A DNA stretch of 64,000 bases from sequence record SRR31156797_5325. One strand, given 5' to 3'. Position numbers and translations under genes: made by a program. Positions within the stretch are counted from its first letter, which is position 1; every line of letters begins with the position of its first letter. Positions 1-64,000 of the stretch are shown one piece after another. The notes under the pieces are model-generated. The model saw only the letters and a program-made list of their open reading frames with translations, did not search any database and was not told the DNA's origin.

Positions 1-1278
1 CCATGAGTTCAGTTCGCGCTCAAGATCTTGTCTCTCTTTCCAAGCACCAATTTGCTCGCGCTGCAGTACTTTTACATAGTGAGCTAAGCGGTTGATGATC
101 ATCATGTACGGCAACTGTGTGCCCAGCTTGTAGTTAGTTTCCGCTTCTTTACCTTCTTTGGTATTCGGGAACACTTTCGCTTTTTGGATCGAGTTTGCCG
201 AGAAGAATGCTGCGTTATCACTGCCTTTACGCATAGTAAGCGCAATGAAGCCTTCTTCAGCTAATTCAAACTCTTTACGATCGGTGATCAACACTTCTGT
301 CGGGATCTTGCTCTGCAGTGCACCCATCGATTCAAACAGATGCACAGGTAAATCTTCTACCGCACCGCCACTTTGAGGACCGATGATATTCGGACACCAA
401 CGGTATTTAGCAAAGCTGTCCGTCAACCTCGTCGCAAATGCAAAAGCTGTGTTGCCCCACAAGTAGTGCTCGTGTGATTCTTTTACATTCTCACTGTAAT
501 TGAATGATTTGATCGGGTTGTCGACTGAATCGTAAGGTACTCGTAATAGGAAACGAGGCGCAGTCAAACCTAAGTATCGTGCATCTTCAGACTCTCTTAG
601 AGAGCGCCATTTTGTATATTTCGGACTCTCAAAAATCGCCTTAATGTCTTTGATATTTGGCAGTTCTTCAAACGAAGAAATGCCAAAGAACTCAGGTCCT
701 ACACTTGAGATAACCGGCGCATGAGACATCGCACCCAATGATCCTAAATATTGCAGCAACTTCATATCTGGAGTGGAAGGCGTAAAGGTAAAGTTACCGA
801 TAATCGCCCCTGTTGGTTCACCACCAAACTGGCCATAACCGGCTGAATATACATGCTTGTATAAACCTGACTGGGTGGTTTCTGGAGCGAACTCGAAATC
901 TTCCAGTAACTCGTCCTTCGTTACATGAAGCAGTTCAACTTTGTTGTTCTCTCTAAAATCAGTTCTATCAACAAAAAGTTTTAAACCTCGCCATGACGAT
1001 TCCATCTGTTGAAACTTCTGGTCATGTAAGATTTCATCAACTTGCGAGCTGATCTTTTTGTCCAGTTCAACCAGCATCTTATCAACTAAAGCCTTGTTGA
1101 CTGGTTCTGATTCTTGATTAGAGCTAATAAGGTTTTCGATAAAAGCGGCGATGCCCTTTTTCGCAACATCATAGCTTTCTTCATTAGGAGCGATGCGAGT
1201 TTGCGCCATCACTTCATCGAGTAGCCCTGTGGCTGCTACCGTATTACTTTGTTCTGATATGGTTTCCGTCGTTGACAT
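1..1278 (-). CDS. tssC: T6SS contractile sheath large subunit (VipB/TssC), runs off the window's left edge
   Basis: Missing from the ORF track because it is truncated. My translation from ATG 1278 gives MSTTETISEQ...LLDEVMAQTRIAPNEESYDVAKKGIAAFI..., with later TssC-type motifs (SWRGLKLFVDRTDF, YGQFGGEP, YLWGN). Lies directly downstream of tssB. Confidence 0.95.
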   Translation of the reverse strand, partial: MSTTETISEQSNTVAATGLLDEVMAQTRIAPNEESYDVAKKGIAAFIENLISSNQESEPVNKALVDKMLVELDKKISSQVDEILHDQKFQQMESSWRGLKLFVDRTDFRENNKVELLHVTKDELLEDFEFAPETTQSGLYKHVYSAGYGQFGGEPTGAIIGNFTFTPSTPDMKLLQYLGSLGAMSHAPVISSVGPEFFGISSFEELPNIKDIKAIFESPKYTKWRSLRESEDARYLGLTAPRFLLRVPYDSVDNPIKSFNYSENVKESHEHYLWGNTAFAFATRLTDSFAKYRWCPNIIGPQSGGAVEDLPVHLFESMGALQSKIPTEVLITDRKEFELAEEGFIALTMRKGSDNAAFFSANSIQKAKVFPNTKEGKEAETNYKLGTQLPYMMIINRLAHYVKVLQREQIGAWKERQDLERELNSW

Positions 1279-1319
1279 TGAATGCTTATCCTAAGATAGA
1301 TGTGACAAATGTATAAAGT

Positions 1320-1832
1320 CTATTTTTCAGATTCGGTTTCTGACCCACTAACAAGATCCAGCTCTGATAGGAGCTGGTCGCGAGACTGTTCAGAATTAAT
1401 CAAGTCTTGCAGACGATCGCGAAACGCTGGGATATTTCCTAATGGGCCTTTCAATGCAACTAAGGCTTCTCGAAGTTCAATCAGTTTTTGTAATTCAGGA
1501 ACCTGAGTAACGATAGCGTCGGGTGAAAAATCTTCTAATGATTTAAACGAAAGTTCTACTGGTAGTTCAGCGCTATCGTCATCATCGGTTAACTTGTTTG
1601 CTACAGTTGCAGATAACTTCAATTCGCTTTCACGCATGACCGATTGAAAATTATTCTTATCAACAGAGACTGTACTTCTTTCCTCGATAGGAGAATCTTC
1701 CGCATGCCCTTTGAAATCACCGATAACTAGAGTTTTTAAAGGTAATTCGACTTCTGCTTGAGAATCACCAGTTGCGGGGATGTATTTAATATTAATGCGC
1801 TCTTTAGGAGCGACACTTCCTTCCTTTGCCAT
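1320..1832 (-). CDS. tssB: T6SS contractile sheath small subunit (VipA/TssB)
   Basis: MAKEGSVAPKERINIKY...ELPLKTLVIGDF...FSPDAIVTQVPEL is the VipA signature. Confidence 0.96.
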   Translation of the reverse strand: MAKEGSVAPKERINIKYIPATGDSQAEVELPLKTLVIGDFKGHAEDSPIEERSTVSVDKNNFQSVMRESELKLSATVANKLTDDDDSAELPVELSFKSLEDFSPDAIVTQVPELQKLIELREALVALKGPLGNIPAFRDRLQDLINSEQSRDQLLSELDLVSGSETESEK

Positions 1833-2063
1833 AAAGAATCACCAAGCCTATAAATTATTATTGATTTCAGGTAACTAATATCAATAATTGGTATTAGTTA
1901 TAATTTGAAAACTTTCCTATTAGATGTACTAATTAAATTAGATGTGGACTGACCAAACGAGCAACTTACAAATATAAGGTTGCATCAAGTCAGCTTAAAA
2001 ATGGTAACAATTAAATAATAAAATTTTAATTAACTCTCAAAAATACATTCGTAAATAATACGT

Positions 2064-3071
2064 TTAAAACTCCCAATACAAATCATAGTTATAAAAACTA
2101 GTTTCTTTTAATTTCTTCTCTAGTAATAAAGATTTAGATATTTGCTCCTCCGTCATAGTACTAACGACGTAGAAATAACTATCTTCAACTTTTTTATATA
2201 AAGAAGAGAATTGATTATTGCCAGCACTTTCTAAATATAGACTTAAATAAGCTTTGGCTAAAATATCATCTTCAATGACGAAATTATAATCACTGATTGT
2301 TAATCCCGAATAAATTAATCCCAAAGAAGCTAAAGAAGTAATGTCACCTTGTTGCAACGCTTTGTTTCTCCACTCAAACGCAGATTCAAACTTTCCTTGA
2401 CCTTCTAGTATCTGTATATACTTTCTAATTGCTGGTATGTATCCAAGCTCAGCAGCCTTTAAGTATTCCATTCTCACTGAAGTTTCTCGCTCGCCGGGAA
2501 CATAATAACTGCCGCTACCTTCTGCTAATGCTTCGGCCTGCTCCATGTACGCTGGGGCATAATCCATTTGCATAGCCTTACCTAAGTAATACTTAGAAAG
2601 GTCTGGCTCCATAGTCTCAAAGTACTTAGCTAACTCATAAAATGCAGTGTCAGGCTCTTCCTTACCTAAGGTAATCACCGCGTTATAGTATTTAACTCGC
2701 CACTGCTTTTTTTGATTCGCTGTTAACCAATCACCTGACTCATACAAATGTTTCATTGCATGTCTATTCCCATCATGAGCCGCTTGTAAAACTAACTGAC
2801 GACTATCTTCAATAGTCCGCAAGCTGCGATTAGAGTTGATTATGACGATGGAATATAAATAGGCTGCATCACTGTTCCCCTCATGAGAGGAGTAACGTAA
2901 ATATTGCAAAGACTCTCTATTTTTGAATTGTGCTCTCAACAACTTTCCCTTTTGATATGCCTCTTCGGCACTCAAGTTTTTAAGGTCGTAGCTATCATCA
3001 GCACTATAAGAATGATGAGAAATAACGATGAGGAGCAATGAAATAGCTCTCAACTTAGCCAACATTGACAC
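2064..3071 (-). CDS. Exported Sel1-like/TPR repeat protein, possibly a T6SS immunity or accessory protein
   Basis: N-terminal signal peptide; repeated A-x-x-G...A helical motifs (YLKAAELGYIPA, KALQQGDITSLASLG); AT-rich; overlaps the PAAR stop by 17 nt. Confidence 0.7.
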   Translation of the reverse strand: MSMLAKLRAISLLLIVISHHSYSADDSYDLKNLSAEEAYQKGKLLRAQFKNRESLQYLRYSSHEGNSDAAYLYSIVIINSNRSLRTIEDSRQLVLQAAHDGNRHAMKHLYESGDWLTANQKKQWRVKYYNAVITLGKEEPDTAFYELAKYFETMEPDLSKYYLGKAMQMDYAPAYMEQAEALAEGSGSYYVPGERETSVRMEYLKAAELGYIPAIRKYIQILEGQGKFESAFEWRNKALQQGDITSLASLGLIYSGLTISDYNFVIEDDILAKAYLSLYLESAGNNQFSSLYKKVEDSYFYVVSTMTEEQISKSLLLEKKLKETSFYNYDLYWEF

Positions 3072-3339
3072 TGCTTGCTCCTACTAAAACACCACCACAA
3101 TCCACCGCATCTCCAGAGCGAGCGGCAGGTTTACCATCAATCATTACCGTCGATGAACCACCAGCGATACTTCTGGGATGGGGTGGATGTTTAGGTTTAC
3201 TGTGAGCGGCTAATGCGTCACCTTGACGCGCTGAGGGGCTCCCATCAACCAAAACCGTTGATGAGCCAGAAATGACAGCGGTAGGAGGAAAACCATCATG
3301 GTCGGTTCCAATATCGCCAACGACTATTGCTTTAGCCAC
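3055..3339 (-). CDS. T6SS PAAR spike-tip protein (94 aa)
   Basis: PSAR and PAAR motifs; His/Cys Zn-ligand-type residues (DHDG, HPPH, DCG). Start moved to GTG 3339, which has an AGGGA RBS. Confidence 0.93.
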   Translation of the reverse strand: MAKAIVVGDIGTDHDGFPPTAVISGSSTVLVDGSPSARQGDALAAHSKPKHPPHPRSIAGGSSTVMIDGKPAARSGDAVDCGGVLVGASSVNVG

Positions 3340-3378
3340 AATCACTATCCCTAAGTAAATTAAACGTGACCATGGGAT

Positions 3379-3396
3379 AAGCAAATAGCATTCCTA
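3379..3396 (-). promoter_or_regulatory. Putative sigma54 (-24/-12) promoter of the PAAR/T6SS operon
   Basis: Minus strand reads TAGGAATGCTATTTGCTT, i.e. GG-N10-GC with TTGC at -12, about 40 bp upstream of the PAAR start. Confidence 0.6.
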
Positions 3397-3421
3397 TTTT
3401 TTACGCAATAAATTGAATAAT

Positions 3422-3492
3422 TTATTGCCCATAAATGCAAATTATTGCCCAGAACAAGTAAATTATTGCCGTTAAATGCAATTAACTGCCCA
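3422..3492. repeat. Phased direct repeats (TTATTGCCC-like, 4 copies) upstream of the T6SS promoter
   Basis: TGCC cores spaced 20, 21 and 20 bp; a 30-bp unit at 3422 and 3463 is 25/30 identical. Confidence 0.75.
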
Positions 3493-4250
3493 AATAAAAT
3501 ATAACGTCAGAGAAATATCAGAAAAGTAAATTTAATTACAATTTTAAAATATAGCACTCTATATAATTTTGTCAAAATAAAATATGTAATAACAAATCAT
3601 GTGGTTATTTTAACAAAATAATCATTTAATAAGGGTTGATACTATTGATACATTTAATTTCTGTAAGATAAACATCATAAATTCAAGCGTAAAACCTAAA
3701 TAATGCATAACACACAAACGGAAGAACTGGAAAATTAATGAGAGTATTCATAATAAAAAAGAAACAGGTCAAAAAACCAAACCTTACCTGACGATTGTTG
3801 ATTAGAATTTGAACATTGAGTCAAAGCCCAAGCACGCTTAAATCCAAGATAGCTACCACTTCGGAGTCGCGCACTCAGATCGCGACTTTCTCTCAACCTT
3901 CATTCCCTCCTCATCTTTGCATTCTCAGCGTCTCTAGCCCCCACCCTAGTAGTAACCTCGTGAACAAACCGTTACCAAATCGTTACACTGACAACAAAAA
4001 ATTGCGATCTCAGGCCGTTCACTTTTTATCTATTTTCCCTATACTCAATAGCAGTAACCACATTTTTATTACCGTTATTCTTGCAAGTGTTTATAGCAAT
4101 GCTAACCGGAAAAAGTTTGCAAGACCTCTCGATGAGTGAATCAGAGTAAAACGGATAGTTGAACAACATAACAACCAGAAAAGTAACCGAAGATCTGTAG
4201 AGCACCTTCTTTAAGCAGATCTTTTTCCCTATGGGGTTAATGAGGTAAAT

Positions 4251-7200
4251 ATGAATGTGGTTATTAACGGTGCTTCCTATGCCTATCAGGCGGGAACCAC
4301 TGTATTCGAGTTTCTAAAATCTGAAGGGATAGATGTCCCTAGCCTATGCGCTCAAAGCCATCAGCAGAACAAACAACCTTGCGGACTGTGTGTTGTTGAA
4401 ATCGATGGTTTAGGTGTCGTGCGTGCATGTGAACAAGCACTCACACCGAACATGTCAATCCAAACTCATACCGAACAGTTGTATCAGCGTCGTCATCAAG
4501 CACTTAAACGCATATTGTCTGATCACAATGCGGACTGTGAAGCACCTTGCCAAATTGCATGTCCGGCGCATGTCGATATCCAAACTTACCTCCATCACAT
4601 TGCCGAAGGTGAACCACAACAAGCCGTGGAAGTGATTAAAAAGCACCTTCCTCTTCCTGCTTCTATAGGCCGGGTGTGCCCAGCCTTCTGTGAAACGGAA
4701 TGTCGACGTAGTGTGGTTGACGAACCCATTGCTATTCGTCATTTAAAACGTCATGCGGCAGATATCGATTTAGCATCCACTCCTTATCAAGCAACGAAAC
4801 GTCCAGCCAATGGTAAAAAAGTGGCCATTGTGGGGGCTGGCCCTGGAGGGCTAGCTTGCGGTTACTATCTGAGTTTGATCGGCTTTGCCGCGACCGTCTA
4901 TGAAGAAATGCCAAAAGCCGGCGGATGGTTGCAATATGGTATTCCTGAATATCGCCTTCCTAAAGATGTGCTTGATAAAGAGATCGAACTCCTCACTCAC
5001 AGTGGAATGCAAATTCATTGTAATCAGAAGATCGGTGAACACTACACACTTCATCAATTGGAGCACGACTACGATGCGGTATGTCTCGCTATTGGTGCAA
5101 GCATGGCCGTGAGTTCGGACTACCCTGGCAGTAATCTTAAAGGCTGTTATCTTGGTGTTGATTATCTAAAAGACGCCGCAACAGATCGCAATTGCGTAAC
5201 CGGTAAACACGTGGCCATTATCGGAGGCGGTAATACGGCTATTGATTGTGCACGTACTGCGTTACGTTTAGGCGCGCAAGTCACATTAATTTATCGTCGA
5301 ACCATGGCAGAGATGCCGGCAGAAGAGTATGAAATTGAGGAAGCGCAAAACGAAGGCGTTAAATTCAAGTTTCTCGTCAACCCAATAGAAAACCTTGCAG
5401 ATAGCGATGGTCGGGTCCGCGCGGTTAAACTAGAAAAAATGATGTTAGGCAAACCGGATACTTCAGGTCGCAGACAACCCATTCCCACCGGTGAAATTGT
5501 CGAACTGCAATTTGATACCGTTATCTCCGCACTTTCCCAGAGGTCCGATACCGTTGTCATTGCTGGCGCAGATTTACCACTGACTCGTCGTGGAACAGCT
5601 GATGTCACCGAAGACTCACTCCATCACGCTAGAAATATCTTCTCGATTGGTGATTTCCGTCGAGGCCCGGCCACGGCTATCGAAGCCATCGCTGATGGCA
5701 AACGAGCCGCTGAAGCGATCGCTCAGAAACTGTTACTCGGCACTATTGAAGCTAAACCGTATCAGTTCACTAGCCGCAAAGAGCCTTCTATCAGCCGAGT
5801 TAAGCAAGTGGAATACCGTTTGGAAGCGGTTAAACGTCGGATGAAGCTGCCGCATTTAGACGAATCCGAATCAACCACCAGCTTTAAAGAAGTTGAAATG
5901 GATGGAGGTATTACCGCTTCGATGAAAGAGGCACAGCGTTGTCTCGAGTGCGGTTGCCAAGAGAACACCCAGTGCCAACTGCGTGATTACGCCTCAGAAT
6001 TTAAAGTTAAAACAGAAGAAGTTGAAACATCGAACAAACACCGCTTCGCGGTAGATAAAAGCAGTGAGTTTATTGTGTTTGACGCGAACCGCTGTATTAG
6101 CTGCGGTTTATGTGTACAAACCTGTCAGGAAGAAACCCAGCACGGCGTACTCCAATTTACTCATGGATCACTGCGTCCTAACTTTGCCAATAGCCAGTCG
6201 ATGCAAGGTTCGAACTGCGTACAATGTGGTGCTTGTGTGCAAGTCTGCCCAACCGGTGCTTTGGCTGACAAAAGGGATAAATCATACTCTCGAGTGGAAG
6301 TACTCAAACCAGTAAAAACCGTTTGTACCTACTGCGGTGTCGGGTGTAGCGTTGTCATGTATGTGGATGAATCCGCCAACAAAGTCCGCTATGTTGAAGG
6401 CGATAAAAACTCTCCCGTAAACCAAGGTATGTTGTGTGTTAAAGGCCGTTTCGGTTTTGATTTCATTCATAGTCCAGAACGACTCACTCACCCCTTGGTT
6501 CGCCAAAATGGCCAGCTTGTTCCCACTTCATGGGAGAATGCGATTGAAGTCATTGCCCAACGATTCACCGCGATCAAACAACAACACGGTAGTCATGCTT
6601 TAGGTGGTTTTTCATCGGCAAAAACCACCAACCAAGATAACTACGTATTCCAGAAATTGATTCGTCGAGAATTTGGAACCAATAACGTCGACCACTGTGC
6701 TCGTTTATGTCACGCTTCAACTGTGACTGGTCTTGAAGCTTCGATTGGTAGTGGCGCAATGACCAATGACATCGCCAGTATCCAACATTCAGATGTGATA
6801 TTCGTCATTGGTTCTGATACCACCTCTGCTCACCCAATCATTGCTTCACACCTAAAACAAGCTGTGCAAAAAGGGGCTCGCCTTATCGTTGCTGACCCCA
6901 AACGCATTGGTATGGCCGATGTTGCGACACTGCATGTTCAACAGCGCCCGGGAACGGACGTCATGTTACTTAACGGTATCATGCACCAAATCATCCAAAA
7001 CAACTGGTACGATGAAGCCTACATTCGTGAACGTGTTGATGGTTTCGATGAATTAGTCATGGAAGTCATGTCAGACGCTTATCAAGCTGAAAAAGTAGAG
7101 CTCGTTTCAGGCGTGAAAGCGGAAGAGATCAAGCAAATCGCGCAGATGATAGGAACAGCAAAAGTCACAGCGGTTTACTACGCCATGGGCATTACCCAGC

Positions 7201-8393
7201 ATACCACTGGGCATGATAATGTCCGCTCGATTGCCAACTTGCAAATGCTGTGCGGCAACATCGGTGTTGAAGGTGGCGGTATTAACCCACTGCGTGGTCA
7301 GTCAAATGTTCAGGGAGCGTGCGACATGGGCGCCCTGCCGACAGACTATCCGGGCTATCAAAAAGTACGCAATCCATTAGTGCAAACCAAGTTTGCCAAA
7401 GCTTGGCAAGCAGAGCACCTCTCTACAGAAATTGGGTTAACCCTGACAGAGATGATTGATGCGGCACATCGCAAAGAGCTTCGCGGACTCTATGTGATGG
7501 GCGAGAACCCAGTGCTTAGCGACCCAAACCAAGCCCATGTCATAGAAGCGCTCAAAGCACTCGACTTCCTGGTAGTCCAAGATATCTTCTTATCGGAAAC
7601 TGCCGAGTTTGCCGATGTGGTGCTGCCTTCCGCTTCATTTGCAGAGAAACAAGGTCACTTCACCAACACCGAAAGACGCGTTCAAGCACTTACACCAGCG
7701 ATTACCTCTCCCGGCGAATCAAAGGATGACTGGTGGATCATCACTCAAATAGCCAATGCGATGGGGGGCAACTGGCACTACCAAAACGTTGAACAAATTA
7801 ACGCAGAGATGTGCGAAGTCACTCCGCAATACGCTGGTATTACCTGGGAGAAAGTCACAAGCGATGGTGTTCAATGGCCTTGCAATGAGCAAGCACCTAA
7901 CGGCACCCGAATCATGCACCAAACGACCTTTAAGCGCGGTCGTGGGGAAATGGTGGCTGTACCTTTCATTTATGCTGCAGAAATGCCGGACGAAGAATAT
8001 CCGTTGATATTGACCACGGGTCGATTATTGGAGCAATTCCACACTGGCACAATGACGCGCAAAACCAAAGGTCTCGATAAGCTTGCAGGACCTAGGATTA
8101 TGATCAGCGTGGAAGACGCAGAAAAACTGGCAATCAAAAACAGTGAGATGGTTCGACTGCACTCCCGTCGAGGCACCATAGAAGCGCCAGCTTTTGTCAC
8201 CAAACGAATGCAGGCAGGCGTAGTATTTGTGCCATTCCATTTCGCAGAAGCACCAGCAAACCGACTCACCTCAGAAGCTCGAGATCCTTATGCGAAAATC
8301 CCTGAGTTCAAAGTCTCAGCGGTTAGGCTCGAAAAAGTGCAAGCCACAACCAAGAAAAAATCGCACAAAATTAAGATCACAGCGATTAAGTAA
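4251..8393 (+). CDS. fdhF: Formate dehydrogenase alpha subunit (Cys-type Mo/W-bisPGD) fused with 2Fe-2S, GltD-like FAD/NAD(P) oxidoreductase and 2x4Fe-4S domains
   Basis: GAGPGG and GGGNTAID...YRR Rossmann motifs; CISCGLC and CVQCGAC ferredoxin motifs; CTYCGVGC...LCVKG; HCARLCH active site; PLRGQSNVQG. Confidence 0.92.
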   Translation: MNVVINGASYAYQAGTTVFEFLKSEGIDVPSLCAQSHQQNKQPCGLCVVEIDGLGVVRACEQALTPNMSIQTHTEQLYQRRHQALKRILSDHNADCEAPCQIACPAHVDIQTYLHHIAEGEPQQAVEVIKKHLPLPASIGRVCPAFCETECRRSVVDEPIAIRHLKRHAADIDLASTPYQATKRPANGKKVAIVGAGPGGLACGYYLSLIGFAATVYEEMPKAGGWLQYGIPEYRLPKDVLDKEIELLTHSGMQIHCNQKIGEHYTLHQLEHDYDAVCLAIGASMAVSSDYPGSNLKGCYLGVDYLKDAATDRNCVTGKHVAIIGGGNTAIDCARTALRLGAQVTLIYRRTMAEMPAEEYEIEEAQNEGVKFKFLVNPIENLADSDGRVRAVKLEKMMLGKPDTSGRRQPIPTGEIVELQFDTVISALSQRSDTVVIAGADLPLTRRGTADVTEDSLHHARNIFSIGDFRRGPATAIEAIADGKRAAEAIAQKLLLGTIEAKPYQFTSRKEPSISRVKQVEYRLEAVKRRMKLPHLDESESTTSFKEVEMDGGITASMKEAQRCLECGCQENTQCQLRDYASEFKVKTEEVETSNKHRFAVDKSSEFIVFDANRCISCGLCVQTCQEETQHGVLQFTHGSLRPNFANSQSMQGSNCVQCGACVQVCPTGALADKRDKSYSRVEVLKPVKTVCTYCGVGCSVVMYVDESANKVRYVEGDKNSPVNQGMLCVKGRFGFDFIHSPERLTHPLVRQNGQLVPTSWENAIEVIAQRFTAIKQQHGSHALGGFSSAKTTNQDNYVFQKLIRREFGTNNVDHCARLCHASTVTGLEASIGSGAMTNDIASIQHSDVIFVIGSDTTSAHPIIASHLKQAVQKGARLIVADPKRIGMADVATLHVQQRPGTDVMLLNGIMHQIIQNNWYDEAYIRERVDGFDELVMEVMSDAYQAEKVELVSGVKAEEIKQIAQMIGTAKVTAVYYAMGITQHTTGHDNVRSIANLQMLCGNIGVEGGGINPLRGQSNVQGACDMGALPTDYPGYQKVRNPLVQTKFAKAWQAEHLSTEIGLTLTEMIDAAHRKELRGLYVMGENPVLSDPNQAHVIEALKALDFLVVQDIFLSETAEFADVVLPSASFAEKQGHFTNTERRVQALTPAITSPGESKDDWWIITQIANAMGGNWHYQNVEQINAEMCEVTPQYAGITWEKVTSDGVQWPCNEQAPNGTRIMHQTTFKRGRGEMVAVPFIYAAEMPDEEYPLILTTGRLLEQFHTGTMTRKTKGLDKLAGPRIMISVEDAEKLAIKNSEMVRLHSRRGTIEAPAFVTKRMQAGVVFVPFHFAEAPANRLTSEARDPYAKIPEFKVSAVRLEKVQATTKKKSHKIKITAIK

Positions 8394-8410
8394 CCGTTGC
8401 CAATAAACAT

Positions 8411-8437
8411 AAAAACCACTCGTGAGAGTGGTTTTTT
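8411..8437. terminator. Bidirectional intrinsic terminator
   Basis: AAAAACCACTC-GTGA-GAGTGGTTTTT between convergent genes. Confidence 0.85.
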
Positions 8438-8470
8438 ATTGAGCCTGTACTTTTTGTTGATGACAAATAA

Positions 8471-9307
8471 CTAAGCCGCATGGAAAACATCCGGCGAGAG
8501 TGCGCAAAGCTCATCCACAATTGCTTTTGTTTGCTTGGAATAAATCAGTTTGTCTTTAGCGCCCACTAACTGCACTAGCTTAACTTTCTTTGATAGCACC
8601 ACTTGTCTCAGTACCCGCATCACCATCTGATTATCTAACACACCTTCATCACCGAGTCCTGAGCTTGGAACGATAGAGGCCAAATCAATATTAAGTACAA
8701 GTTGATCGCAGTGATCAATGTAATGACTTAGCTGATTTTTCAACTGACTGCGATGACGGAAACTGCATTCTTCAGCAACCAACCAATCGCACCCAAGGTC
8801 TTCAGCATAATCCGCCATTTGCGTTGGAGTATTCACTGGATCAACCCCAATAAAAAATGCTCGAACATTAGAAAACCGAGACAGAAGGAAGTGAAAAACG
8901 GAACCCTGCGTCACCGCTAACGACCGCTTCAGTTCAAAGCTATGTCCAATATGAATAACACCGATATCTTCATTATCTAGCGCTAATATCGGCATTGCTT
9001 TCAGCAATGTTTCATGGCTGTTAGCCAACACAACAGGAACCGAACACAAAGTAAATAGGCGTGTTAACAGCTCTTCATAACGAGATTCATCGCTATCTGA
9101 AACCACGAAATGCCCGCCATCACTATAGCTAGAACTGGTTTGCCCTTTGTACAACCACTCAGAAGAGAGCTCTAAACTCTGTTGAGACAATTCAAACTCT
9201 ACCTGGGTCATTGGCTGTACGCGTTCACTTACAGTGAGAAAGGTAAACGGCGAAATCGAGTGCGTCACACTGCGATTAAAACGGTAGCGTTTGAATAAGC
9301 TAAACAT
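8471..9307 (-). CDS. Arginase/ureohydrolase-fold (formimidoylglutamase-like) protein with degenerate metal sites
   Basis: Fold-like motifs (VVLANSHET, IGVIHIGHSFEL, LVLNIDL) align with the GGGH, DAHxD and DxD regions but lack key Asp residues. Confidence 0.65.
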   Translation of the reverse strand: MFSLFKRYRFNRSVTHSISPFTFLTVSERVQPMTQVEFELSQQSLELSSEWLYKGQTSSSYSDGGHFVVSDSDESRYEELLTRLFTLCSVPVVLANSHETLLKAMPILALDNEDIGVIHIGHSFELKRSLAVTQGSVFHFLLSRFSNVRAFFIGVDPVNTPTQMADYAEDLGCDWLVAEECSFRHRSQLKNQLSHYIDHCDQLVLNIDLASIVPSSGLGDEGVLDNQMVMRVLRQVVLSKKVKLVQLVGAKDKLIYSKQTKAIVDELCALSPDVFHAA

Positions 9308-9312
9308 GATGG

Positions 9313-10047
9313 TTACCTCTCTGGTGGTAATGCTCTAGCTGCCTGTACAACATGTAAACTGATTTTTTGCTGATGAGATTCAACTCGATGAGCCGGAGCC
9401 ATCACCGTTATTGCGCCAATCAATTTACTTCCTTTCATCACCGGAGCACTGATCCCAGATACGCCTGAATCGATTTCAGAGGTGCTCACGGCATAACCTC
9501 GTTGGCGAATATTTTCCAGCTCAAGCTGCCACTTTTCCAACTGTTCTTGTTGACCAAAGTAACGAAGTATTTTTTCGCAACGTTGAGCTGGCATAAATGC
9601 CAACATCGCTTTAGATGAGGCGCCTCGAAGCAGGGGTTGACTTTGACCCTGGACGTAGCTGCATCGCAGCGCCTGCATACTTTCTTTCTGGCTCACGCAC
9701 AAAGCTCGATATCCGACCGGAACCATGTACGCTGCCATTTCACCCGTTTGTTTTTGTAACCGAGTGAGGACGGCATCGACCTCATCAAGGTTATGTTGAC
9801 TAGTCTCATAGCTGTGCATCAGAAGCAAAGCTGCAGGACCGATGATAAGAGTCTTGTCGTAGGAGCTCTCTTCAATCAGACTCCACTCTTTCAGCAGTTT
9901 TAAATGACGATACAAACTACTTAATGGCACCTGAAGCTGTTCACTCAACGTTTTTGCCGAAACGGGGTCACTATTCACCGCTACTTGCATCAGAAGTTGC
10001 AATGACTTCTCATTCACTTGATTTGTAGGCAGTTTTATTTCTTTCAT
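9313..10047 (-). CDS. IclR-family transcriptional regulator
   Basis: N-terminal HTH (LSEQLQVPLSSLYRHL); C-terminal IRQRGYAVS...GISAPV effector domain. Start set at ATG 10047. Confidence 0.9.
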   Translation of the reverse strand: MKEIKLPTNQVNEKSLQLLMQVAVNSDPVSAKTLSEQLQVPLSSLYRHLKLLKEWSLIEESSYDKTLIIGPAALLLMHSYETSQHNLDEVDAVLTRLQKQTGEMAAYMVPVGYRALCVSQKESMQALRCSYVQGQSQPLLRGASSKAMLAFMPAQRCEKILRYFGQQEQLEKWQLELENIRQRGYAVSTSEIDSGVSGISAPVMKGSKLIGAITVMAPAHRVESHQQKISLHVVQAARALPPER

Positions 10048-10090
10048 AACGGATGTTTTAGCCTTTATTGATACGCCACTCAAACGCAGT

Positions 10091-10148
10091 TTCTTATATA
10101 ACGAGAATTTAATATAAATAGAAGCATTACATTCTCACAGAATGAGAA
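10091..10148. promoter_or_regulatory. Two putative IclR operators (TTCTCA-N5-TGAGAA)
   Basis: TTCTTATATAACGAGAA (10091-10107) and the perfect dyad TTCTCACAGAATGAGAA (10132-10148), both just upstream of the iclR-family gene. Confidence 0.65.
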
Positions 10149-10344
10149 AAGCATCCAACAAAGTACCAAGACGAATGAAATGACTTTGACAAGAAAATCA
10201 CAAACTCACTGAAGTTATGGGTAACATCTTAAAAATAACTCAAAGAAATGCATCGCAGTTATAAGATGTAGGTACCGAGAAGCTTGCTTTTTGTGATATA
10301 TGTCGGCAACCTCTACCGACAGTTGGCATTAAAGGATAAAACCC

Positions 10345-10965
10345 ATGAATTTAATCAAACCCTTATCGTTCGCTTTAGCCGTTATTTTCAGCGCCTCTGC
10401 CGCTGCTAAAGTGACGGTAGAAGTACCGAATACCGTTGATCTTCTGGTCGTCAATGGTGAAAAGCCACAAACCTCTGGCAGTCTGTTTTCTTCAAGTGAT
10501 ACCCTAGAGCTGGAAGATGGGGAAAACCAAATCGTGTTTCGCTTTGAACCGTTTTTCACTCAAGGCGATGATCGCGTAGGTGTTTCAAGTGATGTGGTAA
10601 TTGCAAAGTTCACGACCCAAGACAAAGAACTGATGTTCTCCCTACCTGAGTATCGAGATGCAAAATCTGCCCAGAAAGATATAAAGAATTTCGAATGGTC
10701 ATTAATCGATAACAACCAACAAGCTGTTGAGATTAAACAAGATCGTTTAACCAAAAGTGGCATGCAGCTTGGACGAAATTACGCCCAAGAAACGCTGGAA
10801 TACAATCGCTCTGGTGCAATTGCGTCAGTCGCAGTAGCAGGATCATCAATGCAAATGCCTACCAATGCCAACAGTGACACGGCAGAAGAGATGTTGCACT
10901 TCTGGTACAACAAAGCCGATAAGCAAACTCAACAACGTTTCAAACAGTTCATTAACGCTCAGTAA
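10345..10965 (+). CDS. DUF2057 (YccT-like) periplasmic protein
   Basis: Signal peptide; DLLVVNG..., GENQIVFRF, EEMLHFWYNKAD C-terminus. Confidence 0.85.
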   Translation: MNLIKPLSFALAVIFSASAAAKVTVEVPNTVDLLVVNGEKPQTSGSLFSSSDTLELEDGENQIVFRFEPFFTQGDDRVGVSSDVVIAKFTTQDKELMFSLPEYRDAKSAQKDIKNFEWSLIDNNQQAVEIKQDRLTKSGMQLGRNYAQETLEYNRSGAIASVAVAGSSMQMPTNANSDTAEEMLHFWYNKADKQTQQRFKQFINAQ

Positions 10966-12229
10966 CCCACTGATATGAGCTCTCTGCAATCGAGAGCTCA
11001 TAACACTCTTTAGCATTTTGTAGCACCACATCAAACACATCGTTATCCATCCGCCCGCAGCTCACTTCATGGGTCATAATGTTCATCACTTCTTCTAAAG
11101 ACATTCGTCCGCGATAAGGGCGAGCTTGAGTTAACGCCTGGAATACATCTGCGACAGCAATAATTCTTGAAGGCAAATCCAGTTCGTTGGCATGTAAGCC
11201 ACGTGGATAACCAGAACCGTCTAATCGTTCATGGTGATTACTCGCCCATTCGCAAATGGTAGAATCACCAAACATCATTCTTAACGTATAAAGTGAATCC
11301 GTTGAATGGCGCTGAATACATAAGTACTCACTTTCACTCAACTTACCTGGCTTATGTAAAATATCTTCAGGGGTATGAAGTTTTCCGATGTCATGGACTA
11401 AACCGGTCAAATAGAGTGCTTTTTGTAGTTCTCTATCCAAACCCAGTTTCTCTGCTAAGTAGTGACATAGCTCTGCCACTTTCTGTGAGTGAGAAAACGT
11501 AAAGGTACTTTTGGCGTCAACGATATTTGCCATCAACATCGCAATAGCAAATACGTCATTGATATCTTGTGACTGCTCAAAAAAAGGGACAGAAGGGAAA
11601 AGATTACCAATTGATTCAACATGATGAGCTTCCATCGAGAACCAAAGAAACTCCTGACTCAATAGGTGTTGCATCTCACGAACAAAATCTGGCTCGAACA
11701 GGGTTCCGCTCAAACGACCAATTTCCAGACAGACTTCATTTCTCGCCTCTTTGGTCACATTACCGAACTGATCTTTTTCATAAAGTTCTTTGAGGTAATC
11801 CACCCTATCTGTAAGAAAAACCATCGCTGCAAAACGTTTGGCTTGGTCAGAAATTTGAATAGATTTCAGCTCTTCCCATGGCGTATGGTGATACAAAATG
11901 GCATCGGCAAAAATTGAGAACGGCGGGCACTGAGAGAGAAGTTGGTGACCACGAATGCAATGTTGTCGAACATTTTCAGGTTGCATTGCATCCAGCAGGT
12001 TATAAAAATCTCGTTTTTGAGCAACACCGCAATCGTGTATCAAACCAAAAGCGAAGACAAGCTGACACTCCTCTTCACTCCACTCCATAGATCGGGCGCA
12101 AGAGTGCGCCATATACGCCACACGATGGCCATGATTGATATCATCAATACCAATCGAGTCAAGAGCACGAGCAATACAAAAAAAAGTTTGACGAATATTA
12201 ACCCGCCATTCGAGCTTCACTGGTTTCAT
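10952..12229 (-). CDS. Double HD-GYP cyclic dinucleotide phosphodiesterase, V-cGAP1 (VCA0681)-like
   Basis: Degenerate N-terminal HD domain (IHDCG) plus intact VHDIGK...HHERLDGSGYP; sequence closely resembles V. cholerae VCA0681 as I recall it. Confidence 0.88.
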   Translation of the reverse strand: MKPVKLEWRVNIRQTFFCIARALDSIGIDDINHGHRVAYMAHSCARSMEWSEEECQLVFAFGLIHDCGVAQKRDFYNLLDAMQPENVRQHCIRGHQLLSQCPPFSIFADAILYHHTPWEELKSIQISDQAKRFAAMVFLTDRVDYLKELYEKDQFGNVTKEARNEVCLEIGRLSGTLFEPDFVREMQHLLSQEFLWFSMEAHHVESIGNLFPSVPFFEQSQDINDVFAIAMLMANIVDAKSTFTFSHSQKVAELCHYLAEKLGLDRELQKALYLTGLVHDIGKLHTPEDILHKPGKLSESEYLCIQRHSTDSLYTLRMMFGDSTICEWASNHHERLDGSGYPRGLHANELDLPSRIIAVADVFQALTQARPYRGRMSLEEVMNIMTHEVSCGRMDNDVFDVVLQNAKECYELSIAESSYQWVTER

Positions 12230-12293
12230 AGGCTAACCCTGTCGATATGCCATACTATTAATGTAGTAGCACATCTAAACATTGCTAAACTAT

Positions 12294-13598
12294 CTAGTGA
12301 TAGTTTTCACCAACTGTTAGCCCCTGCACAAGTTGAGCATTATCCGAGTCGTCATCGGTAGACAGCTTGTAACAGTAATGCGCATTTCGCTCCAAACAGC
12401 CAAAAATCTCTCTATCAAGCTGGTTCCTGTCCACCAAACCACGAACAATTTCTAGAGCCTGATATAGCGGAACTCCAGGACGATAAGGACGCGACTGCGT
12501 TAGTGCTTGAAATACATCTGAAACCGCGATAATCCTGCTTGGTCTGTCCAATTGATATGCAAGCTTTCCTAACGGATAGCCCGAGCCATCTAAGCGCTCA
12601 TGGTGATTTGAAGCCCACTCCAACACCCGCTGTGAACAAAAAATGTTCTGCAATACAAAACGAGTATCTGTCGCATGCCGTTTTATACAGTTGTACTCTT
12701 CATCCGTTAGTTTACCGGGCTTATGCAGTATCGAATCCGGCGTGTGCAGTTTGCCTATATCATGAATAAGCCCTGCTAAATACAGCATCTTTTGCATTTT
12801 GGGTGAGTAGCCCAAATCTCTAGCGATAAATTTCGCGAGCTGTGCAACTTTCAATGAATGTTGAAAAGTGAACGAGCTTTTCGCATCGACAATCTTGGCA
12901 AAGAACTCCGCCACCGCAATCGTACCATCAAGCCCGATACGACCAGAGAAAAACGGTACTGGCTGCATATCAAAATACATTTGCTCGATGTATTTCGGCT
13001 TCATTGCAAACCAAAAATCGTCTCGGCTCACAAGCTGAGTTAAGTTTTCCACCATGTTAGGCTCAAAAACAGTTCCAGCCTGACTTTTCAGCTCTTCGCA
13101 AATTTTTTGCTTACTTTCAGGGAACAGGTTACCAAATGCATCCTTTCGGCCCTTTCTCATCAAATGGTCAAATCGATTTGCTAAAAAAATCATTGCTGAC
13201 AACTGCTTATCAGTTTCAGAAATATCCATGTCTTTCAGCTCTTGCCACATTGTATGATGGTAAAGAACCGGTGTTGCGAAACAGGATAATGGCGGACACT
13301 CTTTCAGTAAGGTGTAACCTTTTTCACAGTGGCGAGAGAAACTGCCAGTTAAACATTGAGGGAAAAGCGGTAGTAGATTCCGTGACTGAGCTCCGCCACA
13401 GTCATGAAGAAGACCAATTGAAAAACCGAGCTGAGCTTGCTCCTCATCCCACCCCATAAACACAGCACAACGATAAGCGATATAAGCCACGTGATAGCCG
13501 TGATAGGGTGCTTCCAGTTCGACTGCATCAATCGCTTGAGCAATCCCCAGTAGTGCTTGACGCAAGTTGACTCTCGCATCTGCATTTGTTGCTTCCAT
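12294..13598 (-). CDS. Double HD-GYP phosphodiesterase, paralog of the adjacent gene
   Basis: Same architecture: LHDCG, IHDIGK, HHERLDGSGYP, RPYR. Confidence 0.88.
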   Translation of the reverse strand: MEATNADARVNLRQALLGIAQAIDAVELEAPYHGYHVAYIAYRCAVFMGWDEEQAQLGFSIGLLHDCGGAQSRNLLPLFPQCLTGSFSRHCEKGYTLLKECPPLSCFATPVLYHHTMWQELKDMDISETDKQLSAMIFLANRFDHLMRKGRKDAFGNLFPESKQKICEELKSQAGTVFEPNMVENLTQLVSRDDFWFAMKPKYIEQMYFDMQPVPFFSGRIGLDGTIAVAEFFAKIVDAKSSFTFQHSLKVAQLAKFIARDLGYSPKMQKMLYLAGLIHDIGKLHTPDSILHKPGKLTDEEYNCIKRHATDTRFVLQNIFCSQRVLEWASNHHERLDGSGYPLGKLAYQLDRPSRIIAVSDVFQALTQSRPYRPGVPLYQALEIVRGLVDRNQLDREIFGCLERNAHYCYKLSTDDDSDNAQLVQGLTVGENYH

Positions 13599-13810
13599 TT
13601 TTTGCCAACTAAACTATTTTATTATCATAATGGCCAGAAATATAAATCAAACGTATTAGTTTGTCCGTTTAATATTTGTGGTTACTCTCCCGTTACTCAA
13701 AAAATGTGACAACCATATTAAATAGAACGCCATATTGTCATTTGTGGAAACTTAACTTACCGAAAGTTGTGAACAATATCCAACTTAGTGCTTATTAAAA
13801 ATGCCCAAAT

Positions 13811-13841
13811 AAAAAAGCGCTGAACCTAAGTTCAACGCTTT
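13811..13841 (-). terminator. Intrinsic terminator of the DASS transporter gene
   Basis: AAAAAAGCGCTGAAC-CTAA-GTTCAACGCTTT hairpin with a U-tract on the minus strand. Confidence 0.7.
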
Positions 13842-13882
13842 GTATGGAGTGATAATTAGCTTTAGCGGTCGCTAAACGCCAA

Positions 13883-15268
13883 TTACCACAAAGTCATCGC
13901 AATGACCGTTAGCAGTCCGATACACACGATATTAAGTACCAAGCCCACTCTCATCATCTCACTTTGTTGGATGTGACCTGTACCAAATACAATCGCATTG
14001 GGTGGTGTTGCAACAGGTAACATGAATGCACAAGAAGCAGACACCGCAATAAGAACCGAAAGCAGCACTGGCGAAACGCCAAACACTTCCGCAACACTGG
14101 CGAAGACAGGCACCAGTAACGCAGCACTTGCAGTATTACTGGCAAACTCAGTGAGGAAAACCACAAACAAGGCAATCACAGCGACAATGAAGAATAGACC
14201 AAAATGAGAAATCAACTGACTAAGCTCATTGGCTAAAAATACACTGGTACCCGTTTGCTTTAACACATTACTTAAACAAATACCGCCGCCAAACAACAGC
14301 AATACACCCCAGTCAGCGGTTTTCTCAATATCTTTCCAATGAACAACACGAGCAAAGCTCACCATGATGATTGCAGACAGTGCAATAATGGTATCAAAGC
14401 TTTTAAAACCACCGAGCATGGCATTCACTGGCTTACTAAAGATCCACAAAAATACCACCAGTGAAAAGATACCAAGCGTAACAACTTTACCTTTATCCCA
14501 ATCAACTGGCTCAGAATGAGTCTCAAAATGACCACTAAGATCCGGCTTCAGCATGAAGTAAAGAATGGCCAGACAAACAGGCAGCATAATCAGTGATGTC
14601 GGTAAACCAAACTTCATCCAGTCAACAAAAGTTAACCCCACTTCAGCGGCTGCAATGGCGTTGGGAGGACTGCCTACCACGGTAGCAATACCACCGATAC
14701 TGGCACTATAAGCAATACCGAGTAGAACAAAGACATAAGTACTGTGGCCACGATCATCATCAACCTTACTTAACACACCAAGCACTAAAGGAAGCATCAT
14801 CGCCGTTGTCGCTGTGTTACTGATCCACATAGAAAGGCCGGCCGACACACCGAACAACATAAATATGGCGACACTCATTCTTCCCTGAGCCAGCACCAGT
14901 ACTTTGTCTGCAATCACTTTGTCTAAGCCCTGACGATGCATGGCTGCCGCCAAAGCAAAACCGCCCAAAAACAAAAAGATGATGGAATTGGCAAAGTTAT
15001 TCAGAGCTGACTGGGTATCAAAGACACCCAGCAAGACAGCCATAACCGGAACTAGGATAGCTGTTACCGTGACATGTAACGCTTCGGTCAACCACAAAAT
15101 AGCGATGAACGTGAGCATACTTATGCCAAGAACAATGTTGGGCTCAAAAGGCAGGGTAAAGTACAAAACACAAAACAGCGCAATATCAGCTAAAACTATC
15201 AAACTGTTTCGATTGAGTAACCACTCTCGAGTGTTACTGGGTAGAGGGACACTATCATTTCTATTCAT
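13883..15268 (-). CDS. Na+/dicarboxylate symporter, DASS/SLC13 family (VcINDY ortholog)
   Basis: Two SNT motifs (WISNTAT, FASNTAS), GSPPN and ATPPN; N-terminus [10 protein letters not shown] matches VcINDY. Confidence 0.95.
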
Positions 15269-15504
15269 TATTATTTTCCTTATAAGAAGCCTTGTTTCAG
15301 CTCTATAAGCGTTGAGCGAGAGCTGATACCGACCGTTTTATGTTCGCACACAATCAAACAAGGAAATAATAATAAATCGTCAATTCGTTAACGTAACCAC
15401 AAACAATTTTCACAAATTAACATCTTGATAACTATTAAATTATCAAGATACACATTCAAATACACTGAACAAATGAAACTACTGTTTAAAACATAAACAA
15501 ACCG

Positions 15505-16359
15505 TCATAAGTTGTTTGTAATGACATCAAACGCCTTCATGACTTCAGGGCACATCATGACTCTGCCATGTCCCTGTCCTTTGGTCGGATACAGTGTCAC
15601 TCTCTCCATTTCCTGTGAAGCCTGAAGCGCGACAGAGAACTTAGCAAATTTGTCTCCTTCGTCGTGCACGATCATGGTCTGAACGTCACGCGACTTGAGC
15701 TTCTGATAAGGATCGACAGATTGAATCGGATAGCGGTACTCATCTTGGACTTCATTCACAACCTCTTCAAACAGACGCATTGAATACCCAGAACGAGCTA
15801 CTGTACTAAATAGGTTATCAACATAATCCAGAACAGGCGCAATTAATACCATCGGTCGATCAACGATTTTTGCATGTCGACACTCCAACGCTGTAGCGCA
15901 GCCCATACTGTGCCCCACTAAGCCAACCACATCCTCTTCGCTATCCAAAATCGTTTCTAGACCACGAATGAATGCTGGAATATGACCAAATAGCCCTTCG
16001 CTCTCACCATGAGCCGGGTGATCATAAGCCAGAGCAGTAAAACCTTGCGCTGCAATATGCTCCATCAAAGGGTAAAACTGGTTTGACGACCCCGACCAGC
16101 CATGAGTCAGCACCCAAACAGGGCCAGAACCTAATCGAAAAGTCGTCAACTTACCTTCAGGACAATCGACTTGAGACTTAATCAACCCCGCGGGTTGCTG
16201 GTTTTTATCCTTCATACGCGATGGCGTTAAAAACAACTTCTTAGCGGTTTTTCGCGCATGCGTAGGCGCAATAGAGTGGTGAAGCCGAGTGGTGACACTG
16301 ACTAGACTACGTCGCCAATTAAAACGTTGTGACGTATTGAAATAGATTTTTTCACTCAT
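15505..16359 (-). CDS. Alpha/beta hydrolase
   Basis: HGWSG, GHSMG nucleophile elbow, HDEGD, GH. Confidence 0.9.
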   Translation of the reverse strand: MSEKIYFNTSQRFNWRRSLVSVTTRLHHSIAPTHARKTAKKLFLTPSRMKDKNQQPAGLIKSQVDCPEGKLTTFRLGSGPVWVLTHGWSGSSNQFYPLMEHIAAQGFTALAYDHPAHGESEGLFGHIPAFIRGLETILDSEEDVVGLVGHSMGCATALECRHAKIVDRPMVLIAPVLDYVDNLFSTVARSGYSMRLFEEVVNEVQDEYRYPIQSVDPYQKLKSRDVQTMIVHDEGDKFAKFSVALQASQEMERVTLYPTKGQGHGRVMMCPEVMKAFDVITNNL

Positions 16360-16373
16360 GATTATCCTTAAAA

Positions 16374-16389
16374 GCGAACGGTCGTGCTT
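16374..16389. promoter_or_regulatory. Putative TetR operator upstream of the hydrolase
   Basis: GCGAACGGTCGTGCTT shares the ACGGTCGT core with the dyad upstream of tetR. Confidence 0.6.
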
Positions 16390-16404
16390 TTTATAAATAA
16401 ATTT

Positions 16405-16995
16405 TTAATTTTTCCAGCGACTAAGCAAATCACTGACGCCTTGCCAGAAATGTTGATAGCTCTGGTCTTGTCCATAAATTGAATAGAAAAGATGTGCACT
16501 TAAGTACAAACCATACAGCTCGTAGGCGGCTTGGTAAGTATCGAGATCAGAGCGGAATTGACCGTTACTCACACCTTTACCAATCTGTATTTGCAAATAC
16601 TGAACCCATGAAGAGATGGTCTGCTTTAATTGTTGCTGTAAAGGGCAGTCTGTCTTAGCAGATTCTTTCCAGGCATCCAAAAACATGCAGCTTCCCTGAA
16701 ATGAATGATTCCATCCCAACCAGTTATCAAGGATAGAACGCAGTTTACTCTCTATATTATCGTCACCGAGCTCTCTAGCGGGCGCGATCACACGAGAGAT
16801 AAACACTTCATTTGCATGACCAACAACCGATATTTGTAGGTTTTCTTTCGAGTTAAAATGAGCAAACAATCCGCTTTTGGACATGCCGCACTGCTTAGCC
16901 AATTCTCCAATGGTTAAGCTCTCCAAACCATTTTCACTTGCTAGCTCAAATGCTTTAGCCAGAATATTTTCGCGGGTAATTTTTCCTTTACTCAT
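16405..16995 (-). CDS. TetR/AcrR-family regulator
   Basis: LTIGELAKQCGMSKSGLFAHFNSKENL HTH. Confidence 0.93.
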   Translation of the reverse strand: MSKGKITRENILAKAFELASENGLESLTIGELAKQCGMSKSGLFAHFNSKENLQISVVGHANEVFISRVIAPARELGDDNIESKLRSILDNWLGWNHSFQGSCMFLDAWKESAKTDCPLQQQLKQTISSWVQYLQIQIGKGVSNGQFRSDLDTYQAAYELYGLYLSAHLFYSIYGQDQSYQHFWQGVSDLLSRWKN

Positions 16996-17043
16996 TGTTC
17001 TTCAAGTTTAGGGTCTGTTGACCTAGTAATGATTAGTGAATAT

Positions 17044-17059
17044 TAGTACGGTCGTTCTA
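17044..17059. promoter_or_regulatory. Putative TetR autoregulatory operator
   Basis: Imperfect dyad TAGTACGGTCGTTCTA about 50 bp upstream of tetR. Confidence 0.6.
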
Positions 17060-17106
17060 TTTTTAAAAGTATCTTCTAAAAAAATTTATTAACCTCAAAT
17101 AACCCC

Positions 17107-17138
17107 TTGACCCTGTACCAAGATACAATGTTTATACT
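17107..17138 (+). promoter_or_regulatory. MerR-type promoter with a long spacer
   Basis: TTGACC-20 bp-TATACT with an internal dyad (TGTA-N6-TACA). Confidence 0.8.
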
Positions 17139-17169
17139 TTAACCATCACTCACTACTCAGGATTAAGGC

Positions 17170-17589
17170 ATGGCGTTTTTAACTCGCGGTCAACTGGCTA
17201 AACAGCTCGGTTTAACCACCGAAGCGATACGCTTTTATGAAAAACAAGAGTTAATCAAACCGCAGAGAGCCAGTAATGGTTATCGTCTTTACGATCAGAA
17301 CTGCGTCGAACGGTTAAGGTTCATTCTACATGCCAAAGAAGTGGGATTAGCGCTGAGTGACATTCAGGAACTGCTTTCTATTCAAATAGAGCCCGATCAG
17401 CATACTTGTCAGGAGGTAAAGGATATTACTCAGGCCAAGCTGGCAAATATCAAGCAGCGAATAGCCCAACTTCAACATATGCACGATGCGTTAACCGTGA
17501 TTAACCAACGTTGCTGTGGCGGTGCTCATTCAGCGGAGCACTGCACAATCCTTACCGCATTATCCGACACTCAGCCAAGCGAGGTTTAG
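17170..17589 (+). CDS. zntR: Zn(II)-responsive MerR-family regulator (ZntR-like)
   Basis: IRFYEK/NGYRLY HTH; metal ligands HTC and RCCGG...HC. Confidence 0.8.
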   Translation: MAFLTRGQLAKQLGLTTEAIRFYEKQELIKPQRASNGYRLYDQNCVERLRFILHAKEVGLALSDIQELLSIQIEPDQHTCQEVKDITQAKLANIKQRIAQLQHMHDALTVINQRCCGGAHSAEHCTILTALSDTQPSEV

Positions 17590-17590
17590 T

Positions 17591-18673
17591 ATGCAAACCA
17601 TGACTCTCTTTTTAGACACACTGCTCGACCTTTGGCTTGATGCTTCCTTTTGGCTGATTATTGGACTGGTGATCGCCGGTGTTCTAAAAGCCACACTGAG
17701 CAACGATAAACTTGGGCGTCATCTCTCCGGGAACGGAATGTGGCCCAGTATCAAAGCGGCAATTTTAGGCATTCCGCTTCCTCTTTGCTCTTGTGGCGTT
17801 ATTCCCGCGGCTGTGGGTTTACGTCGTGGTGGCGCATCTAAAAGCGCGACGACTGCATTTTTAATATCGACCCCAGAAACCGGCGTGGACTCCATTGCCA
17901 TTTCCTATGCCTTACTGGGGCCTTTTATGGCTGTCATCCGCCCGATTGCAGCCACCGCTTCGGCAATCAGTGCCGCATTCTTAGTACTGATTACTGACAA
18001 GGAACAACAACCTCCAATCACTGAAACACCAAAAACCAACGCCTGCTGCTCAGGTAACAGTGGATGCAGTAGTAAAAAACCAGCCGCTAGCGAAAGCGAA
18101 TCTTGGGTAAAAAAACTGTGGCAAGGACAACGCTATGCATTTACTGATCTGATAAAAGATCTGTCACTGTGGTTGATTGCTGGCATCATTATTTCAGCCT
18201 TAGTGGTGACGTTTGTTCCTTCTGAAGCACTAGTGGAAATCAGTCGAAGTCCTTGGGCAATGTTGATGATGGCTCTGATTGGCGTGCCAATGTATATTTG
18301 TGCTTCGGCTTCTACGCCGATTGCAGCAGGTTTGATGCTGGCCGGAGTGTCACCGGGTGCCGTTTTGGTCTTTCTGTTAGCGGGTCCAGCAACCAATATG
18401 GCGACATTAGGCATCGTTCAAAAAGAACTTGGGACTCGAACACTGATTAGCTATTTGACGGGTGTCGTGGGTATCGCCATCTTATTTGGCTATTTAACCA
18501 ACTTTCTGGTGGACAGTTTATCAATCAATATTCAGGCCCAACTCGGTGCCAGCAATCAGCTTCTTCCTGATGCTCTTGCATGGGCAAGCGGTATCTTTTT
18601 AGCGGTAATTATTATGATGGATTTACGTAAGAGGTGGATAAACACTAAGAATCCGACTAGCTGCTGCTCTTAA
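17591..18673 (+). CDS. Metal permease, SO_0444/ArsP-like family
   Basis: PLCSCG, STPETG, PMYICA motifs; Cys-rich loop; SCCS C-terminus. Start ATG 17591 follows a GAGG RBS. Confidence 0.85.
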   Translation: MQTMTLFLDTLLDLWLDASFWLIIGLVIAGVLKATLSNDKLGRHLSGNGMWPSIKAAILGIPLPLCSCGVIPAAVGLRRGGASKSATTAFLISTPETGVDSIAISYALLGPFMAVIRPIAATASAISAAFLVLITDKEQQPPITETPKTNACCSGNSGCSSKKPAASESESWVKKLWQGQRYAFTDLIKDLSLWLIAGIIISALVVTFVPSEALVEISRSPWAMLMMALIGVPMYICASASTPIAAGLMLAGVSPGAVLVFLLAGPATNMATLGIVQKELGTRTLISYLTGVVGIAILFGYLTNFLVDSLSINIQAQLGASNQLLPDALAWASGIFLAVIIMMDLRKRWINTKNPTSCCS

Positions 18674-18776
18674 ATGACCAATATTAAGCAACATCCCTCT
18701 GACGAATCGGTCAAAGGGATGATGTTCCAAAAGTCAGTTCAACAAAGCGAAACGGACTGACCGTTACTCTGGCGTT

Positions 18777-19064
18777 TTACAAATTTAACTCTCTAATATA
18801 GAAATTATATTTCTGTTCAACTTGTTGCTTTGCGAGTTGCTGACGAGCACCTTGAGGCGCACCATCATTCATTATCTGAATAATTGGCGTTGTTTCAATT
18901 CGAGCGATCTCTTTTGCCTTCCATTGATCAAGTTTTGCTTGAATCTGCTCATTGGTGAGAGTCCGTTTAATCGTTTCTACACTGAGTGTTTCAATTGGAG
19001 AGCTTGCCATTGCAGCGGTAGAAAACAACAAAGCCAAAATAGAAATGTGAGAAGTCACTTTCAT
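18777..19064 (-). CDS. Small exported protein of unknown function (95 aa)
   Basis: AAGGA RBS, then signal peptide MKVTSHISILALLFSTAAMA. The longer ORF-track start is unlikely. Confidence 0.65.
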   Translation of the reverse strand: MKVTSHISILALLFSTAAMASSPIETLSVETIKRTLTNEQIQAKLDQWKAKEIARIETTPIIQIMNDGAPQGARQQLAKQQVEQKYNFYIRELNL

Positions 19065-19236
19065 ATCCATTTCCTTATCGTCTATTGCGGAGGACCTAAT
19101 AATTGTAGAAGAGATATTAAAGTCTGTGAGCCTTTTGAGATGATATCTTGGTCTAATAAACTCACGCTCCCAAGACAGCAAGGACTGGCTGGTCCCTACT
19201 AAGTTAGAAACCAGCCACAACTGACACTGAAGTCAA

Positions 19237-21114
19237 CTAAACCTTAAACGAAGCCAACTCTGTCTTCTGAGCAGCCGCCATTTTAGAAAGCTCATGCGCG
19301 GCTTGTAATGTTTCTTCAACAGCAGATACGTTTTTCTTAATTAAATCAAACGTAAGGGTGGTATTTCTTGAAACATCCTCAGTAACGGCATACTGCTCTT
19401 GAGATGCAGTCGCAACCAGCGTATTGATTTCTGAGATAGAATCAACGGAAGAAGCAATCGCTTCAAACGCAGCTTTAACGCCATCAGCAAGCGTTACCGA
19501 CTCGTGCATCAGCTCAACATTACTTGCCATATTACTGGTCGCCTTCTCCGATTGAATCTGAAGTTTTTCAATAATGTCTTTAATACTCACTGTCGATTCT
19601 TGAGTTTTTGAAGCTAAATTTCGAACTTCATCAGCAACAACAGCAAAACCACGCCCTTGCTCTCCCGCTCTGGCTGCCTCTATAGCCGCATTTAATGCTA
19701 AGAGATTGGTCTGCTCGGAAATGCCATTAATCACTTCAATAACAGAGCCAATCTCCATCGAGAACTGACGCAACTCTGAAATAATGGAAGCGCTTTCATT
19801 TATAGACAAATGAATGCTGTCCGTTAGTTGAATATTTCTCTCCAGCGTTTTTTTGCCGACAGCAACACTTTCTATTGCCTCTTTAGCGGCATCCTCAGCC
19901 AGTACCGCTTTGCTGCTCACTTCATTCGATGTTGATGACAGTTCATTTATCGCGGTCGCGATTTGCTCGGCTTGTTGTAACTCATGCTGTGAGTTTGAAC
20001 CCGTTTGAAGCATGATTGTACTAAGTTGTTCTGAAGCCGATGAGACGTTTTCAGAAATAGAGTGCGAGTTTCTAATGAGTTCTGACAGCTGTGCAGACAA
20101 ATGGATTAAAGATGAATATATCCCCGTTTCTTTTCCTGTTTTTACGAAACTCTGATTTAACTCACCTTGCGCCATTTTTTCCATGATCTTGGCGATATCT
20201 TCTGGAGCACCACCAACAGGTTTGAGAACCAACATGTTAATTGAGTACAGAACGATACTCATCGCAATAATCAAGCTCACAACTCCGATAAGCAGTGACG
20301 AGATAAGCTGTTCATTTGCCGTCCCCTCAATAACGCCATTATTAATAAAAGTCACATACTGCCAACCTGTATTAGGGATATCTCCCCAAAACGCTGTAAA
20401 TGATGAATCAACACCATCAACAACGGCATCATACGTCAACTCCGGAGAATTAATGTTGAACTGTTTATAAAGAGGTCTAACGTCAAAAATATTTTCCCCT
20501 AACAGATCGTCATAAGGAGCGATTAAAATCGTTCCATCGGTAGAGTATAAAAACATATCTCTGCGTTTCGTTATATTTTCAAGCACTGACTCTAACTTGA
20601 TTGTCGCTAATGATGCTATATCATTATTAATTTTGTAAGCGATAGCCAATACACGCTTGCCACTTCTAGCAGAAGCAAAAGGTTCTGAAACATAGAACTG
20701 TTTTCCTTGATTGAAAATCGCATTCCAATATGTTCTGTTTAGCTGTTTTATATTAAAGTCAAATTGTTCACCTTGTGGGTTATAAATAACGCCATCTCTT
20801 CTGAAGATATAAACCCCTTCGCTGACACTTTCTAAATTTTTTGAAAGAGTATTTGTTTGAATCAAAGCTCTTTCAGATAGTGTGGTTCCGGCGTCTTTAG
20901 TATCAACACTGAAAGCAGCGAGAACATTTTTGTAGCTTTCAATTTTTTCATGAATTCCCGCTTCAATCGTCTCATTCTTTACTTTCAGTATTATTTTATG
21001 TTGTGTAACACTCTCTTCTTTGAACGCATTAAAATCGACAACAATTAATAATACAAACACAGTGATCATGATAATACTTAATGTACCAATCACCTTAACT
21101 TTAAAATTGCTCAC
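19237..21114 (-). CDS. Methyl-accepting chemotaxis protein with a dCache-type sensor
   Basis: Two TM helices; [31 protein letters not shown] signalling motif. Start set at GTG 21114. Confidence 0.95.
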
Positions 21115-21450
21115 ATAGCCCCCGCTGTTTACAAAAAAATAACAAATATTTTTATAATTCAATCCATTGTACAAATAAAAAACCAAGTGATCATTTATAA
21201 TTTTTATATATAAAAATAGAACATTTGCTCTAATGAAAGATAAAAGCCCATGGGTTCAACGCTTGAGGTTAGGGCATATAAAAGTGGGCATAAATTAATA
21301 AATCTAAGATTACAGATATCGATTTAATGAATAAATTCATCGCCCATAAAGTTAACAACAAAACAACAATTGAGAAAAAAAACATCTACAATATTGAATT
21401 GTATAAACAAGTCAGCTAATAATGGTTTTTTACTCGCTCTAGGAATGGAC

Positions 21451-22407
21451 GTGGAAGGTGTTTTTCAACTATTAATGTTTTCGGCCTCAATCACAGGGCC
21501 AATCTGCTTAATGCTCGTCCTCGGGGTGTTTCTCAAACGTATTAATCTGATCAACGAGAACTTCATTGAAGTCGCTTCTAAGATTGTTTTCGAAGTGACA
21601 TTACCCACAATGCTGTTTTTAAGCATCGTCAGTTCCAACCATGACTTTTCATCCAGCACGTCCCTCATTGTTTACGGTGTGATCGCCAACTTTTTGTTTT
21701 TTCTTTTCACCACGGTTATCACTAAAAAGACCTTTAAACGACAGCAAGATCAAGGCGTGATCATCCAAGGTGCTTTTCGTGCCAATACTGCCATTATTGC
21801 GATTGCCTATGTCGCCAATGCGTATGGAGATACAGGGGTTGCTCTAGCCGCTATTTATGTTGCGAGCATGACTTTACTTTACAACGTCCAAGCGGTGATT
21901 GCTTTAACTACCAAAAGTGACACTAAGGGAACACCAACCTCTAAGATTATCTTTCGTACATTGACCAAAAACCCTTTGATCATAGCGATTCTGCTAGGCC
22001 TGTTCTGTTACGGGCTATCCGTTCCAATTCCCCAAATGGTGACCGATGCCGGGCGCTATTTAGCCAATATGACACTACCGCTTGCTTTACTCTGCACGGG
22101 AGGATCACTCGATTTAAAAGCATTGAGAGAAGACAACGCCCCAGCATGGTACGCAACCGGATTTAAGTTAGTACTGGCCCCACTGTTAACCACATTAGGC
22201 GCACTTGCGTTTGGATTTAGAGGAATGGAACTGGGCCTGATATTTTTAATGAGCTCTGCACCAACCGCAGCAGCAAGTTATGTCATGGCCAGAGCGATGG
22301 GAGGCAACGCGACCTTAGCAGCGAATATCATTGCGCTAACAACAATATTCTCATTATTCTCTTGTACCATCGGCATCTTTACTCTCTCTGCTTTTGGTTT
22401 GATGTAG
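21451..22407 (+). CDS. AEC-family transporter
   Basis: LPTMLF, FRAN, KNPLIIA, PLALL, SAPTA motifs; about 10 TM helices; GTG start after AGGA. Confidence 0.88.
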   Translation: MEGVFQLLMFSASITGPICLMLVLGVFLKRINLINENFIEVASKIVFEVTLPTMLFLSIVSSNHDFSSSTSLIVYGVIANFLFFLFTTVITKKTFKRQQDQGVIIQGAFRANTAIIAIAYVANAYGDTGVALAAIYVASMTLLYNVQAVIALTTKSDTKGTPTSKIIFRTLTKNPLIIAILLGLFCYGLSVPIPQMVTDAGRYLANMTLPLALLCTGGSLDLKALREDNAPAWYATGFKLVLAPLLTTLGALAFGFRGMELGLIFLMSSAPTAAASYVMARAMGGNATLAANIIALTTIFSLFSCTIGIFTLSAFGLM

Positions 22408-22540
22408 CCAGCCTCAAGTCACAAACTCAGCATTCAAATCTAATATTCGGCCTGTTGATTGACCTAAGTCAAAAAGCAATTTGTTGCATATCATACTGTC
22501 CAAATTGTAGTTATTTTTTATCGAAAATTATTGAACCTAT

Positions 22541-23551
22541 ATGAATAAAATAAAAAGTCTTGAGCTTGGTCGAACCTTTGCAATGCTAGCTATTATCGCG
22601 CTTCACTGCTTACCTACCAACATTCCCCATGAAAACGATCCATGGTTCATGTACCTGTTTAATCAATCCACCCGCTTCGCGGTACCTTTGTTTTTCCTGA
22701 TCTCAGGTTATTTAATCCAACCAAAACTGAGTGCTGCGCCGTTCGAAACATTCAAACGATACAGTTTCCCGCTTTGCAAAATCTGGGTTGTATGGAGTGT
22801 TCTCAGCTTATTACTGCCATTCAATTTTCAAGTTGTAATGCAACATGGTTATTTGGCAGAACGAACCGGGTACTGGGGCTACTTATCAATGAACCCGCTC
22901 AATTCGCTACTGGAAGGTGGTTTGGTGCATTTATGGTTTATTCCTGCCCTCATCATGGCAATCGGGATTCTTGCAGTCCTTCAATTAAACAACTTAGTGC
23001 GCTGGGCGCTGCCACTTGCGGGTGCATTGTTCATCTATGGGACCTTAGCAGGTAGCTATGCCAATCTTACAGAGTTCGTCGCTCCATTCTTTACTCGCAA
23101 CGGACCCTTTTTCAGTACGCTATTCGTAGCATTAGGTTACTTTATTCGCGAGCGAAACATTCGCTGCAATGCCACGACGGCAGCTTTGTTAGCGATGTTA
23201 GGCGTGGCGATTCATTTCTCTGAAGCTTATTTCCTCCACCAGCATGGGCAAATGTTTAATTACAATGATTACTTGTTTGGTACTTCTCTATGGGGAGTGG
23301 GATTATTTTTGCTGCTGTTAGCAAAGCCAAACTGGGGTAGCTCTAAATGGATTCAGTCTTTCGCTAGCAGTGCCTTGGGTATTTACGTTGCGCATTTGCT
23401 GGTCGCTATAGTCGTAATGAATATCGTAGGTATTCTGGGATTGGGCACCGTCAGCAACTACTTAGCCGTATTTGCCCTAACAACCTTAATCACTCTACTA
23501 TTAGTGAAAGGATTAGAACGCACACCACTGAGAAAACTACTACTACGATAA
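22541..23551 (+). CDS. Acyltransferase-3 family membrane protein
   Basis: RTFAMLAIIALH, FAVPLFFLISGY, HLWF, GIYVAH. Confidence 0.88.
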   Translation: MNKIKSLELGRTFAMLAIIALHCLPTNIPHENDPWFMYLFNQSTRFAVPLFFLISGYLIQPKLSAAPFETFKRYSFPLCKIWVVWSVLSLLLPFNFQVVMQHGYLAERTGYWGYLSMNPLNSLLEGGLVHLWFIPALIMAIGILAVLQLNNLVRWALPLAGALFIYGTLAGSYANLTEFVAPFFTRNGPFFSTLFVALGYFIRERNIRCNATTAALLAMLGVAIHFSEAYFLHQHGQMFNYNDYLFGTSLWGVGLFLLLLAKPNWGSSKWIQSFASSALGIYVAHLLVAIVVMNIVGILGLGTVSNYLAVFALTTLITLLLVKGLERTPLRKLLLR

Positions 23552-23580
23552 GTGCCGAAAATTGAACAGGGAAGAGGTTT

Positions 23581-24222
23581 ATGGTTGCTCGGATTGTTGC
23601 TATCGCGTTGCTTTTCGTCCAATGCACGGTTTGGGCGAACAGCAACCACAAAGCCCAAGCATGGAAGCTAGCGAGAAGTGAAGATGGCATACGAGTTCAT
23701 ACTCGTGAACACCAAGGTGGTTTGGTTGAGATTCGCACTCAGATGTTTGTAGAAACGAGCTATGCGGCATTTTTAGTCCTGCTCGAAGACAGCAGCAACG
23801 TACCAAAGTGGGTTGATAATGTCAGTGAAAGCCGTGTGCTCAAACAAATTTCTTCTTCTGAAAATCTTGTCTACACAAAATTTGCCGCGCCTTGGCCGGC
23901 AAAAGATCGAGATATGGTGACCTACTCGCGCTACCAACTTATTGATGGCGCATTTCAACTTGAGATTAACGACGCATCACAACAGTATCCTGAACAGCCT
24001 GGTTTTGTCAGAATCAAAGCGGTAGAAGCCAAATGGACGTTAGAAAAACTGACCAATGGCCTCACCCACATTGATTACACGGCATATGCCGACCCAGGAG
24101 GAATGCTCCCCGACTGGCTTGCCAACAAACTTTCAGTATCAGGAGCTTTTACTACCTTTTCAGCGTTAAAAATACAGCTCCCGAACTATCAACATCGTTC
24201 CCATAAAACCATTCGAGAGTGA
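23581..24222 (+). CDS. START-domain lipid-binding protein
   Basis: Signal peptide; PWPAKDRD; DPGGMLPDW. Confidence 0.85.
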   Translation: MVARIVAIALLFVQCTVWANSNHKAQAWKLARSEDGIRVHTREHQGGLVEIRTQMFVETSYAAFLVLLEDSSNVPKWVDNVSESRVLKQISSSENLVYTKFAAPWPAKDRDMVTYSRYQLIDGAFQLEINDASQQYPEQPGFVRIKAVEAKWTLEKLTNGLTHIDYTAYADPGGMLPDWLANKLSVSGAFTTFSALKIQLPNYQHRSHKTIRE

Positions 24223-24253
24223 AATCTACGTTCAGAGTTGAATCATTGACTGC

Positions 24254-25429
24254 TTAAGCCCAACGTAAAACTCTCACCTCATTGCCCTCTTCCGGTGTAC
24301 GCGGAATGTTCATTGATAACAGCAACGAGATCCCCGCCATGCCAGCACCGATATAAAAGACTGCCGCAGGGGATATTAACCACAAGAAACCGAAACTGAC
24401 GGGAATCACTACCGCAGCGATATGGTTAATCGTAAAGGCTACGCCTGCTGTTGAAGCCATGTCTGCCGGATCAGCGATTTTTTGGAAATAGGTTTTCACC
24501 GCTAACGCCAAGGCAAAGAACAGATGATCGACCACATACAGACCCGCAGCCCAATGCGCATCGGTCACTAAAGCATAACCAACAAACACGCCTATCAAGC
24601 CAACGTATTCCATAATCAGTGCCGTGCGTTCACCAACCACGCCGATAAATCGGCCAATACGCTTTGCAAATAGGAAGTTAAACCCATAGTTAATTAAAAA
24701 CAGTAAAGTGATATCGGCCGCTGTATAGCCAAATTTTTCCACCATTAGGAAACCTGCGAAAACGGTGAAAATTTGACGACGAGCACCACTCATAAAAGTC
24801 AGGGCGTAATAAAGCCAATAGCGTTTACGTAACACCAATTTTTTGGTTTGCGGGGTATGTGACTTAAATTCGGGGAAAGCAAAAGCTGCAACAAAAACAA
24901 GTAATAAAGCCACGCCACCGGTAATGCCATAAACCCATTGATAGCTCATACTGAACTGCTCAAGCATCAACCACAGCGCACTGTAGGTAATGAGAGAAGA
25001 CAAAGCACCAATGGAAATCATTCTCCCAAGCATTTCCGGCGCTTCATCTTTAGATAGCCACTGTAGAGAAAGAGACTGTTTTAATGTTTCGAAGTAATGG
25101 AACCCTATCGACATCAATAGGGTTGTCAGCAAAAGCCCAGCCAGTGACGGAAACAGCCCAGTAATTGCTGTACCTAGGGTCAGCATCACTAATGCGATCA
25201 GCATAAAGCGTTGTTCACGAATAAACAGCAACACGAATACCGCAGTAAAAGCCAAAAAACCAGGGATTTCACGTACACTCTGTAATAGCCCTATATCAGA
25301 ACCATCAAAGTTAGCTTTCTCGATAACAAAATTGTTGAGTAGCGCCATCCAGCTAGCAAAAGCGATCGGAACAATAGCAGAAATAACCAATAAAAATGTT
25401 TGTGGCGTGCGCCAAGTCTTTGTGTCCAT
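24254..25429 (-). CDS. MFS transporter
   Basis: About 12 TM helices; QSVREIPG and GARRQIF motifs. Start set at ATG 25429. Confidence 0.88.
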   Translation of the reverse strand: MDTKTWRTPQTFLLVISAIVPIAFASWMALLNNFVIEKANFDGSDIGLLQSVREIPGFLAFTAVFVLLFIREQRFMLIALVMLTLGTAITGLFPSLAGLLLTTLLMSIGFHYFETLKQSLSLQWLSKDEAPEMLGRMISIGALSSLITYSALWLMLEQFSMSYQWVYGITGGVALLLVFVAAFAFPEFKSHTPQTKKLVLRKRYWLYYALTFMSGARRQIFTVFAGFLMVEKFGYTAADITLLFLINYGFNFLFAKRIGRFIGVVGERTALIMEYVGLIGVFVGYALVTDAHWAAGLYVVDHLFFALALAVKTYFQKIADPADMASTAGVAFTINHIAAVVIPVSFGFLWLISPAAVFYIGAGMAGISLLLSMNIPRTPEEGNEVRVLRWA

Positions 25430-25521
25430 TACAATCTTATTATCCTTAGTATTAAGAGGTGGCAGTTTAAACAATCTCGCTTTCACTGTAACCTTGTATT
25501 ATTTCCATCCAGGAGCCACTT

Positions 25522-26490
25522 ATGCAGGTTCGTTTTGCAACGGCAAACCTATTTAACTATCTCGCACCGCCGAATGCTTTCTATGACTTCGAAAACATTT
25601 ACGAAGCGCCCCAATGGAAAAAAAAACAGCAATGGCTATCGAGAAACCTTGCCTTGCTGGATGCTGATGTCATAGGTTTTCAGGAAATTTTCAGTGCTCA
25701 ACCGTTGATGGAGCAACTGGCTGAGCTGGGTTATCACTACTTTTACGTTGTCGATCAACCGAAAGTTTCCCATAGCTACATTTATACCCACCCAGTGGTC
25801 GGTATCGCCTCTCGCTATGAGCTGAAAGAGGTACAAGCGGTTTCCGCTCAGGCCCCCCACAACAATGAACCTTTTACTTTCAACCGTAAGCCACTAAGAG
25901 CAACCCTTAATCACCCGGCATTAGGTCAAGTAGACGTTTATGTGGTGCACTTTAAATCTCAACGTCCCACGCTGACACGAGAGTTAACCACCAACGAACC
26001 GTTTGATCATTGGCAACACGAAAATTTTGGTCGCTGGCTATCCACTGTCCAGAGAGGTTTTGAAGCACATGTTTTACACAATGTAATCATGGAGAGAAAA
26101 AAAGCAACAGGAAACCCTGTTGTGCTGATGGGAGACTTCAATCAACTGTTAACCAGTCAGGAATTTTCATGCTTACGTTCAACGCACCGATTTAGACAAC
26201 CAGACTCATATACACCGTTGTTGCCCTATCATTTAATCGATAGCTGGGAGCTGTATTGCCACAGCAACCAAATAACACGCACACCAACTCACTATACTGG
26301 TGCGGCAGGGCAAGTGCTGGACTATATTCTACTCTCCAGCGATTTTAGCAACGAGGCGGATCACCCAATTGCCAAAGTCATTGACTACCACGTTCACGAT
26401 CAGCATCTGATTAACCCAAGTTTTGAATTAGACAGCTACTCGAGCGATCACGCATTTGTTTCTGTCACGCTGGAATGTGCAAAATCGTAA
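25522..26490 (+). CDS. Endonuclease/exonuclease/phosphatase family protein
   Basis: ATANL, DVIGFQE, HFKS, MGDFN, LDYI, SDH. Confidence 0.9.
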   Translation: MQVRFATANLFNYLAPPNAFYDFENIYEAPQWKKKQQWLSRNLALLDADVIGFQEIFSAQPLMEQLAELGYHYFYVVDQPKVSHSYIYTHPVVGIASRYELKEVQAVSAQAPHNNEPFTFNRKPLRATLNHPALGQVDVYVVHFKSQRPTLTRELTTNEPFDHWQHENFGRWLSTVQRGFEAHVLHNVIMERKKATGNPVVLMGDFNQLLTSQEFSCLRSTHRFRQPDSYTPLLPYHLIDSWELYCHSNQITRTPTHYTGAAGQVLDYILLSSDFSNEADHPIAKVIDYHVHDQHLINPSFELDSYSSDHAFVSVTLECAKS

Positions 26491-26522
26491 TCTCAAATTT
26501 GTATACGATAAAAAACAGCGCA

Positions 26523-26813
26523 TTAAGCACGTAAATGCTGCCATTCGGGGTGGCGGTTCAAATAATGTTCAACATAGCTGCATTTAGGCACTATCTTAAA
26601 ACCTTGCACTTCAATCAAAGGTAACACACTTTCCATCATCACCTTTCCGTACCCCTTGCCCTGTAAAGCATCAGGTACTCGGGTGGAAGTGATGTGCATT
26701 GCTTGATCAACAAACTGATACTGCACCTTTGCATAATATTCGTCTATCAAATGGACTCGGAAACACTCCTTATCCCTATCAATTATGACTTCATTTTCCA
26801 TGTTCATTCTCAT
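26523..26813 (-). CDS. Small GNAT acetyltransferase (YjdJ-like)
   Basis: TRVPDALQGKGYG acetyl-CoA motif; PKCSYV. Confidence 0.85.
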   Translation of the reverse strand: MRMNMENEVIIDRDKECFRVHLIDEYYAKVQYQFVDQAMHITSTRVPDALQGKGYGKVMMESVLPLIEVQGFKIVPKCSYVEHYLNRHPEWQHLRA

Positions 26814-26914
26814 TTTGAAAAATAAGTTCTGGAATTATAGTTTATGCAAATTGAAAATCTGCACATATATTCATAAAATATGTAATTATAATTCTATAAA
26901 TACGGAGTTCATGG

Positions 26915-27667
26915 ATGAGCGTATCGCAAACCGCGAAGAAAACCGCTAACCACGCACCTACAGCCAGACCGAGTAAGTCAGTGGTCACTTTGAACAGCAC
27001 CGATGCGTTAGCCATGGTAGAGCACAGTAGTGAACTTAAGTTGAATATCACTACGCCAGTTGGAACAACATTTGTTTGTAGAACGCCGTTTATTGGAACT
27101 CACTCAGATCGTTACCTGTTAGCCGAAATCCCAAATATCTCTTCTGATGATATGGAATTTTACTTTCAGGAAGGCTTTTGGATAAACCTTCGAGCTATCT
27201 CTGCACGCGGAGAAGGCGCAATGATTCATTTCCGCAGCCAGCTATTGCACGTCATTCGAGAGCCGATTCCATTTGTGATGCTTTCGATTCCTAATACCAT
27301 GCAGGTGACTCAGTTAAGAAAAGAGCCTCGATTCGAAGTTAACCTGCCAGGCAAGGTGATCATTGGAGAACACAAAGCCGATGGTGAAGTGCGTGACTTA
27401 TCGAAAAGTGGCTGTCGTTTTATATCAGCACCTATAGGACGTACCTATCAAGTTGGCGATACAGTTTCGATTGAAATCTTTGCCGATCAGCGGGGAACGC
27501 GTGTTTTTGCTCCGCTAACGGGCAAAGTGTGTAACCTTCAACGTTCTACCCACTACGCCCGCTATGGCATGGAGTTTGACCCGCTTGGTCAGGCCAATGC
27601 TAAGAATTTGCTAAGCCAACTTAAGTTTAATGGAACAAAACTAACGCTCAATGTTGAGCGTGCTTAA
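26915..27667 (+). CDS. plzD: c-di-GMP-binding PilZN-PilZ (YcgR-like) protein, PlzD
   Basis: RKEPR (RxxxR) and DLSKSG (DxSxxG) motifs; closely resembles VCA0042. Confidence 0.88.
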   Translation: MSVSQTAKKTANHAPTARPSKSVVTLNSTDALAMVEHSSELKLNITTPVGTTFVCRTPFIGTHSDRYLLAEIPNISSDDMEFYFQEGFWINLRAISARGEGAMIHFRSQLLHVIREPIPFVMLSIPNTMQVTQLRKEPRFEVNLPGKVIIGEHKADGEVRDLSKSGCRFISAPIGRTYQVGDTVSIEIFADQRGTRVFAPLTGKVCNLQRSTHYARYGMEFDPLGQANAKNLLSQLKFNGTKLTLNVERA

Positions 27668-27785
27668 CCATTATTGACCTTTTTCAATGGTGGTTGAAAA
27701 AGGTCAATAACAGTTGAATTCTTTTCACTATCCCTCACCATTTTTCGCTATACTCCTCCGAAAAATATCCATTTTAAGGTTAGGA

Positions 27786-28706
27786 ATGAACTACTTTAGT
27801 ACGTTTATAAAAGGTATAGCGATGGGCGCTGCGGACGTGGTTCCCGGTGTTTCAGGTGGAACAATTGCGTTCATTACCGGTATCTATGACACTCTGTTAG
27901 AGAGTATTCGCCGAGTAAACCCAAGCTTATTAGGTATTTGGAAGCGAGAAGGCTTTGCCGCAGCATTTCAATACATCAACGGTTTCTTTCTTATCTCGTT
28001 ATTCGCTGGCATCCTTACCAGTATCGCGACTCTAGCCAAAGTTATCTCTTGGTCTCTGGTGACACATCCCATTCCAACTTGGTCATTTTTCTTCGGCCTT
28101 ATTCTGGTTTCAGTTTTTCATATGCTGAAGCAAGTGGAGCACAAAACGCTTTCACGCTGGCTTTGCTTATTGCTCGGGGTTGCTTTCGCTTACTGTATTA
28201 CCGTACTAAAACCACTTAACTTAGAGCCAAGTAGCATTAATGTTGTCATTGCTGGCGCAATAGCCATTTGTGCCATGATCTTACCGGGTATCTCCGGCAG
28301 CTTCATTCTACTGCTGATTGGCATGTACGCTACTGTTCTCGGAGCAGTTAAAGGAATGCAGATCGATATTCTATTGTTGTTCATTTTAGGCTGTGTGATT
28401 GGCTTACTGACTTTTTCTCACTTACTTTCTTGGTTGCTGAAGCGTTTTCGTGAAGTCACGCTGATGTTCTTAACCGGGTTGATGCTTGGCACGTTACCTA
28501 AGATCTGGCCTTGGAAAGAAACCATCTCATGGCGAACTAATTCTCACGGTGAACAAGTACCTCTTGTACAACACAACTTGTCTCCATTTGAGTTTGAAGC
28601 GATAACCTCACAGCCCTCTCAGATCGTTATCGCCACTATATTGATGTTGTGCGCCATCGCATTAGTACTCGGCTTAGAAAAATATGCGCAACACCATGAC
28701 GTATAA
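27786..28706 (+). CDS. DUF368 putative undecaprenyl-phosphate translocase
   Basis: Duplicated PGVSGG/PGISGS motifs; ATG 27786. Confidence 0.92.
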   Translation: MNYFSTFIKGIAMGAADVVPGVSGGTIAFITGIYDTLLESIRRVNPSLLGIWKREGFAAAFQYINGFFLISLFAGILTSIATLAKVISWSLVTHPIPTWSFFFGLILVSVFHMLKQVEHKTLSRWLCLLLGVAFAYCITVLKPLNLEPSSINVVIAGAIAICAMILPGISGSFILLLIGMYATVLGAVKGMQIDILLLFILGCVIGLLTFSHLLSWLLKRFREVTLMFLTGLMLGTLPKIWPWKETISWRTNSHGEQVPLVQHNLSPFEFEAITSQPSQIVIATILMLCAIALVLGLEKYAQHHDV

Positions 28707-28855
28707 CTTTTCTAGTTAAAGACTCTAAAGGCGGCTTATTAGCCGCCTTTTTGCTGCAATGCGCATGACCACATTTTGCCATTATATTCCTACAGCTAAC
28801 ATTAGCTTATGGTAAACTGCGCCCGTTTAATGTCTTCCAACTCTATGAGTCAATC

Positions 28856-29284
28856 ATGCGATCGTTATTGAAACCCATTGTTATCATAATCGCGCTTGGC
28901 GCAGGCTTTTTTGCCAGTGATCTGATAAAAGCCGTATATCAGCAAACTCAATCGATAGATCTGTCGCAATACTGCTTGCTATCGACTCGAAACTGCATTC
29001 AGAACGGCACTTCCATGTCGCTTAGTCAGGATACGGCTCACCCGTTAGTCGCCAATAAGCTCACGGTGACTTGGCCAAACACTGAAGCAACACAGTTAGA
29101 GCTGACACTAAAGGGCGTGGAAATGGATATGGGAGTCCTAAAATTTGTACTTAAACCAACATCATCCGGCCAATTCGAAACTGACCTCGTTCTTCCAGTC
29201 TGTACCACTGACTCCATGACTTGGGCCGGAGAATTAACCGATGGTGAAACTACTGTCCTACCAGCAATAAGGATGCAACGATGA
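28856..29284 (+). CDS. Membrane-anchored hypothetical protein of the SCO/PCuAC operon
   Basis: N-terminal TM; MDMG and Cys residues; ATGA overlap with the SCO gene. Confidence 0.75.
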   Translation: MRSLLKPIVIIIALGAGFFASDLIKAVYQQTQSIDLSQYCLLSTRNCIQNGTSMSLSQDTAHPLVANKLTVTWPNTEATQLELTLKGVEMDMGVLKFVLKPTSSGQFETDLVLPVCTTDSMTWAGELTDGETTVLPAIRMQR

Positions 29285-29889
29285 GCAAGAATTGGTCGCT
29301 GATTTTAATAGTCGCGTTTGTGTGTGGATTTGGCTTTAAAAGCTACCTTGATGCTCAAAATGAGCGAAAAGCTTCTTCCTCTGCACAGGAAGCAGTTACG
29401 GATGTCACTCTGTTTGGTGAGGATGATAAACCCGTTCATATTTTCGATACGTCTGATCAACGAATCCGTATCGTCTATTTTGGCTTCACCCGCTGCCCGG
29501 ATGTTTGTCCGACTTCGTTAGCGATGTTGGCTGGCGCTCTGAATCAAATTGATGATGAAACCAAGCAAAAATTGCGACCGATGTTTGTTTCTCTTGATCC
29601 TGAACGTGACGATGGCGCGCTGTCCGCTCAATATGCGCACTATTTCCACAACATGATTGAAGGTGTTTCTGCGCCTCTAGATATCACCACACCGCTAGCA
29701 CATCGCTATGGGGTGATTTTCCGTAAGACAGAATTACCCAATTCAGAACTGAAATACACATTAGATCACAGCTCGTATTTTTATTTTTTACAGCCTGATG
29801 GCACGCTCATCACCAAAGTTCCACATACACAAAGCCCTGCCCCGATCGTGGCAGCAATAAAAGAAGTGATAACACCTTCAGAAGGATAA
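29281..29889 (+). CDS. SCO-family copper protein
   Basis: FGFTRCPDVCP and DHS motifs. Confidence 0.93.
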   Translation: MSKNWSLILIVAFVCGFGFKSYLDAQNERKASSSAQEAVTDVTLFGEDDKPVHIFDTSDQRIRIVYFGFTRCPDVCPTSLAMLAGALNQIDDETKQKLRPMFVSLDPERDDGALSAQYAHYFHNMIEGVSAPLDITTPLAHRYGVIFRKTELPNSELKYTLDHSSYFYFLQPDGTLITKVPHTQSPAPIVAAIKEVITPSEG

Positions 29890-29894
29890 GAAGC

Positions 29895-30344
29895 ATGAAA
29901 ACCAAGTTACTACTATTGGCAAGCTTACTCATTAGCCCGCTCAGTTTTGCGAAAATGGATGTGATGGCGCACGCCCCCTATGCCCGTGCAATGGCACCCG
30001 GCGCAGTAACCAGTGCCGTATTTGGTGACATAGTAAACCGCAGTGACACTGACCGCTACATCGTATCAGCAACCACCAACACAGCGGGTAAAGTAGAACT
30101 TCACGATGTAGTTATGGACGGTGAAGTGATGAAAATGCGTCAAGTGACTGAATTAACAGTGCCAGCAAAAGACAAGTTGGTGCTTAAACCAGGCAGCTAC
30201 CACATCATGCTATTCAATCTGGTTAAGCCACTGAATGAAGGAGACGAAATTGAAGTTCAAGTTACCTTCAAAGATGGTCAACAATATACCTTCTCAGCAC
30301 CGGTTAAAAAGGTGATGAGTGGCATGCAAATGAAGCATCACTAA
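29895..30344 (+). CDS. Copper chaperone PCu(A)C
   Basis: ELH...MKM...HIM motif; signal peptide. Confidence 0.93.
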   Translation: MKTKLLLLASLLISPLSFAKMDVMAHAPYARAMAPGAVTSAVFGDIVNRSDTDRYIVSATTNTAGKVELHDVVMDGEVMKMRQVTELTVPAKDKLVLKPGSYHIMLFNLVKPLNEGDEIEVQVTFKDGQQYTFSAPVKKVMSGMQMKHH

Positions 30345-30424
30345 GTTGCATAAAAGAGGTGGGTTTTCCCACCTCTTCTGCTATTATTCGCTCAGTATTA
30401 ATAAAAAAGTCACAGGAGATATTA

Positions 30425-30472
30425 ATGATTGTATTACACACCCACCGCGCAACTTCAGAGAAGAAAGCTTAA
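30425..30472 (+). CDS. Putative leader peptide MIVLHTHRATSEKKA
   Basis: AGGAG RBS, ATG 30425, TAA 30470-72, followed by a structured leader. Confidence 0.5.
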   Translation: MIVLHTHRATSEKKA

Positions 30473-30617
30473 CCTTCAACTTCTTTCTTTCCCAAGAATT
30501 GCCCGGTGTTGTTCAACAACCGGGGTCACACCTTTGTATTCGGCCCTAGTCATATTTATTGCGTTATAGACAGCGTACTTGTATCCGCACGGATAGTCGC
30601 GTGTCTGGGGTAACCAA

Positions 30618-31676
30618 ATGAGTTTAAACGAAACTTTATCACTTTCCTTGCCACAACTAGGATGGCGTCCATTTTATCAACAACAACTTGATTGGGATGA
30701 AATGGAAAACACTCTTCCTGCTCGTATCAGCGAACACCACAGAAGTGGCTACATATGCTGGACAGAAAATGGCGAGATTCACCTAGATATCCACACCAAG
30801 CTACCACCAATGACGGTCGGTGACTGGATTCTACTCAATCGTGAAGACAACCAGTTTGTTCGTCTACTTGAGCGTCAAGCGCTGTTTAGCAGAAAAGCTG
30901 CTGGTGTAAAAGTCTATGAACAGCTGATATCAGCCAACGTCGACACGGTATTCATCGTCTCTTCTCTTAACCTCGACTTTAATTTAAGTCGTATTGAGCG
31001 CTATTTGGCACTCGCGAAAGAAGCTCAGGTTGAAGCGGTAATCGTACTGACCAAAGCGGACCTCTGTGATGACGTTGAAGAAAAATGCCGACAGGTTCAG
31101 GCACTCAATCCACTACTCAGCGTCGAAGCGATTAATGCACTTTCTACTGAAAGCTGCCAACGCTTAAAACCTTGGTGCAAAGTGGGCAGAACCGTCGCTG
31201 TCATGGGATCATCTGGCGTTGGCAAGTCAACATTAGTCAACACACTGATGGGCAATGATGTACAAGATACTTCCGGAATTAGAGAGCAGGACAGTAAAGG
31301 TCGACATACGACGACTTTTCGTTCATTGCTGGTAACGCCATCTGGCGCTCTGCTACTCGATACTCCTGGAATGCGAGAGTTGCAAATTGCCGATTGTGAG
31401 CAAGGCATTAACGAAGTGTTTGCTGACGTTGCAGAGCTTGCAGAACAATGCCGATTCAGCGACTGCCAGCATCTCAGTGAACCAGGTTGTGCGGTGCAAA
31501 AAGCCGTAGAAAATGGTGACTTGGATGAGAGAAGGCTAAAAAACTACCGTAAGCTTCTGGCAGAGCAAGAACGCAATAGCCATTCTCTCGCCGAGCGGCG
31601 CGCTAAAGAGAAGGACTTTCACAAACACGTCAAATCAGTGATGAAAGAGAAAACGGCAAGTAAACAAGGATATTAA
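30618..31676 (+). CDS. rsgA: Ribosome small-subunit-dependent GTPase RsgA paralog
   Basis: Circularly permuted GTPase: TKAD, GSSGVGKS, GRHTT, DTPG; C-terminal Zn finger CRFSDCQH...C. Confidence 0.92.
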   Translation: MSLNETLSLSLPQLGWRPFYQQQLDWDEMENTLPARISEHHRSGYICWTENGEIHLDIHTKLPPMTVGDWILLNREDNQFVRLLERQALFSRKAAGVKVYEQLISANVDTVFIVSSLNLDFNLSRIERYLALAKEAQVEAVIVLTKADLCDDVEEKCRQVQALNPLLSVEAINALSTESCQRLKPWCKVGRTVAVMGSSGVGKSTLVNTLMGNDVQDTSGIREQDSKGRHTTTFRSLLVTPSGALLLDTPGMRELQIADCEQGINEVFADVAELAEQCRFSDCQHLSEPGCAVQKAVENGDLDERRLKNYRKLLAEQERNSHSLAERRAKEKDFHKHVKSVMKEKTASKQGY

Positions 31677-31909
31677 TCCACCAACAATTAAAAGGGCGAC
31701 ATTTCGCCCTTTTAATTTACCCAACATTACAACCTACAATTTGATAACAAATCATCAAAAATGTGTCGAATTTCAACAAATTTTATAAATATTATTCTTA
31801 TAAAAAATAAATTATAGACACATATCTCTATAACGTTAATATTACGTCCCTACAGTGATAAACGCTGTAATTACAACTATTCGAAAAATTTGTTCATCCA
31901 GGGATAATT

Positions 31910-33130
31910 ATGCAAAGCAACAATCTTTTTGCCCGTTTCGCGCGTGGCAATCTGGTGTTACAAATCCTCGTTGGTATCGTATTAGGTGCCATCGTAGCGA
32001 CTGTATCTCCAGATTTAGCACACAAAGTTTCACTATTAGGTAGCCTGTTTGTTGGAGCACTAAAAGCCGTTGCTCCAATCTTGGTCTTCATTTTGGTTGC
32101 AGCGTCTATCGCAAACCAAAAGAAAAACCAACACACATACATGCGCCCAATCGTCGTGTTGTACCTTGTTGGTACACTAACGGCTGCACTAACCGCTGTC
32201 GTTCTTAGCTTCCTTTTCCCAACCACTCTAACGCTAGTTGCGGGTGCGGAAGGTGCAACTCCTCCACAAGGTATTGCGGAAGTTTTAAACACGCTACTAT
32301 TTAAGCTGGTTGATAACCCAGTAAACGCACTAATGAGCGCAAACTACATCGGCATTCTTGCTTGGGGTGTAGGTTTAGGTTTGGCACTACACCACGCTTC
32401 AGCAACAACCAAAGCGGTGTTTGAAGATCTTAGCCACGGCGTATCTCAAATCGTTCGCTTCATCATTCGTTTAGCACCTTTTGGTATCTTCGGTCTTGTT
32501 GCTTCAACGTTCGCAACCACAGGTTTCAGTGCTCTAGCGGGCTACGCTCAGCTTCTTGCGGTACTGCTAGGTGCAATGGCAATCATCGCGCTAGTGGTTA
32601 ACCCAATCATTGTGTACGTGAAAACCGGCGAAAACCCATACCCGCTGGTTCTTCAATGTTTACGTGAAAGTGGTGTAACAGCATTCTTTACCCGTTCAAG
32701 TGCTGCAAACATCCCAGTAAACATGGCGCTATGTGAAAAGCTAGATCTCGATGAAGATACCTACTCTGTATCTATCCCACTAGGTGCGACAATCAACATG
32801 GCTGGTGCGGCTATCACTATCACAGTACTAACGCTTGCTGCCGTTCATACTATGGGTATTGAAGTTGACCTACTTACAGCGGTACTGCTAAGCGTTGTAG
32901 CTGCAGTTTCAGCGTGTGGTGCTTCAGGCGTTGCAGGTGGTTCACTGCTACTTATCCCACTAGCGTGTGGCCTGTTTGGTATCTCTAACGACGTAGCAAT
33001 GCAGGTTGTCGCAGTCGGCTTCATCATCGGTGTAATTCAAGACTCGGCTGAAACAGCATTAAACAGCTCAACTGACGTTGTATTCACAGCAGCAGTATGC
33101 CGCTCAGAACACAAAAAAGCTCAAGGTTAA
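31910..33130 (+). CDS. sstT: Serine/threonine:Na+ symporter
   Basis: [38 protein letters not shown]. Confidence 0.95.
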
Positions 33131-33151
33131 TTCCTTAAGCTCGAATGTGAT

Positions 33152-33175
33152 AAAACCCGCCGATTGGCGGGTTTT
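33152..33175 (+). terminator. sstT terminator
   Basis: AAAACCCGCC-GATT-GGCGGGTTTT. Confidence 0.85.
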
Positions 33176-33496
33176 CTTATACTGACCTTCTTACTTCTAG
33201 CACAAGTCAACTAACTCACTCAACAAGCGCCTATAGGCTGGCTTTTCTAACCAATCCTTACTGTGAACTGTGGCCAAAAAGGTGTTTTCTATGCTGAACC
33301 GCTTCAAAGTTAGTGTTGAACTTTCGACGATAACGTTTATCGTGCACACCTTGTGGGCGGACATCTGCCAGTCACTTCTAACCTTTTTTATAACCAAATA
33401 ACAACTTTTAACCGTTACTAGCACCCACATACTCGATAACGCGCGGCTGTATATAAATGCAAATCAAAGAAGGTGGTTTAGGGTAGAAAATTGACT

Positions 33497-35335
33497 CTAA
33501 ATCGATTTCGAAATTAAGTCAGCTTTCAACAGCCCACCTTTCGTAAGTAACTTAGCCGTAAACTTCGGATTTTTTCTCTGCTTATAAGCGGTGAATATTT
33601 TCTGCAACCCTTCAGCCTCTAATAATGAGATATTAATGTCCGTGTCCATATCTGCAGCGTCGATGAAATCTTCTGAAAATGAAGGGGCAATGATTAGAAC
33701 CTGAGCTACTCGATGTCCATCGACTTCACAACGTTTTACATAAGACTTAACTTGTCTCGAGGTGGAAGAATACTTCGCATAATGACCATTTTTATATGAC
33801 TTAGCTTCACCAATAATTACGTCATTATTTTCTAGGGAAATGATAATGTCAGCTTTATCTTTTGCCGTATTAATCCCTTTCCTTAAGTCCTCATCTACGT
33901 TTAAACCTATTTGTTCTAATATCGAACGAGTGACTTCTTCAAATTTAACACCTAAATCCGCTTCTTTGATATCAATGCCAGCTGCACATAGAGATTGGAG
34001 ATCTCGGGTTGCTAAATGGTGATAATTTTCTATGTAGCGGTCATTTGCACTAGCGAAGCTCTCTATTATTTGGCTACGGGGGTTTCCTCGCTTCGGTAAG
34101 CCCAAATCATTTCGGATTTGTTTGATTTCGTCATTCGTATATAAATAAAGAATATCAGTAGGAGTGATATTTAAAGCCTTTAGACGCTCAGGATCTAAGG
34201 TTTCTTTATTCTCTATTTCAAAATCTTTCCTAATGAGCTCTTCAACGTTGGAAGAGCTAGTTGTCAATGATTCCAAAAGTTCTTTATAACCGCTAACACT
34301 TAAAGCATTAAACTCTTGTTCTTCAGACTGTTTCAAAGCTTCAATTAATACATCAATACGTTCTTGTAACTTCGAACCAATTCGTTGTATGTCTAGCCCT
34401 AGTTCTTCAATTAATAGTTTAATTCTATCCTTTCTCTGGTTTTGCGTAGCGTCAGAATTATGAATGTCGTTTTCCAGAATGCTTCGAATAGATATACCAG
34501 TATGAGCAATTGTTGATATCTTATCCTGACGTTCAACACCTCTGATCTTATGCCCATGATTTTTTAGGATATTTGATAGTTCAGCATCTGTTAACGTGCG
34601 AAGAATTCGAAGAATGTATTTATCATTCAAGTCTTTACCTTGGATTTCGTGGATAATATCGACCACTTCATCTGCGACCATCACTTCAGAGCGACGACGA
34701 TTAACCAAAATTACCCCGCTTTCTCTTAGATATTCTAAAGCAGTTTCGATACCCAATTCGTCAATGGGATTCACTGTATGATCAATTGCATTTATTTCTT
34801 CTCTAGATAGACCTAAGCGATCAGCAACAAGATTCAAGATACTTCGTTCATCATCTGTTATTTTGGCTTCACGATTATACTTAACGTCATTATTAAACGC
34901 CGTACTCATACACTGTTTATATATTTCAAGTCGGTGCAGCCGATTATAATCGTACTCTTCGTTTTCATTGATTTCACTTGCTAGCTGTTTGCTCAACTTA
35001 TTGATTAGCTTGTATTCCTTTGAGTACAAACTCTCAATCCAAGGAACGCTTGCTATACAGTTACCATCACGAGAAAGGATATTTACTAGAAGAGATACTT
35101 GTGGGCCACCAATAGCAATTTGTTCTTTTACATACTGCTTGTAGTAATCTTTTATAACAGCAAACAATTGAGTAATTTCGTTACCAGAAGCCGCTTTCAA
35201 TTGACCATCAATTTTGTCCAATTGCTTAACCAAACTAATGTCGTCTTTATGACTTTGACAAAGCCTATCGATACAGTTTACGAACTTGGACCGTTCGACT
35301 TGGTTTGTATGGGTTAATACTTGGCTCAACTTCAT
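33497..35335 (-). CDS. 612-aa protein with TerB-like, SAP-like and C-terminal PD-(D/E)xK nuclease-like regions; candidate defence protein
   Basis: KITDDERSILNLVADRLGLS (TerB-like); FEE...KADIII...IGEAKS (restriction-endonuclease fold); AT-rich; AAGGA RBS before ATG 35335. Confidence 0.7.
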   Translation of the reverse strand: MKLSQVLTHTNQVERSKFVNCIDRLCQSHKDDISLVKQLDKIDGQLKAASGNEITQLFAVIKDYYKQYVKEQIAIGGPQVSLLVNILSRDGNCIASVPWIESLYSKEYKLINKLSKQLASEINENEEYDYNRLHRLEIYKQCMSTAFNNDVKYNREAKITDDERSILNLVADRLGLSREEINAIDHTVNPIDELGIETALEYLRESGVILVNRRRSEVMVADEVVDIIHEIQGKDLNDKYILRILRTLTDAELSNILKNHGHKIRGVERQDKISTIAHTGISIRSILENDIHNSDATQNQRKDRIKLLIEELGLDIQRIGSKLQERIDVLIEALKQSEEQEFNALSVSGYKELLESLTTSSSNVEELIRKDFEIENKETLDPERLKALNITPTDILYLYTNDEIKQIRNDLGLPKRGNPRSQIIESFASANDRYIENYHHLATRDLQSLCAAGIDIKEADLGVKFEEVTRSILEQIGLNVDEDLRKGINTAKDKADIIISLENNDVIIGEAKSYKNGHYAKYSSTSRQVKSYVKRCEVDGHRVAQVLIIAPSFSEDFIDAADMDTDINISLLEAEGLQKIFTAYKQRKNPKFTAKLLTKGGLLKADLISKSI

Positions 35336-35500
35336 AAGATTTCCTTTTCTAATTGATGCTTTAATAAACAATATAACGAAATCTTATAAATAAGGGATAA
35401 GTTGAATAGAAATACGTTAAGTATGTCACTTGTCTAATATAAGCTTTTGAGCCACACACGTCTGAAATAAAAAAAGATTAGCTCTGTAGACATAGTTAAT

Positions 35501-35532
35501 AAAAAAAGCCACCCAATCTCTTGGGTGGCTTT
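35501..35532 (-). terminator. Intrinsic terminator after the S24 relic
   Basis: AAAAAAAGCCACCCAA-TCTC-TTGGGTGGCTTT. Confidence 0.8.
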
Positions 35533-35534
35533 CC

Positions 35535-35757
35535 CTACATAATATTCTTAAATAATGGCACTAGTGCCTTTCCTATTATTTTGAAATTACATCCATTGGT
35601 GTGGTCAATTTCAAACGTGCCATATTCTGGATTATCCGGAACTATCTGGTACACACCTTTAGTATGTCCCACTTCAGTCGTTTTACGTAAACCGCTTCAT
35701 CGATACGGATAACATAAACGCCGTTGGCTACTGGGTGCTGTCGTTTCGGATACTAAT
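35535..35757 (-). pseudogene. Frameshifted C-terminal fragment of a phage CI/LexA-like (peptidase S24) repressor
   Basis: My translation: PKRQHPVANGVYVIRIDEAVYVKRLKWDIL / frameshift near 35660 / KGVYQIVPDNPEYGTFEIDHTNGCNFKIIGKALVPLFKNIM*. No start codon and no HTH. Confidence 0.8.
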
Positions 35758-35809
35758 GCAAAAAATTACACGGGTTTTACGTAATTTTTAACATTCAATT
35801 TTTGCCGCT

Positions 35810-36568
35810 TTACTCTTTATTCAACATAATTTCTTTTAGATCAGCAATTTCAGATTTAAGTTCTGCAACTTCATTCTTTAAGTTTGTTACGACGTGCTGT
35901 TCCTTTTTATCTTGGTCATCTTCCAAAAACCACGATGCAACAAAACCGGTGAATGTGCCAAACAACCCAACGCCTGCTGTCATCAATATCACAGCGACAA
36001 TACGTCCTTCATAAGTCACTGGATAATAATCGCCATACCCAACCGTTGTAATTGTAACGAAAGCCCACCAGAGCGCGTCAGGTGCATTGTGGATGTTTGA
36101 ACCTTCAACGCCTTTTTCAAGCAACAGCATCGCTATTGCGCCAAAAATAGCCAAGATGACCGAGACAGTAGAAACCAATGAAAAGGTTCCTTGGGTTTTG
36201 TTCCTGAACAGGTAATACAAAATAACTTTTGTTGAACGAAAAGCTCTGAGTATCCTTAAAACCCGAACCACACGAACAATTCTTCCATAGCGGAAAATGT
36301 CCAACATAGGAATGCTCGAAATAAAGTCAATCCAACCCCATTTCATAAACTGCTTTTTGCTAGGAGCTTTGCTAAACCTGACAAAAAAATCGAATAAAAA
36401 AACGAAGCATATTAAATGATCAGCAAATCGCAGTATCTCTTTTACATCCGGCGTTAACTCAAAAAGACTTTCAACAAAAAGCGCCACTAAAACGTATATA
36501 GACAGAATCAAGATGAAGAACTGAAAAGGTCCAATTTGTTCATTTGCTTCTGCTTTATTCCCTACCAT
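35810..36568 (-). CDS. Voltage-gated-type potassium channel (6TM, KvAP-like)
   Basis: TTVGYGD filter; S4 RYGRIVRVVRVLRILRAFR; C-terminal coiled coil. Confidence 0.93.
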   Translation of the reverse strand: MVGNKAEANEQIGPFQFFILILSIYVLVALFVESLFELTPDVKEILRFADHLICFVFLFDFFVRFSKAPSKKQFMKWGWIDFISSIPMLDIFRYGRIVRVVRVLRILRAFRSTKVILYYLFRNKTQGTFSLVSTVSVILAIFGAIAMLLLEKGVEGSNIHNAPDALWWAFVTITTVGYGDYYPVTYEGRIVAVILMTAGVGLFGTFTGFVASWFLEDDQDKKEQHVVTNLKNEVAELKSEIADLKEIMLNKE

Positions 36569-36583
36569 ATAAACCTTCCATAC

Positions 36584-36616
36584 AAAAACGCCACCTAATT
36601 CTATGGTGGCGTTTTT
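36584..36616 (-). terminator. Terminator of the M23-bactofilin operon
   Basis: AAAAACGCCACC...GGTGGCGTTTTT. Confidence 0.8.
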
Positions 36617-36637
36617 ACTTAATCTAAAAAACAGAAA

Positions 36638-37111
36638 CTACTTCTTGGCAGCAACTTTCGCGTTCTGAGTTTGTTTCTCTTGAGCTTTCGCTTCCTGAAC
36701 CTTAGCTTCTTGAACTTCCGCTAGCTCAACGACCGACTTGTCGGTTGCTTTATTGTCAGCTTGATATGGGTAAGTCACGCCGTTAAAGCGACCACCTTGC
36801 TCAATGCTTAAGTCGTCACTATAAATAGTGCCGTTAACTTTACCGTTGCTTAGTATCTCTATTTTCGCAGCGTGGCAGGTGCCTTCAAACTCACCGTTAA
36901 TCACTAAGTGTTCAGCAAAAATGTCGCCGGTTGCTTGGCCACTCTCACTGATAACCAGTGTTTTATTAACGTGGATTTCTCCCTCAACCGAGCCATCCAC
37001 CTGCATGTTGCTTTCTACCCTGAGCTGTCCGCTGATAGTGCAACCTTTTGCGATGAGAGTTGTAGCTGAGTGCTGACTCTTAGCTCGACTTTTTGTACTA
37101 AAGATTCCCAT
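36638..37111 (-). CDS. Bactofilin (CcmA-like polymer-forming cytoskeletal protein)
   Basis: TLIAKGCTISG...VDGSVEG...GKVNGTI...IEQGGRFNG beta-helix repeats. Confidence 0.92.
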   Translation of the reverse strand: MGIFSTKSRAKSQHSATTLIAKGCTISGQLRVESNMQVDGSVEGEIHVNKTLVISESGQATGDIFAEHLVINGEFEGTCHAAKIEILSNGKVNGTIYSDDLSIEQGGRFNGVTYPYQADNKATDKSVVELAEVQEAKVQEAKAQEKQTQNAKVAAKK

Positions 37112-37962
37112 CGAATACCTCTTACCTTACTAAATATCGTCTCAAAGTCATTCACACCCCAGTCCACAAAAGGTCTTGGATCCAATGACCGCCCGACAAA
37201 TCGAATCTCATAATGTAAATGTGGCCCTGATGACAGGCCACTATTGCCCGAATAACCAATCAAATCGCCTTTTTGAATAAAATCACCGCTTTTCACAGCA
37301 AATTTTTTCAAATGCGAGTACGAACTGGTAAAACCGTATGAATGCTGTAAACGTAAAAAGTTACCCGAGCCCTTGTTGCTCGCTCTTGTTACTTCTACAA
37401 CACCATCTGCTGGCGCATAAATGGGTGTTCCGGTGTTCACCGCAAAATCCTGACCTCGGTGAAACTTCACCTTTCCCGTCACCGGATGTGTTCTTTTACC
37501 GTATCCTGACGAAATTCTTGCATTATGAACAGGCGAACCACTAGGTATTTGGGTTAGCATCACCATTCTGACAGAAGAAGTGATGGCTGCCGTATCTAAA
37601 CGTGATTCTAATTCAGAACCTGTGTCTTCCATGCCGAGAACTTTTTCAAGGTCACCCAGACGGTCTGAGACCACCTGGATTTTTTCTTCACGTTCAAGCA
37701 AGTCACCTTCTAAGCTGGTTTTTAGTTGCTTAAGAGAAGTGACCTCTTCAGTCAGAGTTAAAGATTTATTCTCTAATTCGACTTGCTTGAGCTTTGCAAA
37801 ATACACATCGTTTGCCAGCTTGTATATGTAGGCACCTGTAGCAACAATACTGGCTAGAATAAGATAGCCAAATGCTTTTAAACAAAAGCGATATATTTTT
37901 CCTACATGAAAGTACCGTGTTCCGTTAATTGAAGAGACGGAAACAATGACGTTTTCTTTCAT
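37015..37962 (-). CDS. M23 peptidoglycan endopeptidase (TagE-like)
   Basis: TM helix and coiled coil, then HRGQD, YSHL and GPHLHYE Zn motifs. Confidence 0.92.
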   Translation of the reverse strand: MKENVIVSVSSINGTRYFHVGKIYRFCLKAFGYLILASIVATGAYIYKLANDVYFAKLKQVELENKSLTLTEEVTSLKQLKTSLEGDLLEREEKIQVVSDRLGDLEKVLGMEDTGSELESRLDTAAITSSVRMVMLTQIPSGSPVHNARISSGYGKRTHPVTGKVKFHRGQDFAVNTGTPIYAPADGVVEVTRASNKGSGNFLRLQHSYGFTSSYSHLKKFAVKSGDFIQKGDLIGYSGNSGLSSGPHLHYEIRFVGRSLDPRPFVDWGVNDFETIFSKVRGIRWESLVQKVELRVSTQLQLSSQKVALSADSSG

Positions 37963-38363
37963 TCAAAAATGTCTAAATGTCTAGATTGAAAGTTGACGAA
38001 TTCTAGCAGGGAAAGTGCACTGGCTAAACCTCTTACGTAAAAAGATGGCTCCTCGCTCGCGAGACTAATGTCAACTTTGTGAATTGAGCCATAGTCCTTA
38101 AATAGATTCTAAGTAGCCACATTGTCACTAACTGTCTGATTTTATGTGCTACTTATCAACACCTGCGATGGTTCTCATTCAGTGCATACGTTTTTTATTC
38201 GGAATAAGCCGACAATAAAATCAGCCTCTCAACTCGCGATTTCATCGCAATGATGTAAAACACAGCACTGTCCAATCTATATTTCTTATTCCTTTTGATT
38301 CTGTTTAACGATTTTTCTCAACGTGTTAGCCTTTAGGCACATGATGGTTAATGAGAATAGTCC

Positions 38364-39293
38364 ATGAAAATAGGCATTATCGGTTTAGGTGATATCGCGC
38401 AAAAAGCGTATCTCCCTGTGATCACGACACTCCCCAATGTTGAGTTGGTTTTATGTACTCGCAACAGCGAGGTGGTCAGCCAATTAGCACAACAGTATCG
38501 AATCACAGAAACATGCACAGACTACCAACAACTGCTCAACCACCACGTTGATGCGGTGATGGTGCATGCCGCAACGTCAGTCCACCCAGAAATTGCCGAA
38601 TTCTTTCTAAAAAATGGGGTTCCTACTTTTGTTGATAAGCCTTTGGCAGACAGCGCCCAGACTTGTGAAGCACTTTATGAACTTGCAGAAAAGCATCATC
38701 AACCGCTATACGTGGGTTTTAATCGCCGCCATATTCCGCTGTTTAATCAACATTTACCAGAGTTGCAGGCCAATCAGCAGGCAGACTTGCGCTCGTTGCG
38801 TTGGGAGAAGAACCGTTACGACCTAACGGGTGATGTACGTACCTTCATTTTTGATGATTTTATTCACCCACTCGACAGTGTGAATTTGTGCTCTAAAGCG
38901 GATTTACAGGATGTTTACGTTACCCACCAGCGCAGTGGCGATCAGTTAGCGCGCTTAGATGTGCAGTGGCAAACTGGAGAGACAATTTTGCATGCCTCGA
39001 TGAATCGTCAGTTCGGTATCACTGGCGAGCGTGTTCAGGTAGCGCTAATTAATGAAGCCTATGAGTTTGACTCGTTTGTATCGGGCCAATGTTGGAAACA
39101 GAACCAACAGCAATCACTGGCACTTAAAGATTGGACGCCAATGCTCGAGAGTAAAGGATTTAAACATATGATTCTTGATTGGTTTGCTGTTGTACAAGCA
39201 GGTACGCTTTCTCAGCAGGTCGTAGAACGTAACATTGCGAGCCATCAATTAGCCGAAGCGATATGCAATAAAATTGCTGGTTCCATACGTTAA
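38364..39293 (+). CDS. Gfo/Idh/MocA oxidoreductase (MviM/YceM-like)
   Basis: GLGDIA, VDKP, GFNRR, DDFIH. Confidence 0.9.
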   Translation: MKIGIIGLGDIAQKAYLPVITTLPNVELVLCTRNSEVVSQLAQQYRITETCTDYQQLLNHHVDAVMVHAATSVHPEIAEFFLKNGVPTFVDKPLADSAQTCEALYELAEKHHQPLYVGFNRRHIPLFNQHLPELQANQQADLRSLRWEKNRYDLTGDVRTFIFDDFIHPLDSVNLCSKADLQDVYVTHQRSGDQLARLDVQWQTGETILHASMNRQFGITGERVQVALINEAYEFDSFVSGQCWKQNQQQSLALKDWTPMLESKGFKHMILDWFAVVQAGTLSQQVVERNIASHQLAEAICNKIAGSIR

Positions 39294-39452
39294 TACCGCC
39301 TAGAAAGCTATTTGCTTAGAACGACTAAGCCACATAACTCGCGCCGCGATTAAAAGCTTTTAACTCGAACAAAAGTTAACCTCAAAAGATAAACAGGCTC
39401 TAATCACCTATACTTACTCTGTTCGATTCAGAACATAGCTATAGGAGGCAAC

Positions 39453-39629
39453 ATGGAACTACGTAATAAAGCGGGCCAAGTCACTCAATTAGCGGATAAC
39501 CTCACTCTAAAAGAAGTTCAGGAAATGGGTTTTAGTATTGATTTGTGTGATAAGGCCTATGACCCAAATGAGCATTGGCAAGCAGAGCAAGATCGCCGCG
39601 GTAGAGAAAAAGGCTACCCAGAAGAATAA
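39453..39629 (+). CDS. Unannotated 58-aa small protein
   Basis: AGGAGG RBS; MELRNKAGQVTQLADNLTLKEVQEMGFSIDLCDKAYDPNEHWQAEQDRRGREKGYPEE*; CTATACT -10 upstream; below the ORF-track size cutoff. Confidence 0.75.
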   Translation: MELRNKAGQVTQLADNLTLKEVQEMGFSIDLCDKAYDPNEHWQAEQDRRGREKGYPEE

Positions 39630-39734
39630 TCCACAGATGTTGGGATAACCTAAGCCTACCCGTCCCCTCAAAGGGCTGCGCTTTTCGTCAGTGATTCAAA
39701 CTCAGATGTAGGCTTTCTCATCTCAAGTTCTCAC

Positions 39735-39763
39735 AAAAAAGCCGAGCATTTTCGCTCGGCTTT
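39735..39763. terminator. Bidirectional terminator
   Basis: AAAAAAGCCGAGC-ATTTTC-GCTCGGCTTT. Confidence 0.8.
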
Positions 39764-39781
39764 CTCGTTCAAACAACGCAC

Positions 39782-40261
39782 TTAATGGAACACTTGAGCA
39801 CCAAAGCGTAAACACTTACCTGGGCTCATCAACTGCCTAAACGCCGTTTTATCCAGTTTAATCAACGTTTCATGATCACCAGCTTCAATGTAAACGTGGT
39901 CAAGCTCAGTTAAAAACTGATCGCACACCATCGGCATGTGATAAATACTGCCCACTGGCGGTACTGCGCCATGTTCACAATCTCCAAAAAGCTTATACAC
40001 TTCTTGCTCTTTCACGAGATGGTATTTTGCTTGCAGTTCATCATTGAGTACCGACAAACTCACTTTTGCATTTGCCGGTAATACCGCCATTAAATGCTTA
40101 CCATCATGGTCTTCCAAAATCACCCCTTTCGCTAAACTCATCGGCAAGATGTTAGCTTTTTGCGCACTTTGCCAAGAGCTATTACTGTGGCTGTGATTGA
40201 CCGTTTGATAACGAATGTTCTGCTCATTTAAATAGCGGTCTAAGCGGGTTACTGTCGTCAT
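39782..40261 (-). CDS. YbaK/ProX-type aminoacyl-tRNA deacylase
   Basis: LAKGVIL, GAVPPVG, EAGDH; GGAGG RBS. Confidence 0.88.
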   Translation of the reverse strand: MTTVTRLDRYLNEQNIRYQTVNHSHSNSSWQSAQKANILPMSLAKGVILEDHDGKHLMAVLPANAKVSLSVLNDELQAKYHLVKEQEVYKLFGDCEHGAVPPVGSIYHMPMVCDQFLTELDHVYIEAGDHETLIKLDKTAFRQLMSPGKCLRFGAQVFH

Positions 40262-40333
40262 CATCAACCTCCGCATCCTTGATACCCATTTTAAAGTATA
40301 GGATCGACCAGCAAGTTTCTCCTGCTTACCCCG

Positions 40334-41350
40334 CTAATCAATTTGAGGAATAAACCACGATTTAAACTCTTGCAGTAACTCGTCATATTGAGGGTGCTCT
40401 TTCGCAACAGAATCGATACACGGTGCAATCGTCGTTTTATTGTAAGCTTGATTGGTCAATCTTAACGCCAGTTGCTCCATCGGGTATGGATCCAGCATAT
40501 CGCTAAAAATGTTTGCTTCTCGCACTCGCCCTTTTTCAACATCCAGATAAACATCAACCCCACCCCAGGTAAATCGCTCATCCATACGGTGAGTAAACGG
40601 CGGTGTTTGACCAAAGTTCCAATCCCAACTCTCCTGCATAGCAAATTTCTCTGTGAAGTTGGGTAAATCATGGAAGTGTTGCGGCGAGATAAACTCTGCT
40701 GTGACTGACTCGTCATAATACTCTTGATACGCTTGCATGATCGCTTCGCACACTTGGTGATGATCAATATCCTGTTTAACCGTGTTTAGGTTAATGACAC
40801 GTGACTTAACGGACGTGATCCCTTTCGCTTGGAGTTTTTTCTGGTCAGGATTGAGGTAATCGGCAAGGCGGGTTAGATCTGCACTTAACAGCAGAGTACC
40901 GTGATGGAAACCACGATCGACAGTTTCACGATAGGCAGAGCCAGAGAACTTTTTAATACTGGACTCATCTTCAATCACCAAATCGTTGCGGCCATTGGCC
41001 ACGCCATTAATGCCCAACTTTGCAAGCGCCGCGAGGACAATATTGGTCGAGACTTCTTTGTCATATTCAGGCTTTGCCGCCATGAAAGTAAAGTTGGTAT
41101 TACCTAAGTCGTGGAACACCGCACCACCGCCCGTTTGTCTGCGGGCCAGCTTGACGTTATCCTGCTCCATCCGATCTGTTTTACATTCACGCCAAGGGTT
41201 TTGAGCACGGCCAATGACAACCGTGTCGGCGTTACGCCACAAGAAAAGAACCCGTTGGTCTGAAGGCATCGATCGAAAAATCGTATCTTCAACCGCTAAG
41301 TTGAACCAAGGGTTAGTTGAATCAGAGATAAGAATGCGAGTTTTGCTCAT
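40334..41350 (-). CDS. lplA: Lipoate-protein ligase A
   Basis: [30 protein letters not shown]; start ATG 41350. Confidence 0.95.
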
Positions 41351-41453
41351 CGATGTATGTTCCTCACCAAGGGATAGAACACACATCTTACTGATTCAAC
41401 AAAGGTAAAACGAGCCGTTAATGCCTATTAATGTCATTGTTTAAAGCCATGCC

Positions 41454-42806
41454 TTACTCAAAGCAAACTTTTGCCCAACGAGCTAAGCCCGCAGTCACGG
41501 AACCAAAGTAGTTACCACTCACAACAGGAACAGTTGGCAGAGCCTGCTCTACTGCGCTACGTAAAATCGGCGATCGGGCTGAACCTCCCGTCATAAAGAT
41601 AACATCGGGCTTTACGCCACCTAAAGAGACGGCCTCAGTCACTAACTCAACCATTTTATTTTTAGGCGCTTCAATCGCTTCTACCATTTGGTCAAAACTA
41701 ATGTCGACCGCTATTTGTTCAGCTGCCACCTTAAGTTGTGCTTGAGTTGTCGTACAATCAGACAGAGCTATTTTCGTCTCTTCTGCTTTTTTGACCAAGC
41801 TATAACCTAAAGTGTCATGGTAAACCGTCAATAGGCGAGCCAGTTTTTCTGGTTCCGCCGCTTCTTTGTGTAAACGGGTTAAATCCGCCAAATTCTGTTT
41901 AGCAAAGAACTTCGCTTGCGCGCTAACATCGTTGATCGCGATAGGGTTCCAGAACTGAGTGATGGGCATTTCCAACCCAGAAAGCGTTTTACTGCCATAA
42001 CCAAACGGGGTCATAAGCTGTTTAAAGGTCAGGTGAATATCCAGATCGTTACCACCGACTCGCTGACCACTGTGTGCAATTAGGCTTTGGGCTCGGTCAG
42101 CTTTTCCTTTCCAAGAGGGACCCATTTTAATGAGAGAACAGTCGGTCGTACCGCCACCGATATCCACCACCAAGACCGTTTTATCTTCACTTAGAGTGGC
42201 CTCATACTCCAATCCAGCCGCGACTGGCTCGAACTGAAACTCAATATGACGAAAACCCGCGCGTGTCGCAGCTCGACGCAGAATGCTTTCAGCCTGCAGG
42301 TTAGACGCTTCACCACCTCGCCCCTGAAAGTTGACCGGACGACCGATAACCGCATCGACAATGCTTTGCTGAGTTGAAGTTTCTGCTTGAGTTTTAATGT
42401 TGCTCATCATGGCACAGACCAGATCTTCAAAGAACCCTAACTGCGCGTCACGTAAGCCCACCGCTCCCAAAAACGACTTAGGAGACTTCACATAATAAAC
42501 TTCATGGGGATCTGAAAGGTACAAATCTAAAGCGGCTTGACCAAACATGACATCATCAAATTGGAGGTCAATATCTTCTTCACGGTTGGCGGCGATCGCT
42601 CGACGTAAACGCTGTTCGCCAACGTTATCGAGTGGTGATAAGTTGCGATGACGAAACAGATGCTCTGCCACTGAATCACGAGTCGGCGCAGCAAGCGTGG
42701 AAGGAATATAGAGGTTATCTTGTTCTAACGCATGCAATTGAGGGGTATCTCCTTGCATCGTTGCCACTGAACAATTTGCGGTACCGTAGTCAAAACCGAT
42801 GTACAT
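41454..42806 (-). CDS. yegD: Hsp70-like chaperone YegD
   Basis: GFDYGTANC, EPVAA, DIGGGTTD, TGGSA. Confidence 0.9.
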   Translation of the reverse strand: MYIGFDYGTANCSVATMQGDTPQLHALEQDNLYIPSTLAAPTRDSVAEHLFRHRNLSPLDNVGEQRLRRAIAANREEDIDLQFDDVMFGQAALDLYLSDPHEVYYVKSPKSFLGAVGLRDAQLGFFEDLVCAMMSNIKTQAETSTQQSIVDAVIGRPVNFQGRGGEASNLQAESILRRAATRAGFRHIEFQFEPVAAGLEYEATLSEDKTVLVVDIGGGTTDCSLIKMGPSWKGKADRAQSLIAHSGQRVGGNDLDIHLTFKQLMTPFGYGSKTLSGLEMPITQFWNPIAINDVSAQAKFFAKQNLADLTRLHKEAAEPEKLARLLTVYHDTLGYSLVKKAEETKIALSDCTTTQAQLKVAAEQIAVDISFDQMVEAIEAPKNKMVELVTEAVSLGGVKPDVIFMTGGSARSPILRSAVEQALPTVPVVSGNYFGSVTAGLARWAKVCFE

Positions 42807-42930
42807 ATACGCTCTCCAACTCGTTTTTCGAAAAAGGTTGGAGATGCTACATCAAGCTTGCTTGTAACTCTACAAAAAAGCCGCAGCTTTTTACGGCTAC
42901 GGCTTTATCAATCGATAACGATAGAAACGG

Positions 42931-43515
42931 CTACTTGCGACCAACACCCATAATGACCGGTTTTACACCTTGAGGCGTGTTCACTTCAAACGCAATACTG
43001 GTATCCACCGAAGAGAAACCTGCTTGAGCAAAAACCAGCTCGATATCTAATTGACTCAGGCCATACTCGGGATCATCTTCATCAACCAACCAATCCCAAA
43101 TGACGAACAAGCCATCTTCTTCAAGCAAGGTTGCCACAATTTCCACGATTTTCGGCAAATCCGAAACAAAGCCACACACTGAAGAAGCAACAACAAGATC
43201 AAACTGTTTTCTAAATGCTGGATGCTGAGCAACCAAACCACGAGATAAGTAATCAACCACAGGCTCGACATTGACGAGCTCTTTTTTATCTAACTCTTCA
43301 ATCATTGCCTCAGAGCCATCAAGAGCAACAATATCTTTGGCCAAAGGAGACATCAATTGAGTCAGTAAACCAGTACCACACCCAAAATCTAAAATATGCT
43401 TACCTTCAACGCGGGTAACATTTTGAAGTTGTTGGAATACGTTTTGTGCAAAAACCGTTGTTGTTTCGTCTTTTTCCCAATTTGGAGCGTATTCGTCCCA
43501 ATCGTGTGCCATCAT
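42931..43515 (-). CDS. Class I SAM-dependent methyltransferase
   Basis: LDFGCGTG motif I. Confidence 0.9.
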   Translation of the reverse strand: MMAHDWDEYAPNWEKDETTTVFAQNVFQQLQNVTRVEGKHILDFGCGTGLLTQLMSPLAKDIVALDGSEAMIEELDKKELVNVEPVVDYLSRGLVAQHPAFRKQFDLVVASSVCGFVSDLPKIVEIVATLLEEDGLFVIWDWLVDEDDPEYGLSQLDIELVFAQAGFSSVDTSIAFEVNTPQGVKPVIMGVGRK

Positions 43516-43804
43516 GGCCTCCGTATTACTTCTTGTATGCGGCTATAACGACAAGATTAAACCAAAATGGTGCTAAGTTCATAGCACTACAGCATAATCT
43601 TGTTGAAGAATTTGCGTTTCTTTCCCATTTTTACTTTGCAACTACCGCTTACAAGCTGTTTTTTACAACAATTTGTGAATTTTTTAATAGCTATGTAACT
43701 ATTGCACAGAGACCCATACGGTTAAAATTCAATCGCACTGGCTTGATAGGCACAAGCCGTAAAATTGTATATGATTCTGATACTTTTACTCGTTTAAGAA
43801 CGTT

Positions 43805-44683
43805 ATGAACCTATCGCAAATTGAAGCTTTTTGTACCATCGCTGATACTGGCTCAGTTTCAGAGGCAGCCCGACAACTTGAGTGTAATCGTACGAAACTG
43901 AGTATGGCGATCAAAGCACTGGAGAAAGAGCTGGAAGTTGAGCTATTTCAACGTACTGGAAACAATTTAACGCTTTCTGAAGCGGGTAAAGCTATCTACA
44001 AAGATTGTGAAAATATTCTGATTACCGCGTCAAGAATCAAACACACTTGCTCACAGGTGTCTAACGAGTTTGCGGCAGAAATGTGGATAGCGCGTGACGA
44101 TTCGCTACCCGATGTTTTCTGGCAAGATTTAGCGCATAAGCTTAATAATCTGTTCCCCAACACTTCATTCAATATGTTCCTCGCATCCAGTGGCGATTTA
44201 GCCAACATGGTGGCCACCCAACAAGTTGATTTTGCGTTTGGCGTTGACTACGAGCGTTTGGACGACCCGCGTATTCGTTATCAGCCATTAGGCAAAATAC
44301 GTATGATGTCAGTATGTAAGTCCTCCCATCCACTTGCTAAATTAAAACGTGTTGCGGATGAGGAGCTGCGCAAGTCAATGCAAGCGGTAATGGTGTACCT
44401 CAATGAAAAAGATAACCCAAGCTTAGAGCCATTCTCCCGCCGCTATATTGGCTTTTCGAGCTTTGAATACATCCTCAATACCATTCTGAATGAGAATGCC
44501 TGGGGCGTATTGCCAGAACCCATCATTCGTCATTATCTACGTGAACAGAAACTGTCCGTTATCAAACACACCTATGGTTTAACTCAAGAAGATTACTGTA
44601 TGTTTACCGCCGCAGGTATGGAAGAAAACCCAGCGATAGTTTTGTTAGCGGACAAAATAAATGACTACTTATTCGATTTTTAA
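43805..44683 (+). CDS. LysR-family regulator
   Basis: GSVSEAARQL...LEKELEVELFQR HTH. Confidence 0.92.
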   Translation: MNLSQIEAFCTIADTGSVSEAARQLECNRTKLSMAIKALEKELEVELFQRTGNNLTLSEAGKAIYKDCENILITASRIKHTCSQVSNEFAAEMWIARDDSLPDVFWQDLAHKLNNLFPNTSFNMFLASSGDLANMVATQQVDFAFGVDYERLDDPRIRYQPLGKIRMMSVCKSSHPLAKLKRVADEELRKSMQAVMVYLNEKDNPSLEPFSRRYIGFSSFEYILNTILNENAWGVLPEPIIRHYLREQKLSVIKHTYGLTQEDYCMFTAAGMEENPAIVLLADKINDYLFDF

Positions 44684-44861
44684 CCACGGAAAAGCCAGTC
44701 AGCGTCAAAAATATTGACACAAAATAGATAGTATAACCATTTGAATTACAAAGCAAAAACCAAAACAGAACAATTATCGACCAACTCAAAAATCATTTAG
44801 TGATTGTCAAAGATTTATTCGGGGTCAAAATATCAGCAGATTTTTTACTGGTATTCCCATT

Positions 44862-45758
44862 ATGTGTGCAAAAACAAGCTTCAACGAAAAACGAGTCCTA
44901 ACGCTTTCAGCCATTATCTCATCAGGGTTTGCGCTGGGCGGATTGATCGTCGGCTTACTTGTTAGTTCACTCGTTATTCTTTTTGACGGTATGTACTCTT
45001 TAGTGAGTTTACTGTTAACTATTTTGTCGCTAATTGCTTCACGCTATATTCATAAACCATCTGACGACACCTTTCAGTTTGGTCGAGCAGCATTAGAACC
45101 CGCGGTAATCGCTATCAAAGGTGCGGTTATTCTACTGGTTGTTGGGTACTCCTTATACAACGCCGTACTGGCGATGTTTACCGGCGGACGTGAAGTAGAC
45201 GCGTCAATTGCAACTCTATTTGGCGTGATAAACGTGGTGGGTTGCGGTCTAGCTTGGCTGTACATGGCAAAACTGCACAAGAAAACCGCTTCAGGCCTTA
45301 TCGATGCTGAAGTAAAACAGTGGAAAATGGACACATTACTTAGTGTGGCAGTGACGGCAGGCTTTGTGTCAGCATGGTTAGTCACACTTTCACCACTGGC
45401 AGAGTACTCAGTTTATGCTGACCCTATGATGATGCTAGCCATGTCGTTCTACTTTATTAAGGTGCCTTACGATATGCTGCGCTCTTCTCTGCGAGAGCTA
45501 TTTATGATGGCTCCGAGCAAAGAAATCTGTTACACCGTTGATCAAGGAATTGTGGCTGCGGGTGAAGAATCAGAACAGGTCGTTGAATTATCAGCGGTGA
45601 CAAAAATCGGTCGCGAACTGTGGGTTGATGTTGATATTCGAGCGGACGATAGCAAAGTGATTGCTATCGAGGATATCGAAACCACTCGCCGAACGCTAAA
45701 AAGCAAGTTGTCTAAGCTTCCGTTTGACCTGCAATTGAGTGTCAATATCGCGACCTAG
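44862..45758 (+). CDS. Cation diffusion facilitator family transporter
   Basis: Six TM helices; FQFG..LE and WKMD motifs; cytoplasmic C-domain. Confidence 0.82.
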   Translation: MCAKTSFNEKRVLTLSAIISSGFALGGLIVGLLVSSLVILFDGMYSLVSLLLTILSLIASRYIHKPSDDTFQFGRAALEPAVIAIKGAVILLVVGYSLYNAVLAMFTGGREVDASIATLFGVINVVGCGLAWLYMAKLHKKTASGLIDAEVKQWKMDTLLSVAVTAGFVSAWLVTLSPLAEYSVYADPMMMLAMSFYFIKVPYDMLRSSLRELFMMAPSKEICYTVDQGIVAAGEESEQVVELSAVTKIGRELWVDVDIRADDSKVIAIEDIETTRRTLKSKLSKLPFDLQLSVNIAT

Positions 45759-45764
45759 AACAAA

Positions 45765-45804
45765 CAAAAAAAGAGCCCCGGGAATGATGCGGGGCTCTTT
45801 TTTA
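45765..45804. terminator. Bidirectional terminator
   Basis: AAAAAAAGAGCCCCG...CGGGGCTCTTTTT. Confidence 0.85.
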
Positions 45805-45830
45805 TCTAATTGTCTCGTCCTGACATGTGC

Positions 45831-46763
45831 TTACACATTGTCACTCGCGACCACACTTTCACTCAATGCTTTATTCTTATTTGCTTTCGTGCGGGTCACC
45901 CACCAACATATCAATGACCCAATGGTTACCATGACCACCCCTTGCCAGAAAGAAGCCCCTAGAACCACACCCAAAATCACAGATGAAAGCAGCGTTGATA
46001 TTACAGGCGTAAAGTAAGAGAGCGTGGCCAGTAGCATCATGTTGCCGCGCAAAATGGCGATGTTCCACAGTGCATATCCACTGCCCATAACCATACCGGT
46101 TAACAACAAGTTCAAAGTCGATGGCAAGGAGAAAACCAGCGCTTCCTCATCACTCACCGCATATTTCGCCCACAGTGCTATCGCCGTCATAATGAAAAAC
46201 ACAGTAATGGCATTTTGCCCATTGGCTAAGCTTTTGGTGACATTACAATATACAGCCCAAATCATGGCACCAAAAAACGCCATCGCGTAAGTGACCGGAT
46301 TGGTTGCCACGTTAGCGGCAATACTCGCAATAGAGAGGCCATTATCGCCAGTAATCGTCCATGCAACGCCGATAAAAGCTAACAGGATACTGGGATAAAC
46401 CAACCAGTTAACCGGCTTTCGGCTAAGAATAACAGCAAGCAGTACCGTTAAAGCTGGCCACAGATAGTTCACTACCCCCATCTCTAATGCCTGATGACGA
46501 GAATTCGCCATACCGAGTGCCAATGCTAAGCAGATCTCGTAGCTGACAAACAATGCCCCGCCAATCATCAGATATTTGACTGAAAAAGACTTAATTTTTG
46601 GAGGTCCCATCACCAGAACCAGAAAGATGGATGCAACTGTATAAATTAATGCTGCGCCGCCAATTGGACCAAACTGCTCTGCGACAGTCCGTGTCAGCCC
46701 CATAAGACAGGCCCATAGCAAGATCGCCGCTACACCAAACAGTGTATGTCTATGGTTAGCCAA
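45831..46763 (-). CDS. yddG: Aromatic amino acid exporter (DMT/EamA family)
   Basis: FVSYEICL, VNYLWP and SYFTPV motifs; 10 TM helices. Confidence 0.85.
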   Translation of the reverse strand: MANHRHTLFGVAAILLWACLMGLTRTVAEQFGPIGGAALIYTVASIFLVLVMGPPKIKSFSVKYLMIGGALFVSYEICLALALGMANSRHQALEMGVVNYLWPALTVLLAVILSRKPVNWLVYPSILLAFIGVAWTITGDNGLSIASIAANVATNPVTYAMAFFGAMIWAVYCNVTKSLANGQNAITVFFIMTAIALWAKYAVSDEEALVFSLPSTLNLLLTGMVMGSGYALWNIAILRGNMMLLATLSYFTPVISTLLSSVILGVVLGASFWQGVVMVTIGSLICWWVTRTKANKNKALSESVVASDNV

Positions 46764-46799
46764 GCATCAACTCCTCATATCGAAATACCATAAAAAAGC

Positions 46800-47360
46800 T
46801 TACTCCTCGATAAGAGAGCGGATAATACGCGCTGGCGTACCGCCAACTAAGGTATCCGGTGGGACATCGCCATTCACAACCGAGTTGGCTGCGACCACAG
46901 AACGAGCACCAATAGTGACCCCCTGATTAATCACAGCATTACCACCAATCCACACGTCATCTTCAACGGTAATAGGTTTGCAGATGGTCTCCCATCGGCG
47001 TCTTGCCTCGTAATCCAGCGGATGGGTTGGCGTATAGAATTGAGCATTCGGGCCAATCAACACGTTGTTACCTATGGTAATTGGCGCGTTATCCAGCATC
47101 ACAACATTCATGTTAATGAACGTCGATTCACCAATAGAAATGGTTTTACCGAACTCACAGTGGAAAGGAGCCTGAACTAAGCTATACCCGATGCTTCCGA
47201 ACAGTTGAGTTTGCAACTTGAGGCGTTCTTCATCATCAATGCATTGGTTGATTTCCAATTTTAGCTTGGCGGCATTCTTACGTACGGCGATGATTTCAGG
47301 ATCGAATCCATCAAAATCCAACCCGTTGATCATTTTTTCAAGTTCAGTCATAGGATTCAT
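46800..47360 (-). CDS. Sugar O-acetyltransferase (maltose/galactoside type)
   Basis: Hexapeptide repeats; PITVEDDVWIGG, GGTPAR. Confidence 0.92.
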   Translation of the reverse strand: MNPMTELEKMINGLDFDGFDPEIIAVRKNAAKLKLEINQCIDDEERLKLQTQLFGSIGYSLVQAPFHCEFGKTISIGESTFINMNVVMLDNAPITIGNNVLIGPNAQFYTPTHPLDYEARRRWETICKPITVEDDVWIGGNAVINQGVTIGARSVVAANSVVNGDVPPDTLVGGTPARIIRSLIEE

Positions 47361-47439
47361 CTACTGCTCAATTGTAATGAACCCGAATCTTAAACCCTTT
47401 CAGCAAAAAAAATAGTGCCAATTATTAATAATAACTTTC

Positions 47440-48045
47440 CTAGTTTAACCAACGCTGCAGCATGACAGTTCCCTCAGGGGTGAGCGTCCAGCCCAGCGCA
47501 ACAATATGAACAACCATCAACCAAAAGAACAACAACTGGAAAACAATAGACTTAGGATTGAGGTTCAGCACATATTGCCCAACAACCGCGCCTGGCCAGC
47601 CACCCAATAGAGAAAGGAACAACAAAGCCGATTCCCCCGTAACTGGCTTATTACGTTTCTCACTGCGTTTATCAAACCAGTAAACCACCAGCAACACACT
47701 ACTTGCGGCAAGATAGTAATAAGGAACGATGAGTGGGTACTGCCAAAAATAAACACAGCCACACAGTGTGGCGGTAAACCAAACGACGATTAACGTCATC
47801 CAAGGAAAGGGGCGAGTTCCCTCCACGCGAGTTGCGCGTCGATTCCCATTTTCATCTTGGGTGATAACAAAACGTACTGGCTGTTTTATTTCGCCAATGT
47901 TGACCGAATTACGTACATCTGACAAAAGGAACTTGATTCTTAACGCGCCAGTATCAGGAATGATATAGCCATACCCTTTATCCACATACCACTCGGTAAT
48001 TTTGCCTTTCAGTACCATAAAGAAATGATTCTGCGAGTTAATCAT
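47440..48045 (-). CDS. Cold-shock domain plus DUF1294 membrane protein
   Basis: GKITEWYVDKGYGYI (CSD) followed by YWFDK...GGWPGA (DUF1294); true start may be 48018. Confidence 0.8.
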   Translation of the reverse strand: MINSQNHFFMVLKGKITEWYVDKGYGYIIPDTGALRIKFLLSDVRNSVNIGEIKQPVRFVITQDENGNRRATRVEGTRPFPWMTLIVVWFTATLCGCVYFWQYPLIVPYYYLAASSVLLVVYWFDKRSEKRNKPVTGESALLFLSLLGGWPGAVVGQYVLNLNPKSIVFQLLFFWLMVVHIVALGWTLTPEGTVMLQRWLN

Positions 48046-48086
48046 CCTTTAATGATAGGTAATGTTAGGGCGTTAAGGCCAACAAT

Positions 48087-48117
48087 AAAAAACGCCTTTG
48101 AGCACTCAAAGGCGTTT
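48087..48117 (-). terminator. Terminator of the photolyase-ldt operon
   Basis: AAAAAACGCCTTTGAG-CA-CTCAAAGGCGTTT. Confidence 0.8.
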
Positions 48118-48180
48118 CAACTTTCATAAGGTTAACGATCTATGGCAGGAGTCACTAACTGCAGTGCAGATAGTTCAGTA

Positions 48181-49095
48181 TTAATGGAAATCGGGTGCAA
48201 CCACCTCAACAGGTACACCATTTTGCGCCAAAATCACCGCTCTGGCCTTGGCATCAGATTTATCAAACTCGCTTAGCCACCACTGTAACTCCATTGGAAT
48301 AGCAAGAGATTTTTTGCTGCCATCACTTCGGGTTAAAGGTTCATGCGCTTCCAAAAATACGCTTCTGTCCGGTTCAAGAGCCACTTTAATCGGTTCATCA
48401 ATAATCCGAACTTTTTCACCTCTCTGAACTTGGCTAAACAGCCATTCAATATCTTTGGGTTCCATACGAATACAGCCCGAACTCACGCGAAGGCCAATAC
48501 CAAAATCTTTGTTCGTCCCGTGGATCAAATAATCACCCGCACCATAAGCCAGACGCAATGCATATTCACCTAATGGATTTTCAGGCCCTGCTGGAACCAC
48601 GGTCGGTAATTCAATTCCCTTTTGAAGGTATTCATTACGGATGGATTGAGGAGGTGTCCAGGTTGGATTAGGTCTTTTTTGGCTAATACTGGTTTCCATT
48701 TCAGGCGTGTCACGCCCAATACGTCCAATACCGACAGGAAAGATATGTACCTTTTGTTCATCGGGCTTAAAGTAGTAAAGACGCAGCTCTGCCAGGTTAA
48801 TTACGATACCTTCATAAGGCACCATCGGCAGAATAATCTGTGAAGGGATGGTGAGAACAAAGCCTTCTTGTGGCAAAAAAGGGTCAACGCCTTTGTTCGC
48901 CGCCATCAAAGCCAAAAAGCCAACATCGTACTTTTTCGCAATTTGCGCCAGTGTTTCACCTTTCTCAATCTCATGAAACTGAGTGCTTCCTACCATGCTG
49001 CTGCCACTCATCGGCCAGTCATAGGTTGCTGCAAATACATTGGCGACATAACTGGAAGCAACAACGCAGCCAATCAGTAAAAACTTACGCAACAT
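48181..49095 (-). CDS. L,D-transpeptidase (ErfK/YbiS family) with LysM
   Basis: IHGTN...SSGCIRM catalytic motif; signal peptide; start ATG 49095. Confidence 0.93.
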   Translation of the reverse strand: MLRKFLLIGCVVASSYVANVFAATYDWPMSGSSMVGSTQFHEIEKGETLAQIAKKYDVGFLALMAANKGVDPFLPQEGFVLTIPSQIILPMVPYEGIVINLAELRLYYFKPDEQKVHIFPVGIGRIGRDTPEMETSISQKRPNPTWTPPQSIRNEYLQKGIELPTVVPAGPENPLGEYALRLAYGAGDYLIHGTNKDFGIGLRVSSGCIRMEPKDIEWLFSQVQRGEKVRIIDEPIKVALEPDRSVFLEAHEPLTRSDGSKKSLAIPMELQWWLSEFDKSDAKARAVILAQNGVPVEVVAPDFH

Positions 49096-50512
49096 GTATA
49101 TCGTTATCCTTAGCATCTTTATACATCTGTAAGGTTACTTCTCTTTCTGCTTTGTGATCAACTATTGGCGACGGATATAACACGGAGTTAACACCAGACC
49201 ATAACCAAGGAGCATGAATATACTTGTCTGGAACAGAAGCGAGTTCTGGAATCCATTGGCGAATAAACGTGCCTTTACCATCGAATCTTTCGCCTTGCGT
49301 GATGGGGTTAAAGATTCGAAAATAAGGCTGGCCGTCACACCCTGTTGAAGCACACCACTGCCAACCCCCATTGTTTGCTGCATAATCGCCATCGATAAGT
49401 TGGCTCATAAAATAGCGTTCGCCCCAACGCCAGTCGATATGCAGATCTTTGGTCAGGAAGCTGGCGACAATCATTCTTAATCGATTATGCATCCAACCGG
49501 TTTGATTAAGCTGCCTCATCGCTGCGTCAACGATTGGATAACCCGTCTCCCCATGACACCAACGAGCAAACCACTCGTTATCTTGCCACCAGCGTAATCG
49601 AGCGCCCCAATCAAGAAAATCTTTGCTCTTACACAGCTTGGGCTCAAAAGTGAGTAAGTGTTGATAAAATTCACGCCAAATCAACTCGCTCAACCAAGTT
49701 TGAGCACCTTCAGATAAAATGCCCATATCAGCTTCAGCGTATAATCTCGCCATGCATTGTCTGGCAGAAAGTGCACCAATGGCTAGGTAAGGCGAAAGTG
49801 TACTCGTGCCATCTACGGCTGGGAAATCACGCTGTTGTTGGTAGTCGTCGACACGCTCCTGACAAAAAGCTCGCAAGTTAGCGCGAATGGATTCGAAATC
49901 ACTCGGCCATTGTTCACTACTCTCACGCGGATAGCTGAATGGTTGTTGTTCATTCCATTCTAAAGCTTGCATAGTTTCACTCAGCTCAACATTTGGTGCT
50001 TGTACCGTAGGTGAGATTTGAGGAATAGTGGCGATCTTCAACCACGCTTTTTTAAATGGGGTAAAAACTTTGAAATATTGGCCTTGCTTATTGAGCAAGC
50101 TCCCTGCAGGAATAATGCATTTATCATGAAATGCCTGCCAACCAATACCTAAATCTGTCAACGCTTGATATGTATTGATATCTCGCTGTTGCTCATTAAC
50201 TTCATATTCTTGATTGGCTAAAACTTCATTGGCCGAAAGTTGCTGTGCTAGCTCAGCGACACAACTAGCCGATTGCTCAAACGTTTCAACTTCACGATAC
50301 AGTAAAGGAATGTTCAACCCATTAAGCTCATCCTTTAAAGCATTAAGGCGTCGATAGATAAGGTCAGCTTGTTTAGGGGCCATATGATGCTGCTGCCACT
50401 GCTTAGGTGTCGCAACATACAGCGCGATAACCGCTTCGCCACTTTGAATCGCAGCGTTGAGAGCCGTATTGTCTACCGCTCTTAAATCGCGTCGTAGCCA
50501 AACCAGCTTCAC
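49085..50512 (-). CDS. phrB: Class I CPD photolyase
   Basis: WLRRDLR, TSTLSPYL, WREFY, GWMHNRLRM, NNGGWQW. Confidence 0.95.
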   Translation of the reverse strand: MKLVWLRRDLRAVDNTALNAAIQSGEAVIALYVATPKQWQQHHMAPKQADLIYRRLNALKDELNGLNIPLLYREVETFEQSASCVAELAQQLSANEVLANQEYEVNEQQRDINTYQALTDLGIGWQAFHDKCIIPAGSLLNKQGQYFKVFTPFKKAWLKIATIPQISPTVQAPNVELSETMQALEWNEQQPFSYPRESSEQWPSDFESIRANLRAFCQERVDDYQQQRDFPAVDGTSTLSPYLAIGALSARQCMARLYAEADMGILSEGAQTWLSELIWREFYQHLLTFEPKLCKSKDFLDWGARLRWWQDNEWFARWCHGETGYPIVDAAMRQLNQTGWMHNRLRMIVASFLTKDLHIDWRWGERYFMSQLIDGDYAANNGGWQWCASTGCDGQPYFRIFNPITQGERFDGKGTFIRQWIPELASVPDKYIHAPWLWSGVNSVLYPSPIVDHKAEREVTLQMYKDAKDNDIHVA

Positions 50513-51315
50513 GACTTCAGCCCACTTAACGTGTTGAGTACGTTAGACAGATAGCAGTGATCATCGAACTGCTTACGCAGAGTATCTATCGCTTTGGTTT
50601 GAGAATCAGAAAGGGCTTTGTGCGAGAAAATCGCTAACGCACCGTATGCTTCTGTTGCCTCACTACCGACCAGACCTGAAACGTCTTCAACACCGTCCAA
50701 AAATGTCACGTTATAACCTTTTTCCGCCCATGTGACTGCCCACAGCCAAGCGAGAACACTTCCCACCGGATCAAAACTAGCACACAAGCATTTTCCTTTT
50801 GTCGCGGCTTTATTTTCAGACTCAAGAATATACGACAGTTTATTGGTCATAATGCTTTGGAATAGTCCTTTTTGGATTGAACGCCAAGGGCCTTTCACGC
50901 GTTCTAAAGCATCAATGACAGGAAACACAAACTGGGTTTCAACGTTATCTAATGGATACTCTTTCATCACGGTAGAAATGATCTGTTCCGCTTTACCTTT
51001 GTTCAATTTAGACAGTGCAGTAAGTAACTGCTCACACTCTTCAAGCTGAGCACTATCCGTCTCGCTTAGAGTCGTTTCCGCAGTGCTACCTTTAAGCAAT
51101 TCGCTCACTTTACCGATAGAGACACCTTTAGCGAGCCAACCTTGAATCTCTCTGATCGTCTCAATATTGTGATCATTAAACAGGCGATGACCTTTTTCTG
51201 TTCTCTGCGGTTGGACTAAATTGTATCGACGTTGCCATGCGCGCAATGTGACAGGTTTTACACCTGTTATTTCCGCCACTTCACGGATGGCGTATAGCTT
51301 TTGTTCATAAGCCAT
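50509..51315 (-). CDS. MerR-family (CarH/LitR/MlrA-like) regulator of the photolyase operon
   Basis: TLRAWQRRY...GHRLF HTH; extended C-terminal domain. Confidence 0.88.
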   Translation of the reverse strand: MAYEQKLYAIREVAEITGVKPVTLRAWQRRYNLVQPQRTEKGHRLFNDHNIETIREIQGWLAKGVSIGKVSELLKGSTAETTLSETDSAQLEECEQLLTALSKLNKGKAEQIISTVMKEYPLDNVETQFVFPVIDALERVKGPWRSIQKGLFQSIMTNKLSYILESENKAATKGKCLCASFDPVGSVLAWLWAVTWAEKGYNVTFLDGVEDVSGLVGSEATEAYGALAIFSHKALSDSQTKAIDTLRKQFDDHCYLSNVLNTLSGLKS

Positions 51316-52258
51316 AGCGTAATTTTAACTCCTGAGGATGAGGATCTAGGTATCGCTGTTGCATTAGATATGCATCGGGATACAGGGTTAAATAGTGTTT
51401 AATCAGAGTTAAGGGCGCAAGCAAAGGCAATACACCGTTACGGTAGTCGTGAATCACTTGCGTCAGTTCCATTTTCTGTGATTTATCCAATGAACGCTTA
51501 AAGTACCCCTGGATGTGCATAAGAACATTGGTATGGTTCTTACGGCTCGCTTTGGTTTTGAGAGCCTGCATCAACTGTAACCGATATGTCTCGATAAACT
51601 CTTGTGTGGAATATTTTGCCACATTTGCCACTAGGCCACCTAACGCTCTGTACGAAAGTGGATGATGGGCCATCAAAGTCAGCTTGTAACGAGAGTGAAA
51701 CTCGACCACTTTGCCTGCTGTTGGGTTGTTGCCTAATGTCTGATGAAAATCATACAAACAGTAAACTCGGGTAAAGAAGTTTTCTCTGATTACCGCGTCA
51801 TTCAGCCGGCCATCTTCTTCGATTGGCAACCAAGGAATCTGCTCCATGAGCTTTTGGGTATAAAGGCCGACGCCATTCTTTTCAGCATGATGCTCACTGT
51901 ATACCTTTACTTTCTCCATTCCACAGGTTGGAGATTTGGCGCACACAATATAACCGCAAAGTGCTTGTTGCTTCAGTTCAGAGACGACCTTATTCGAGTA
52001 ATCAACGAGTTTGTCGGTATGGTCTTTGGTTTGATCTTTTGTTTCAACCAAGGCAATACGGTCTTGATCAGTGATCAGCCGAATCGCTGGACGAGGCACA
52101 GGCAGCCCCATACCCACTTCGGGACACACAGGAATGAACTCAAAGTGCGGCATCAGTTCTTTGAGCACAAATTGACTGGCTTTATGCCCACCATCAAACC
52201 GAACTTTCTCACCCAGAACACATGCACTAATACCAAGGCGAATTGCTTCTCTGTCCAT
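51305..52258 (-). CDS. ybgA: DUF523 + DUF1722 (YbgA-like) protein
   Basis: GISAC...RFDG, CPE, KSPTCG; FHSRYKL, NVLMHIQGYFK. Confidence 0.88.
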   Translation of the reverse strand: MDREAIRLGISACVLGEKVRFDGGHKASQFVLKELMPHFEFIPVCPEVGMGLPVPRPAIRLITDQDRIALVETKDQTKDHTDKLVDYSNKVVSELKQQALCGYIVCAKSPTCGMEKVKVYSEHHAEKNGVGLYTQKLMEQIPWLPIEEDGRLNDAVIRENFFTRVYCLYDFHQTLGNNPTAGKVVEFHSRYKLTLMAHHPLSYRALGGLVANVAKYSTQEFIETYRLQLMQALKTKASRKNHTNVLMHIQGYFKRSLDKSQKMELTQVIHDYRNGVLPLLAPLTLIKHYLTLYPDAYLMQQRYLDPHPQELKLRYGL

Positions 52259-52270
52259 CTTAGCCCCCAG

Positions 52271-52343
52271 TTATACAAATAAAAACCTTGTACAATTTAT
52301 AGCACACTGGTGCCGGGTTGTACAAATTAAAAAATCGTACAAC
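52271..52343. promoter_or_regulatory. Repeated TACAA operator sites upstream of the ybgA-merR-phr operon
   Basis: TACAA at 52274, 52291, 52321 and 52338 (spacing 17, 30, 17 bp). Confidence 0.65.
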
Positions 52344-52433
52344 TAATGCTAACGTTTGCACTAATCGATTGCCCTAGCAGTTTCAACACTTTTAGTTATC
52401 AACAACCATCAAAGATGACATTGTCGTTTTTTT

Positions 52434-52449
52434 TGTGACTATGGTCTCA
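52434..52449 (+). promoter_or_regulatory. Putative CRP site upstream of deoD
   Basis: TGTGA-CTATGG-TCTCA, one mismatch from TGTGA-N6-TCACA. Confidence 0.65.
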
Positions 52450-52564
52450 AGAACACCTCTGGTTACTCACTATTATTGCCCCAACAGACAAGTTCACAGT
52501 CAACACAAATAGTAATTACTAATCTTCTACTATTAAAAAGGCTGATTATTTTTGGAGAGTACTT

Positions 52565-53275
52565 ATGGCAACCCCACATATTAACGCGCAACCTGGTGAT
52601 TTCGCTGAAACCGTTCTAATGCCTGGTGATCCTTTACGTGCAAAGTTTATCGCTGATACCTACCTTGAAGATGTAAAACAAGTATGTGATGTACGTAATA
52701 TGTTTGGTTACACCGGTACTTACAAAGGTAAGAAGGTATCGGTAATGGGCCACGGTATGGGTATCCCTTCATGCTGTATTTACGTTCACGAACTGATTGC
52801 TGAATATGGCGTTAAAAACGTTATTCGCGTTGGTAGCTGTGGTGCTGTACGTGATGATGTAAAACTGATGGACGTTGTTATCGGTATGGGTGCTTCAACA
52901 GACTCTAAAGTTAACCGTATCCGTTTCAGCAACCATGACTTTGCAGCAATTGCTGATTTTGACCTACTAGAAACGGCAGTAGCACAAGCTCGTGCTCAAG
53001 AAGTTTCAATTAAAGTCGGTAACGTATTCTCTGCAGATTTGTTCTACACTCCTGAGCCAGAAATTTTCGAAAAAATGAAAAACCTAGGTATTCTAGGTGT
53101 TGATATGGAAGCAGCAGGTATTTATGGTGTTGCAGCAGATTTGGGTGCTCGCGCACTGACTATTCTAACGGTTTCTGACCACATCATCCGCGGCGAAAAA
53201 CTGAGCGCAGAAGATCGTCAAAAATCATTCCATGAAATGATGCAAGTTGCTCTTGAAACAGCGATCAACATGTAA
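52565..53275 (+). CDS. deoD: Purine nucleoside phosphorylase
   Basis: [35 protein letters not shown]. Confidence 0.96.
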
Positions 53276-53340
53276 CTCTTTTTATACTAGGTTGCTAAGC
53301 TCCGCCCTTAGCAACCGCTTTATTTCCCGAGGGGGCGATC

Positions 53341-54810
53341 GTGTCGACCGACCAACTACCTGCGGATGCTGATGGCTTGCAGCTCAACTTTTGTAAAACA
53401 TTGGCGTGTGACAACTTTGGTTTGAGTGATGCCGAACGTTATGTTCTGCAACATGCAAATCCTAAGCGTCCAACGATGGTTTGTCGTGAATGCGGTGCTT
53501 TCCCCCCCTTACTTAATAACCAAGAAGTTCTCAATGAACTTATGCGCTTGCGCCAACTGCACAGTGATGGCTTACCCGCCTGTCGTAACTCAGAGTGTGA
53601 AAACTCTGGGCTTTCTGTACATACCCATAAACACCTTTATCATGCATTTGGCTATAGTGGTGACCGCCAGCGTTATCGCTGTAAAGCTTGTCACTCAACA
53701 TTTGTCGACAAATGGTCCGGAGTAAACAAAAAGCTCGTATTCCAAGAAAACCTTTTTGGTCTGCTTTTCATGGGCTATTCGGTCAGAGAGGTGTGCAGAA
53801 AACTCAGTATCAACCCTAAAACTTTTTATGACCATATCGACCATATTGCAAGCCGCTGCCGCCGTAAGCTTGCCATGGTAGATGCTCGCTGGGTCAATCA
53901 TGCCAAAAGTTTTGAGTTTTCCTCCCAATACATGTCGTTACAACCCAAAAGTAATAATGGGGTATTTTGGATCGCCACCGGTGAGAGACACACTGGATAC
54001 ATACTGTGCCAGCACGTTAACTATTCAGCGACAGAAGAACCTGTAGGCCCGGTTGATCACGACCCATATCAGACACCAGCGAGATACGTTTCTCGTGATT
54101 ACAGTGCTGAGACGCGAGCGCCTCAAGCGCAAGCTTCTCCAATCTTACGTGAGAGAATCGATCAGCAGTACCAAACCATTCTTGCTCGAGGCAATGTAGA
54201 GGACCCGTTGGGTAACTTAACGCGATTTAACTACCCATCCAAAGGTGCGTTAATCCGTCCCCCTTATACTTCTTACGCGCATTATCTCCACGTATTAGAT
54301 ATGTGTGACGATTCAAAACCGATTTCCGTCTCTATGCCTCAAGATCCACTACTGCGTTCTGCAGCATTAAGCGTTTGTTTACCCAGAATCAAGCGTCAGA
54401 ATGTTGACTTACTGTACGTAGAAGAAGATGCCAATTGGGACAATAGCCAAACTATCGACAAAACGGATATTGTCCATATGGGTTGGTGGAGAGATCGTTG
54501 GGCAATCGCTCACCAAGAAAATGGAGCCAAAGGAGTCTGCCACTTAGCAGGCCCTAACCCTACTCCAGAACACTGGTTAGAAAAGGCATCGGTGAAACAA
54601 ATCGAATTCTATCAGCAACGATTCCAAGTGTTATTTGAATCATTTATCAACGAGCCTAGACGCAAATTACGTCCTGGAGGAATACAACCCTTGCTGGACA
54701 TTTACCGTGCATGGCACAATCTATGCTATCAAGATAAACATGGAACCACTGCGGCACAGAATTTAGGCTTAACTCAAGCCCCATTAACACTAAAAGAGCT
54801 GTTATCTTAG
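53341..54810 (+). CDS. Zn-ribbon/HTH protein of IS1-like transposase ancestry, probably inactive (domesticated)
   Basis: Cys pairs; InsA-like RQRYRCKACHSTF; HTH GYSVREVCRKLSINPKTFY; C-terminal WHN...TAAQNLGL; no IRs seen. Confidence 0.7.
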   Translation: MSTDQLPADADGLQLNFCKTLACDNFGLSDAERYVLQHANPKRPTMVCRECGAFPPLLNNQEVLNELMRLRQLHSDGLPACRNSECENSGLSVHTHKHLYHAFGYSGDRQRYRCKACHSTFVDKWSGVNKKLVFQENLFGLLFMGYSVREVCRKLSINPKTFYDHIDHIASRCRRKLAMVDARWVNHAKSFEFSSQYMSLQPKSNNGVFWIATGERHTGYILCQHVNYSATEEPVGPVDHDPYQTPARYVSRDYSAETRAPQAQASPILRERIDQQYQTILARGNVEDPLGNLTRFNYPSKGALIRPPYTSYAHYLHVLDMCDDSKPISVSMPQDPLLRSAALSVCLPRIKRQNVDLLYVEEDANWDNSQTIDKTDIVHMGWWRDRWAIAHQENGAKGVCHLAGPNPTPEHWLEKASVKQIEFYQQRFQVLFESFINEPRRKLRPGGIQPLLDIYRAWHNLCYQDKHGTTAAQNLGLTQAPLTLKELLS

Positions 54811-54957
54811 CTCTGTTGTCGTCGGAGTGTGAAGCAGCACAAATTGTTTACAAGCGGATGCTAAAAAACGTATGGTTTGTTATTCAAATAGTGCTTAATA
54901 AAACTGATACAGCACCACAGATTACTGTATCAGTAAGATAAGCTTAGGGAATTTGAG

Positions 54958-56445
54958 TTGGACCAAAGCCAGTACCTTTTATTATCAGAAATTAATCAGC
55001 TTAGAAATCGCGTAGAATCTGAGCCAGATTCGGTGTTGGCGCTCGCTAGTAAATCTCTCACCCATGCAAAACAAATACAATTTCCCGATGGTATTATCCA
55101 ATCATTAATTGTGATGTGTCGTGCCGCTTGGTGCAGTATGGACTACCGTCGCGGGCTCAAATACATCAAAGAAGCTCACCAGTACCAAAATAGCTTAGAG
55201 ACCGATGAAGCCCTGCCGGAGATCCTCCACCTCTACGCTTTAAACTATTGGGGGCAAGCCAAATACTATACTGCCCAGCAATATTGGATTAATGCTCTCG
55301 AACAGTCGGCACTTGTCGACGAGGTTGAAATCCAGATTGAGAGCCTGATTGGTTTGGGAAATGTCTGGCGAATCACTAAACATTACGATCTAGCCTGTTC
55401 AACTCATCAGTTAGCGGCAAAAGTTGCCCGCAATGTCCGCATTGCCTGGTTAGAGGGCAAAGCGCGTATTTTATGGTCATGGGACCTGTACTTGTTAGAG
55501 CAGTATGTCGATATGCTCACGGTACTTGACGGCGCAGACGAAGCCCTAGTGGGTCATCCTGATAAAACCTGGCATGCCGAAGTGTGGGACTTTAGAGGCC
55601 TTGCGTTGTTAGGCTTAGAGCGAGTAGAAGACGCAGAAGCCGCCACTCAGAAGGCTCACAATTTGGCGGTGGCGCACAACCTGTCTTGGATGAAGGCGCA
55701 TTCCTATATCAGTCGCGCCAGAATCGAGCTATTGAGAAAAAACCTCAGTAAAGCGTCACATTTACTTGCATCTGCTGAACAAACGGCCAAAAACTTCGAT
55801 AACGGTGAACTACTTTCACAAATTTGTTATCAACAATCTCTGGTGGCAGAAGAAAACGGTGATGACAAAACCGCATTAGAAGCATTTAAAAAATATCGCC
55901 AGTATTCTCTTGATATGCTGCATGAACAAACCATGAGACTAGGGTCAGACAAAGCTCGCTCTTCTAAACGTCAACTTGATCAACGCGCACGTAAGCTGAT
56001 TAACCGTATCCGTAACCAGCACGAGTACAGTCCGGAAAAGAACCTATCCAATGTTGTTCCTGAAAACTACTGGTGGGAACAGATGGTGCTGCATAAAGTT
56101 GAACTGGCAGAGTCCACCCACTCAGTGATTGTGATTCGCCACACCAACCCGTTATTTTTAGACGCTTGTACCGAACTCGTACACTCTTTGTGCTCTGCTC
56201 AAGACATTCTTTCGCGTCTGAGCCCGAATACGTTAGGCTTACTCATTGGCGAACGCTCGGACAGTGTACAACCGATATTCGATGTGTTGGGCAAAATGCT
56301 TGAGATCTACCCGTGGGAAAGAAGGAAGCTGTTCGGAGTGCCACCTAAAGCCGTGCTTTACACTATATTGAGTTTTCCATTTACCCTTGAGCAACTTGAA
56401 GAAATTGATTTAGAGGAAGAGTCTGATGGAAACGCTACTGAATAA
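54958..56445 (+). CDS. TPR-repeat protein with a probable degenerate GGDEF-like C-terminus
   Basis: TPR-like helices (SLIGLGNVW, WDFRGLALL); QDILSRLSPNTLGLLI occupies the position of the D..xRxGGEEF element. Confidence 0.7.
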   Translation: MDQSQYLLLSEINQLRNRVESEPDSVLALASKSLTHAKQIQFPDGIIQSLIVMCRAAWCSMDYRRGLKYIKEAHQYQNSLETDEALPEILHLYALNYWGQAKYYTAQQYWINALEQSALVDEVEIQIESLIGLGNVWRITKHYDLACSTHQLAAKVARNVRIAWLEGKARILWSWDLYLLEQYVDMLTVLDGADEALVGHPDKTWHAEVWDFRGLALLGLERVEDAEAATQKAHNLAVAHNLSWMKAHSYISRARIELLRKNLSKASHLLASAEQTAKNFDNGELLSQICYQQSLVAEENGDDKTALEAFKKYRQYSLDMLHEQTMRLGSDKARSSKRQLDQRARKLINRIRNQHEYSPEKNLSNVVPENYWWEQMVLHKVELAESTHSVIVIRHTNPLFLDACTELVHSLCSAQDILSRLSPNTLGLLIGERSDSVQPIFDVLGKMLEIYPWERRKLFGVPPKAVLYTILSFPFTLEQLEEIDLEEESDGNATE

Positions 56446-58003
56446 AATTCAAGAAGCAGGACTTGACCCGACCTCCGTCAGCGGTGAACAAGCGATTCAG
56501 TTCTGGAACAAAATCCGCAAAAACATCGCCAATAACAACGATGAAAAAGCCATGTGCTTGATCGTAAGTGCTCAGTACCATGCGGAAATGCACAAGCTGA
56601 CTGATAGTATTGCTGAGCTACGCTCTGCACTTAACCTTCTTTCTCCAAATGACCCAGAGCTGGTGTTATCGGTGAAACACAGCTTAAGTGAAAGACTGGT
56701 CGACAACGGGGATTATACCGAGGCACTCCAAGAGTATGTATCGACGTCACAATTGGCCGTCGAGTATCGCCTGATTGACGATTACGTGTTGGCAATTTTA
56801 GGCATGGGCAATCTGTGTGACGCCTACGGCGACCACCGTCGTGCAATGAGCTACTACCTTAAGATTGACACCCTAAACAATGCGATAACCAGTCGTTCAC
56901 TCAGACTGCGTTACAAGCTTTATATGCTTGCCTGCTATGTCAATATGGGCCGATTTAACCAAGCTCGCGAACTGGTGAATGAGTGCGAAGAACTGAGCAT
57001 ATTGGTGAGCGATAAGATCCTCGCCGGACAGACGATTCTCTATGACTCAAAAATTATGCGCCACCAGGGCAAGTATCAAGAAGCGCTCAACAACTTATCG
57101 AACGTTCAATATCAGGCTGGCAACATACAGTCGTTTTGGTTAGCCAATATGGTTCGAGTTGAACAGGCAAAATGCCTATTAGAAATGGGCAAACCCTTGT
57201 TCTCCAACATGCTGCTGTTCAGTACTGAAAAAAGGCTTAAACGTTACCCTTCTCCAATCTGGGAAAAAGGCTTATACCAAACATTTAGCCGTATTTTTGA
57301 ACGTCAAGAAATGTTTAAAGAAGCACTCTACTATGAACGTCAAGCGTTCAATGTTGAGTCTGAGCTCATTCAAACCATACCTATTGCTGAACTCGGCGCA
57401 ACCCAGCTGCGCCGCCTTTCTCGTTTTGAACTGCAACTGAAGCTGATTGTTTCCGAACAGGAGAATCAAGAGCTCAAAGAGACCACAGAGATCCACAAAA
57501 ATACCGTGGCTCGCTTACAGCAGGACGTGTTCACTGACCCTCTCACCAAGCTCCACAACCGACGTTGGTTAGATGGTAAGTTAAAAGACTTGTTGCACAG
57601 TGAAGTACCCTTTGCCTTCCTTGTGATTGATATTGACCACTTTAAATCGATTAATGATGAATTGAGTCACTTGGTGGGTGATAAAGCCATCGTCAATGTT
57701 TCCAGTGAGCTTGCTGATCACTTCGACTTCCCTCAAGCCTCTTGTGTTCGCTACGGTGGTGAAGAATTTCTGGTCATTTTAGAAAACACATCGCTAGAAG
57801 AAGCACAAACCTGCGCTGAAGAATTTAGAGAGCGCATATTTAAATATCATTGGGCCGATATTTTGGGTGAACGCGGTCTGACGATAAGTATCGGTATTAC
57901 GCTCAGCATCGTAGGGGAAAATACCCAAAGAACCTTCTACCGCGCCGATAAAGCCCTCTACAGAGCGAAAGCAAACGGTCGAAATCAAGTTTGTTCCGAA
58001 TAA
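56426..58003 (+). CDS. TPR-GGDEF diguanylate cyclase
   Basis: DPLTKLHNRR, DIDHFKSIND, RYGGEEF, ADKALYRAK; 20-nt overlap with the upstream gene. Confidence 0.93.
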   Translation: METLLNKIQEAGLDPTSVSGEQAIQFWNKIRKNIANNNDEKAMCLIVSAQYHAEMHKLTDSIAELRSALNLLSPNDPELVLSVKHSLSERLVDNGDYTEALQEYVSTSQLAVEYRLIDDYVLAILGMGNLCDAYGDHRRAMSYYLKIDTLNNAITSRSLRLRYKLYMLACYVNMGRFNQARELVNECEELSILVSDKILAGQTILYDSKIMRHQGKYQEALNNLSNVQYQAGNIQSFWLANMVRVEQAKCLLEMGKPLFSNMLLFSTEKRLKRYPSPIWEKGLYQTFSRIFERQEMFKEALYYERQAFNVESELIQTIPIAELGATQLRRLSRFELQLKLIVSEQENQELKETTEIHKNTVARLQQDVFTDPLTKLHNRRWLDGKLKDLLHSEVPFAFLVIDIDHFKSINDELSHLVGDKAIVNVSSELADHFDFPQASCVRYGGEEFLVILENTSLEEAQTCAEEFRERIFKYHWADILGERGLTISIGITLSIVGENTQRTFYRADKALYRAKANGRNQVCSE

Positions 58004-58296
58004 TTGTTTGATTTAAATAATAATATTGCTAAATTCATTGATATGGTTTTTATGCAACATGTGTATCGGTACCTAAGTCAAACAATGGTGGCGGTTCAGT
58101 GAACGATTTTTACTCTTTGCAAAGGAATAATATCGTTAGTTTTTCTTTTTGAACTAAGTTCATTGACGGCTCTCTAAATCCTGCACCTGATATGACTTGA
58201 GTAACTAGGCGTTTTTTTAAAACGTACTATGCTTAACATGGCATTTTTCCATTAAGTTCTCGCACTGTAAGTATCCAGTTTATATAGGAACATTCT

Positions 58297-58677
58297 ATGT
58301 TTTTAGATTATTTCGCCCTAGCGATGTTAATTTTTGTTGCTTTGGTACTTTTTTACGGCGTTATCGTCATTCACGATATTCCGTATGAAATAGCCAAAGA
58401 GCGTAATCACCCGCACCAAGACGCCATCCATGTTGCCGGTTGGGTCAGCCTTTTCACTCTGCACGTTCTGTGGCCTTTCCTTTGGATCTGGGCAACGCTA
58501 TGGCGTTCTGACCGCGGTTGGGGTTTCCATAAACTTCAAGAAGAACAACACGACATCCATGTTCGAGTCGATCAGCTCACGGAACAAGTCGCAACACTCA
58601 AAGCTGAAATCGAAAAACTGAATCAAAACAAAGCTAATACTAAAGCGGATAACGCTCAAGCGGAGGAGCAAAAATAA
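58297..58677 (+). CDS. DUF3302 membrane protein (YibI-like)
   Basis: HDIPYEIAKERNHPHQDAI...WPFLWIWA. Confidence 0.88.
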   Translation: MFLDYFALAMLIFVALVLFYGVIVIHDIPYEIAKERNHPHQDAIHVAGWVSLFTLHVLWPFLWIWATLWRSDRGWGFHKLQEEQHDIHVRVDQLTEQVATLKAEIEKLNQNKANTKADNAQAEEQK

Positions 58678-59807
58678 TGGATTTACTACTTATTTTGACC
58701 TACACCGCTATCTGTATCGCTATTTTTAAGATTTTCAAAATTCCTCTAAATAAATGGTCAGTACCTACCGCAGTGCTGGGCGGTGTTGTTCTGATTGGTA
58801 CCTTGATACTGTTGATGAACTACAATCACCCGTTTACCGCGATTGGTGGTCAGGTATTTAATACGACACCTATTGTATCGGGCGTACGCGGTAAAGTGAC
58901 TGAGGTAGATGTAGTACCGAACCAGCCACTGCGTAAGGGCGATATACTATTCAAAATCGATCCAACGCCATTTGAAGCTGTGGTCGTTCAAAAGCAAGCA
59001 GCTGTCGCTGAAGCTGAACAACAAGTGCTGCAGTTGGAATCGGTTTACAAAGGTGCGGTATCTAACACGGCTAAAGCTGCAGCAGAGCGTGACAAAGCCA
59101 AGCGTGAATTTGAACGTTACGAGAAAGGCTACAAGCGTGGCGCATTTACCGCTCAACAACTGGATACCACAAGACAAGCATACAAAGGGGCTCAAGCATC
59201 ACTGGAAGCGGCGCAAGCAAGTGAAGAATCATCACGTCTAGCGTACGAATCAGAAATCAATGGTGAAAACACCACAGTAGCTCGCGTTCAAGCAGAATTA
59301 GAGCAGGCAGAGTTCAACTTGGAACAAACCGTCGTTGAAGCACCAACCGATGGCTTTGTGACACAGCTAGCGCTGCGTCCGGGGATGATGGCGGTGCCAC
59401 TACCTTTAGCGCCAGTGATGACATTCGTCCATACTGAAGATAAGTTCTATGCAGCGGCTTTCCGTCAAAACTCTCTACAACGTTTAGAAGCAGGTTTTGA
59501 AGCGGAGTTTGTATTCCGAGCGCTTCCTGGACGAGTATTTAAAGGCGAAGTCGTAGAAGTGTTACCAGCGATTGCTGAAGGTCAAATTCAGGCTCGTGGG
59601 GCCCTGCTAGGCACTCAGGCGTTAACCACTCAGGGCCGTGTGATGGTTAAGCTAAAAATTAATGATGATATGAGCCAATACCACTTACCTCTTGGCTCGA
59701 ATGCTGAAGTGGCCGTGTACTCCGATAGTTTTGAACACGTCTCTGTGATGCGTAAAGTATTAATTCGCATGAAGAGCTGGCAAAACTACCTATACCTCGA
59801 TCATTAA
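58677..59807 (+). CDS. HlyD-family membrane fusion protein (YibH-like)
   Basis: N-terminal TMs; lipoyl half-motifs (VRGKV...KGDILFKID, APTDG); coiled coil. Confidence 0.9.
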   Translation: MDLLLILTYTAICIAIFKIFKIPLNKWSVPTAVLGGVVLIGTLILLMNYNHPFTAIGGQVFNTTPIVSGVRGKVTEVDVVPNQPLRKGDILFKIDPTPFEAVVVQKQAAVAEAEQQVLQLESVYKGAVSNTAKAAAERDKAKREFERYEKGYKRGAFTAQQLDTTRQAYKGAQASLEAAQASEESSRLAYESEINGENTTVARVQAELEQAEFNLEQTVVEAPTDGFVTQLALRPGMMAVPLPLAPVMTFVHTEDKFYAAAFRQNSLQRLEAGFEAEFVFRALPGRVFKGEVVEVLPAIAEGQIQARGALLGTQALTTQGRVMVKLKINDDMSQYHLPLGSNAEVAVYSDSFEHVSVMRKVLIRMKSWQNYLYLDH

Positions 59808-59824
59808 TACCAATTTAGACACGT

Positions 59825-59862
59825 AAAAAAGCCCCGATTTACACTATAAATCGGGGCTTTTT
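59825..59862. terminator. Bidirectional terminator
   Basis: AAAAAGCCCCGATTTA-CACTA-TAAATCGGGGCTTTTT. Confidence 0.88.
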
Positions 59863-59875
59863 ATTGGTTAAAACA

Positions 59876-62062
59876 TTACGCTTTAAGCTTGTAGTACAGC
59901 GTCGATAAAGGCGGTAACCTCACAAATATCGATTGAGGTAAGCCTTCACTGTTCACTTTGGTGGTCGCTACCGATTGAATCACTTCAAAGTTACTGCCGG
60001 CGTAATGACTACTGTCTGTATTCAGTATTAACTCATACTGACCACTGTTTGGTACACCCAAATGGAACTTCTCATGAGGAACTGGCGTAAAGTTAGTTAT
60101 CGCCAAGATTCTTTCGCCGTTATCAGCAATACGTTCGTGAGCAATCACACTGGAATCGGCAGAGTCTTGAAGACGCCACTCAAAGCCCGAAGGTTCACAG
60201 TCACGTTCATGTAACGCAGCCTCACCTTTGTATAGGTGGTTAAGGTCGCGAATCAAATTCTGAATACCACGATGGCGATCGAACTCGGTTAAGAACCACT
60301 GCAGCTGATCATCATGATTCCACTCTGCAGTTTGACCAAACTCAGCTCCCATAAAGTTCAGCTTTTTACCCGGCTGAGCATACATGTAGCCAAAATAGGC
60401 TCGCATGTTCGCGGTTTGCTGCCACTCATCACCCGGCATTTTGTAGATCAATGACTGTTTTCCGTAAACCACTTCATCATGAGAAAGTGACAACACGTAG
60501 TTTTCACTGAACGCATAAATTAATGGGAAGGTCAGTGTGTTGTGGTGATACTTACGATGCACCGGATCTTCTTTGATGTAAGAAAGACTATCGTGCATCC
60601 AACCCATATTCCACTTAAAGCCAAAACCTAATCCCCCCATAAAGGTTGGCGCTGACACGCCGGGGAATGCTGTCGATTCTTCAGCGATAGTCATCGCATT
60701 CGGGAAGAACTTGTAAACCTCTTCGTTCATCCATTTGAACGTGGCAATCGCTTCATAATTTTCACGACCGCCATCAACGTTAGGAATCCATTGATCATGA
60801 CTACGTGAGTAGTCGAGGTACAACATCGACGCAACAGCATCGACACGAATACCGTCAATATGGAACATATCGAACCAATACAAAGCATTGGAGACAAGGA
60901 AACGGCGAACGTGTTCGCGGCCTACATCGTAAATGTACGAGTTCCAATCCTGATGCCAGCCGCGGCGAGGGTCTGGGTCGTGGAACAGCGGCGTTCCATC
61001 AAAGTTAGCTAAACCGTGATCATCCGACGGGAAGTGCGCTGGCACCCAGTCCAAAACCACACCAATCCCCGCTTGGTGGCATTGATCAACAAAGTATTTG
61101 AAATCGTCTGGCGAACCATATCGGCTGGTTGGCGCAAACATCCCCACAGGTTGATAACCCCACGATCCATAAAATGGGTGTTCGGAAACTGGCATCAATT
61201 CAACATGGGTGTATCCCATGTCTGTAAGGTATGGAATCAATTGATCCGCGAGTTCTCGATAGTTTAAGAAGCGATTATCTTCTCCGCGCTTCCAGGAACC
61301 CGCATGCAGTTCATAAAAAGAGAGTGCTTCTTTGCGCTTTTGCGTCACTGGGCGATTTTGCCATGCACTGTCCTGCCATTGATAACGGTCGTGGTCATAG
61401 GTGACAGAAGAAAAAGAAGGGTGTTGCTCGGCATAGCTGCCCCAAGGGTCTGCTTTATGTGGAAGTCCTTCGCCATGTGGCCCTTTAAGTTCAAACTTAT
61501 ATTGAGCCCCCTCTTCTAACCCGGGAACGAATAAACCCCAAATACCGTAATCCAAACGCTGCATCGGATGTCGACGCCCGTCCCACTGGTTAAAAGAACC
61601 AACCAAACTACACGCTGAAGCGTGAGGTGCATAAACGAGAAAACGGATACCTGAGATTTGTTTGCCATCGCGCTCTAAAGTGACAAACTGAGATCCCATG
61701 TGGCGATACATCTCTTTCGGAGTATGCAAATCATCATACTCTGCATAAATACCATGGTACTGGTACGGGTCATCTATCAGCTGCTCAGTACCAGACCAAT
61801 CCACAGCCAACTGATAATGTGTAAATCTCAAATCGCGGTCGGATTTGAAAACAAAGCCAGACTCAAGCTCTCTTTCCAGCTCGATTCTCGGTTCGCCTTC
61901 AACGACGAGTTCCACTTTGTCTGCCCCTGGCATCCATACTCTTAGAGCTTGGTCAGGTGCTTTGAGAAAGGGGCCTAAAAAGGCGAATGGATCAGCATAA
62001 GCTGCATGTGAGAGTTGATTGTAAGTAGTTTGTAATTTCGAGGGCTTTTTTACTTTTTTCAA
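59876..62062 (-). CDS. glgB: 1,4-alpha-glucan branching enzyme
   Basis: [37 protein letters not shown] start after AGGAG. Confidence 0.96.
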
Positions 62063-62090
62063 ATTCCTTCTCCTAGCGCGAAAGAGAGCA

Positions 62091-62119
62091 TAAAAATGCC
62101 CGCTACAGTGGCGGGCATA
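62091..62119 (-). terminator. Terminator-like hairpin between malQ and glgB
   Basis: Minus strand ATGCCCGCCACTGTAGCGGGCATTTTT. Confidence 0.7.
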
Positions 62120-62230
62120 CTAGCGTTAGTTCATCTTACAGAACTCAGGTAGGAGTTAGAGTGACATAACTTAAATTTCTTAGTGTAAATATAAGAAACC
62201 ACTAAAATTACCCCCTGGTTTTAAGCTCTA

Positions 62231-64000
62231 TTATTTGCTGACTTTAGCTCGAGTTTCCGTTAAGCGAGCGGAAATACGGTTAACATCTTCACGTGCGAAG
62301 AGCTCATCTAAGTTCATTGACAACTTACGACGCCAGTTTGGATACTCATCAACTGTACCCGGAATGTTTACCGGCTTGTCCATCTCCAACCAGTCTTCTA
62401 ACTGAACACTTAACAAAGATGATGAACCTGCGGCCACATGTAACTGTAGTGCTTCACTTAAGTAAGAGTCCATAGGAACTAAGCTCGCATCACGTCCGAC
62501 ACCTTCTGGCAGATAACCATGCCATGCCACAGAATCCAAGATGCCCTGTTTACACTTCAAACGATCATCAAATAGCGTCGCTAACTGTTCTTTATCTGGA
62601 TAAAGACCAATTTCACCACCCATTTTCAAGTCATCACAATGCCAGAAACCGCGCAGTGTTGGCATATCATGCGTACATAACGCCGCCATTGACTGCGGCG
62701 CATAATGTTCAGGAGAGATGAAACCGCCGTCTTTTTTTGATGTTTCGAAGAAGAACACCTTGTATGAGTGCACGCCAGCATCACGCAGTAAATCCACGAT
62801 TTCATCCGGAACCGTACCCAAATCTTCACCAATAACGCTACATTGATGACGATGAGATTCAAGTGCCAGAATCGCTAACATATCTTTTACTGGGTAGTAG
62901 ATGTATGCACCTTCAGTCGCGCTTTCACCTTTTGGAATCCACCATAAACGCAACAGGCCGAGTACATGGTCAATTCGCAATGAGCCACAGTGTTTCATGT
63001 TGGCTCTTAGAAGCTTAATGAACGCATCATAACCCGTTGCTCGCAACACTTGTGGGTTGAGTGGTGGTAAGCCCCAGTTTTGCCCTAGTGGGCCAAGAAT
63101 ATCTGGCGGTGCACCAATGCTGGCATCCAGAATCAAGTTGCCATCATCAGCCCAGGTTTCAGAACCGGAATCCGCGACGCCAACCGCTAAATCACGGTAC
63201 AAACCCACAGACATGCCTTTTTCTTCAGCCAATGCCTGCGCTTCGTTGATTTGCGCATCAGCAACCCATTGTAAGTACATATATAGATGTACTAAGTCCT
63301 GATTGTCTTCAATGAACTTCTGTACTGCTGCGTTTTCAAAGCGGCGGTATTTTTCAGGGAACACCGGCCAACCCCAAACATTGCTGTCTTCTTTATGTAG
63401 TGTTGCGTGCAATGCGTCAAATGTTGCTTGATGAAGCAGGCTATCTCCACCTTCTTCAACAAAATCCAAGAACGCACGAGCACGATCACTGTTTTTATCT
63501 AAATGACGGTGTTTGAACTCATTAAATAACAGAGGCAGTACACTCATCTTCATCTGAGCAACTTCAGTGTAATTTACCCAGTGAGATTCGCGTGCTTTTT
63601 GCAGACGTTGTTGGAACTCAGCGCTGCCCACTTGCTGCTGTGCTTCAGCACTTAATGCAAATTCAGGTACTGAACTGACATCAATATATAAAATGTTTAA
63701 CCAGCGGCGTGAAGATGGGCTATATGGGCTCGCTCCCTCAGGGTTTGCAGGGAACAATGAATGAATTGGGTTAAGTCCGACAAAATCACCACCACGAGAA
63801 GCAATGTCCGCCACCAACTGTTTCAAGTCACCAAAATCACCGATTCCCCAGTTATGCTGAGTACGTAGTGTGTAAAGCTGGACGCTTGGACCCCACAACT
63901 TTTTGCCTTGCGCTAATGCCGGTTGCTTGTAACATGCTGCAGGCGTGACGATGACCGTCATTTCGTACGGTGCTTTACGACGTTTGCGCGAAACGAATAG
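62231..64000 (-). CDS. malQ: 4-alpha-glucanotransferase (amylomaltase), 5' end beyond the window
   Basis: SPYSPSSR, YRDLAVG, LRIDH, IGEDLG, THD, NIPGT. Confidence 0.96.
   Translation of the reverse strand, partial: LFVSRKRRKAPYEMTVIVTPAACYKQPALAQGKKLWGPSVQLYTLRTQHNWGIGDFGDLKQLVADIASRGGDFVGLNPIHSLFPANPEGASPYSPSSRRWLNILYIDVSSVPEFALSAEAQQQVGSAEFQQRLQKARESHWVNYTEVAQMKMSVLPLLFNEFKHRHLDKNSDRARAFLDFVEEGGDSLLHQATFDALHATLHKEDSNVWGWPVFPEKYRRFENAAVQKFIEDNQDLVHLYMYLQWVADAQINEAQALAEEKGMSVGLYRDLAVGVADSGSETWADDGNLILDASIGAPPDILGPLGQNWGLPPLNPQVLRATGYDAFIKLLRANMKHCGSLRIDHVLGLLRLWWIPKGESATEGAYIYYPVKDMLAILALESHRHQCSVIGEDLGTVPDEIVDLLRDAGVHSYKVFFFETSKKDGGFISPEHYAPQSMAALCTHDMPTLRGFWHCDDLKMGGEIGLYPDKEQLATLFDDRLKCKQGILDSVAWHGYLPEGVGRDASLVPMDSYLSEALQLHVAAGSSSLLSVQLEDWLEMDKPVNIPGTVDEYPNWRRKLSMNLDELFAREDVNRISARLTETRAKVSK

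Follow-up and report, generated by a model that had tools for sequence, protein, structure and literature searches.

The locus and its genes

The stretch of DNA analysed here (the window) comprises 64,000 nucleotides of sequence record SRR31156797_5325. Its source is a marine Vibrio, and the target gene is a horizontally acquired single gene. The following features are discussed below.

33181–36684, no strand: low-GC islet of 3,504 bp between sstT and a bactofilin gene, delimited by comparison with empty sites
33497–35335, minus strand: target gene, 612 amino acids plus stop codon, ATG start at 35335
34871–35335, minus strand: N-terminal helical bundle, residues 1–155 (AlphaFold models, block pLDDT mostly 80–94)
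34628–34870, minus strand: residues 156–236, a conserved helix pair (158–180) and then the helix, β-hairpin and helix of a predicted winged-helix domain
33971–34627, minus strand: helical region with three helix-loop-helix repeats, residues 237–455 (hhalign)
34475–34606, 34319–34432 and 34034–34153, minus strand: the three repeats, residues 244–287, 302–339 and 395–434
33500–33970, minus strand: FokI-type PD-(D/E)xK cleavage domain, residues 456–612 (structure matches and invariant catalytic residues)
33848–33850, 33806–33808 and 33800–33802, minus strand: catalytic codons D496, E510 and K512
35810–36568, minus strand: co-inserted Ion_trans/Ion_trans_2 channel gene, 252 amino acids (Pfam; phrog_7872, E 1.9e-46)

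From a TTG start, the open reading frame of the target gene spans 33497–35371 on the minus strand (624 amino acids); from the ATG at 35335, it encodes 612. The shorter start is fixed by an AAGGAA ribosome-binding site that precedes this ATG and by the residues M1-K2-L3, which are invariant in 24 homologues. A preliminary description of this DNA had reported an AT-rich 612-residue frame, and this is borne out by a GC content of 0.367, compared with 0.443 in the 10 kb on each side. The motif strings quoted there are likewise all present in the protein: KITDDERS at residue 158, LTDAELSN at 248, YTNDEIKQ at 399, KFEEVTRS at 464, KADIII at 494 and IGEAKS at 508.

The islet holds the target gene and the ion-channel gene, and has a GC content of 0.373 against 0.443 in its flanks. 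The closest genome (G145) has 36 bp in its place, with flanks of 91–94% nucleotide identity; the sstT and bactofilin flanks are also adjacent in four more Vibrio genomes. A perfect 12-bp hairpin with a T-run (35505–35532) lies between the two genes, and the channel gene is a transcription unit separate from the target gene; a promoter and terminator scan gave nothing above shuffled expectation. The channel was considered as a functional partner and rejected: just 3 of the 81 loci have an Ion_trans gene within two genes of the target, and identity does not exceed 26%. Apart from the target gene, the DNA of the islet has no match at any other locus. A 77-residue frame at 33197–33430 is unrelated to the 75-residue frame that follows a prophage-borne copy of the gene (L099, see below). 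The surroundings of the window's own copy are housekeeping genes and do not form a defence island.

The C-terminal nuclease domain

Residues ~430–612 of the target protein are modelled as a FokI-type PD-(D/E)xK cleavage domain, and two independent searches both rank the FokI cleavage domain first by structure. By VIA-align, FokI scores Z 14.0–14.3 (rmsd 3.0, 152 residues aligned), N.BspD6I 13.2–13.7 and the small subunit of R.BspD6I 12.5 (153 of 186 residues aligned); the next family after this group reaches 9.8. The Foldseek E-value is 2.3e-5, and the seven matches with E ≤ 0.001 consist wholly of FokI and Nt.BspD6I. The catalytic signature of the FokI cleavage domain, Asp followed by Asp/Glu-x-Lys, is present in the target protein. 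Six acidic or basic positions (E466, E467, D493, D496, E510 and K512) show no variation across 24 sequences, and D496, E510 and K512 are at least 90% conserved in 36 divergent sequences of down to 24% identity.

PF09254 (Endonuc-FokI_C) is given for 14 of the 120 listed homologues in a precomputed table; scans with it had no match in the window protein (E ≤ 1), in 24 members (E ≤ 0.1) or in 21 divergent members (E ≤ 0.05). Mrr_cat (PF04471) is without a match in the window protein at E ≤ 1, and matches one of the 24 close members (E 0.0061) and five of the 21 divergent ones, two of these above the Pfam cut-off of 21 bits. PDB sequence searches with the protein or its profile returned nothing below E 0.27. 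The preliminary description had seen an Mrr/restriction-endonuclease pattern at the C-terminus: the restriction-endonuclease fold is indeed predicted, and the PD-(D/E)xK assignment stands with its six invariant residues, but FokI is a closer relative than Mrr.

The N-terminal region

In the models, the N-terminal 455 residues are helical, and consist of a bundle, a winged helix and three related helix-loop-helix repeats of ~40 residues. Parts of the bundle together with the winged helix align to the helical-plus-winged-helix regions of Cdc6/ORC and STAND proteins at Z 7–8. The β-strands of the winged helix lie at 210–212 and 217–219 in the AlphaFold model, and its matches cover model residues ~60–234. 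That to the Orc1/Cdc6 winged helix has Z 8.6 (rmsd 2.4, 94 aligned), a modest score within the range that the search tool calls common; ArsR/SmtB, TubR and MarR proteins are matched as well. E163 and L167, in the conserved helix pair, are invariant even at 24% identity. No modified-base reader (SRA, PUA, EVE or DpnI-type winged helix) is among the structural matches listed, which barely cover residues 238–455.

The repeats are related to one another by hhalign, 244–287 matching 395–434 with a probability of 69% (E 4.3e-5) and 401–432 matching 302–339 with 68%. Ten Lys/Arg residues are invariant in 24 sequences (K239, R243, R246, R265, R269, K302, R304, K306, R326 and R420). Helix pairs are modelled at 250–259/269–279 and 401–410/419–427, and there is little or no variation at G261, G266 and G417. 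Two helices with a Gly-containing loop, as predicted here, match SAP as a pattern and not by homology. The SAP profile (PF02037) matched none of the sequences in four scans (0/1, 0/24, 0/21 and 0/28), and a PDB search with a profile of residues 384–450 found no SAP chain at E ≤ 10; a single-sequence search met 2rno only at E 1.2, and one family member has a LEM match (E 0.009). For TerB (PF05099), the profile matched 0 of 46 sequences (1 + 24 + 21), and no TerB chain is among the structural matches listed, an absence which by the tool's own account does not exclude TerB. The putative TerB segment is unrelated to the helix-loop-helix repeats by hhalign.

These results bear on two domain labels of the preliminary description. 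Since no TerB or SAP profile matches, both labels go back to sequence pattern only. The TerB-like motif was dropped, given the lack of any profile match and the segment's unrelatedness to the repeats. The two or three SAP/HeH-like motifs correspond to three real internal repeats; membership of the SAP family fell with the four HMM scans and the PDB profile search, and the neutral term helix-loop-helix repeat is used instead. An ENT/EMSY-like fold for residues 125–207 is kept as a lead only: its matches have Z 7.0–8.3 at an rmsd of 4.1–9.7, and Pfam ENT is found in one member (E 0.037).

Mean pairwise identity is 52–66% in the N-terminal parts and 76% in the nuclease.

Distribution and mobility of the family

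Among 8,000 candidates scored, 397 homologues were found at E ≤ 1e-3, forming 194 clusters at 50% identity; identities among the 120 listed homologues range from 55 to 94%. The architecture is fixed at ~612 residues, and the distribution is patchy. The gene occurs in 18 of 285 Vibrio genomes, with four of these copies broken, and split or short copies are found at 7 of 81 loci. Together with the empty site in the closest genome, this marks the homologues as accessory and not core genes.

Several features speak of horizontal movement. The GC content of the gene is below that of its flanks at 72 of 80 loci, and the gene tree contains cross-order and cross-class misplacements. In Idiomarina, Marinomonas and Rheinheimera, by contrast with many defence genes, inheritance looks steadier: the copies form genus-level clades, and gene position is partly conserved.

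Among 2.9 million IMG/VR contigs, two predicted prophage contigs carry the gene. One copy (L099) runs in reverse within a prophage's head/portal/terminase module, and the other (L100) lies near a prophage end. The target protein also has a full-length match to phrog_34709, and phage GPA replication genes lie near the gene at two further loci (L002 and L039). It was found in 0 of 50,697 GenBank phage records, BFVD viral structures gave no match at E ≤ 0.001, and the plasmid search placed the gene on only three Pseudoalteromonas replicons of 0.68–0.84 Mb.

Genomic neighbourhood

No conserved partner gene was found among clustered frames of at least 90 residues at 81 loci, where the commonest neighbour cluster, a LysR regulator, occurs at 11; small frames of 35–160 residues up- or downstream are not conserved beyond near-identical genomes. 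The target gene works as a single-gene unit.

The absence of a partner methyltransferase, claimed from the window alone, extends to nearly all loci of the family. No DNA methyltransferase family is found among the 54 called frames of the window, and no N6/N4 DNA methylase family among 261 neighbour representatives; DNA_methylase lies within two genes of the target at 2 of 81 loci, one being a 120-residue fragment. A C5 DNA methylase is encoded in 3 of 14 Vibrio genomes with an intact copy and in 116 of 271 genomes, so that a conflict between the nuclease and C5 methylases is not significant (p 0.16). With a C5 methylase in three of these 14 genomes, the enzyme does not bar cytosine-5 methylation as a whole.

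Homologues do show a defence-island bias. With neighbour classes hand-assigned from Pfam names via cluster representatives and crude frame calls, strict-list defence genes make up 38 of 314 neighbours (at 29 of 81 loci), whereas among genes 7 kb or more away the count is 1 of 127 (Fisher p 2.4e-5); the other 52 of 81 loci are without such a gene within two genes. Frequent neighbours include Abi-type and STAND genes (Abi_2, AIPR, putAbiC, nSTAND1/3 and KAP).

The architecture, which the preliminary description did not recognise as a named system, matched none of the 5,027 models of PADLOC-DB 2.0 at E ≤ 1. NCBIfam had no match for the target protein, and a literature search, whose scope excluded candidate-system lists in supplements, found no paper on this nuclease family.

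A probable stand-alone restriction-type defence nuclease

The analysis establishes the fold, an intact catalytic triad, single-gene organisation, horizontal mobility including prophages, and defence-island bias. Everything observed is compatible with either of the functions first proposed for the gene, restriction of modified or foreign DNA and abortive infection. The favoured explanation, to which we assign a probability of roughly 0.55, is that the target is a stand-alone restriction-type nuclease, a one-gene defence directed at phages or other incoming DNA; its defence phenotype is what we infer. Counting against this are the absence of a known modification-reader fold from the matches listed, the middling winged-helix match, the lack of a PADLOC match and of any copy in the GenBank phage records, the housekeeping setting of the window's own copy, the 52 loci without a nearby strict-list defence gene, the three genomes with both an intact copy and a C5 methylase, and the genus-level clades.

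In the proposed mechanism, the helical N-terminal two thirds (bundle, winged helix and three basic repeats) would bind DNA, and the C-terminal FokI-type PD-(D/E)xK domain would cut the DNA so bound. By analogy with FokI, cleavage would probably occur beside the bound site, with two cleavage domains paired in a presumed dimer. The enzyme may recognise a feature missing from host DNA, with a modified base in phage DNA as the likeliest candidate, in a type IV-like manner. Such recognition, which would explain how the host is spared, is suggested by the lack of a protecting methylase together with the even conservation of the putative binding region. Modification dependence as such is put forward tentatively, short of an even chance. 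It has precedents: stand-alone fusions of a winged helix and a nuclease are described as type IV enzymes in PMC11037411, where the argument that a stand-alone enzyme implies modification dependence is also made, and a type IIS-like nuclease without a methylase is described as targeting hypermodified phage DNA (PMC12191111).

A bolder version, rather doubtful at present, sees the family as an undescribed class of single-protein immunity. The FokI-type module would be steered by a new reader, composed of the winged helix and the triple helix-loop-helix array, that senses a generic mark of phage DNA and not a sequence; such a mark might be a hypermodified base, or a structure that arises in replication or packaging. 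Such a class would travel between marine bacteria as a cassette of one gene and as a prophage moron. If this were true, the reader might be reusable as a programmable sensor of modified DNA, since the FokI module would cut beside whatever the reader binds.

Methylase-free stand-alone nucleases that tell foreign from self DNA form an expanding group of phage defences, in which every new reader domain reveals another route to the recognition of phage DNA. The present family is compact (one 1.8-kb gene), highly conserved, widespread in marine Gammaproteobacteria, carried by prophages and absent from PADLOC. The FokI cleavage domain, the best-understood modular one, is here coupled to an uncharacterised putative binding module; because of this junction, the binding target is directly testable, and the protein is a possible reagent.

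Alternative explanations

Foremost among the alternatives is trigger-activated abortive infection: the N-terminal region would sense a phage protein or infection cue and free the FokI-type domain, with indiscriminate DNA degradation and growth stop or death as the outcome. An architecture in which one chain joins an extensive non-catalytic part to a PD-(D/E)xK domain at the C-terminus would suit this role, the missing methylase fits it equally well, and the Abi-type and STAND genes often adjoin. A precedent is GAPS1, a single PD-(D/E)xK protein of a Vibrio island that is described as capsid-triggered and as causing dormancy (10.1101/2023.03.28.534373). Among the 21 divergent members, two have weak matches to the EAD7 adaptor at the repeat positions, with E-values of 0.045 and 4.9e-4 that are both below cut-off; the adaptor idea was abandoned, however, as EAD7 is absent from 28 repeat-3 segments even at E ≤ 10. 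Protein sensors of defence systems usually vary quickly, whereas the N-terminal parts are uniformly conserved here, and the winged helix and basic repeats resemble nucleic-acid binders. A suicide nuclease of this kind, which is unlikely, would add a FokI-type effector to that group.

It is more improbable still that the nuclease serves the mobile element that carries it. Its part might then be to exclude superinfecting phages, to destroy DNA of the host or of competing elements on behalf of a prophage, or to act selfishly in the manner of addiction or homing systems. The two prophage copies, membership of a PHROGs family, the nearby GPA genes, the prevalent low GC and small insertions without an integrase, such as the 3.5-kb islet, are all compatible with this. 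Against it, the counts from IMG/VR contigs and phage records imply that most copies lie outside recognisable phages, and insertion sites differ between loci, unlike those of homing elements. This alternative overlaps with the favoured explanation, since a prophage that shuts out superinfecting phages in effect defends its host too.

That the gene encodes a classical type IIS enzyme, restricting or nicking at a specific sequence in a host protected by an unlinked methylase or a lack of sites, is very improbable. Its appeal lies in the best structural relatives, FokI and the nickase Nt.BspD6I (with R.BspD6I; PDB 1fok, 2fok, 2ewf and 2p14), which share the cleavage fold and D...ExK centre and are likewise single polypeptides of ~580–610 residues with a helical DNA-binding N-terminal part (predicted in the target) that includes a winged helix. 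The target has no sequence-level match to any PDB chain, and its N-terminus is not recognisably FokI D1–D3, of which only the D3 winged helix aligns, weakly, with residues 62–233 (Z 5.0, 80 aligned); three helix-loop-helix repeats are found instead. Type II specificities usually diversify, whereas the binding part is conserved family-wide. The gene also moves alone, and just 2 of the 81 loci have a DNA methylase within two genes of it. On arrival, a solitary cutter of specific sites would kill its new host.

A housekeeping protein of DNA repair, recombination or the nucleoid, which high conservation, the genus-level clades and a weak fold likeness of residues 56–234 to a FAN1 nuclease region aligned at 391–549 (Z 6.6) might suggest, is barely credible for a low-GC gene that is found in so few Vibrio genomes, sometimes broken, that is missing from the otherwise identical locus of the closest genome, and that is carried by prophages and has a defence-biased neighbourhood.

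Comparison with known systems

Type IV enzymes, namely Mrr and the endonucleases with a fused winged helix in PMC11037411, resemble the target in being stand-alone, without a cognate methylase, and in combining a winged helix, here predicted, with a PD-(D/E)xK domain. The Mrr_cat matches of divergent members, and UniRef names that in some cases read 'type IV Mrr domain', point the same way. In structure, the target nuclease is nevertheless closer to FokI than to all of the Mrr-like chains listed, and the target protein is much larger; a resemblance of its predicted winged helix to the DpnI reader was not among the findings.

END nucleases (END-PaCF1), as described in PMC12191111, restrict phages with hypermodified DNA. 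They too are encoded by a type IIS-like single gene in defence islands, lack a methylase and possess a helical sensor region. In contrast to the target, a PD-(D/E)xK protein without an EndoIII or HhH match, they are described as combining a PLD nuclease with an inactivated endonuclease III domain.

GAPS1 (10.1101/2023.03.28.534373) is also a single protein of a Vibrio mobile island with a C-terminal PD-(D/E)xK domain, which is reported to be needed for its defence and to act once triggered by a capsid protein. Set apart here by its published description only, it has catalytic D313 and K328, compared with D496 and K512 in the target; since these positions differ, the two proteins differ in size and layout.

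A further lead, from a language model and without an alignment, to be read beside the lack of SAP profile matches in the target family, is an ESM Atlas cluster of 591-residue proteins annotated with FokI_cleav_dom (98%) and SAP (88%). Its architecture is like that first proposed for the target, with a feature score of 0.90 and 174 shared features.

Target gene and family

The gene lies in an open frame at 33497-35371 (-) and reads from the ATG at 35335 into 612 residues. This ATG is the likely start codon, because an AAGGAA ribosome-binding site precedes it by five bases and M1-K2-L3 are invariant across 24 homologues. The preliminary description of an AT-rich 612-aa ORF is borne out (GC 0.367 vs 0.443 for 10 kb either side), and the sequence strings that it cited were all located at their positions in the protein. 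The relevant features are:

33181-36684, islet of 3,504 bp holding the target gene and an Ion_trans channel gene
33497-35335 (-), target gene
35810-36568 (-), Ion_trans channel gene (Pfam), 252 residues, co-inserted in the same islet

The protein has no meaningful match in Pfam, PADLOC or NCBIfam; the earlier remark that the architecture was not recognised as a named system agrees with the PADLOC models. A description of the family was not found in the literature searched. Of 8,000 candidates scored in a word-indexed search, 397 proteins reached E<=1e-3. The 120 homologues listed are 55-94% identical and range from 509 to 634 residues, with nearly all at 612-614; most come from marine Gammaproteobacteria, among them Vibrio, Photobacterium, Shewanella and Pseudoalteromonas. 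An exhaustive search of 1.84 billion representatives returned 194 clusters at E<=1e-3, with full-length matches (~600-620 residues) persisting to ~27% identity. Judged from these alignments, uniform lengths and full-length matches indicate that the architecture is fixed. One 1,379-aa Calx-beta repeat protein (P0159) closes with 117 residues matching the target C-terminus at 68% identity, which may reflect a chimera of gene calling or assembly and not a real fusion.

The nuclease domain

AlphaFold modelled the whole protein with mean pLDDT 85.9 and pTM 0.69. Foldseek found seven PDB matches at E<=0.001, all to FokI (three chains) or Nt.BspD6I (four chains). VIA-align was run twice, as a second look and then independently against 48,161 representatives; it placed residues ~430-612 on the FokI cleavage domain (Z 14.0-14.3, rmsd 3.0, 152 aligned), N.BspD6I (Z 13.2-13.7) and the small subunit of R.BspD6I (Z 12.5, 153/186 residues). 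The next-best families were AF1548 (Z 9.8) and HindIII (Z 9.4). By its predicted fold, the C-terminal domain belongs to the FokI cleavage-domain group.

At sequence level the tie to this group is marginal: a precomputed table assigns PF09254 to 14 of the 120 listed homologues, and direct profile scans did not recover it in the window protein, 24 close or 21 divergent members. E466, E467, D493, D496, E510 and K512 are invariant in the 24-member alignment, and across 36 sequences with identity down to 24% the catalytic D, E and K are conserved to 90% or more. The restriction-endonuclease C-terminus proposed earlier stands as a predicted PD-(D/E)xK fold with conserved D/E/K, though one closer to FokI than to Mrr. 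Mrr_cat matched 5/21 divergent members, two of them above cut-off.

The N-terminal region

Residues 1-460, modelled separately (pLDDT 87.6, pTM 0.82), gave no Foldseek match at E<=0.001. The top VIA-align matches are all winged-helix domains, over residues ~60-234: Orc1/Cdc6 (Z 8.6, rmsd 2.4, 94 aligned), then ORC2, ArsR/SmtB, TubR and MarR types; the FokI D3 subdomain reached only Z 5.0. A winged helix is likely here but not certain, because these Z values fall in the range that VIA-align calls common. The most conserved N-terminal residues are G91, C142, N149, D150, E163 and L167, all kept at 24% identity. Those from C142 to L167 (window 34838-34912) cluster in and just before the so-called TerB-like helix, with G91 upstream; together they may form an interface, a second active site or a ligand pocket.

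Residues 238-455 were barely probed by the fold searches. Profile-profile comparison within the family relates module 244-287 to 395-434 (probability 69%, E 4.3e-5) and 401-432 to 302-339 (probability 68%). The three modules are helix-loop-helix units with conserved glycines, and the region bearing them holds ten invariant Lys/Arg. Of the SAP/HeH-like motifs claimed previously, the related helix-loop-helix modules stand and the SAP identity does not: SAP, LEM and TerB profiles matched neither the window protein, 21 divergent members nor 28 repeat segments, and a PDB search with a profile of residues 384-450 returned no SAP chain. LEM matched one of 24 close members (E 0.009), the only such match among them. 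A language-model search led to a separate protein cluster pairing FokI_cleav_dom with SAP, a lead only. The proposed TerB-like domain was not upheld, TerB profiles being without a match in the window protein, 24 close or 21 divergent members. The segment in question (150-195) is unrelated to the three modules by profile-profile comparison. Neither a SAP nor a TerB assignment is demonstrated for the protein.

Mobility and distribution

The target gene moves alone. The islet (GC 0.373) lies between sstT and a bactofilin gene in otherwise ordinary Vibrio chromosome. In G145, the nearest of the Vibrio genomes searched (flanks 91-94% identical at the nucleotide level), 36 bp separate the two flanks, and in G112, G098, G116 and G041 sstT adjoins bactofilin/M23 genes and the islet is absent. 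No integrase or transposase was found in the islet. At both of its ends (33121-33260, 36584-36740) a GC-rich hairpin precedes a stretch of ~15 nt; the two stretches are similar, and the empty site of G145 has a single copy.

Matches at E<=1e-20 occur in 18/285 Vibrio genomes, 14 uninterrupted and four broken or fragmentary. Across 81 loci (80 genomes and the window), copies are split or short in seven, and target GC is below flank GC in 72/80 (mean deficit 5.2 points). A FastTree phylogeny of 74 intact copies, with SH-like support only, mostly tracks genera, with clear exceptions: a Kiloniella (Alphaproteobacteria) copy nests within a Shewanella/Colwellia group, a Motilimonas copy is sister to a Vibrio copy, Pseudoalteromonas copies split over three clades, and one Colwellia and one Pseudoalteromonas copy are almost identical.

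The gene sometimes sits inside prophages. The full protein length matches phrog_34709 (unknown function), and two of 2.9 million IMG/VR contigs, both predicted prophages, carry the gene. In L099, presumably Mu-like, it is reversed between head protease and neck protein within the terminase-portal-head-tail module (GC 37.8% vs 51.1% for the remainder); the low-GC reversed insert (L099:9980-12132, in L099:1-21839) also contains an unrelated 75-aa ORF. In L100 it comes after the baseplate genes, with the contig end 1.2 kb away. GenBank phage records did not contain it, and the only plasmid records that did are three Pseudoalteromonas replicons of 0.68-0.84 Mb.

Defence neighbourhoods

Neighbouring ORFs of at least 90 aa (crude calls) were clustered over the 81 loci. 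Apart from the target itself, the commonest cluster, a LysR regulator, occurs in 11, and no conserved small ORF was found on either side. Two called genes per side gave 314 genes with 261 cluster representatives, all scanned against Pfam (129 + 132). The strict defence list comprised Abi_2, AIPR, nSTAND, KAP, GmrSD_N, HEPN, SIR2_2, HerA, OLD/AAA_15, AAA_13, AAA_21/SMC, PLD nucleases, NERD, putAbiC, T5orf172, DUF4145, DUF2726, DUF4011-helicase-MTES_1575 and C5 methylase; the liberal list added toxin-antitoxin and similar genes.

The target gene is often parked among defence genes, as the preliminary description had led one to expect: strict-list genes make up 38/314 neighbours (29/81 loci) and liberal-list genes 70/314 (42/81 loci), against one and nine of 127 control genes taken from these loci at a distance of 7 kb or more (Fisher p 2.4e-5 and 1e-4), the effect size being rough because classes were hand-assigned and the near set was counted via representatives.

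Several neighbours recur:

L016, L019, L041, L043, L079 (example L043:3567-9428), giant DUF4011 + AAA_11/AAA_12 helicase + MTES_1575 nuclease gene (~1,800-1,950 aa) adjoining the target in 5/81 loci, in some with NYN/OST-HTH, NERD or HipA_2/DUF3037 genes
L021, L023, L024 (L024:13220-16429), PLD + ResIII helicase + DUF3427 protein (~1,050 aa), adjoining, Pseudoalteromonas
L010, L018, L021, L024 (L024:7962-9497), 320-512-aa protein with C-terminal S24 peptidase, adjoining, Pseudoalteromonas
35810-36568 (-) in the window, L002:13614-14339 and L014:7580-8371, Ion_trans-type channels (241-263 aa) within two genes of the target, 3/81 loci

The Pseudoalteromonas recurrences point to a shared defence hotspot. 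The three channels share at most 26% identity; that of the window matches phrog_7872 (E 1.9e-46) and has its own terminator (hairpin and T-run). Small cation channels may be a kind of defence-island or prophage cargo that has so far gone unrecognised.

Possible mode of action

As modelled, the protein joins an intact FokI-type nuclease to a conserved helical region that probably binds DNA, and we infer a restriction-type defence nuclease. The earlier observation that no methyltransferase lies nearby holds: DNA methyltransferase families were not found in the 54 called ORFs of the window, and DNA_methylase is among the two genes on either side of the target in 2/81 loci, one copy being a fragment. 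For lack of a methylase, the target does not count as a type IIS restriction-modification system.

A lone cutter must avoid host DNA, which leaves two main options. The target would either read a mark exclusive to foreign DNA (type IV logic) or stay idle until a phage cue releases the nuclease. For the former, PMC11037411 argues that the lack of a methylase in stand-alone winged-helix nucleases implies a mark on foreign DNA, and PMC12191111 shows a type IIS-like nuclease without methylase acting by such a mark. The latter has a precedent in GAPS1, described in 10.1101/2023.03.28.534373 as inactive until a phage cue. C5 methylase genes occur in 3/14 genomes with an intact target vs 116/271 others (p 0.16, not significant). 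Mean pairwise identity is 76% in the nuclease and even, at 52-66%, over the N-terminal parts; this favours, without deciding, a constant N-terminal ligand such as DNA. By analogy, the target would work like a hybrid of type IIS and type IV enzymes, its cleavage domain being assumed to dimerise as in FokI.

Elsewhere in the window, type VI secretion genes for VipA/TssB and a PAAR protein (1323-3384) flank an unannotated 335-aa ORF, which could be an effector or adaptor, and a tandem paralogous pair of HD_5/HD-domain genes (425 and 434 aa) lies at 10955-13598 (-).

Follow-up and report, generated by a model that had tools for sequence, protein, structure and literature searches.

It is well known that tamed transposases have given rise to regulators in eukaryotes; to our knowledge, few such regulators are known in bacteria. 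In the bacterial insertion sequence IS1, an N-terminal zinc-binding motif followed by a helix-turn-helix (HTH) binds the ends of the element (PMC12903888). TldR proteins are nuclease-dead, RNA-guided repressors derived from TnpB (bioRxiv 10.1101/2023.11.30.569447), and TnpA-REP is a domesticated Y1 transposase (PMC8266576). Here we analyse an open reading frame (ORF) of 489 codons in a stretch of 64,000 nucleotides (the window), which an earlier note made from the sequence alone had taken for a domesticated, probably catalytically dead IS1-like transposase.

The ORF protein has the domain order of the IS1 proteins InsAB' and InsA (PF03400, NF033558), a zinc motif and then an HTH, and by way of a clade of ~600-aa transposases it also shares with IS1 the C-terminal 'YYNF...TPA' tail and the catalytic-core scaffold. 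Compared with classical InsAB', it is twice the size, has an extra first zinc ribbon, and involves no frameshift; unlike IS1 elements, it has no DDE triad and no inverted repeats, is single-copy and syntenic, and falls far below the family cut-offs. The ~600-aa proteins have the same arrangement of zinc ribbon, zinc ribbon, HTH, and core and the same HTH motif, but they keep an Asp-Asp-Asp triad, contain an insert, are bounded by terminal inverted repeats (TIRs), often travel with a methyltransferase, and are rare and scattered. Like TldR, the ORF protein would derive from a bacterial transposon nuclease whose catalysis was lost and which the host (or a phage, for TldR) retained as a transcription factor. 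TldR has the RuvC/TnpB fold and is guided by RNA, whereas the ORF is of the DDE type and has its own zinc-ribbon and HTH head; a scan with Rfam, which returned nothing at 52000-56000, suggests no guide RNA for it. TnpA-REP is likewise a transposase of prokaryotes that persists as a single-copy gene of the host; in contrast to the ORF, it uses Y1 (HUH) chemistry, is still catalytically active on REP sequences, and is not known to be tied to a metabolic operon.

The ORF is real and intact and has a host-like composition, with a GC content of 0.45-0.47, as in the neighbouring genes. All of the motifs on which the earlier note relied are present: CRNSEC (C81-C86), RQRYRCKAC (ending at C117), YRAWHN, and TAAQNLGLTQAPLTLKELL, together with FEFSSQY, ISVSMPQ, and QIEFYQQ at residues 191-197, 328-334, and 420-426. 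The 'several Cys pairs' reported there amount to four, C18/C23, C48/C51, C81/C86, and C114/C117, which are invariant in 25 orthologues and build two zinc ribbons of the form CxxxxC...CxxC. The Cys residues of the first ribbon are kept in nearly all of 106 superfamily members, and this region aligns to the CPxC...CPxxxC of PF03400 IS1 transposases with a probability of 93.5%; on the second ribbon, the model for the IS1/IS1595 zinc domain (NF050000) scores 24.6 bits against a cut-off of 28. The HTH at residues 143-171, which had also been claimed, is marked by weak Pfam matches below cut-off and aligns to the HTH of IS1; its recognition region reads INPKTFYDHI, and the motif NPKT(F/L)Y is common to the ~600-aa transposases. 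Together, these motifs and alignments point to an N-terminal zinc finger and HTH of the IS1 type. The coordinates are collected in Table 1.

Table 1. Positions of the ORF, its domains, and neighbouring features in the window.
Feature	Position	Strand	Remarks
Box 1 upstream of deoD, TCAACACTTTTAGTTAT	52383..52399	+	candidate operator, a lead only
Box 2 upstream of deoD, TCAACACAAATAGTAAT	52500..52516	+	49-65 nt before the deoD ATG; candidate operator, a lead only
deoD, purine nucleoside phosphorylase	52565..53275	+	PF01048, E 5e-37
Stem-loop after deoD, weak U tract	53290..53316	+	leaky terminator or attenuator
Near-invariant ribosome-binding site and GTG start, CCCGAGGGGGCGATCGTG	53327..53343	+	from spacer comparison
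489-aa ORF, GTG start	53341..54810	+	probable domesticated, DDE-dead IS1-superfamily transposase
Zinc ribbon 1 (C18, C23 ... C48, C51)	53392..53493	+	Cys invariant in 25 orthologues
Zinc ribbon 2, InsA-like (C81, C86 ... C114, C117)	53581..53691	+	NF050000 match below cut-off
Helix-turn-helix, residues 143-171	53767..53853	+	weak Pfam HTH matches and alignment to the IS1 HTH
Ex-catalytic domain, residues 188-489	53902..54807	+	RNase-H-like by homology only
Q196, first catalytic Asp position	53926..53928	+	hhalign mapping
P333, second catalytic Asp position	54337..54339	+	aligned to the Asp of IS1 'SDxW'
E422, third catalytic position	54604..54606	+	aligned to the Glu of IS1 'IERxN'
Sigma-54-type motif TGGCACAATCTATGC inside the coding sequence	54712..54726	+	codons W458-C462
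495-aa gene, downstream neighbour	54958..56445	+	no Pfam domain; present in 77/80 Vibrio loci
TPR-GGDEF diguanylate cyclase, 525 aa	56426..58003	+	PF00990, E 4.6e-33; 76/80 loci

The relation to IS1 runs largely through an intermediate. The NCBIfam IS1 transposase model NF033558 matches residues 105-220 with an E-value of 1.3e-7, scoring 31.8 bits against a cut-off of 100; PF03400 is not listed for the ORF in the Pfam scan at E-values up to 10, nor does any DDE Pfam family match it there. Aligned directly to IS1, the C-terminal half of the window family reaches a probability of just 45%, and in full-length hhalign comparisons of this family with PF03400 proteins the alignment is confined to the N-terminal head. 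The same C-terminal half aligns to that of the ~600-aa clade with a probability of 100% (E 3.4e-41), and in profile-profile comparisons that clade aligns in turn to the catalytic half of IS1 in PF03400 at 95.1% (E 3e-8), with the second Asp and the Glu of IS1 falling on conserved Asp residues of the clade, and to PF03400 over its N-terminal region at 93.5%. Residues 188-489 are thus predicted, by homology only, to form an RNase-H-like catalytic-domain scaffold. The label 'IS1-like' is right insofar as the ORF is homologous to the IS1 superfamily, including transposases of real mobile elements as expected of a domesticated transposase, but its nearest active relatives form a separate ~600-aa clade rather than classical IS1.

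Other searches gave less. Searching the PDB with the single ORF protein returned no match, and with the family profile it returned look-alikes of zinc ribbon 2 of the C2H2 zinc-finger type and nothing else. Among feature neighbours in the ESM Atlas, the nearest cluster bearing a Pfam family is IS1/PF03400, at 0.89, which we treat as a lead only. PADLOC found no anti-phage defence match for the ORF or three relatives, and PHROGs listed only small matches to N-terminal parts of transposases and no defence match. Orthologues are named 'lactate dehydrogenase', 'transposase', 'IS1 family transposase', or 'hypothetical' in databases, and literature searches on the V. cholerae locus tags, domesticated IS1 transposases, IS1/IS1595 passenger genes, and catalytically inactive prokaryotic DDE transposases yielded no account of the gene or its family.

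The first two acidic positions of the catalytic triad had been judged by eye to be replaced, and profile-profile alignment bears this out, placing the first Asp at Q196, the second at P333, and the third catalytic residue at E422. The first Asp is present in 61/61 members of the ~600-aa clade; at position 196, an alignment of 26 Vibrionaceae sequences has H6/N6/D4/S3 and others, and no column from 186 to 204 holds a conserved acid. The second position is Asp in 60 of the 61 clade members versus Pro in all 26 Vibrionaceae sequences. At the third, the ~600-aa clade has Asp in 53/61 (plus 5 Asn), with Arg at +7 in 60/61. The window protein does have the remaining Glu claimed for it, E422, but this position is S7/E6/A2/Q2 and others among the 26 Vibrionaceae sequences, so that statement holds for the window sequence only. 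With Q196, P333, and an unconserved position 422, the triad of the window protein is not intact.

The same losses extend beyond the orthologues. In 45 of 45 short forms examined, the first and third positions are lost or unconserved; the second is Glu in paralogues found next to 5'-nucleotidase and adenosine deaminase genes and Pro in the deoD clade. Two residues beyond the second Asp that was lost, an acid persists in each of the three clades. The inactivation is older than the split into several paralogous subfamilies. We rejected a placement of the first IS1 Asp at D181, which came from untrustworthy alignments by hhalign in global mode, because the NCBIfam IS1 match is nearly gapless over residues 105-220 and puts the Asp near 192-196, and because local C-terminal alignments agree on ~192-196 too. 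Given that this stretch aligns with low confidence, the first-Asp column is not tied directly to IS1. Several acidic residues are invariant in the ORF family (D181, D/E335, D376, D385, E438, and D453 in 25 orthologues), so another chemistry is possible.

The ~600-aa transposase clade is newly recognised here, and we know of no name for it; its 61 aligned representatives keep the Asp-Asp-Asp triad and differ from the ORF in that an extra ~40-50 aa are inserted behind strand 5 and the loop preceding the tail is longer. In five of the six loci examined, TIRs of 26-49 nt surround the gene or the gene together with a methyltransferase, DNA methyltransferases often being the cargo of these elements. 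A shared TIR core, CACAAAGGTGTTG, is paired in 8 loci; four loci hold simple elements of ~1.9-2.0 kb (L160, L185, L188, L200), one holds a 2.7-kb element (L178), and three hold cargo forms of ~4.9-5.3 kb (L139, L155, L186). Fusions to DEDD exonucleases occur in some of the long relatives. The TIRs found around the gene pairs led us to drop the idea of the ~600-aa proteins as restriction nucleases partnered with methyltransferases, and the methyltransferase neighbours belong to the mobile clade, not to the window gene. Full-length matches are rare and scattered, occurring in 3 of 401 Pseudomonadota genomes searched, none of Vibrionaceae type, and no element of the clade was found in the Vibrionaceae genomes of this phylum sample. 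Given that mobile relatives with an intact Asp triad and TIRs exist, 'exapted' is a sound description of the ORF.

The gene itself behaves as a host gene. As the earlier note had claimed, terminal inverted repeats and a target duplication are absent: repeats flanking the ORF are 12-18-mers of chance size. In the window, the TIR core of the mobile relatives is no more frequent than expected by chance, and three Vibrio genomes contain no exact copy of it; allowing one mismatch, there are 18, 9, and 14 copies in these genomes versus 10, 6, and 8 for a control with the pattern reversed, at most a weak excess. The gene has one match in each of three genomes (3/3) and mostly one per genome among the 258 of 301 Vibrionaceae genomes in which it was found; ~40 Vibrionaceae genomes have two or more matches, and 43 of the 301 have none. 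deoD lies directly upstream and co-oriented in 80/80 Vibrio and 12/12 more distant Vibrionaceae loci (92/92 in all). Strong purifying selection is indicated by dN/dS, with a median of 0.026 for 134 pairs and a value of 0.036 for the comparison with the closest relative, and in a tree the deoD-linked family has short branches and forms a single clade. A domesticated transposase is expected to keep its locus throughout a clade under purifying selection, as is seen here, whereas the marks of a functional IS1 element, a score above the family cut-off, a DDE triad, TIRs with target duplication, and several copies or varying positions, are missing. Contigs from RNA runs of one seawater study (small shares, 90-99% identity) cover parts of the gene, which is no proof of transcription, and bridge both ORF junctions, which is not proof of a single transcript.

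The ORF had been placed between deoD and a pair of diguanylate cyclase genes. deoD (PF01048) is indeed upstream, but the pair is only half right: there is one GGDEF gene, and the 495-aa gene has no similarity to the 525-aa one. Of the ORF's neighbours, deoD is the meaningful one, not the GGDEF gene. The deoD promoter contains two conserved TCAACA boxes, and at least 80% of the 21 Vibrio species in an alignment share the block TTTCAACA-N4-TTNGTTATCAA upstream of deoD. The 17-mer box pattern has no third copy in the 64 kb, and since it was drawn from boxes 1 and 2 themselves, the finding is the absence of a third copy only. The TIR core of the mobile relatives contains GTGTTGA, of which TCAACAC is the complement; the 64 kb hold 17 copies of GTGTTGA, two of them within the 306-nt deoD promoter region, a post hoc observation. 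CRP, CytR, or some other regulator could be the one that uses the TCAACA boxes, whose resemblance to the TIR core was likewise noticed post hoc.

Between deoD and the ORF, compensatory changes keep the stem of the stem-loop in 44 of 45 printed orthologous spacers (L040 is without it), while the stem sequence differs; all 45 have CCCGAGGGGG(A/C)GAT(C/A/T)GTG or a near variant. An RpoN site has been listed for V. cholerae VCA0051-48 (PMC3439928), and it maps inside the V. cholerae orthologue of the ORF (L039 7372-7386). Codon use in the sigma-54-type motif is biased at C462 and N460. Ten more distant genomes carry an ORF of 325-352 aa immediately after the gene, and the two that were scanned are regulators of the SorC/DeoR type, which could be the real deo regulator there. 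CytR, DeoR, and SorC-type regulators control deo and the genes of nucleoside uptake and catabolism, and are encoded beside them; they resemble the ORF in its proposed role only, with unrelated folds (LacI, DeoR, SorC) and no sequence relation.

Paralogous dead forms occupy comparable positions in other Vibrionaceae. The gene immediately before them, in the same orientation, encodes a 5'-nucleotidase in 8 loci and adenosine deaminase in 5; one of these five, when checked, proved to be nupC-add, the gene preceding add encoding a NupC transporter that matches 3TIJ (E 4.5e-130). Each partner association corresponds to a separate clade, with 99-100 SH-aLRT support. By eye, all eight 5'-nucleotidases carry N-terminal signals of the export type and the paralogues do not, which argues for a link through gene regulation or metabolites rather than a physical complex. 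The promoters of the 5'-nucleotidase genes contain a box, CACTCAAAAGGTAAC. One short-form relative adjoins Endonuclease I, and short-form relatives also occur in Proteus and Agarivorans; a sample of 400 Gammaproteobacteria gave too few matches to compare neighbourhoods outside the Vibrionaceae.

These results leave several explanations to be weighed. The protein might still be an enzyme, a nuclease or recombinase with an active site rebuilt from the invariant acids D181, D/E335, D385, E438, and D453 that feeds the chain of nucleotide and nucleoside salvage from DNA or RNA. We consider this unlikely. The invariance of these residues in 25 orthologues favours it, as do the acid kept at +2 from the lost second Asp in all three clades, the Glu at the second position in two sets of paralogues, the Endonuclease I gene beside one short form, and the DEDD exonuclease fusions among long relatives; but the first and third triad positions are gone or unconserved in every short form examined, the second is Pro in the deoD clade, and we know of no RNase-H-fold enzyme that is active when the strand-1 Asp is missing. 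That the ORF is an ordinary, possibly active transposase gene of the IS1 family, as names such as 'IS1 family transposase' and 'transposase' and the weak IS1 model match would have it, is hardly conceivable: a score of 31.8 bits against 100, no DDE Pfam match, no TIRs, a lost triad, a place fixed in 92/92 loci, and a dN/dS of 0.03 already refute it.

Two other explanations accept a host function. As a tamer of transposons in the manner of InsA, the protein would bind the ends of incoming ~600-aa-family elements and block their transposition or the expression of their restriction-modification cargo. Its InsA-like zinc ribbon and HTH are kept, its recognition motif NPKTFY differs little from the one in the mobile clade, and InsA binds IS1 ends through these motifs (PMC12903888). 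This function seems rather improbable, however, given that the phylum sample holds no such element in Vibrionaceae genomes, that TIR-core counts match chance in the window and in three Vibrio genomes exceed the control weakly at most, and that the fixed places behind deoD and, for the paralogues, the 5'-nucleotidase and adenosine deaminase genes are left unexplained. Those same places, a constant adjacency to genes of catabolic enzymes across three subfamilies, would suit a role in nucleoside metabolism away from DNA, for example as a metabolite-binding protein or a scaffold for the adjacent enzyme. We give this little credence: among the parts derived from the transposase, conservation is highest in the zinc ribbons and HTH, and with 5'-nucleotidases that look exported and paralogues that look cytoplasmic by eye, a stable complex is unlikely.

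Our preferred reading, to which we assign a probability of about 0.6, is that the ORF encodes a domesticated DDE transposase of the IS1 superfamily that now serves as a regulator of purine nucleoside catabolism. It builds on the homology, the loss of the triad and of the marks of mobility, the synteny, the purifying selection, and the parallel coupling of the paralogues; sister copies behind other purine-recycling genes suggest that the protein is probably a gene regulator now. An exapted protein rather than a mobile element is supported, and none of the outcomes that the earlier note had named as refuting it was observed. Whereas the features just listed are shown, DNA binding, the regulatory role, the target, and any ligand are inferred. 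On this reading, an IS1-superfamily DDE transposase would have retained its DNA-binding head, two zinc ribbons and an HTH, along with its catalytic scaffold, and would have lost the Asp-Asp-Asp/Glu triad, the TIRs, and mobility. Vertical inheritance in the Vibrionaceae would have followed, with the gene kept in single copy and fused into the transcription unit of deoD. Most likely, the protein would bind specific DNA sequences and so regulate the catabolism of purine nucleosides, deoD being the prime candidate for its target, and it would be made at a low level through read-through of the leaky deoD stem-loop and a GTG start. The ex-catalytic domain may serve in oligomerisation and possibly in sensing a nucleoside or nucleotide.

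More tentatively, and with more doubt than belief, we propose that a single taming in the gamma-proteobacteria was followed by radiation into transcription factors that wire purine salvage, with paralogues behind 5'-nucleotidase, nupC-add, and deoD. The head that once read TIRs would read TIR-like TCAACA or AAAGGT boxes in promoters, and the catalytic pocket, which once held a DNA end and metal ions, would sense a nucleoside or nucleotide. If true, this would be the first family of metabolite-sensing regulators derived from a DDE transposase in bacteria.

The ORF would provide a DDE-type case of a tamed transposase regulator in bacteria, conserved across a whole family that includes major marine and pathogenic species. 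Because living mobile relatives exist, sequence comparison allows every stage of the taming to be followed: the first and third Asp lost, the second changed from Asp to Glu to Pro, the insert lost, and the TIRs lost. The annotation is also corrected; genome surveys would otherwise count a host gene as an insertion sequence. With three paralogous subfamilies at consecutive steps of purine salvage, a misnamed gene acquires a concrete, testable function.

The 489-aa protein encoded directly behind deoD, the purine nucleoside phosphorylase gene, had been read in the earlier note as a domesticated, probably dead IS1-like transposase, and all of the motifs quoted there are present in the ORF. An alignment of 25 orthologues reveals four invariant Cys pairs forming two CxxxxC...CxxC zinc ribbons, followed by an HTH region at about residues 143-171 and by a long, well conserved C-terminal part. 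A Pfam scan yields HTH and zinc-ribbon hints, both below cut-off, and matches no DDE family; the NCBIfam IS1 transposase model matches residues 105-220 with 31.8 bits (E 1.3e-7; the model's cut-off is 100 bits), and a PDB sequence search with the protein returned no match. We found no inverted or direct repeats flanking the ORF, and its GC content is that of the neighbouring genes, in line with the absence of terminal inverted repeats and the host-like composition claimed earlier. The 'DGC pair' said to lie nearby is half correct: one neighbour encodes a TPR-GGDEF protein, but in the other, a 495-aa gene (window 54958-56445), no Pfam domain was found, and its product has no similarity to the TPR-GGDEF protein (E 0.92).

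Coordinates of features in the window, in compared loci (L-numbers), and in the protein (C-numbers)
Feature	Position	Strand	Remarks
Domesticated transposase-like ORF, 489 aa	53341-54810	+	GTG start, strong GAGGGGG Shine-Dalgarno ahead
Zinc ribbon 1	C18/C23...C48/C51	+	Cys invariant (25 orthologues)
Zinc ribbon 2	C81/C86...C114/C117	+	Cys invariant (25 orthologues)
Spacer between deoD and ORF, with stem-loop	53276-53340; same spacer in L001-L045		Pairing kept, sequence varies
Sigma-54-type motif TGGCAC-N5-ATGC	54712-54726		Within ORF, exactly codons W458-H-N-L-C462
SorC/DeoR-type regulator (PF04198 + HTH)	L219 6557-7612; L222 6476-7453; same place in L220-L228		Scan of two of ten
Long-clade elements	L139 4893-10052; L150 408-6064; L155 93-5386; L187 2975-8053; L203 793-6256; also L160, L185, L188, L200

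Searched with a profile, 1.84 billion representatives yielded 676 matches at E up to 1e-3, comprising short forms of about 455-515 aa, like the window protein, and a long clade of about 570-650 aa. Three acidic positions are retained in the long clade, according to column counts over 106 aligned sequences: Asp in 61/61 sequences within 'DRQ..Y..NW', Asp in 60/61 within 'F.LDQD', and Asp in 53/61 (plus five Asn) within 'IDRFF', with an Arg at +7 in 60/61. A metagenome scan confirmed 528 relatives, 80 of which were kept. Inverted repeats of 26-49 nt bracket the gene and the gene behind it in five of six long-clade loci examined. A common terminal inverted repeat (TIR) core, CACAAAGGTGTTG, lies in a repeat that reaches 40-50 nt; it occurs in 15 of 218 loci and is paired (+ upstream, - downstream) in eight of these 15, giving core-to-core lengths of ~1.9-2.0 kb for four simple elements, 2.7 kb for one, and ~4.9-5.3 kb for three. 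As cargo, the elements carry a DNA methyltransferase or type IIG-like enzyme; in 14 of the 35 loci whose downstream sequence is 1.5 kb or longer, such an ORF is the nearest one downstream (manual count), a methyltransferase gene lies downstream in three of four genome loci, and two further loci encode a XamI-type endonuclease. The clade is rare: of 401 Pseudomonadota genomes sampled, three have full-length copies, and no Vibrionaceae-type genome is among them; one of the three carries two copies and another an intact and a broken copy. The proteins of the long clade are, on these results, genuine transposases belonging to mobile elements. The restriction-modification genes carried by the ~4.9-5.3-kb forms, methyltransferase or type IIG-like, belong to several different families. 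A DEDD (RNase T/DnaQ-like) exonuclease is fused C-terminally to four long relatives (P0165, P0171, P0248, P0265) and N-terminally in one broken genomic copy (L127 2325-3914).

We compared the long clade with 33 aligned IS1-family transposases of ~470 aa that carry PF03400. The N-terminal head matches with 93.5% probability and the C-terminal halves with 95.1% (hhalign, E 3e-8, 228 columns). In the latter alignment, the Asp of IS1 'F.SDxW' is paired with the first of the two Asps in 'LDQD', the Glu of 'FIERLN...R' is paired with the Asp of 'IDRFF...R', and the 'YYNF...TPAM' tails match; the first-Asp region is aligned with low confidence, and its assignment follows from strand order and the long clade's invariant Asp. 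An IS/Tn family with a ~600-aa IS1-superfamily transposase, an Asp-Asp-Asp triad, and TIRs built around the CACAAAGGTGTTG core is apparently undescribed.

The C-terminal half of the window protein aligns with the long clade over all 318 columns (hhalign, 100% probability, E 3.4e-41), which puts the catalytic columns at Q196, P333, and E422; the placement made by eye was therefore right, and the first two acidic positions are indeed lost. Among 26 Vibrionaceae sequences, there is no conserved acid at columns 186-204, and position 333 is Pro in all 26. The Glu said to remain does stand at 422 in the window sequence, but this is an accident of that sequence, the position being unconserved in the same 26 (S in seven, E in six, A and Q in two each, and others). 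In a second alignment of 55 sequences, the 45 short forms have throughout lost the first and third triad positions or do not conserve them, indicating that inactivation predates their split; at the second position most short-form clades have Glu, the deoD clade Pro. Judged by its sequence, the window protein is catalytically dead.

A word-indexed search returned 146 relatives; the 120 listed have 48-95% identity and a length of about 489 aa, and all, where named, are from Vibrio, Photobacterium, or Salinivibrio. They are called 'lactate dehydrogenase', 'IS1 family transposase', 'transposase', or hypothetical; among orthologues P0006-P0119 the commonest name is 'lactate dehydrogenase', which has no support anywhere in the sequence. 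A relative is encoded in 262 stretches when each species is represented by a single genome; 258 of 301 Vibrionaceae genomes have a match, mostly one each, and each of three genomes searched whole has one. deoD is directly upstream and co-oriented in all of the best 80 loci, all from Vibrio; downstream, 77 of them have the 495-aa gene and 76 have the GGDEF gene. It also adjoins the orthologue in 12/12 more distant Vibrionaceae loci (55-64% identity), ten of which have an extra 325-352-aa ORF 12-100 nt directly after the orthologue, ahead of the 495-aa and GGDEF genes; both of the two scanned encode a SorC/DeoR-type regulator (PF04198). The dN/dS is 0.036 against the closest relative, with a median of 0.026 over 134 unsaturated pairs, similar to that of deoD (0.024). 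The place beside deoD reported earlier is fixed in these 92 loci. The observation is confirmed, and its interpretation as an exapted, dead transposase is supported.

Searching the 301 genomes with a profile of non-orthologous short forms, we counted second copies in about 40 (manual count of rows with at least two matches). Seven of the best 13 paralogue loci lie 31-107 nt behind a co-oriented 5'-nucleotidase gene (Metallophos and 5_nucleotid_C domains), as does one locus beyond these 13; five lie 217-424 nt behind an adenosine deaminase gene (add), and one between symporter and Endonuclease I genes. In the add locus that we checked, a NupC nucleoside transporter gene precedes add (E 4.5e-130 to 3TIJ), and by eye the same C-terminal peptide ends the preceding gene in the other four. 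In a tree rooted on the long clade, the adenosine-deaminase-linked (100), deoD-linked (99), and 5'-nucleotidase-linked (100) proteins form separate clades. Together, these associations tie three paralogous subfamilies each to a different step of AMP -> adenosine -> inosine -> hypoxanthine. By eye, export-type N-terminal signals are present in 8/8 linked 5'-nucleotidases and absent from the transposase-derived paralogues, making a physical complex unlikely. The 5'-nucleotidase promoters (L269-L276) have a common box, CACTCAAAAGGTAAC, about 60-160 nt before the start codons, and in most of them a CRP-like TGTGA site comes next. The TIR core, too, contains the AAAGGT of this box.

In L001-L045, compensatory changes between species preserve the pairing of the stem-loop after deoD, which has a poor U tract; behind it, CCCGAGGGGG(A/C)GATNGTG is nearly invariant, GTG start included. 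Such an arrangement agrees with expression at a low level, by read-through from the deoD promoter. A hint that the gene is expressed comes from RNA-library contigs of one seawater study, which at 90-99% identity span both junctions and portions of the gene. We found no description of the gene or its family in the published literature searched. The V. cholerae orthologue is probably VCA0052, judging by gene order, since vca0053 is given as purine nucleoside phosphorylase in a passage of PMC8672173; a table in PMC13376802 has VCA0052 only as 'hypothetical protein'. The RpoN site that a list in PMC3439928 gives for VCA0051-48 maps inside the orthologue's CDS (L039 7372-7386) and is the sigma-54-type motif of the table. 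At this motif, the C462 codon is TGC in 70/81 sequences (43% for other Cys codons), the N460 codon is AAT in 73/81 (46% for other Asn), and mobile relatives read YYNY. The stretch that encodes the conserved tail of the protein may double as the promoter for the genes downstream.

Across 21 species, conservation of the deoD promoter is striking; it contains a CRP-like site and a pair of boxes that have TCAACA in common. The window's version of both boxes is TCAACAC-WWWT-AGTWAT, a pattern with no further copy in the 64 kb. Given that TCAACAC complements the TIR core's GTGTTGA end, and that the HTH motif NPKTFY is common to the window protein and the mobile clade, the boxes are a candidate operator, although the match is post hoc. 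Elsewhere in the ybgA-deoD spacer (window about 52270-52350), TGTACA and TATACA palindromes are repeated, upstream of the divergent ybgA-merR-photolyase genes; many Vibrio species have kept TTATACAAA-N8-TTGTACAA and TTGTACAAA-N9-CGTACAA, which may be the site of the MerR-type regulator.

The window protein would most likely be a DNA-binding regulator of purine nucleoside catabolism, its ex-catalytic domain having turned to oligomerisation and perhaps ligand sensing. An IS1 transposase label on such orthologues would inflate IS counts. The finding is larger than the earlier note had it: tamed, dead transposases form a family that is coupled to purine salvage genes and whose mobile relatives are still living.
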